From IMG/VR virus record IMGVR_UViG_3300031519_000144, positions 1 to 30,269 of that record: a stretch of DNA of 30,269 nucleotides. One strand, written 5' to 3'. The position numbers were made by a program, and so were the translations under genes. The notes under the pieces were generated by a model. It worked only from the letters and a program-made list of their open reading frames with translations, was not told the origin of the DNA and ran no database searches. Positions 1-30,269 of this stretch are shown in pieces. This stretch comes from a virus. Taxonomy: Duplodnaviria; Caudoviricetes. The first letter of the stretch is position 1; each line of letters opens with the position of its first letter.

Positions 1-44
1 ATGCTAGTGGAGCCATTGCTAAATGTAGAAAAAATAAAAAATAG
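1..44 (+). CDS. 3' end of a small basic phage protein (partial, ...ASGAIAKCRKNKK*)
   Basis: Hand translation from position 3 gives ASGAIAKCRKNKK then TAG (42-44), abutting the next ATG at 45. It resembles the SAYASGAxxKCRK motif I recall from small marine phage proteins. Confidence 0.6.
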   Translation, partial: ASGAIAKCRKNKK

Positions 45-308
45 ATGTATAAATCGCCATTAAGTAAAGTTAATAAAACTGAGAAAGGAGCATCACTTAG
101 ACGATGGTTTAAAGAAGATTGGCGAACACCTAGCGGCGACAAAGATTATAGTGGCGGAGAAAACCTATTTAGACCTACAAAAAAAGTAAATAAAAAAACC
201 GCTACCACATACAGCGAATTAACAAAAAGCGAACTTAGAGCTGCTCAAAAAGAAAAAAATTCTAAAGGAAGAGTTAGTAGGTTTAAAAAGAAAAAAAAGA
301 AAAAGTAA
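45..308 (+). CDS. Small basic hypothetical phage protein (LRRWFKEDW motif; DUF5872-like)
   Basis: 87-aa Lys-rich ORF with LxRWFKEDWxT and a poly-Lys C-terminus; family recognised from memory only. Confidence 0.65.
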   Translation: MYKSPLSKVNKTEKGASLRRWFKEDWRTPSGDKDYSGGENLFRPTKKVNKKTATTYSELTKSELRAAQKEKNSKGRVSRFKKKKKKK

Positions 309-336
309 TATCATTAACATAAACACAAACAAAACC

Positions 337-534
337 ATGGACAAGTACGACAAAAAAATGATGCACGAGCGTGAACTTATTTACGACGCAAAGAAACAAG
401 CAAAACGCTACGGAGGCGAAACCGCTAAAAATGACAAAAAATTAATCTATGATGCAAAAGGAGCAATTCACAGAACAGACATGGAGAAAAAAGGTGGTCA
501 TCCGCTAAGTAAGCACTGGCATAATAACAGATAA
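337..534 (+). CDS. Small basic hypothetical protein with duplicated LIYDAK
   Basis: 65-aa ORF, A/C-rich leader (aacataaacacaaacaaaacc), tightly packed with neighbours. Confidence 0.65.
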   Translation: MDKYDKKMMHERELIYDAKKQAKRYGGETAKNDKKLIYDAKGAIHRTDMEKKGGHPLSKHWHNNR

Positions 535-536
535 TT

Positions 537-1091
537 ATGCCACGTTTAGCCGGAGATCCAAAAGGTAAAAGTCCAAAGACTAAAGACAAAGTAACGGGAG
601 CAATAGGCTCTTCTTTACGTAGAAAACAATACGATAAGCTTGGTTGGAAATATGACAAAACAATTAAAGCTAACCCGAAAGCAAAAACAGTTTCTAAAAT
701 AAAGACTCAAAAAGTTGATGCTAAATCAGGCGGGGCTACCACAGTAAAGGGAGCGCAAACCAAAGCTAAAGCTTCCGCGGGTGCGAATAAGAGCATAATA
801 GGCAAGCCAGGTTCAACAGGTAAAAAATCTACTAAAACGGAGAAAATAAAATTTACTCCTAAGAAGGCAGCAAAGACAAAAAAAGAAGGTAGACAAGATA
901 AAAGAGCGGCAGCTAAAAAGGGTAGAGTAAATAAAAGAGTTAAAAGATTAGAAAATAGAGTTGAAAGAGTTTCTCTTAAAGGTAAACAAGCTACAGAGGC
1001 TGGTAAAACAGGAGCTAATTCAAGAGCTAGGGATTTAGTTGCTAAAAAAGCTAGATTACAAAAAAGAATAGATAATAAAAAAAATAAATAA
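537..1091 (+). CDS. Lys/Ala-rich, histone H1-like basic protein (candidate DNA-binding/internal head protein)
   Basis: 184 aa dominated by K, A, T, G, R with very few acidic or aromatic residues; contains SPKT and TPKKAAK. Function is inferred from composition. Confidence 0.6.
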   Translation: MPRLAGDPKGKSPKTKDKVTGAIGSSLRRKQYDKLGWKYDKTIKANPKAKTVSKIKTQKVDAKSGGATTVKGAQTKAKASAGANKSIIGKPGSTGKKSTKTEKIKFTPKKAAKTKKEGRQDKRAAAKKGRVNKRVKRLENRVERVSLKGKQATEAGKTGANSRARDLVAKKARLQKRIDNKKNK

Positions 1092-1093
1092 TA

Positions 1094-1157
1094 ACAGAAT
1101 AGGACTGTATAAACCTAGTCAAACATAAACATAAACAATAACAAAAACAAAAACAAA
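1094..1157 (+). promoter_or_regulatory. Predicted compact H-type RNA pseudoknot followed by unstructured (A/C)-rich leader
   Basis: S1 ACAG(1094-97)/CTGT(1105-08); S2 TAGG(1100-03)/CCTA(1114-17); loops AA, A, ATAAA. Then 1121-1157 has no G (AAACAT/AAAAAC repeats) up to ATG 1158. Confidence 0.4.
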
Positions 1158-1682
1158 ATGGCAAAATTCATTAAATTTAAAGTAGCTAACGGAAATGCTC
1201 CGGGAGCTGGAGGAGATTATTCAAGAGACGTATTAGTAAATGTTGATGACATTGAAAATGTAGCTGACGTTGTAGCCGGGGGGGTTTACTCGGTAATCGT
1301 AACATTAAAAGGATTAGTAGGTGTAACTGCTGCAGGCGGCGGACAAGCTGCTTATACTGTACCAGCATTCGTAGAAGGATTAGAAAATTTTTCTGGAGAT
1401 CAAGCTGCTTACACAGTACCAGCAATTCCTGCTGATGCTGTTGGAACAGTAGGAGGTAGAATAATTACATTAATTGTATCTACATCTCCAACTGCTGCTG
1501 TTAACCCAGCTGCAATTACAGTGGCACAAAACATGCCTTCACAATCTATTGTTAGAGCTTTAACTGCAAACCCAGGAGGTGTTGCTGCTTCTGCTCAACT
1601 AAGTAGAGATGGTGCAGGTTTAGCTGCTAATGCTCAAATGTTCTGGGCAAGTGCTGCGTTTACTTCAGACGTTACATTATAA
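1158..1682 (+). CDS. Probable virion structural protein (Ala/Gly/Val-rich), function unknown
   Basis: 174 aa with codon bias like the capsid gene (GCT/GTA/ACT), its own leader and a downstream terminator, suggesting high expression; internal QAAYTVPA duplication. Confidence 0.6.
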   Translation: MAKFIKFKVANGNAPGAGGDYSRDVLVNVDDIENVADVVAGGVYSVIVTLKGLVGVTAAGGGQAAYTVPAFVEGLENFSGDQAAYTVPAIPADAVGTVGGRIITLIVSTSPTAAVNPAAITVAQNMPSQSIVRALTANPGGVAASAQLSRDGAGLAANAQMFWASAAFTSDVTL

Positions 1683-1695
1683 TTAAAAATTAAAT

Positions 1696-1731
1696 AATCT
1701 TGCGGGGTTTAATCATCCCGCAGGATTTTTT
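1696..1731 (+). terminator. Intrinsic (Rho-independent) terminator
   Basis: AATCTTGCGGGG / TCCCGCAGGATT 12-bp stem (2 G-U) with an 8-nt loop, running into a T tract. Confidence 0.8.
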
Positions 1732-1734
1732 ATT

Positions 1735-2046
1735 ATGGCATTCAAAATAAATCCACCTTACGCAATATCCAATACTCCTATATACCACAAGGACATGGAT
1801 GATAATACCCTAGGATTAGCTAATAATAACGGTACTATATTACTGAACAAAAACTTGTCTCCTGATAAAGAAAGCGAAGTTGTTGATCATGAAATGGTTC
1901 ATATTGAGCAAATGAAAAGAGGTGATTTAGACTACGATGCTAAAAACGTTTATTGGAAAGGCAAATCTTATTCAAGAGACAGTATGAAAGAAGGAGCTAA
2001 AAATCTTCCTTGGGAAAATGAGGCATATAAAAAACAAAAAGAATAA
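1735..2046 (+). CDS. Small zincin-like metallopeptidase (HExxH)
   Basis: G..I.LN strand, HEMVHxxQ zinc-binding motif and downstream PWENEAY third-ligand motif typical of minimal phage zincins. Confidence 0.75.
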   Translation: MAFKINPPYAISNTPIYHKDMDDNTLGLANNNGTILLNKNLSPDKESEVVDHEMVHIEQMKRGDLDYDAKNVYWKGKSYSRDSMKEGAKNLPWENEAYKKQKE

Positions 2047-2047
2047 A

Positions 2048-2452
2048 ATGAACAAAATATTTGCATGGCTTACTGGTAGTGTAATCAAAGAAGTTGGTGA
2101 CGTCATCGATAAGTTCACTACAACAAAAGAAGAAAAGCTTGAAGCTAACAAGCAGATACAAATAATTCTTGAAACCGCAGAAGCTAACGCTCAAAAAGAA
2201 GTAACTTCAAGATGGGAATCCGACATGAATTCGGATAGTTGGTTAGCCAAAAATATACGGCCAATGGTACTTGTGTACCTTACATTTATATTTACGCTAC
2301 TAGCTTTCACAGATGGGAACATTGGAGAATTTAAAATAGCAAAAGAATACATACCAATAATTCAAACATTATTAGTAACCGCTTACGGTGCTTATTTTGT
2401 AGGAAGATCTTGGGAGAAAGGTAAACAAATAATGAATAATAAAAATATATAA
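2048..2452 (+). CDS. Holin, 3TM / GTA_holin_3TM-like
   Basis: VTSRWESDMNSDSWLAKNIRP followed by hydrophobic segments and AYFVGRSWEK. Start moved to ATG 2048 (MNKIFAW), immediately after the upstream stop, instead of 2018. Confidence 0.75.
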   Translation: MNKIFAWLTGSVIKEVGDVIDKFTTTKEEKLEANKQIQIILETAEANAQKEVTSRWESDMNSDSWLAKNIRPMVLVYLTFIFTLLAFTDGNIGEFKIAKEYIPIIQTLLVTAYGAYFVGRSWEKGKQIMNNKNI

Positions 2453-2454
2453 AA

Positions 2455-3042
2455 ATGGGACTATTTCCAACAAATGATACTATTATAACCAGAGCTAAAA
2501 CATTCGTACCTAGTAATGTAGTTGACCCTCTGTCTTTTTGGGAGTTTGAAAACCAATCAGGAACATTAGGTACTAATTTAACGGGATCCGTTGTTTATGT
2601 AGGTACGGCAGGAAACGTAACCGGAATTTTATCCGGCACTGTAGGTGATCAAGGAGTTGTACTCGAAGTAGAAGTTGTAAATCCGGGAGCTGCATATACT
2701 ACCGCGTTTGGATTACCTACCGTACTTATAGAAGGTAAGTCTGTGGCTTTAAATCCAAGCGGGCTTTTTGTTTCTATAATAGCAGATGGTGGTGGTGGGA
2801 TTACTAATGTAGACATTGGAGGAGGAGCTGGACAGCAATATTCAGTTGGAGATATAGTTGAAATTGTTCAGGGTGCCGCAAAAGGTGGTACAGCTAGAGT
2901 TGTGTCTGTAAGAAATAATTTACCAAATCCTTTATTCGACGTGGTCAAATTTCAAAATGTTGCAGCAGGAACGGTGCTACCAGTTTTATTTGATTACATA
3001 GTAGCAGATACTACAGCAACAGACTTAATAGTAGGTAAATAA
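2455..3042 (+). CDS. Gly/Val-rich beta-structured probable virion protein
   Basis: 195 aa with VYVGTAGNV and FQNVAAGTVLPVLFDYI segments and a central NPGAAYT/GQQYSVGD tail-type repeat; function inferred. Confidence 0.55.
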   Translation: MGLFPTNDTIITRAKTFVPSNVVDPLSFWEFENQSGTLGTNLTGSVVYVGTAGNVTGILSGTVGDQGVVLEVEVVNPGAAYTTAFGLPTVLIEGKSVALNPSGLFVSIIADGGGGITNVDIGGGAGQQYSVGDIVEIVQGAAKGGTARVVSVRNNLPNPLFDVVKFQNVAAGTVLPVLFDYIVADTTATDLIVGK

Positions 3043-3064
3043 ATAAAAATGTAGTTTATTGTTC

Positions 3065-3079
3065 AAACGTGTGATTATA
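3065..3079 (+). promoter_or_regulatory. Candidate phage promoter/operator motif AAACRYGTRATTATA (copy 1)
   Basis: AAACGTGTGATTATA in an intergenic gap; matches 13817-13831 at 12/15 positions, with all differences being transitions. Confidence 0.4.
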
Positions 3080-3116
3080 CATATAAATATAATTACTAAC
3101 AATTAAATCTACTATT

Positions 3117-3461
3117 ATGAAAAAATTATTTATTACATTATCATTACTATTTACATTTTCAATTTTAACAGCTCAAGAAGACTTTAATGGCATGTGGGAA
3201 AGCGAAGACTCGTCTTACATAACCACTATTATTGCAAGTGAGTATAAAGTTTTAAATGTGTTTAACACTAGTTTTTTAGAATATAGAGTTATAACTGAAG
3301 ATATAATTAGTAGCGACAAAAATAAATTTACAACAGAATTGAATAATGAACAAAACGGTTATTCAGTAACAATAGAATACACATTAAAAAACCAAGACAC
3401 TCTTATTCTAAAGTATTCAAAAGACTTAGAAGGGGAATATATACTAACTAGAATAAGATAA
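3117..3461 (+). CDS. Secreted/periplasmic protein with Sec signal peptide (small beta-barrel-like)
   Basis: MKKLFITLSLLFTFSILTA|QEDFNGMWES: basic N-terminus, hydrophobic core, Gln at +1 and a GxW motif. Confidence 0.7.
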   Translation: MKKLFITLSLLFTFSILTAQEDFNGMWESEDSSYITTIIASEYKVLNVFNTSFLEYRVITEDIISSDKNKFTTELNNEQNGYSVTIEYTLKNQDTLILKYSKDLEGEYILTRIR

Positions 3462-3467
3462 AAAATT

Positions 3468-4220
3468 ATGGAAAGCAATAAACAAGAAAGAAAAAACTTA
3501 GTAAATGATAATCCAATGGCTAAAAGAGCTAGTGAAGGATCTCCTGCTAAAAATCTAAACAAAGGTTACGGATCAGAAGTTAAAAGCCCTATGGCAATGA
3601 TGAAAAGCAAAAAGCCTTCAACAGCATTTGCAATGAAGATGTCAGAAACAAGATCAGCTTTGCCTATGAATATGCCTGATTCTCCTATGAAAAAAGCTTT
3701 AATTGGTGATCAAGATAAATTGCCTCAAGCTTTACAAGATGACATTAAAGCTGCCCCTGATTCACCTGCTAAAATGTATGAAACACCTTTAAAAAAGCAC
3801 AAACCCGGGCACACAGACCCTAAAACCGGTAACGAAGGAAGATCCGCTGACAACGTAGGAGCTGTATTAGACGGAGGGGGAACAAGGACTCAAAAAGACG
3901 CGACTACAGGTAAAAAAATATCTACGGATGCTAAGAGTAGAAAAATGAATAAAGATGCAGCCTCAGGTAAAATAAACAAAAAGTTAACTGGGAATGTAAC
4001 GCAAAAAAACGGAAACTATTCGGCTAAGCCTTATAAAGGTAAGATGATGGATCATGGCAGATTAGGCGGGGACGGTAAAACTTTTACTCGAACAACAGGA
4101 GGTAAGAATTCTTCAGCGTATAGAGCCGAACTTAAAAAACATAATAAAGATAAAGCTGATTACATGCAAACAGCTAACCAAAAAGCAAAAAAATTCACTA
4201 AAAGGGGAAAAAACGCTTAA
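3468..4220 (+). CDS. Basic low-complexity protein with repeated xP[L/M/A]x[K/M] motifs
   Basis: 250 aa; NPMAK, SPAKN, SPMAM, SPMKK, SPAKM and TPLKK in the N-terminal half; K/G-rich C-terminal half. Confidence 0.7.
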   Translation: MESNKQERKNLVNDNPMAKRASEGSPAKNLNKGYGSEVKSPMAMMKSKKPSTAFAMKMSETRSALPMNMPDSPMKKALIGDQDKLPQALQDDIKAAPDSPAKMYETPLKKHKPGHTDPKTGNEGRSADNVGAVLDGGGTRTQKDATTGKKISTDAKSRKMNKDAASGKINKKLTGNVTQKNGNYSAKPYKGKMMDHGRLGGDGKTFTRTTGGKNSSAYRAELKKHNKDKADYMQTANQKAKKFTKRGKNA

Positions 4221-4252
4221 TAAACAATTATTAATAATTAAATTAAATCAAC

Positions 4253-4531
4253 ATGAGTAAAGTAAAAAAAATGAAATCACAAGTAGAAGACGCGGTAAAA
4301 GTTATTACTAAAGAAGAGTTGGAAAACGTAAAGCACTTAAATAGTGAGTTACAAAAACATTGTAATACTATAGGTGCGATGGAAGTTCAAAAAGCTAAAG
4401 CTATCTATCAAGTTAATATGCTTGAAAAAGATATGGATGAAGCTAAGAAGGCTATCGAAGAAAAATACGGGCCTATTAACATTAATTTACTTGATGGAAG
4501 TTATGAAGAGGTTGTAGCTCCTAAAGAATAA
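4253..4531 (+). CDS. Hypothetical coiled-coil phage protein
   Basis: 92-aa helical heptad-like ORF ending EEKYGPININLLDGSY; AT-rich leader. Confidence 0.7.
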   Translation: MSKVKKMKSQVEDAVKVITKEELENVKHLNSELQKHCNTIGAMEVQKAKAIYQVNMLEKDMDEAKKAIEEKYGPININLLDGSYEEVVAPKE

Positions 4532-4535
4532 TCTT

Positions 4536-4763
4536 ATGAATAATATTATAAGAAAGATTAGTATCGGGGCTGACTACAAGAACGAAGCTATGCATTACTC
4601 TGTTAAACAGACAGTTTATGGCGGTCACGAAATTTCTCATATAATGTTTGAAGAGTCTGATAATTCTTATAATATATTTATAAAAAAAGTAGACGAGGTA
4701 ATGCCATGGAAGAAGTTTAATTCTAACATGGCAATATCCGTTGAGTATGACTTGGAGTATTAA
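4536..4763 (+). CDS. Hypothetical phage protein (IRKISIGxDYK)
   Basis: 75-aa ORF translationally coupled (TAATG) to the GroES-like gene. Confidence 0.7.
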   Translation: MNNIIRKISIGADYKNEAMHYSVKQTVYGGHEISHIMFEESDNSYNIFIKKVDEVMPWKKFNSNMAISVEYDLEY

Positions 4764-5368
4764 TGAGGAGCATATATGATTTTATCATACGCCCAGTAGG
4801 CAAAAGATATGATAATGAGGTTAAGGTCGGAGAGCAAACCCTTATAACAAATAGCTCTATAGAAAGTTTTAAACACGTTAACAATATAGCTGAAGTAGTG
4901 GAAACACCTGCAGCATTTGCGACACCTATAAAGAAAGGTGATTTAATAGTTGTGCATCATAATGTGTTTAGAGTATTCTATGATATGAAAGGAATTAAAA
5001 AGAACAGTAGGTCATTCTTAAAAGATGATCTTTTTATGTGCGCTATAGATCAAGTATACTTATATAAAAAAGATAAATCTTGGAATTCATTTGGAGATAG
5101 GTGCTTTGTTGCTCCTGTTAAAAATAAAGACCTTTTAAGCAGTCAAAAAACTGCAGATCTTATTGGTATACTAAAAATAGGTAATAACTCCTTAAAGGAG
5201 TCTGGAATCAATCCAGGAGACATAATTGGATTTACGCCTAATAGCGAATGGGAATTTGTTATAGATAATCAAGTTATGTACTGTATGAAATCAAATGATA
5301 TTGTTATAAAGTATGAACTCGATAGAAACGAAGAAGAGTATAATAGCCGCTGGGCGGGAAGCAATTAA
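4763..5368 (+). CDS. GroES/Cpn10-like co-chaperonin with two tandem GroES-like halves
   Basis: AEVVETP...IKKGDLIVV and FGDRCFVAPV...GINPGDIIGF...EFVIDNQVMYCMKSNDIV match GroES sequence patterns. Confidence 0.7.
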   Translation: MRSIYDFIIRPVGKRYDNEVKVGEQTLITNSSIESFKHVNNIAEVVETPAAFATPIKKGDLIVVHHNVFRVFYDMKGIKKNSRSFLKDDLFMCAIDQVYLYKKDKSWNSFGDRCFVAPVKNKDLLSSQKTADLIGILKIGNNSLKESGINPGDIIGFTPNSEWEFVIDNQVMYCMKSNDIVIKYELDRNEEEYNSRWAGSN

Positions 5369-5585
5369 AGAATTAGTAAAGGTAGCAAAAGAAAAGATCG
5401 TTGACTCAGAAGAAGATATATCAGCTGACAGACTTAAAAATGCTGCCGCTACTAAAAAGCTTTGCATATTCGATGCTTTTGAAATTCTTAATAGAATTCA
5501 GGAAGAGGAAGGTATGATTAACGAAGCGATCGGTGATTCTAGTAAACCAGTGTTTAAAGGCTTTGCAGAGGGGAGATCTAAATAA
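5313..5585 (+). CDS. Probable terminase small subunit
   Basis: 90-aa helical protein directly upstream of and coupled (TAATG) to TerL; positional inference. Confidence 0.5.
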   Translation: MNSIETKKSIIAAGREAIKELVKVAKEKIVDSEEDISADRLKNAAATKKLCIFDAFEILNRIQEEEGMINEAIGDSSKPVFKGFAEGRSK

Positions 5586-7795
5586 TGGCATATCAACAAC
5601 AACTATATACGATAGTCAAAGACTATATAAAGCCTCATGCGATTAAGAAAAAAAATCGTTATGCAAAATGGGTTTACGGTTACGATAAAGAACATGATCT
5701 TGTCGTAATAAGTAAGACCGGTAAAATAGGCGAAATATATCTTATAGGCGATTTGCATATTGCTTTACCTAAAGTTGAGGATTCAAAAGATCTTGGCAAT
5801 AACAAATGGGAAGCAAAAGAATATCCTAAAGAATTAAGTAGAATAAAGAGCGAAGCAGATTGGTTAAAATACCCAAATACTTTTCATGAAAAATGGCACG
5901 CCTATATAGATGAAGAATTTAACAGAAGAGAAACAGGTTACTGGTTTATTAATAAAGGGGTGGATACTTATATTACTGGTACTCATTACATGTACTTGCA
6001 ATGGTCAAAGATTGATGTTGGGCAGCCAGACTTTCGAGAAGCAAACAGATTATTCTTTATATTCTGGGAAGCTTGCAAAGCAGATAGCAGATGTTACGGC
6101 ATGTCATATCTCAAGAACAGACGTTCAGGATTTTCGTTCATGGCATCAGGTGAAACCGTTAACTTGGCTACAATATCAAGTGATTCACGATTCGGCATTC
6201 TGTCCAAATCTGGGGCCGATGCTAAAAAAATGTTCACCGACAAAGTTGTACCCATTAGCGTTAACTACCCATTCTTTTTTAAACCTATCCAGGATGGTAT
6301 GGATAGACCCAAAACAGAATTAGCTTATAGAGTACCTGCATCAAAATTTACAAGACGAAAATTAGACGATAACAATGTAGCCGCTGATCTTGATGGATTA
6401 GATACAACTATTGACTGGAAGAACACAGGTGACAACAGCTATGATGGTGAAAAGCTAAAGCTATTAGTTCACGATGAAAGTGGAAAATGGGAGAGACCTA
6501 CAAATATACTTAATAACTGGAGGGTTACAAAAACTTGTTTAAGATTAGGTAGTAGAATAGTAGGTAAGTGCATGATGGGCTCTACATCAAATTCCTTAGA
6601 CAAAGGAGGAGCAAACTTTAAAAAATTATACAATGGATCAGATGCATCGGCTAGAAACAAGAACGGCCAAACTAAAACGGGGTTATACAAACTTTTTATT
6701 CCTATGGAATGGAATTATGAGGGTTTTATTGATCAGTACGGCTATCCTGTGTTTGATGTTCCAAAAGAAGAGACATTCGGACCACAGGGAGACGAAATAG
6801 AAGATGGTGTTATTGATCATTGGGAAAATGAAGTAGAAGGATTAAAAGATGATCCAGATGCGCTTAATGAATATTATCGACAGTTCCCAAGAACAGAAGC
6901 TCATGCTTTTAGAGATGAAGCAAAACAATCGTTATTTAACTTAACAAAGATCTATCAACAGATAGATTATAACGATGAATTAAAAAATAACACGATGGTT
7001 ACTCAAGGTAACTTTCAATGGGAAAACGGAATTAAAGATACTAGGGTAATGTTTTATCCTAATAAAAACGGCAGGTTTTATATAACTTGGATACCGGATC
7101 AAAACCTACAAAATCACGTAATAATAAAGAATGGTAACAAACATCCAGGTAACGAACACATGGGAGCTTTTGGCTGCGATAGTTATGATATTAGCGGTGT
7201 TGTTGGTGGTGGCGGTTCTAACGGAGCACTTCATGGATTAACAAAGTTTTCAATGGAGGATGTACCTCCTAATCATTTCTTTTTAGAATATATAGCTAGA
7301 CCTTCAACAGCTGAAATGTTTTTTGAAGATGTATTAATGGCTTGTGTATTTTACGGCATGCCAATACTTTGTGAAAACAATAAACCTAGATTGCTTTACT
7401 ATTTAAAACGTAGAGGATACAGGGGATTCAGTATTAATAGGCCAGATAAAACCTATAACAAATTATCTTTATCGGAACGAGAAGTAGGCGGAATACCCAA
7501 TTCAAGTGAAGATATAAAGCAAGCTCATGCTTCAGCAATTGAAACCTACATAGAAGATTTTGTAGGTATAACTAAAGAAGGCTATGGAGATGTTTATTTG
7601 CAAAGAACATTAGAAGACTGGGCTAAGTTTGATATAAATAATCGAACAAAGCATGATGCATCAATAAGTTCAGGCTTAGCTTTAATGGCTTGCAACAAAC
7701 ATAGATATAGTCCCAAGGGAGCTATTACGGTTAATAAAATTAACTTAGGTTTTAAAAAATACAATAACGAGGGAACTACTTCAAAAATAATGTAA
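5585..7795 (+). CDS. terL: Terminase large subunit
   Basis: Walker A-like KNRRSGFS, Walker B LLVHDESGK, motif III MGSTSN, nuclease GCDSYD and HDASISSGLA. Confidence 0.93.
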   Translation: MAYQQQLYTIVKDYIKPHAIKKKNRYAKWVYGYDKEHDLVVISKTGKIGEIYLIGDLHIALPKVEDSKDLGNNKWEAKEYPKELSRIKSEADWLKYPNTFHEKWHAYIDEEFNRRETGYWFINKGVDTYITGTHYMYLQWSKIDVGQPDFREANRLFFIFWEACKADSRCYGMSYLKNRRSGFSFMASGETVNLATISSDSRFGILSKSGADAKKMFTDKVVPISVNYPFFFKPIQDGMDRPKTELAYRVPASKFTRRKLDDNNVAADLDGLDTTIDWKNTGDNSYDGEKLKLLVHDESGKWERPTNILNNWRVTKTCLRLGSRIVGKCMMGSTSNSLDKGGANFKKLYNGSDASARNKNGQTKTGLYKLFIPMEWNYEGFIDQYGYPVFDVPKEETFGPQGDEIEDGVIDHWENEVEGLKDDPDALNEYYRQFPRTEAHAFRDEAKQSLFNLTKIYQQIDYNDELKNNTMVTQGNFQWENGIKDTRVMFYPNKNGRFYITWIPDQNLQNHVIIKNGNKHPGNEHMGAFGCDSYDISGVVGGGGSNGALHGLTKFSMEDVPPNHFFLEYIARPSTAEMFFEDVLMACVFYGMPILCENNKPRLLYYLKRRGYRGFSINRPDKTYNKLSLSEREVGGIPNSSEDIKQAHASAIETYIEDFVGITKEGYGDVYLQRTLEDWAKFDINNRTKHDASISSGLALMACNKHRYSPKGAITVNKINLGFKKYNNEGTTSKIM

Positions 7796-7798
7796 TAA

Positions 7799-10210
7799 AT
7801 GAATGTAAGTACAAATACTAATAGCCCATTTCCGGATCAAGTAGTAAGTGATGCTGAGAAAGCAACTATAGAATATGGATTGCAGGTTTCGCGAGCTATT
7901 GAACAGGAGTGGTTTAATTATGGTGGTAGTGGTTCTAATAGATATGCTTCTAATTGGAATAACTTTCATAACTTAAGATTATACGCTAGAGGAGAACAAA
8001 GTGTGCAAAAGTATAAGGATGAATTAGCTATTAATGGAGATTTATCTTATCTTAATTTAGATTGGACACCAGTACCTATACTTTCAAAGTTTTCCAATAT
8101 AGTAGCTAACGGCATTACGCAGAAGCAATACGACATAAGTTCTTATTCTCAGGACCCTGAATCTTTAAAGAAAAGAACAGATTATGCTTCAAACATTTTG
8201 TTTGATATGCTTACGCAAGAAGAGCAAGCTATAGCCTCAGAGGTTATGAATATAGATTTAAAAAGATCTAATATTCCACAAGGGGAATTGCCGGCAACGT
8301 TAGAAGAAAGAGACTTGCACATGCAGCTTTCATATAAACCGGCTATTGAAATAGCAGAAGAGGAAGCTATTAATACAGTTTTGGCTACCAATGAATTTGA
8401 CTTAGTTAAATCAAGAGTAAATCAAGATTTAGTTAATATAGGCATAGGTATAACTAAAACATCGTTTAATCCAGCTGAAGGTATAGTGGTTGATTATGTT
8501 GATCCTGCTTACTGCGTTTGGTCTTACACGGAGGATCCAAACTTTGATGACATATATTATGTAGGTGAAGTCAAATCTATAACTATTCCGGAACTTAAAA
8601 AAGAATTTCCTCACATTTCTGATGAGGAATTAGAACGAATCCAAAAATCACCAGGTAACCGTAGACTTATACGAGGCTTTGAAAACTACGATTACAATAC
8701 TGTTCAGGTTATGTACTTTGAGTATAAAACTTATACTGATCAGGTTTTTAAAATAAAAAGAACTGATAGTGGTTTAGAAAAAGCTATTATAAAAACAGAT
8801 TCATTTAATCCTCCTCCAAGTGATAACTTTGATAGAGTTTCAAGATCGATAGAGGTTTTATACGAGGGAGCTAAAGTTGTTGGTTCAGATATGATGCTTA
8901 AGTGGGAAATGTCTGAAAATATGACAAGACCATTAGCAGATACAACTCGAGTAGAAATGAGTTATTCAATGGCTGCGCCTAGAATGTACAAAGGAGTTAT
9001 ACAATCTCTTATAAGCAAGTGCATAGGTTTTGCTGATGTAATACAACTAACGCATTTAAAAATACAACAAGTACTATCTAGAATGGTTCCTGACGGAATA
9101 TTTTTAGATATGGATGGTTTAGCTGAAGTGGATTTAGGTAATGGAACAAATTACAATCCAGCAGAAGCATTAAACATGTATTTTCAAACAGGTTCTGTTG
9201 TAGGTAGATCATTAACACAAGATGGAGATATGAATAGAGGTAAAGTGCCTATTCAAGAATTATCTTCATCAAGTGGTATTGGAAAAATACAAGCTCTTAT
9301 AACTGCATACAATTACAATATGCAAATGATTAGAGACGTAACTGGTTTAAACGAAGCTCGCGATGGAGCTATGCCAGATGCAAACGCTTTAGTTGGTCTG
9401 CAAAAAATGGCTGCTAACGCGTCTAACACCGCTACAAAACATATACAAGATGCTAGTATTTATTTGTCTTTAAGTACTTGTGAAAATATATCGCTTAAAA
9501 TAAACGATGTTTTAAACTTTCCTCTTACAAAAAATTCTTTAATGAATAGTATATCTACATTTAACGTAGAAACACTTAAAGAAATAGAAAACCTTAATTT
9601 GCATGACTTTGGAATATTTTTAGAAATGGAACCAGACGATGAAGAAAAAGCAGATTTACAGCAAAACATACAAATAGCTTTGCAAACAAAAGAAATTGAC
9701 ATTGAAGATGCTATTGACATTAAGGACATAAAAAACATAAAGCTTGCTAATCAAATGCTTAAGTTAAAGCGTAAGAAAAAGCAAGAAGCAGCTCAAGCAT
9801 TGGTTCAGCAAAATATTCAAGCACAAGCACAGGCAAACGCAGAATCTTCTGAAAAAGCAGCTATGGCCGAAGTTCAAAAGCAACAAGCATTAACTGCTGA
9901 AAAGGTCGCAATAGAACAAGCTAAAGCAGGATTTGAAATGCAAAGAATGCAAGCTGAAGCTATGATTAAAAAAGAATTAATGGCTACTGAATTTCAGTAT
10001 AACATACAATTAGCTCAAGCAGCAGGAGCGGCTACTCAACAAAAGGAAAAAGAAATTGAAGACCGTAAAGATAAAAGAATAGAAAAAGAAGGTACCCAGC
10101 AAAGCGAACTAATACAGCAAAGACAAACAGAAGGAATGCCTAAGAATTTTGAGTCACAAGGCAATGACGTAATGGGTGGATTTGATCTATCCTCGTTTAG
10201 CCCTTCTTAA
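7799..10210 (+). CDS. Portal protein
   Basis: 803 aa directly after TerL, with IRDVTGLNEARDG and a long Gln/Ala-rich C-terminal coiled-coil barrel typical of podovirus/crAss-type portals. Confidence 0.88.
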   Translation: MNVSTNTNSPFPDQVVSDAEKATIEYGLQVSRAIEQEWFNYGGSGSNRYASNWNNFHNLRLYARGEQSVQKYKDELAINGDLSYLNLDWTPVPILSKFSNIVANGITQKQYDISSYSQDPESLKKRTDYASNILFDMLTQEEQAIASEVMNIDLKRSNIPQGELPATLEERDLHMQLSYKPAIEIAEEEAINTVLATNEFDLVKSRVNQDLVNIGIGITKTSFNPAEGIVVDYVDPAYCVWSYTEDPNFDDIYYVGEVKSITIPELKKEFPHISDEELERIQKSPGNRRLIRGFENYDYNTVQVMYFEYKTYTDQVFKIKRTDSGLEKAIIKTDSFNPPPSDNFDRVSRSIEVLYEGAKVVGSDMMLKWEMSENMTRPLADTTRVEMSYSMAAPRMYKGVIQSLISKCIGFADVIQLTHLKIQQVLSRMVPDGIFLDMDGLAEVDLGNGTNYNPAEALNMYFQTGSVVGRSLTQDGDMNRGKVPIQELSSSSGIGKIQALITAYNYNMQMIRDVTGLNEARDGAMPDANALVGLQKMAANASNTATKHIQDASIYLSLSTCENISLKINDVLNFPLTKNSLMNSISTFNVETLKEIENLNLHDFGIFLEMEPDDEEKADLQQNIQIALQTKEIDIEDAIDIKDIKNIKLANQMLKLKRKKKQEAAQALVQQNIQAQAQANAESSEKAAMAEVQKQQALTAEKVAIEQAKAGFEMQRMQAEAMIKKELMATEFQYNIQLAQAAGAATQQKEKEIEDRKDKRIEKEGTQQSELIQQRQTEGMPKNFESQGNDVMGGFDLSSFSPS

Positions 10211-10242
10211 ATAAGTATTTAATAATTATATAATATCATATC

Positions 10243-11364
10243 ATGAGTGAACAAGTAAAAACGGAGGGATCTTTTAAGATCAAATCCAAACCAAAATTAA
10301 CTGAGGAACAAATAGGTGCTCAAAACAAAGAGCCTTTAGTTGACATTCCTAGTAATATGACAAGAGTAGTAATTCCTAATCAAGAAACAGATGCCATTCA
10401 AGAGCCAAGCGCAGAGAAAGTGGATGTGGATGCACCAGCCGAAAATGGCCCAACAATGGTCGAAGGAACATCCAAACCAGAACTTACAGAAGTTACCAAA
10501 GAAATTAAAGAAGAAGTAATTGAACAACCAGTACAACCCGATTTACCAGAAAATATAGGTAAGTTAGTTGATTTTATGAAGGAAACTGGCGGCACAATGC
10601 AAGATTATATCAGATTAAGTACTAACTACGACGATATAGATCAAGATACTTTAGTTAGAGAATATTACAAAAATACTAAATCTCATTTAACAGCAGAAGA
10701 AGTTAACTTTATGATTGAAGATAATTTTGCTATTGATGAAGATATAGATGAAGACCGCGAAGTTCGAAGAAAGAAGCTCGCGTATAAAGAAGAGGTTGCT
10801 AAAGCCCGTACGTTTTTAAAGGATACCAAAGAAAAGTATTATGATGACATCAAGTTGAAGTCGCCAAATCTTTCAGGGGATCAACAGGAGGCGTCGGATT
10901 TTTTCAATCGCTACAAAGAGGATCAGGACAGAAACAAAGAAAGTGCAAAAAAGTTTAAGGCTAGAACTAATGATTTATTTAATGAAAAATTCGAAGGTTT
11001 CGATTTTAAATTAGGAGATAAAGAATTTAGATACGGCGTACAAAACCCTTCTCAGGTTGCAGAATCACAATCAGACATCGGTAATTTCATAGGGAAGTTC
11101 CTTGGAGAAGATGGAATGGTTAAAGATGCAGCAGAGTACCACAAAGCATTGTATGCAGGTGCAAACGCAGATAAAATGGCGAATCACTTTTACGAACAAG
11201 GCAAAGCAGATGCTATTAGAGATGTTGTAAACAAATCTAATAACACGTCAACAAGCGCTAGAAAAGCAGCACCTGTTGATAGCGCAAGGTTTGGAGCATA
11301 CAAGATTAAATCAGTTTCTGGAGCGGACTCATCAAAATTGAAAATTAAAAAGTTTAATAACTAA
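10243..11364 (+). CDS. Probable capsid scaffolding/assembly protein
   Basis: Acidic disordered N-terminus, helical core and basic C-terminal tail (SKLKIKKF), lying between portal and capsid genes. Confidence 0.65.
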   Translation: MSEQVKTEGSFKIKSKPKLTEEQIGAQNKEPLVDIPSNMTRVVIPNQETDAIQEPSAEKVDVDAPAENGPTMVEGTSKPELTEVTKEIKEEVIEQPVQPDLPENIGKLVDFMKETGGTMQDYIRLSTNYDDIDQDTLVREYYKNTKSHLTAEEVNFMIEDNFAIDEDIDEDREVRRKKLAYKEEVAKARTFLKDTKEKYYDDIKLKSPNLSGDQQEASDFFNRYKEDQDRNKESAKKFKARTNDLFNEKFEGFDFKLGDKEFRYGVQNPSQVAESQSDIGNFIGKFLGEDGMVKDAAEYHKALYAGANADKMANHFYEQGKADAIRDVVNKSNNTSTSARKAAPVDSARFGAYKIKSVSGADSSKLKIKKFNN

Positions 11365-11369
11365 AAATT

Positions 11370-12839
11370 ATGAGTTTATTACCACAATTTGGGACAATCA
11401 TACCGTCTCAGTCGCCACAATTACTTGCGACAAATTATTTACAATGGAACAACAACGGCGGAGCTGCTGGTATTCCAGGAAACTTTGCTGATTTTGCTCA
11501 GCAATATTTACCAGAAATTTATGAAGCAGAAGTAGAGCGTTACGGAAATCGTACGTTATCTGGATTCTTAAAAATGGTTGGCGCTGAAATGCCAATGACA
11601 TCTGATCAAGTTATTTGGTCTGAACAAAACCGTTTACACATATCTTACATAGGTTGTACACTTGGTGCAATTGCTGGAACAACACAGGTTATAAATCTTA
11701 GCCCAGGTGTTGCTGCTGCACAAAATGTAATTTCAGTAAATGATACCGTTGTTGTTTTAGATCCAGCTACTGGATTAGAAGCTAAAGGTATTGTTACAGC
11801 TACTACAATTGGTGTTGGAGGAAGTATTACTGTTCAAAGTTTTCAAGGGCCTGCTTTTAACGGAGCTGGTAACTTAGGATTTTCTGCGGCTGGTCTTAAA
11901 GTATTCGTTTACGGATCTGACTATTCTAAAGGAACTACTATTGCTGCTGTAGGAGCTGGAAATTCAGCTGTAAGACAGAGCATCGACCCTGTGTTAACGC
12001 AATTTTCAAACTCACCAATCATTATTAGAGATCAGTATGTTGTATCTGGATCAGATACTGCACAGATCGGATGGGTGAATGTAGCAACTGAAGATGGAAC
12101 TGACGGATACCTTTGGTATTTGAAAGCTGAATCTGAAACACGTTTACGTTTTGAAGACTACTTAGAAATGTCAATGGTAGAAGGTGAATTAAATACATCT
12201 GCTTTAAACCCATTAACTCAGCCAGGAACGCAAGGTTTATTTGCTGCTATCCAAGCTAGAGGAAATGTAGAGACTGGCTTTACAGCTGCTCAAGGTTTAG
12301 GTGAATTTGATGCTATCCTTAAAAACTTAGATACTCAGGGAGCTATTGAAGAGAACATGTTGTTTTTACAACGTCAAACTTCTTTAGACTTTGATGATAT
12401 GTTAGCTAGTATTTCTAGCGGTGTTCAAGGTGGAGTTGCTTTCGGTTTATTCGAAAACTCTTCTGAAATGGCACTTAATTTAGGATTCAGTGGGTTCCGT
12501 AGAGGATCTTACGACTTTTACAAAACAGATTGGAAATACTTAAATGATGCATCTACTCGTGGAGCAATCAATGGAGTTAATTCAATCGAAGGTGTATTAG
12601 TACCAGCTGGAACTTCAACTGTTTATGATCAAGTATTAGGAACAAATATCAGACGTCCATTCTTGCACGTTAGATATAGAGCTTCTCAAACTGATGATCG
12701 TAGAATGAAGTCTTGGTTAACAGGATCTGTTGGTGGAGCTAGTAACTCAACACTTGATGCAATGGAAGTAAACTTCCTTTCTGAAAGATGTTTAGTAACA
12801 CAAGCTGCTAACAACTTTGTATTATTCAGAGGACTATAA
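11370..12839 (+). CDS. Major capsid protein
   Basis: 489 aa after the scaffold; QYLPEIYEAEVERYGNRT, WSEQNRLH and LGFSGFRRGSYDFYK segments; strong codon bias; followed by a terminator-like hairpin. Confidence 0.88.
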   Translation: MSLLPQFGTIIPSQSPQLLATNYLQWNNNGGAAGIPGNFADFAQQYLPEIYEAEVERYGNRTLSGFLKMVGAEMPMTSDQVIWSEQNRLHISYIGCTLGAIAGTTQVINLSPGVAAAQNVISVNDTVVVLDPATGLEAKGIVTATTIGVGGSITVQSFQGPAFNGAGNLGFSAAGLKVFVYGSDYSKGTTIAAVGAGNSAVRQSIDPVLTQFSNSPIIIRDQYVVSGSDTAQIGWVNVATEDGTDGYLWYLKAESETRLRFEDYLEMSMVEGELNTSALNPLTQPGTQGLFAAIQARGNVETGFTAAQGLGEFDAILKNLDTQGAIEENMLFLQRQTSLDFDDMLASISSGVQGGVAFGLFENSSEMALNLGFSGFRRGSYDFYKTDWKYLNDASTRGAINGVNSIEGVLVPAGTSTVYDQVLGTNIRRPFLHVRYRASQTDDRRMKSWLTGSVGGASNSTLDAMEVNFLSERCLVTQAANNFVLFRGL

Positions 12840-12854
12840 CTAGTCACAATTATG

Positions 12855-12898
12855 TAATAGCTACCCTCGTTGTAATGACGGGGGTAATTATTATTTTT
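12855..12898 (+). terminator. Intrinsic terminator after the capsid gene
   Basis: TACCCTCGTT / GACGGGGGTA stem with AT-rich extension, followed by TTTTT. Confidence 0.75.
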
Positions 12899-12921
12899 AA
12901 ACTATTAAATTATATTATATT

Positions 12922-13803
12922 ATGGCAAATAAAAAAGTGCAACCCAAAAAAGCGGTTGTAAAACAAGTAGACTTAGAAGAGTCTATAAATGAAGTTGTAA
13001 CATCAGTTGAACCAACTGAAACAACAAAAGATTGGCAGGCTGTAAAGCCTACAGAACCAGTTGAACCTGAATGGGAAGTCAAAGATAGATTGTACTATTT
13101 AACAGGTAGAGATACTCCTCTTACTTTAACAATACCAGGTAAGCATACGCGTAAACACGCATTACTTTACTTTGATGAAAAGACTAGGAAACAAAAAGAA
13201 ATAAGATATGCAACTAATCATGACTCACCTTTTAAAGAAGAACAAGAAGGCGAAGCTACGATGGGACATATTATGTTTAGAGATGGTGACTTAAGAGTTC
13301 CTAAGGAAAAACAAAATTTACAAAAATTACTTTCACTATATCATCCTTTAAGAAATAGATTGTACCAAGAGTATGATCCAGTTGAAGAAGCTTACGATGA
13401 TCTAGAACAACTTGACTTACAAACAGATGCAGCAGTATTTGCAAGAGAAATGGATATTGATCAAGCCGAAGCTATATTACGTGTAGAGTTAGGTAGCGCA
13501 GTATCAGAGTTATCTTCTAAAGAAATAAAAAGAGATTTAAGATTGTTTGCTAATAGAAACCCAGCGTTGTTCTTAGATTTAGCACAAGATGATAATGTAG
13601 AGCTTAGAAACACAGCTATTAAAGCTACCGAAGCCGGAGTTATTTCTTTGTCTCAAGATCAAAGAACTTTTTCTTGGGCATCTAATGGAAGAAAGCTAAT
13701 GTCTGTACCTTTTGACGAGAATCCGTACTCAGCTATGGCTGCTTACTTTAAGACCGACGAAGGCATGGAAGTATTTAGATCTATAGAAAAGAAGTTTTTA
13801 TAG
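12922..13803 (+). CDS. Phage protein downstream of MCP (head-associated, function unknown)
   Basis: 293-aa ORF with EIRYATN and LQKLLSLYHP; occupies the slot after the capsid gene as in crAss-like head modules. Confidence 0.7.
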   Translation: MANKKVQPKKAVVKQVDLEESINEVVTSVEPTETTKDWQAVKPTEPVEPEWEVKDRLYYLTGRDTPLTLTIPGKHTRKHALLYFDEKTRKQKEIRYATNHDSPFKEEQEGEATMGHIMFRDGDLRVPKEKQNLQKLLSLYHPLRNRLYQEYDPVEEAYDDLEQLDLQTDAAVFAREMDIDQAEAILRVELGSAVSELSSKEIKRDLRLFANRNPALFLDLAQDDNVELRNTAIKATEAGVISLSQDQRTFSWASNGRKLMSVPFDENPYSAMAAYFKTDEGMEVFRSIEKKFL

Positions 13804-13816
13804 TAGTTTTTAAAAA

Positions 13817-13831
13817 AAACACGTAATTATA
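13817..13831 (+). promoter_or_regulatory. Candidate phage promoter/operator motif AAACRYGTRATTATA (copy 2)
   Basis: AAACACGTAATTATA in the intergenic gap ahead of the tail/ejection gene block. Confidence 0.4.
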
Positions 13832-13849
13832 TTATAGATGGTGAATTAG

Positions 13850-13886
13850 TATTGACCGGTTTCTTAATTGAGGCCGGTTAATATTT
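13850..13886 (+). other. RNA hairpin (weak terminator or 5'-leader stem)
   Basis: TATTGACCGGTTTC / GAGGCCGGTTAATA 14-bp stem (3 G-U) with loop TTAATT and only TTT following. Confidence 0.65.
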
Positions 13887-13903
13887 ATAATAAAAGAAAT
13901 AAA

Positions 13904-14821
13904 ATGGCAGTAAATGTAGACATAGTTTATAAAACGGTATTACTTATTCTTAATAAAGAACAAAGGGGTAACATGACACCAGACGAATTTAATAAGGTTG
14001 CTACGCAGGTACAACTTGAAATATTCGAAAGCTATTTTGATACTTTAAACCAGCAAATAAGAAGACCAGATAATGACACAGAATACGGTGATCGCATTAA
14101 AAATGTAGATCAAGATATTTCTGTATTTAAAACATACGGTAATGCAACTTATACTCCTGCGGGAGGATTTTTTAATTTACCTACAACATCAGGAGCGGGA
14201 TCCGCTACTCAAACGCTTACAGGAAATGGAACAGCTTCATCTTTTCCTTTTACATCAATAACATCTTCTCAACTAGCTAGTAGTGTAATAGCTGTTACTA
14301 TAAATGGTGTATCAACAATTGCTTATAATATAAGCGGAGCTAATATAATTTTTAACGCACCTCCGGCGGCAAACGCGGCTATAATCGTTACGGCAACCCC
14401 AGAGGACTTTTATAGGCTAGGGACTGTTATATATCAAGATACAAAAGAAGTTCAGCTGTCGCAGCGCAACGAGCTTTTATATTTAAACTCTACGCCTTTA
14501 ATAGCGCCAACAACAACCTACCCTATATATTTATATGAAGATAATAAATTGTATTTATATCCAGTTTCTATAACTTCAGACGTACAAGTTAGTTATTTGC
14601 GAAAGCCCGTTGATGTTATATGGAACTTTACAATACCTGCTGGTCAAAACTATTATCAGTATAATCCTACAAATTCTGTTAATTTTGAATTATCTAAAAC
14701 AGAACAAGCTAATATCATATTAAAAGTATTACTTTATTCAGGTGTTGTCATTAGAGACCCATCGATAGTTAATATAGCTTCGCAACAAGTTCAACAAGAA
14801 ACACAACGCTCAACACTATAA
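13904..14821 (+). CDS. Head-tail adaptor / tail tubular (ring) protein 1
   Basis: N-terminal helices (VYKTVLLILNKEQRG..EFN..A..VQLEIF) and YLRKP. Start moved to ATG 13904 because the TTG at 13868 lies inside a hairpin. Confidence 0.65.
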   Translation: MAVNVDIVYKTVLLILNKEQRGNMTPDEFNKVATQVQLEIFESYFDTLNQQIRRPDNDTEYGDRIKNVDQDISVFKTYGNATYTPAGGFFNLPTTSGAGSATQTLTGNGTASSFPFTSITSSQLASSVIAVTINGVSTIAYNISGANIIFNAPPAANAAIIVTATPEDFYRLGTVIYQDTKEVQLSQRNELLYLNSTPLIAPTTTYPIYLYEDNKLYLYPVSITSDVQVSYLRKPVDVIWNFTIPAGQNYYQYNPTNSVNFELSKTEQANIILKVLLYSGVVIRDPSIVNIASQQVQQETQRSTL

Positions 14822-14824
14822 GAT

Positions 14825-16036
14825 ATGCCTATACCTAATGGCGGTTTAATAACCGAAACTAACGAACAATACTACGCGGGGTCGCAGAGATTTATATCAG
14901 ATGGAACAGGTGTTATTACTACAACATTTAATACCGATTTAATATTTGCTGATTCTGATCCAGCATCTTTAAACTATACTTTAAATAATTTTAAAATATA
15001 CACGAGCACTACAGGCTTGCCGGGATCATACACAGACTATTTATTAGCTTTTACAGTTGTTGATAATGTAATTACATTTGGAGCAGCTCCGGTTGCTAAT
15101 ATGTATATAGCTGTTCAATTAAAAGCTTTAGACGGCGGAAGTTTTGGAACTGAAAATGCAGTTGGTACAGCAGTGCAAGAAAACTACGGCAGCTATGGAT
15201 ATACTTCTTTAAACGATGTCATTACAGGATTCATTGCTACTTACGTAGGTGAACATAAATTAATAGCCGATGTTAAAAGAACCGATGTTATATTTCACGC
15301 TAAAAGAGGATTACAAGAATTTAGTTATGATACTTTAAAAAGCATTAAATCCCAAGAGCTAACTGTGTCGCCTGCTTTAAGCGCTATAATACCTCAAGAC
15401 TACGTTAATTATGTAGGTGTTTGTTATATAGACGCTATGGGGGTTAAGCACCCTATATATCCTGCTAATAATTTAACTATAGCTCCATACGAAGTTCCGT
15501 TGCAAGATTCTGATGGTAATCCTACTATGGATAACTTCGGAGATAACTTAGAAGGTTCTTCACAAACTCTTGAAAGGTGGGGGGAAGCAAATGACAATTT
15601 ACTAAGTGGCAATATAACAGTAGAAGATTACTGGGCTTATAGCGGGTGGTTAACCGGCAATCCATTTTTAGGTCAAAGATATGGCAATGATCCTCAATAT
15701 ACTCAAAGAAACGGATGGTTTAACATGAATGAAAGAGATGGAACTATAGCTTTTTCTTCTAACTTAAAAGATCGTTTAATAGTGCTAGAATACATTTCTG
15801 ATGGATTAGCTTATGACTTAGACATGAGAATACCTAAGATGGCTGAGGATGCTTTATATGCTCACATGTTATATTCTATACTAGCTGGCAGAATTAATCA
15901 ACCAGAATACATTATACAAAGATTAAAAAGAGATAGATCAGCTAAATTAAGAAATGCTAAAATAAGATTATCAAACATTAAGCTATCAGAGATAGTGCAG
16001 GTAATGAGAGGTAAATCTAAATGGATTAAATCGTAA
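14825..16036 (+). CDS. Head-tail adaptor / tail tubular (ring) protein 2
   Basis: IPQDYVNYV, IVLEYISDGL and IPKMAEDALYAHM pattern of P22 gp4/crAss ring-type proteins; position before the stabilisation gene. Confidence 0.65.
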   Translation: MPIPNGGLITETNEQYYAGSQRFISDGTGVITTTFNTDLIFADSDPASLNYTLNNFKIYTSTTGLPGSYTDYLLAFTVVDNVITFGAAPVANMYIAVQLKALDGGSFGTENAVGTAVQENYGSYGYTSLNDVITGFIATYVGEHKLIADVKRTDVIFHAKRGLQEFSYDTLKSIKSQELTVSPALSAIIPQDYVNYVGVCYIDAMGVKHPIYPANNLTIAPYEVPLQDSDGNPTMDNFGDNLEGSSQTLERWGEANDNLLSGNITVEDYWAYSGWLTGNPFLGQRYGNDPQYTQRNGWFNMNERDGTIAFSSNLKDRLIVLEYISDGLAYDLDMRIPKMAEDALYAHMLYSILAGRINQPEYIIQRLKRDRSAKLRNAKIRLSNIKLSEIVQVMRGKSKWIKS

Positions 16037-16040
16037 TTAA

Positions 16041-19000
16041 ATGGCTCAAGAAATTAAGAATACATTTCTAAAATCCAAGATGAATAAAGATCTTGACGAT
16101 AGAATATTGCCTAACGGCGAGTATAGAGATGCTCGGAATATATCCGTAGGTAGATCCGAAGATAATGATGTTGGAGCTTTAGAAAATATTATAGGTAATA
16201 ACTTAATTACTTCTACTGATATAGGAGATGGGCTTACAATAATAGGTATAAAAGAAAATAATTCAACAGACGAGCTATTTGTTTTTTTAACAGATTACAC
16301 TGACCCTAATCCTTTAGAACCTACAGATGCTCCTTCTACATCTAGACATTACATTTATTCTTATAATAATTCTACACAAATATATAGTCGTTTAGTTCAA
16401 GGCTATTTTTTAAACTTTTCAACAACCAATAGAATAATAGGTATAAATTTAATTGAAAGCTTATTATTCTGGACAGACAATAGAAACCAACCACGTAAAA
16501 TAAATTCAGGAATTTCCATTAGCGGTAATTCAAAACGAAGTTCACAAGATTATTATACGCAAGAGCATCAAATATCTGTTGCTAAATACAGCCCGTATCA
16601 AGCTATAAAGCTATATACTCGACTTGACGTAGACATTACTAATGGATCTGTAGCTTACATCAATGTAAGTGGAGATAGGGTAGCGGAAATAACTCCTTTT
16701 ATAGGGGCAACAGTTGTTTCTTCAGAAAATTTAATATCAGGAAACGAACACATTAAAATAATTAATGTTGCTTTAGTAGGTAGCGCTACAAGAATTTCTT
16801 TATCCCCTAATATACCTGTTCCTTTACCTAACACTTACTTTTCTTTTATTATGTCTACTATGACTAATAAAAATGATGATACAGATTGGCCTGGGGATCC
16901 TGATTTTTTAGAAGATAAATTTGTTAGGTTTAGTTACCGTTTTAAGTATGATGATAACGAGTACTCTTTAATGGCTCCTTTTACTCAAATAGCTTATATA
17001 CCAAAGCAATACGGATTTTTTCTTAGTGGAGATGAAAACTCAGCTTATCAGTCTACAGTAGTAGACTTTATGGAAAATTTAGTTCAAAACATTGGGCTTG
17101 TAATACCGTTACCTACTAATGCTAATAGATTAGTTAGAGATTATAAAATCTCGGAAATGGAAATACTTTTTAGAGAAAGTGATGGTGTTGCTGTTAAAGT
17201 TTTAGAAAGTATTACAGCCGGGCAAATATCAGGAGCCAGCGGAGTGAGTAATTTTTTTACTTATGATTATCAATCTAGGAAACCATATAGAACTTTGCCG
17301 GAAGCTCAAACAATTAGAGTTTACGATAAAGTACCCGTAACCGCTTTTTCTCAAGAAAGCTCAGGAAATAGAATTATATACGGTAACTATAAAGACCAGC
17401 ACACTCCTCCTGCTAACTTAAATTATAACTGTAGAATATCATTTAAAAGTGATACAGGCAAATTTAATAACTGGATAGAGTATCCAAATCATTCTGTAAA
17501 AAGAAATAGAAATTATCAGGTAGGCTTTATTTTAGCAGACAAGTTTGGAAGACAATCCCCTGTTATACTTTCATCTGTAGACACTGGAGCTAATAGTGAT
17601 GGTAAATTTTATTTTGGATCTACCATATATAGTGCTTATGACATTGGCAATGAAGATACAAGTGTATTGGATTGGTTTGGTGATTCTATAATGGTTTTGG
17701 TTAATTCCGAAGTGGCTTCTATAAAAAATTCCGCTACAGGAACTCCTGGACTTTATGCGATTAAGCAAAATGCTACTAATCCTAATGCGGAAGGTTACGC
17801 TATTAAAAGATCGGGTAGTGTAATAGTTGATGACTCTACATATACTTTTCGCTTAGACAATATAAATTTTCCCAATAATATAAATATACCAATAATAGGG
17901 GATTCGTTGAGAGGTGCTTATGAAGACTTTGTTTTTGTTACAAACATAGAGGGTCCTACTGGAGCTCAACTCCAATATACGGTAACAACTAGTGGTAGAG
18001 TAAACGATGTTTACCTTAGAGAAGCTGATATTGTAACTGGAGGAGGGATTCCTGATTTAAAATTTGCATATACTATAAACGATTTAGGTTGGTATAGCTA
18101 TAAAATAGTAGTTAAACAGACAGAACAAGAATACTACAATGTATATTTGCCTGGAATGCTTAATGGTTATCCTGGACAGTCTGGGAGCTTAGGCGATGCT
18201 TCTAATGTTCCTGATCCTATACCCCCAACTCCTGGAGGTATTGATAATGGACTATTTCCTACAAATGAAACAAATAAAACGGCTTTTACAGTATTGTTTA
18301 ACGACAATATAAATAAAATACCAAGAGATTTACAAGAAGTTGGTGATCAAGATTTACAATATAGAAGTTCTGTTACATTATACGGTCGAGTAACTAATAC
18401 AATGACAATTGATCCAAGCGGTAGTCCTTATACCAATTCAATTCCTTCTAATTCTCAATATTACGCTAGATTAGACTACGAAGGTAAAACGGCAATATCA
18501 CATACCTCTACAGCTATAGCAAGAGCTAAAGAAGTTAATATGGGATCTGCTGATTTAACTGATGTGCCTTTACTATATAGTGAGCAAGCGTATAAAGGCG
18601 CAAACGTTTTTTATCAATTAGAAACTAATCCGTTAATAGCAAGAATATCCACAACTGAAAAATCAATTGGAGCAACAGCTTTATGGGGACCAACTCCTTC
18701 CGGAGGAACTGCTCCTGTTAACATACCAGATGGCGCCAATAACATGTTACCTTTTCTATCTATATATGAAACACAGGCGGTTAACTCTTTATTAGATTTA
18801 TATTGGGAAACAGCTTCTGAAGGTTTAATAGTAGATTTAAACGCTGATGTTCTTAGTGGTGCTGGAGGAGCAACTTCTTTTGTTAATGTTACATGGGATT
18901 TTGATGAAACGACTCTTCCCAACACAATTGTTACAGGTGTTTTTGAACCTGTTAATAGTGAAGCAGAGGTATACCAAGTTCCTACAACGGCTACATTGGA

Positions 19001-21023
19001 AAGCCAAACAGATGGAAATGGAGAAAATGTAGAATTGTTTGAGTTACGATCTTTTACTAGCGGAAGTAATCAAGGTAAATATCAAATAGCTTTTAAAGGT
19101 GATGATAATGGAGATTCATTAGTTTTTGATGCGTCCAGTAGAGCATTAGATGTTTATAGCTTTGTAATAGCTGTTACTACAAGCGACGATATAACAACCG
19201 AAATACCTTTAACAGGACAAATAGGTGGGTTTGGAGCATTAAAGAATATTGCACCTTCTTTTTCTACATTACCTAATTCAGCAGTAACTAATACTACTTC
19301 AGTTATATATCCAGCTGCTAATTGGACAAATACCGTAAACGGTACAGCTTCTGATTTTGACGGCGCAAAAACTATAGGCCTACAGTTTTCTATGGAGTGG
19401 CTAGGAGCCCCAGAATTAAACCCTATAGATTTATATGGATGGGAAATGGATGCCTCAAACGGCCAAATAACACAACCGGTTCCGCCTGATGATAATACTC
19501 CAAATCCTAACGGAACATGGGAGATTCGATTAACTATGCAGGATGCTTTTGACGTAGGTTCACCTACTGGCGATTATAGTTGGCTATTTGATTTTCAAAA
19601 CGTCACTATAACATTGGGTTATCCAGCAGTTAATCCATTAGCTTTGTCTAACATTTGTGTACTGTCTACGCCTATGGGCCCTTATTTTAATGGGTTATTG
19701 ACTAACGCCTCGTCTAAGCCTACTGTGGCTGAGTATCAAGGTATAACAGTACCTGTTAGCGATGAAGCATTTCCACTTGGACCCCCGGGGACCCCCCGAG
19801 CTGATTATAATTCCCAAGGCTTTACTACGTCATCAACTGGATTATGGTTTATTGGTAACCAAGACTTGGAACTTATTAATACAGACAATTTGGATGGGTA
19901 TTGGCCTCCGGAATATGACGACGTAAGGAATGACCAGGCCGGCACAGAACCGACTTTTGGGGGGAGCACAGGTACTGGTATATTTCCTAATGAAGGAGCA
20001 GCAGGAACCCCGTATCAAAGCTACAATAAAAAGTATCAAATAGGTGGGAATGTTGCTGGACCTTTTAGTGCCCAGGCTCACCGTAGCGGAACTATAATGT
20101 TTACAATAAACGTTTTTGCTAGTAATGTGCCTTTTAGTGATGTTGCTGTTGGAACATTACAACCTATTAGTGTTTTTATTTATTATAGGAAAGCTCAAGC
20201 GACAGGAGATGTAGATCCTTGGACAGAAATACCAAATAGTGGTGCATTAGAATACAATAATGTACGACTTAGGCCTAATTTTGGAGATTGGCCGCCTTAT
20301 GTAAACGGCTACAAATACGATGGAGATGAAAAAACTTTCGTACAATATGTTAGAGCATTTAATAAGAGCGACTTTGATACTCCTGGCTCCACAGAAGATA
20401 TTGAATATGCTATAATAGTTAAAGGCTTAGAATTTGTTGGGGGCACCGGAAGTGGTATCCACCATCCTATAGCTTGGGTTACCGCTGACGACGTTCACTA
20501 TCCTAAATGCTTAAATTGGCAAGGGACAAACGCTGCATTAACGAGTACTAATACTAGAGCCGGAGCAACTCCAGGAGTGGCTGGAAGTGGATCTTTTAAA
20601 TATGAGGCTTCCGCAGGATCAAATAATAGCGAAACTTTTGATAGTAATTTTACTCAAACACTTTATGCGGATAATCCCTACGGAGATTACGTAAATAATT
20701 TTTACACAGATGTAGGATTAACAACTGTATGGGAACCTAATGAAGGCGAACAATTCATTAATTATAGATTAGTTCAAAGCGAATTTAATACTACTTTGCC
20801 AAATTGGATCGTGCAAAGAGGTGGGGGTTCAGGGGAAGATTCTATAAAAATGCAATGGATTTCTGAATTTCAAATACCTGGCGGTGAAAAAGCTGCACGT
20901 TCTGAAGGTACAGTTTCAAAATCTTTTTTAGTTGGAGCTTATACTGGAGGACCAGGTACTGTTATTTTTCCAGCAACTGCCGTTTTTGGAACCACAAGGC
21001 TGTTTATAAAAACCAACATTTAA
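16041..21023 (+). CDS. Tail stabilisation (nozzle/muzzle) protein, N-terminal part, with long C-terminal extension
   Basis: Starts NTFLKSKMNKDLDDRILPNGEYRDARNI; LFWTDNRNQPRKIN, RFSYRFKY, GNRIIYGNY and YQVGFILADKFGR are typical of crAss-like stabilisation proteins. Confidence 0.75.
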   Translation: MAQEIKNTFLKSKMNKDLDDRILPNGEYRDARNISVGRSEDNDVGALENIIGNNLITSTDIGDGLTIIGIKENNSTDELFVFLTDYTDPNPLEPTDAPSTSRHYIYSYNNSTQIYSRLVQGYFLNFSTTNRIIGINLIESLLFWTDNRNQPRKINSGISISGNSKRSSQDYYTQEHQISVAKYSPYQAIKLYTRLDVDITNGSVAYINVSGDRVAEITPFIGATVVSSENLISGNEHIKIINVALVGSATRISLSPNIPVPLPNTYFSFIMSTMTNKNDDTDWPGDPDFLEDKFVRFSYRFKYDDNEYSLMAPFTQIAYIPKQYGFFLSGDENSAYQSTVVDFMENLVQNIGLVIPLPTNANRLVRDYKISEMEILFRESDGVAVKVLESITAGQISGASGVSNFFTYDYQSRKPYRTLPEAQTIRVYDKVPVTAFSQESSGNRIIYGNYKDQHTPPANLNYNCRISFKSDTGKFNNWIEYPNHSVKRNRNYQVGFILADKFGRQSPVILSSVDTGANSDGKFYFGSTIYSAYDIGNEDTSVLDWFGDSIMVLVNSEVASIKNSATGTPGLYAIKQNATNPNAEGYAIKRSGSVIVDDSTYTFRLDNINFPNNINIPIIGDSLRGAYEDFVFVTNIEGPTGAQLQYTVTTSGRVNDVYLREADIVTGGGIPDLKFAYTINDLGWYSYKIVVKQTEQEYYNVYLPGMLNGYPGQSGSLGDASNVPDPIPPTPGGIDNGLFPTNETNKTAFTVLFNDNINKIPRDLQEVGDQDLQYRSSVTLYGRVTNTMTIDPSGSPYTNSIPSNSQYYARLDYEGKTAISHTSTAIARAKEVNMGSADLTDVPLLYSEQAYKGANVFYQLETNPLIARISTTEKSIGATALWGPTPSGGTAPVNIPDGANNMLPFLSIYETQAVNSLLDLYWETASEGLIVDLNADVLSGAGGATSFVNVTWDFDETTLPNTIVTGVFEPVNSEAEVYQVPTTATLESQTDGNGENVELFELRSFTSGSNQGKYQIAFKGDDNGDSLVFDASSRALDVYSFVIAVTTSDDITTEIPLTGQIGGFGALKNIAPSFSTLPNSAVTNTTSVIYPAANWTNTVNGTASDFDGAKTIGLQFSMEWLGAPELNPIDLYGWEMDASNGQITQPVPPDDNTPNPNGTWEIRLTMQDAFDVGSPTGDYSWLFDFQNVTITLGYPAVNPLALSNICVLSTPMGPYFNGLLTNASSKPTVAEYQGITVPVSDEAFPLGPPGTPRADYNSQGFTTSSTGLWFIGNQDLELINTDNLDGYWPPEYDDVRNDQAGTEPTFGGSTGTGIFPNEGAAGTPYQSYNKKYQIGGNVAGPFSAQAHRSGTIMFTINVFASNVPFSDVAVGTLQPISVFIYYRKAQATGDVDPWTEIPNSGALEYNNVRLRPNFGDWPPYVNGYKYDGDEKTFVQYVRAFNKSDFDTPGSTEDIEYAIIVKGLEFVGGTGSGIHHPIAWVTADDVHYPKCLNWQGTNAALTSTNTRAGATPGVAGSGSFKYEASAGSNNSETFDSNFTQTLYADNPYGDYVNNFYTDVGLTTVWEPNEGEQFINYRLVQSEFNTTLPNWIVQRGGGSGEDSIKMQWISEFQIPGGEKAARSEGTVSKSFLVGAYTGGPGTVIFPATAVFGTTRLFIKTNI

Positions 21024-21033
21024 AAAACCAATT

Positions 21034-22626
21034 ATGGCTGCAAATATAGAATTAAAATATTTTAATACATTCTGGTTAAAAAAAATCAAGACAATAGCAG
21101 ACGTTAAGAATGAACTTGATAACGGAGATCTTATTACGGCTTCTTTGACATCAGTTAGTGGTACTACTTTTACTATTAATACCGCATTAGACGATACCCT
21201 TATGAATGTAGGTCAACAAGTTACCATGACCTACACTAATTTATTAAATGTAGTCTTAGAATATAATTCCTATATTATTTCAAAAACTAGTGACAATGTA
21301 TTTTTAGCAGCAGCTGGAGTTATTGATGGAGTATCAGGAACTCCTACAATGACTTTTGGTAAAATAATAAACTTTGATAATATACCTCAAGCTTATGCTC
21401 CTACAATAACTAGTGATTGGTTTATTGAAGAGTCAAGAATTAATGGAGGTTACAATAATACGTCGGTTGATTTTGGGGTTAAAGCATATTTAGTTGAAGA
21501 CGAAACTAATCAATCAAATAGGTTTAGTTCATTAATACATTCTGGTATATTTAATTCTAGAACTGGTATTAATCAAACAAATCAATTTAGCGTAGGCGAA
21601 GATATAACTAGAACAATAGATCCGGCTAATGGATCAATACAGAAACTTTATGCTGAAGATACTAACCTTATTATATTTCAAGAAAATAAAGTAAGTAAAT
21701 CTTTAATAGATAAAGACGCTATATATGCAGCGGAAGGTACAGCTATAACTACTTCAGGTGCTCAGGTTATTGGGCAAAACGTTGCTTTTGGTGGTGAATA
21801 CGGAATATCAACAGATCCAGAGTCCTTTGCGGTTAATGGCTATAGAAAATACTTTACAGATAGAGATCAAAATGTTGTTTGTAGATTGTCTGTGGACGGT
21901 ATAAGCGTAATATCTAACTTTGGTATGACCGACTTTTTTAGAGATAAATTATCTACTGCAAAAGTAGGTGGAGTAAAAGGGGGATGGGATGCTCATAATA
22001 AGCAATACGTTTTATCTATAGAATCAGATCCTAATAATAATAATAAAGGATTACCTGAATACAATACATTATCGTTTGATGAAAGTGTAAAAGGTTGGAC
22101 GAGTTTGTTTAATTATAAACCTAATCAAATTATTAGTTTAAATAATGATTATTTTACAACCTTCTCTGGGGAAATATATAAACATTACACATTGGCACCT
22201 AATACAAGTGCTAGAGCTACTTTTTACGGTATTACATATAATTCCAATGTAACCTTTGTGTTTAATGGCAATCCTTCAATTGTTAAAAACTTTCAAACAA
22301 TAAATTATGAAGGAGATAGCGGATGGAAAATGCTAAGCTTTAATACTAGTACCGACACAGCTTTTCCTATAACTCAATCCATTTTTGCAACCACTCTTGA
22401 AGAATTACAAAATTCTTTATTAATAAATAGATTTAAAGTAAAAGAAAACAAATATTTTGCAGATATAGTTAATGCTACATCGGCTCAAAGTGGCGAAGTA
22501 GTATGGGGAGGTTCTTCTTCAGGAATAAAAGGATTTTTTGGAGAAGTAAAAATGCAAATAGATAATGCTAGCAATGGTAAAAAAGAATTATTTGCCGTAA
22601 GCACAGGATTCGTACAATCATCTTAA
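21034..22626 (+). CDS. Tail stabilisation (nozzle/muzzle) protein, C-terminal part
   Basis: GSIQKLYAEDTNLIIFQENKVS, GEYGISTDPESFA, YFTD and TLSFDESVKGWTS beta-propeller-type motifs (P22 gp10-like). Confidence 0.75.
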   Translation: MAANIELKYFNTFWLKKIKTIADVKNELDNGDLITASLTSVSGTTFTINTALDDTLMNVGQQVTMTYTNLLNVVLEYNSYIISKTSDNVFLAAAGVIDGVSGTPTMTFGKIINFDNIPQAYAPTITSDWFIEESRINGGYNNTSVDFGVKAYLVEDETNQSNRFSSLIHSGIFNSRTGINQTNQFSVGEDITRTIDPANGSIQKLYAEDTNLIIFQENKVSKSLIDKDAIYAAEGTAITTSGAQVIGQNVAFGGEYGISTDPESFAVNGYRKYFTDRDQNVVCRLSVDGISVISNFGMTDFFRDKLSTAKVGGVKGGWDAHNKQYVLSIESDPNNNNKGLPEYNTLSFDESVKGWTSLFNYKPNQIISLNNDYFTTFSGEIYKHYTLAPNTSARATFYGITYNSNVTFVFNGNPSIVKNFQTINYEGDSGWKMLSFNTSTDTAFPITQSIFATTLEELQNSLLINRFKVKENKYFADIVNATSAQSGEVVWGGSSSGIKGFFGEVKMQIDNASNGKKELFAVSTGFVQSS

Positions 22627-22634
22627 ATTAAATT

Positions 22635-23165
22635 ATGGAAGTATCACAAATAGAAACAATACCACCAGAAGAAATTCTTCATCATATTAATGACTTTAGA
22701 GGCGCTATGTGGGATAAAATTGCTGCGTTTAGAGAAATAATAGAGGCTCAAGACGATTGTCTTATCCACAAAGTAGGTACACCTCAGACAGAAGAAATGA
22801 AAGATGTATTTCCTTTAAAACAAACATTAGAAGGAGGATTATACACTAGAGAATTATTTATGCCAGCTGATCAAATAGTCATTAGCATGATACATAAACA
22901 ACAACATCCATCTTTTTTGTTAAAAGGTAAAGTATCTTATTTAACAGATGCGGGAGAAGTTAAAACTATAACAGGGCCACACATAATTCATACTCAAATA
23001 GGAACTCAAAGAGTTATATTTGTACATGAAGATACCCAGTGGTGTTGTGTATATAAAACAGATGCTAAAACATTTGAGGAAGCGGAAGCTGATGTTTACG
23101 CAGACAATTATAAAGAACTACCTCAAGAAGTAATAAATAAAATAAAAACAATATGTCAGGAATAG
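22635..23165 (+). CDS. Cupin-fold protein
   Basis: GLYTRELFMPAD..IHKQQHPSFLLKGKVS..GTQRVIFVHEDT fits a double-stranded beta-helix with His ligands. Confidence 0.7.
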   Translation: MEVSQIETIPPEEILHHINDFRGAMWDKIAAFREIIEAQDDCLIHKVGTPQTEEMKDVFPLKQTLEGGLYTRELFMPADQIVISMIHKQQHPSFLLKGKVSYLTDAGEVKTITGPHIIHTQIGTQRVIFVHEDTQWCCVYKTDAKTFEEAEADVYADNYKELPQEVINKIKTICQE

Positions 23166-23908
23166 CAGCAGGCATCGGAGCCGCGGTGTCAATCGGTATT
23201 TTTCTTGTAAAAAATGGTAAAGCTAAGAAAAAAGAAAGAGCCGCTCAGCGAGAAAAAGCAAGAATACAAAGACAAATAAGCGCTTTTGAATCTAGTAGAC
23301 AAGCTATTACAAACCCATACGCTGGAGTAACTTCTTTAGCTGGTTTAGCTACGGATTTATCAGAAAACTTAAGCAATCCTTTTGCTAATCTAGGTGTTGC
23401 TACAAGTGCTGCGGAGATACAGATGGAACAAACAGATATTGCTTTAGCAAATACACTAGATACGCTACAAGCTACGGGAGCGAGCGCCGGAGGGGCTACA
23501 GCATTAGCTCAAGCAGCTCAGCGAAGTAAAAAAGATGTTGCAGCTAGTATTGAGAAACAAGAAGCGGATAATGAAAAGCTAGAAGCTCAAGGAGAGCAAA
23601 GATTGCAAGAACAACAAAATGCCGAAAAAGCAAGAATACAAGGTATTCAAATATCAGAAGGTGGTAGAGCTCAGAATGCGGAAGCTCAAGGAGCTGCTTT
23701 TGTTTTTGGAGCGCAGGAGGAAAGAGACAATGCGAAACTTGACAGAATGGCTGGAGGTCTTGATCAAGCTAGAGTGAATGCATCTAATGCTGATGCAGCA
23801 CAAAGTGCTAATACAAGTGCTTTAATAGGTAGCCTTGGCAATATGGCTGCTGGAGCCGCTGCTGGAATGGGTGGGGGCGGAAGCGATAGCTCAACAACAA
23901 CACCATAA
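23153..23908 (+). CDS. Internal virion/ejection (pilot) protein 1
   Basis: Gly/Ala-rich hydrophobic N- and C-terminal segments flank an Ala/Gln-rich coiled coil; position after the tail genes. Confidence 0.65.
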   Translation: MSGIAAGIGAAVSIGIFLVKNGKAKKKERAAQREKARIQRQISAFESSRQAITNPYAGVTSLAGLATDLSENLSNPFANLGVATSAAEIQMEQTDIALANTLDTLQATGASAGGATALAQAAQRSKKDVAASIEKQEADNEKLEAQGEQRLQEQQNAEKARIQGIQISEGGRAQNAEAQGAAFVFGAQEERDNAKLDRMAGGLDQARVNASNADAAQSANTSALIGSLGNMAAGAAAGMGGGGSDSSTTTP

Positions 23909-23924
23909 AATTAAAATATAAAAA

Positions 23925-25481
23925 ATGAGTTATAGAAACCCACTGATAATAGACGACAAATCTGACATAACCGGAGCACAGGATATAACTAATGTTGGAA
24001 ATACTTTTGCTAGCATTATTAATACTAAAAATGAAAGAGCTAGATTAGCTAAAGAAAAGAAAGATAAAGAAGACGCCCTTATTTCTAAGCAGGTCATTAA
24101 TATGGCTAATAAAAAAGCAGAAGGAGATGCTCAATTTGTTGCTGGGCTTACTGACTTGGGAGGTACTATTCAATCTTCTCTTGGAGCTGAATATGAGAAG
24201 CTATCTCAAAGTAACTTTGAATTAAGACAACTTCAGTTAGCAGGAGATGCTAGTCCTGAAGTATCTAAACAGATAGGACAAAACCTGCAAAAAATGTTAG
24301 AGGCAAGAACTTTAGGGGAGCAAATGATTGCAACAACTGGTGAATTAGGCGAACTCATAGACAACTATGAGGCTATTAATAAAACTATATTCTTACAAGA
24401 CATGGAAGATCCTAATACTGGAGAAGTAAATGGGAATTTGTCTAAAGCTATTATATTTGGATTTGGAGGTAAAGAAAAATATGAAGCTAGTATGGTTAAT
24501 GTAGATGGCGAATTAAGAGCTCAAGTAATAACTCCTGAGGGCGTAAAGTATTCTATTCCCGCTAAGCAATTTAAAGACATAACTGAAAACTTAACATTAG
24601 AAAAAGTAAATAATGCAGCTGAGTCACAGATGCAATTTACTGATAATGAACTTAGAGATGAAAAAGGTAACATAAATCAAAGTTTAATAAACGATAAAAC
24701 ATCATATAATAGAACCGGCTCAGATGGAATTCAGCGCATAGGCACAAGAAATCTTTTAGATTTAACTAGTGTCACAAGAGCTAGAGATAATGCGGTTATG
24801 GAGACTGAAGCTTTATTAACTTCATCAGAAGGTAATATTCAATTAAGGAATTTATACCTTGCTGATTTAAAAATTGATAGTGTTGATTATGAAGCTGCAA
24901 ATGAAGAGGATAGAGCAAAAATGGTTGCAGAAAAAGCAAATACATTATTTGATAAATCTAGTGGCTTAATACTGGAGGATGGAAATTATTACGTTGATAC
25001 CGATGAAAAAACTTATAAAGTGGCAACACCTAAAGCTACAGGCGCTGCAAAAGAAGACATAGCTTTTACGGAATGGAAAGAAACTTTTAATACGTCGGCT
25101 GATCTCACCGCTGCATCTTTTAATCTTGGAAGAAACACTAAAATTGGTAATCAAACCCTATCAACTGCTCCAGTTATTGAAAAAAGTGAAGATACGTTTA
25201 AAATTAAATTGCAAACTTCAAACGAAATACCTGATGATCCTTTAACAAAGAAGAAAGATTTTGTTGCAGCAAAAAGCAAAACTTATGATTTAAAGCAACC
25301 TACAGAATTAGACGCTTTTGTAAGGCTATTGCCAGGAATAAGTACAGCTAAAGAGCGTAGTGAAGTCAAAGCTTTAATTACAGCTAAAATAAAAAACGAA
25401 GATGCTCCTGCTCTGACTTGGGGACAGCTTAACGATTTAAATGATGACAATACTGAAGGGCCAACCAACAAACTAGAATAA
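23925..25481 (+). CDS. Internal virion/ejection protein 2
   Basis: 518 aa helical protein starting MSYRNP, between the pilot gene and the giant gene; positional inference. Confidence 0.55.
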   Translation: MSYRNPLIIDDKSDITGAQDITNVGNTFASIINTKNERARLAKEKKDKEDALISKQVINMANKKAEGDAQFVAGLTDLGGTIQSSLGAEYEKLSQSNFELRQLQLAGDASPEVSKQIGQNLQKMLEARTLGEQMIATTGELGELIDNYEAINKTIFLQDMEDPNTGEVNGNLSKAIIFGFGGKEKYEASMVNVDGELRAQVITPEGVKYSIPAKQFKDITENLTLEKVNNAAESQMQFTDNELRDEKGNINQSLINDKTSYNRTGSDGIQRIGTRNLLDLTSVTRARDNAVMETEALLTSSEGNIQLRNLYLADLKIDSVDYEAANEEDRAKMVAEKANTLFDKSSGLILEDGNYYVDTDEKTYKVATPKATGAAKEDIAFTEWKETFNTSADLTAASFNLGRNTKIGNQTLSTAPVIEKSEDTFKIKLQTSNEIPDDPLTKKKDFVAAKSKTYDLKQPTELDAFVRLLPGISTAKERSEVKALITAKIKNEDAPALTWGQLNDLNDDNTEGPTNKLE

Positions 25482-25492
25482 TATAATTAAAT

Positions 25493-28400
25493 ATGGATAT
25501 ATATATAGTAATAGTAAACGGTGTTAAGCAAAGAGTTACAATATCACCAGAAGAATATGATGGATTTATAGCAGAGTATCCTGACGCTATTTTAGAGGAA
25601 AAAGAAACTCAGGATTTTCAAGCAGACACTGCAGCGGATGTAGATGTAGTGTCGGAGAAAGTAACATTAGATACGGATTCTGCATCGGAAAATGGTTCTT
25701 TGGAATTAACAGAAACATTTAAGCCTGAGTCAGAAGAACAACAGCGCGTTGATAAAGCTATGGCTGATATTAAGGCTATAGAAATAACGCCTGAGCTCGA
25801 AGCAGAATGGGAAGCGGAAGTTAATTCTGGTCCTGTAGATATTATGGTCGACAACCCAAATAGCGGTTGGAACGACAAGTCTACAAAAATGCCTTATGAT
25901 AATAAGGTTAAAGAAGCTAGAACAATGCTTGCTAAAAACCAAAAGGTTAGTGAAGCAGAGGTTCCCTCTGACGATGTTATAAAGCTAGCTAAAACCCTTA
26001 CGGTAAAAGAAAAAAGACAAGATTGGCTTGCAACAAAAAGAGAAGAAGCTTTTGAAAGGTATGAAGACGATGTAAATCCTCTATTATCTTTTAATCCTAT
26101 AGACAAATTTATAAAACAATACGCTCCGCCTGGAATGTATGAAACTGATGTAGAAGAAGAATATAGATTAGGTAGAAAACAAATGACCTCTAGGTTTAAC
26201 AATGAATTTTTAGAAAAGGAGAAAGAAATTGATAATAGATCAAAAAGCATTGATGAAAATGTTGCTTTAATGGATGTTGCTAAGTTAAAAATCCAAGAAC
26301 TAGACACTAAGTATATAAACACACCTAATGAAGTAACTGCAGAAGAAATAAACGAATATAAAAACCTAGTAGAAACTTATAAAACTGCTTATGGTTCAGC
26401 TATATCTGCTTCTGACGGGTTAAGTGAAATGGCTACTGACTCAGATGACATAGAGGTTTTAGCGGATATGGCTAAAAGAACTTATAACAATGTTGATGTT
26501 GCTACTAATAGAATAAAATCCGCTGCAGTAAATTTAGCAAGCGGTCTTGGAATATTAGGATCTGAAATTAATATACAAGCGGTTTTAAAAAGAACCGGTG
26601 TACTTGATGATGAAAATGTAGGAGAACTACCCGTTTTTATGCAAAATTGGTATAAAGCCGGAGATGAAGTTAACAAAGGCATTAAAGCTGGTTCAGCAAA
26701 ATTATACGAAGTTGCTAATGAAATTACAGGAGCCACGAAGCATAGACAAGAATTTGAAGGAGCTGCGGATAGCCTAGAAAACTTTGGCGAGTTTATGCTT
26801 GATTTACTTACAGAACAATCTGTAAATACAGCTATAACCGTGGGTACTGGAGGCGCTGGTTTACTTATTTTAGCAGGAGGTGCTGCTGGTAATAAGATGA
26901 ATGAAATGAACGAAGAAATATTAGAAGGAGAAAATATTTCACCCGCTCAATTTTATGCCGCAGGTCTTTTATACGGAGTAGCGGAATATGTAACTGAAAA
27001 AGTTTCTTTGGGTCAAGCTTTACGAGGTTTAAATGCAATGGGTCTTCCTGTAAAAAACTTTACCAAGGCATTTGATTTAGGCAGCTCAGGTTTAAAAGGA
27101 GGAATGACTTTTGGTAGAGCTTTTAAAAGATGGGGAAAAGGTATTAATCAAGAAGGTATGGCGGAGCTAGGGGCTCAACTTAGTAATAATTTAGTGGATA
27201 ATTATTTATTGGGTAAAGATGTATCTATTACAGATGGGCTTAGTGAAGCTTATATTACCGGTGGATTGATGTCAGGATTAGGGTTTGGAGCTCCTGTAAT
27301 TGCTACAGATATAGCTAAAGCCTTTATGAACGATGGATTGATGGCTAAAAGAAACGATCTTTCTGCTAAAATGCTACAATTAAGTAAAGATCAAGAAAAA
27401 ATACAGTCTCAAAGCTTAGGTGTTTTTAATAAAGAAGCAGCGGAAGCGTATAACTTATTGCAGAAACAAAAAGAAGCTCTTTTGTTCGAAAGCCATAGGC
27501 TTATGAAAAACGTATCAAGCACCGTTGATGCTTTAGATAGTACTGATAGACAAAGATTAATAGATTTAAGTAATGATACTTACAATTTAAAAGCTGAAAA
27601 CGAAAAGCTTAATAAGAACACGATGATTCCTAAGGAGGCATTGAAAGGTCTTATAGAAGCAAATACAACTAAAATACAATCTAATAACAATCAGCGTGAC
27701 TTAATTCTTGACAACACTTTATATTCTAAAGATAAAGCTATGGCTGATAAACTAGCGGCAGACTTTATAGCAAAAAATAATTTAGGAGAGTCAATACTTT
27801 ACATAGACGGTAAAACAACCGATGAGGTTGCTGATCAAATGAAAGCTGAAGCAGACAAAGCCGTTGCTGAAGGAAAAATTACTCCAAAACAATATACTAA
27901 ACTAAAAACAGATATACAAGCTTTTAAAGAAACAAAAGGCGTAGAGGGCGTTTATATAGGCCAAGACGTAGGCATTCCAATGGTAGCCACTGTAGAAGAT
28001 GTTGCTCTCGGCACTCTTGGGGTAGAAGTACCGTTTGCGCCTGGACAATATAATGGAGCGGTAAAAAGACACGAAGTTGGGCATGCTATTTTATTCAGTA
28101 AGTTTTTAACAGGTAATCCAGCAGCTTACAAATTAGTAGAACAATTTGAAAAGTACATGATCAATAATTACAAAGGCGCTGCTGAACGATTTGCTGCTGT
28201 TGATGCTAATTATCCTCCAGGTAAGTTTACTAAAAATAAAATACTAGAAGAAAAGCTAGCCACCATGCTAGAATACGTTTCAAAAACAAATATTTCAATG
28301 GATAAAACCTTTTCAAATAAGGTTATGAATATATTCAAAGGAGATAAAGATTTTTCTAAATTAGAATCTGTAAAAGATGCTGAAGGTGTTTTAGGTATGT

Positions 28401-30269
28401 TACAAAGTTTTGCTAGGATACTTGACAAAGGAGATCTTACAGGTGAAGAATTAGCAGCAAAAGTAGTTAAAGGAGAAGTTGTGGGTACAACAACAGCGGA
28501 TGTTGATGCAACAGCAGACACACAGGCTAAAGGGCCTACTTTTTCTTTAAAAGCACAGCTGAATAAATTTGAAACAGCTCTTGAAAAAATAGAAGAGGAC
28601 TATGACAATAATATACTTGACTACGACGACTACGAACAAAAAAGAGATTTACAAGAAGAAAGAATAGCTGCTGTAAAAAAGAAAATTGAATCTGTAGGTG
28701 AAAGCGAAGTAGTGTCTAAGCCTAAAAAGAAAAAAGAAAGTACCGCTGATCAAAAAGAGCAAAACGCGGAGGTAGATGCTTTGGTAGGCGAAAAAGATGT
28801 TGAAGGAAATTACATATCAAGTAAAAAAGAATGGTTGAAAGACGGTGTAGCTAAAGCTTATAACGCTATAGTTAAGGGAAATTTAATAGACGGTTTAATA
28901 GTAAAAGGTATTGTAGGTGATACAGTGCAAGGCAAATCTGTTGCAGAGTTTGTGCAGGAAGTTAAAGAAAGCTTAACTCCTCTTTTAATGAGATTTAATC
29001 CTGAAATTAATAACAGTCTAATAGGTTTTATTAATAGTCAATTGCGTTTTAGAAAAGGTGATGCTCTTAAAAAACTTAGAAAGAGTAAAACAGAAGATAT
29101 TGACTCGGGCACAAGAGAAATGAATGCTATTGAAAACAAAGCAGACAAAACCTCTAAAGAAACTAGACAGGAGCCTATAGGCAATCTATTAAAAGCAACT
29201 AGTCTAATATCTCAAGCTACAAGAAGTAAACTAGCTGAGGGCCTTAAGAAATGGGCTATAAGCAATAAAATTGATTTTGATAATTTTAGGTTTAGTATGG
29301 TGGACACAACACTTACTATTACAGATGAATTAGGTAACCCTGTGTTTCAAGAGCTTAAAGGAAAACAAGTTGTAGAGTCTTTATTAGATGACGCTATGCG
29401 CGAAATATTTCCTAATGTTAGTCCTGATAAAATATTAGACACTAGAAAAATGTTTACAGGTAAAGAAGCTAGCGCAATGCACAAAGCTTTTATTGCCGAT
29501 GTTGTTGATCCTGATTCTGTTATAAAGTCGAGTGATACCGACAATTTAGCTGGAATATTTATAAAAATATTACCTAAAGGAGCTGTTGCTGCTGATGGTA
29601 AAAACAAAGCACTTGCTAAAGATGTTAACACAAATAAAGCTACTGCTTTAGATCCTAGTATTTTACAAAACTTCTATGTTAAATCCGGAAATGCTATTGG
29701 TAAGACTGGATTACAGGAATATGTTTTAAAAGATAATATTAGATACAGTGACGTTTATGCTGCTTTTGGTATGGATTCAGCTGGAAATAAAACTACTTAT
29801 AATCGTAGCGGAAACACTAGATCTGTATTAGCTGCTTCTGGTAGATTACTAGGACAATTAATGATGAACGAAGTTATTCGTACTGATCTTGGTTTAACTA
29901 CTGAACAGCAATTAAATACAGCTGCAGGTAAAAGTGATGCGATGTTTAGTATTCAGAAACAATTAGCTAACAATGTAACTCCTATAAACAAACTTTCAGA
30001 AGCAAAACAATTGCAAATTTATAATTTAGCAGGCGAGGGAATAAGAGAGGTGCAAAATAAAATAGCTAATTTAAAAGAAATTATTTTAGCTATAGATGGA
30101 GAGCCTGTATGGATCGCAGAATATATGCCTTATGTTGAAGCCGTTATAAAAGATTTTAAAATTAGATCAAAAGAAAAATGGCCTAGATCTGAAGAAAGAA
30201 TTATTGAGGCTTTTATGGAAATTAAAAATTTACCTAAAGGAATTGAAATACTTCAAGAAATTCTTAATA
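25493..30269 (+). CDS. Giant multidomain internal virion/ejection protein (partial, >1590 aa; runs off window end)
   Basis: Hand translation from ATG 25493 (MDIYIVIVNGVKQ...) finds no in-frame stop to 30269. Gly-rich hydrophobic region ~26820-27310, HEVGH at 28070-28084, sigma-2-like segment ~28850-29083. Confidence 0.88.
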   Translation, partial: MDIYIVIVNGVKQRVTISPEEYDGFIAEYPDAILEEKETQDFQADTAADVDVVSEKVTLDTDSASENGSLELTETFKPESEEQQRVDKAMADIKAIEITPELEAEWEAEVNSGPVDIMVDNPNSGWNDKSTKMPYDNKVKEARTMLAKNQKVSEAEVPSDDVIKLAKTLTVKEKRQDWLATKREEAFERYEDDVNPLLSFNPIDKFIKQYAPPGMYETDVEEEYRLGRKQMTSRFNNEFLEKEKEIDNRSKSIDENVALMDVAKLKIQELDTKYINTPNEVTAEEINEYKNLVETYKTAYGSAISASDGLSEMATDSDDIEVLADMAKRTYNNVDVATNRIKSAAVNLASGLGILGSEINIQAVLKRTGVLDDENVGELPVFMQNWYKAGDEVNKGIKAGSAKLYEVANEITGATKHRQEFEGAADSLENFGEFMLDLLTEQSVNTAITVGTGGAGLLILAGGAAGNKMNEMNEEILEGENISPAQFYAAGLLYGVAEYVTEKVSLGQALRGLNAMGLPVKNFTKAFDLGSSGLKGGMTFGRAFKRWGKGINQEGMAELGAQLSNNLVDNYLLGKDVSITDGLSEAYITGGLMSGLGFGAPVIATDIAKAFMNDGLMAKRNDLSAKMLQLSKDQEKIQSQSLGVFNKEAAEAYNLLQKQKEALLFESHRLMKNVSSTVDALDSTDRQRLIDLSNDTYNLKAENEKLNKNTMIPKEALKGLIEANTTKIQSNNNQRDLILDNTLYSKDKAMADKLAADFIAKNNLGESILYIDGKTTDEVADQMKAEADKAVAEGKITPKQYTKLKTDIQAFKETKGVEGVYIGQDVGIPMVATVEDVALGTLGVEVPFAPGQYNGAVKRHEVGHAILFSKFLTGNPAAYKLVEQFEKYMINNYKGAAERFAAVDANYPPGKFTKNKILEEKLATMLEYVSKTNISMDKTFSNKVMNIFKGDKDFSKLESVKDAEGVLGMLQSFARILDKGDLTGEELAAKVVKGEVVGTTTADVDATADTQAKGPTFSLKAQLNKFETALEKIEEDYDNNILDYDDYEQKRDLQEERIAAVKKKIESVGESEVVSKPKKKKESTADQKEQNAEVDALVGEKDVEGNYISSKKEWLKDGVAKAYNAIVKGNLIDGLIVKGIVGDTVQGKSVAEFVQEVKESLTPLLMRFNPEINNSLIGFINSQLRFRKGDALKKLRKSKTEDIDSGTREMNAIENKADKTSKETRQEPIGNLLKATSLISQATRSKLAEGLKKWAISNKIDFDNFRFSMVDTTLTITDELGNPVFQELKGKQVVESLLDDAMREIFPNVSPDKILDTRKMFTGKEASAMHKAFIADVVDPDSVIKSSDTDNLAGIFIKILPKGAVAADGKNKALAKDVNTNKATALDPSILQNFYVKSGNAIGKTGLQEYVLKDNIRYSDVYAAFGMDSAGNKTTYNRSGNTRSVLAASGRLLGQLMMNEVIRTDLGLTTEQQLNTAAGKSDAMFSIQKQLANNVTPINKLSEAKQLQIYNLAGEGIREVQNKIANLKEIILAIDGEPVWIAEYMPYVEAVIKDFKIRSKEKWPRSEERIIEAFMEIKNLPKGIEILQEILN

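Follow-up and report, generated by a model that had tools for sequence, protein, structure and literature searches.

The stretch of DNA analysed here (the window) is the whole of the IMG/VR contig IMGVR_UViG_3300031519_000144, 30269 bases long with a completeness estimate of 47%. Its plus strand carries a phage structural block, recognised with Pfam and PHROGs, that comprises a GroES-like gene, terminase, portal and capsid genes, and ring and muzzle genes, the muzzle gene being of the crAss-like type (Pfam PF25729). The muzzle genes are followed by ORFs of 251 and 518 aa and then by a giant ORF that starts at 25493 and continues past the window end. The window holds the late block only, and no early block is present on the contig. 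The capsid protein matches 85 phage records, and the named hosts among the matches listed are all Flavobacteriaceae; its identity to the Elemovirus capsid is 41-44%. The order of the structural genes is common to the window, Cellulophaga phage phi19:3 (Pachyviridae) and Elemovirus, and the relation to Pachyviridae rests on this gene order and on single-protein matches. A scan of IMG/VR for close relatives confirmed 0 of 16 candidates.

The giant late protein (25493..30268, plus strand) is the last gene of the structural block. It is 1592 aa long in the window, where it is cut by the window end, and a near-identical full-length copy (P0003) has 2825 aa. Its N-terminal part is homologous to the annotated structural proteins gp129 of phi19:3 and gp18 of Elemovirus, which occupy the same last-in-block slot in their genomes. 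Because of this gene slot and this homology, the giant protein is likely an internal or ejected virion protein. The homology to the cultured phages' proteins is limited to residues about 160-990, and we infer the virion location from the annotation of distant relatives that have only this N-terminal part in common with it. Within the common part, a Gly/Ala-rich hydrophobic stretch (residues 443-466; 26819..26890, plus strand; hydropathy 1.4-1.6) is possibly a membrane segment. Further downstream, a zincin-type metallopeptidase signature (28067..28261, plus strand) consists of HExxH at residues 860-864 and a downstream EE at 919-920; HExxH is found 150-450 residues ahead of the sigma core described below in 57 of 63 full-length homologs. 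A large protein with a zincin HExxH, a downstream Glu and unrelated effector domains corresponds to a polyvalent protein of the MPTase type.

The region behind the zincin is framed by two copies of a recurring FS junction motif, both of them candidate cleavage sites: one at residues 1014-1021 (28532..28555, plus strand) and the other at residues 1482-1489 (29936..29959, plus strand). In the window they delimit a piece of ~470 residues. The piece begins with a charged helical segment (28556..28744, plus strand), which is variable in homologs and missing from some of them. Next comes the sigma region 1.2-2.4-like domain (28745..29104, plus strand; residues 1085-1204). It is followed by a low-confidence, disordered linker (29105..29182, plus strand; pLDDT <50 over model residues 122-146) that begins at an S[LI]D-like motif of the homologs, and finally by an alpha/beta domain, about 250 residues long, whose fold is unmatched (29174..29950, plus strand; pLDDT 82, pTM 0.83). 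The pattern [KQMRT][FY]S[KLRMI] occurs 176 times in 79 proteins, compared with 70.5 times in shuffles (max 89), and a looser FS form occurs 240-420 residues past the sigma core in 48 of 63 homologs (chance 36%) and 60-200 residues ahead of it in 37 of 63 (chance 29%), all of these enrichment counts being for patterns picked after inspection of the data.

The initial annotation had singled out 28850-29083 as a sigma70 region-2-like domain embedded in the giant protein. This segment of the plus strand is free of stops, encodes the peptide quoted there plus two leading residues, and shares the frame of the ORF beginning at 25493, of which it makes up residues 1120-1197. It proved to be the core of the larger, ~120-residue domain given above, and its sigma likeness is borne out by the family profile, the predicted fold and the conservation of FNP and G-aromatic-IN. 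As a single query, the sequence gave no sigma match in Pfam, PHROGs or PDB sequences, and alignments of the whole protein used as PDB profiles returned coiled-coil noise only. The query alone matches no sigma family; the sigma likeness stands beyond chance at the family level only.

A search of 1.84 billion representatives returned 74 relatives of residues 1085-1270, mostly within proteins of 2000-3600 aa or in fragments. After removal of P0075 (spurious), P0063 (short) and other short rows, and with an 80% identity filter, 58 of these stretches and the window were aligned (alignment A5, 59 rows). Several comparisons of this family point to sigma factors. First, the Pfam family matched by most members is Sigma70_r2 (PF04542), with 7 of 59 rows at E up to 1 and a best E of 1.2e-6; the window's row is not among the seven, and its domain stays below the curated Pfam cut-off for this family. 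Second, the top PDB profile match of A5 is a sigma (E 0.13), and the language-model neighbours of the domain are sigma clusters (0.94-0.95). Third, A5 was compared as a profile with 34 bacterial sigma2 segments drawn from E. coli and from five assembled genomes, and the two align in register over 74 columns with a score of 30.8 (P 4.8e-5); the reversed control scored 8.9, and 60 block shuffles reached a maximum of 21.1 with a mean of 12.1. When 46 sections along the giant protein were scored, only the two over the domain scored 28, and the next scored 16.6. In a weaker test, the best site of a bacterial sigma2 HMM fell within the domain for 22 of the 75 giant proteins, where 5.8 were expected. 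Nineteen further variants, when pooled, gave probabilities of 80 against bacterial sigma2 and 97 against A5. Six proteins of 55-221 aa looked like stand-alone forms of the module; all of them lie on contigs of ~1 kb or less and were read as fragments.

The predicted fold is in line with the profiles. An AlphaFold2 model of residues 1085-1486 has pLDDT 94-97 over residues 1095-1194. When 307 chains ranked by Foldseek were realigned, every one of the best 50 was either a sigma factor or a chain of sigma size from a polymerase complex, matched over regions 1.2 to 2.4. The best was RpoS (6omf_F; Z 6.7, rmsd 3.1, 89 aligned) and the second T4 gp55 (7d7c_F; Z 6.5, rmsd 4.5, 111 aligned). The Z values of these 50 are modest (5.2-6.7), and all of the structural Z values are below 8, a level common for helical bundles. 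For a helical domain such values are not decisive by themselves; what decides is that four methods agree. The domain is therefore predicted to be a diverged sigma-70-family 1.2-2.4 fold within a giant late protein.

Residues were numbered on E. coli sigma by placing F1168 on F419. The spacing of the sigma motifs, on which the initial annotation relied, is reproduced in the profile alignment: EFVQE falls on DLIQE (403-407) and FNP on FEY (419-421). F1168, P1170 and G1178 are invariant in all 59 rows of A5, position 1179 (the Y430 equivalent) is aromatic in 59 of 59, and position 1176 (the F427 equivalent) is L or F in 59 of 59; N1181 is kept in 42 of the 59. In E. coli, we take D403, Q406 and E407 to be core-binding residues of region 2.2, and F419, F427, Y430, W433 and W434 to be the melting aromatics of region 2.3. 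The window has E, Q and E at the first three positions. Across the family, D or E is present at 1152 (D403) in 32 of 59 rows and at 1156 (E407) in 34 of 59, and Q1155 (the Q406 position) is kept in only 16 of 59. The proposed conservation of QE, FNP and GF-IN thus held for FNP and for G-aromatic-IN, and failed for QE, which is only loosely kept. The W433/W434 pair is replaced by S/Q, and the R436/Q437 positions are variable.

None of ten sections downstream of the domain gave a match to sigma4 profiles (best probability 4, compared with 93 for a stand-alone sigma used as control), and a helix-turn-helix suspected by eye behind the sigma2 domain was unsupported by profile comparison. The D[FYA]D[GI]D polymerase motif is absent from P0003 and from the other listed homologs of at least 1500 aa, and a wider polymerase pattern in four related genomes matched only two short ORFs among the matches listed. 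These searches have so far upheld the claim that neither region 4 nor a DxDGD motif is present, and long homologs devoid of the catalytic motif fit the suggestion that the module acts instead of a virion RNA polymerase. With the Pfam cut-off missed and sigma4 not found, the domain is a putative member of the sigma-70 family in the full sense; it would work like sigma-70 domain 2, in a protein built like a zincin polyvalent protein. The place where sigma4 would be expected is taken by the ~250-residue domain, for which the language model gave no usable match and a limited look among 122 Foldseek-ranked chains gave no clear fold match (best Z 2.6). This domain is a candidate for a reader of upstream promoter elements.

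Promoter-like motifs were studied in relatives. Through the homolog P0008 we reached 15 IMG/VR contigs, 10 of them with a direct A5 match. An early motif, TTTRCAAA-N3-AATACG-N10-GATAATATA, is repeated in relatives ahead of small genes on the opposite strand, with 39 sites in 8 related contigs compared with 0.04 per shuffled genome, and none was found between genes on the late strand of the related contigs. The host promoter consensus is TAnnTTTG, and the spacing of its elements is 16-18. The early motif was rejected as a host promoter: it has no TAnnTTTG, and the spacing from TTGCAA/TTTACA to GATAAT is 20-21. A late motif with a CGTAAT core lies ahead of structural genes and of the gene just behind a stand-alone sigma gene. 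Such a late-type motif is present in the window at 13821..13830 (plus strand), ahead of the tail/ring genes, and a second, weaker one at 3069..3078 (plus strand), ahead of the ORF at 3117. The early and late classes have a TAAT core in common. When sigma2 variants were compared with promoter variants, no clear correspondence emerged.

The stand-alone sigma is a separate protein of ~250 aa, encoded on the opposite strand in 4 of 4 near-complete relatives, with both sigma2 and sigma4 (probabilities 97 and 93). The possibility that the embedded domain is a close copy of it was rejected (probability 0.6 in the same profile comparison). Two of the four contigs (G002 and G004) reach far enough to place this gene relative to the early motif, and the others (G003 and G005) end short of that point; in these 2 of 4 contigs an early motif precedes it at a distance of 2.0-2.6 kb, or five same-strand ORFs. 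Since its gene is downstream of the early motif, the stand-alone sigma cannot easily start its own expression.

For comparison, we used phi19:3, an Elemovirus and MW202828, in none of which a module or sigma was detected. In 86 upstream regions of these three module-free relatives, TAnnTTTG occurs 29 times, the early motif 0 times and the late motif once. In contrast, 179 upstream regions of the module lineage (15 contigs, window included) have TAnnTTTG 5 times, the early motif 28 times and the late motif 33 times, upstream regions being counted for genes with a gap in genomes related to each other, which makes Fisher values overstate the contrast. In the window itself TAnnTTTG is found in 0 of 8 upstream regions. 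The module lineage has lost host-type promoters.

The association was also approached in reverse, by scanning IMG/VR for the early motif, which gave 178 loci and an estimated total of about 670 stretches. From the first 80 rows, 26 new contigs of at least 49 kb were chosen by the motif alone. Nine of the 26 match A5, in frames of >2500 aa, and 22 of the 26 have a Sigma70_r2 match, nearly all of these being the stand-alone gene. The zincin was searched for in 18 of the contigs and located in 10. All 10 have a sigma2-like stretch after the zincin, several of these stretches being more canonical than the window's; taken alone, 6 of them score >9 bits, and 4, which score 3.3 bits or less, were anchored by eye. 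Together with 9 other variants, these 10 form the pool of 19 compared with bacterial sigma2 and A5 above. The module is thus present in 19 of the 26 contigs (9 by A5 and 10 by zincin) and was not located in 7. Motif, module and stand-alone sigma mark one clade, and their co-occurrence counts are not independent.

Since the early motif is of a non-host type and is found upstream of the stand-alone sigma gene, its reader should enter together with the DNA, and the only sigma candidate in a likely virion protein is the embedded domain. The best explanation, to which we give a probability of roughly 55%, is that the embedded domain is a virion-delivered early sigma factor and that the stand-alone sigma serves later genes. 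According to this model, the giant protein would be packaged in the virion and then injected, and its own zincin would likely cut it at the FS junctions, freeing the ~470-residue piece. This piece would then attach to the RNA polymerase of the host and open the phage early promoters: the sigma2 domain may bind the beta-prime clamp helices and read and melt the GATAAT element, and the downstream domain may read the TTTRCAAA/TACG elements, whose spacing is unlike that of a sigma4 target. The stand-alone sigma would serve the CGTAAT promoter class. The initial annotation had left open whether the module redirects or sequesters host polymerase; given the non-host early motif of the relatives, redirection is favoured. 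Early motif and stand-alone sigma are presumably also present in the window's own phage, as they are in relatives whose domain is about 50% identical to its own. A more elaborate picture, to which we would give slightly less than an even chance, is that of a marine flavobacterial-type phage clade that has abandoned host promoters for a two-sigma programme, with a virion-packed, self-cleaving sigma2 and a new reader acting early on a three-part promoter, and an ordinary sigma for middle and late genes. As judged from sequence, the changed W pair, the variable -12 positions and the missing sigma4 would count against an injected early sigma. It is also odd, for a domain meant to read this element, that sigma2 is highly variable and GATAATATA constant.

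The early motif may instead be read by the stand-alone sigma, once leaky transcription by the host has primed it, or by an unknown sigma of the host, with the embedded domain doing something else or being a structural relic. We consider this unlikely. It would draw on the regular presence of the stand-alone sigma2-sigma4 protein in the near-complete relatives and of Sigma70_r2 matches in the motif-bearing contigs, and on the TAAT core of both motif classes. However, there are two motif classes and two sigma-like proteins, and the late class lies right behind the stand-alone sigma gene and ahead of structural genes. The location of the stand-alone sigma gene downstream of early motifs and the strong conservation of sigma-like residues in the embedded domain also argue against this alternative.

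Just about as unlikely, in our estimation, is a decoy or tether, in which the injected sigma2-like domain would fill the sigma site of host core polymerase, either for shut-off of host transcription or to tether the polymerase to the incoming DNA, and would itself open no promoters. The altered W pair and -12 reading positions and the failure to find sigma4 would suit such a function. So would the behaviour of close relatives, in which strongly divergent sigma2 variants are set between near-identical flanks as if swapped: these variants diverge while the GATAATATA element stays constant. On the other hand, a decoy leaves a non-host early motif with no reader present at infection, and neither the FNP loop nor the aromatic character of the Y430 position varies in the family.

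A role outside the virion, in place of packaging or in addition to it, is improbable: the giant protein would be made late and cut by its zincin in the cell, and the sigma piece would serve there as a late transcription factor or repressor. The annotation-based virion location, with cultured homology confined to residues about 160-990, would leave room for such a role; yet the protein occupies the slot of annotated structural proteins in phi19:3 and Elemovirus, and the motif in need of a reader is early, not late. Finally, that a helical bundle resembles sigma2 by chance, as the unmatched single query and the Z values below 8 might suggest, is very improbable in view of the agreement of profile, Pfam, language model and fold, the in-register alignment and the bridging variants, which are more canonical.

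Comparison with known systems may provide some further clues. Known routes by which phages obtain early transcription are the host holoenzyme, an injected polymerase and an injected modifier such as T4 Alt. The predicted fold resembles regions 1.2-2.4 of sigma-70 proteins (PF04542; 6omf_F, RpoH 8hkc_E, RpoE 4lup_C and SigE 8b3z) over 72-98 residues with rmsd 2.2-4.2, and the register of regions 2.2-2.3 and the key aromatic are common to both. Unlike these proteins, to which its identity is 12-18%, the embedded domain lies below the Pfam cut-off, lacks the W pair and a detectable sigma4, and is part of a protein of 2825 aa. T4 gp55 is likewise a sigma encoded by a phage, strongly diverged and based on domain 2; it reportedly has no region 4 and needs gp33 and gp45. 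However, gp55 is small, stands alone and is made in the cell to serve late genes, whereas the embedded domain is fused into a likely virion protein, is accompanied by an extra domain of its own and is associated with early genes. The virion RNA polymerases of crAss-like phages and N4, as well as T4 Alt, are injected proteins that secure early transcription, as is proposed here for the giant protein. The difference is that the crAss-like and N4 proteins are enzymes, whereas the giant protein would deliver a specificity factor, and its long homologs have no polymerase catalytic motif. The giant proteins of phi19:3 and Elemovirus have only the N-terminal part in common with that of the window, and in these phages no module, stand-alone sigma or early motif was detected; host-type promoters are found instead.

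If true, injection of a sigma factor would add a further route to early transcription, in a common marine clade, and it would offer an orthogonal sigma-promoter pair for Bacteroidota as well as a new promoter-reading domain. In the literature searched, where subscription journals are thinly covered, no description of a virion-embedded sigma was found. The phage sigmas described in the part of PMC7824862 that was available are stand-alone only, and the word "sigma" occurs 0 times in the main text of Iyer et al. 2017 (PMC5512222), the form in which that paper was available. According to the latter text, zincin-like MPTase domains are proposed to release domains from phage polyvalent proteins by autoproteolysis. 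Polyvalent MPTase proteins, such as the N4 virion RNA polymerase and P1 DdrB, are large multi-domain late proteins with HExxH, as is the giant protein; unlike those described, it carries a sigma domain as its cargo and a recurring FS junction motif. Since the boundaries of the fragment are given here, together with a candidate promoter, a control sigma and a control class of promoters, the proposed early sigma factor can be tested without a culture.

Because three different variants of the sigma2 domain lie inside near-identical flanks in the giant ORFs of related contigs (L005, L007 and L002/L003), the sequences point to an exchange in which this domain alone is swapped among giant ORFs, much like a cassette.

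Past the window end, P0003, a near-identical full-length copy of the giant protein, contains a domain with a WDFDDT motif at residues about 1890-2060, between FS motifs. We take this domain to be HAD-like; it is present in some homologs and absent from others. The C-terminal domain of about 700 residues (about 2100-2825) is strongly conserved and common to the giant homologs, and a Pfam search with it returned no match. A small stand-alone metalloprotease-like ORF in the late block (window 1735-2046; HExxH, PHROG 87, DUF6782) is a further candidate for processing of the giant protein.

Elsewhere in the late block, a GroES-like gene (4763-5368) precedes the terminase. The muzzle-type gene (16041-22626, PHROG 14478), a single gene in the profile, is divided in the window between one ORF of 1660 aa and another of 530 aa. 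The late block of the relatives G003-G005 has an additional 517-aa GroEL-sized gene and an 85-aa gene.

Proteins 59-65% identical to the clade's stand-alone sigma are encoded on contigs (L034-L040) binned with unrelated assembled genomes (Aliivibrio, Clostridium, Arcobacter and Bacteroidetes); these contigs are probably mis-binned phage DNA. An imperfect palindrome of about 50 bp (GCGAC/GTGAC..TAGC..AT-rich..TAGTAAGAGGCTA..GTCGC/GTCAC) recurs in the related contigs G001-G006, at the early/late divergence and ahead of the gene that itself precedes the stand-alone sigma. Its copies are on the minus strand at G001 48123 and 50260, G002 45620, G003 56776, G004 55117 and G005 61282, and on the plus strand at G004 3456, G005 6277 and G006 1999. 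It is possibly an operator, an origin or a packaging signal.
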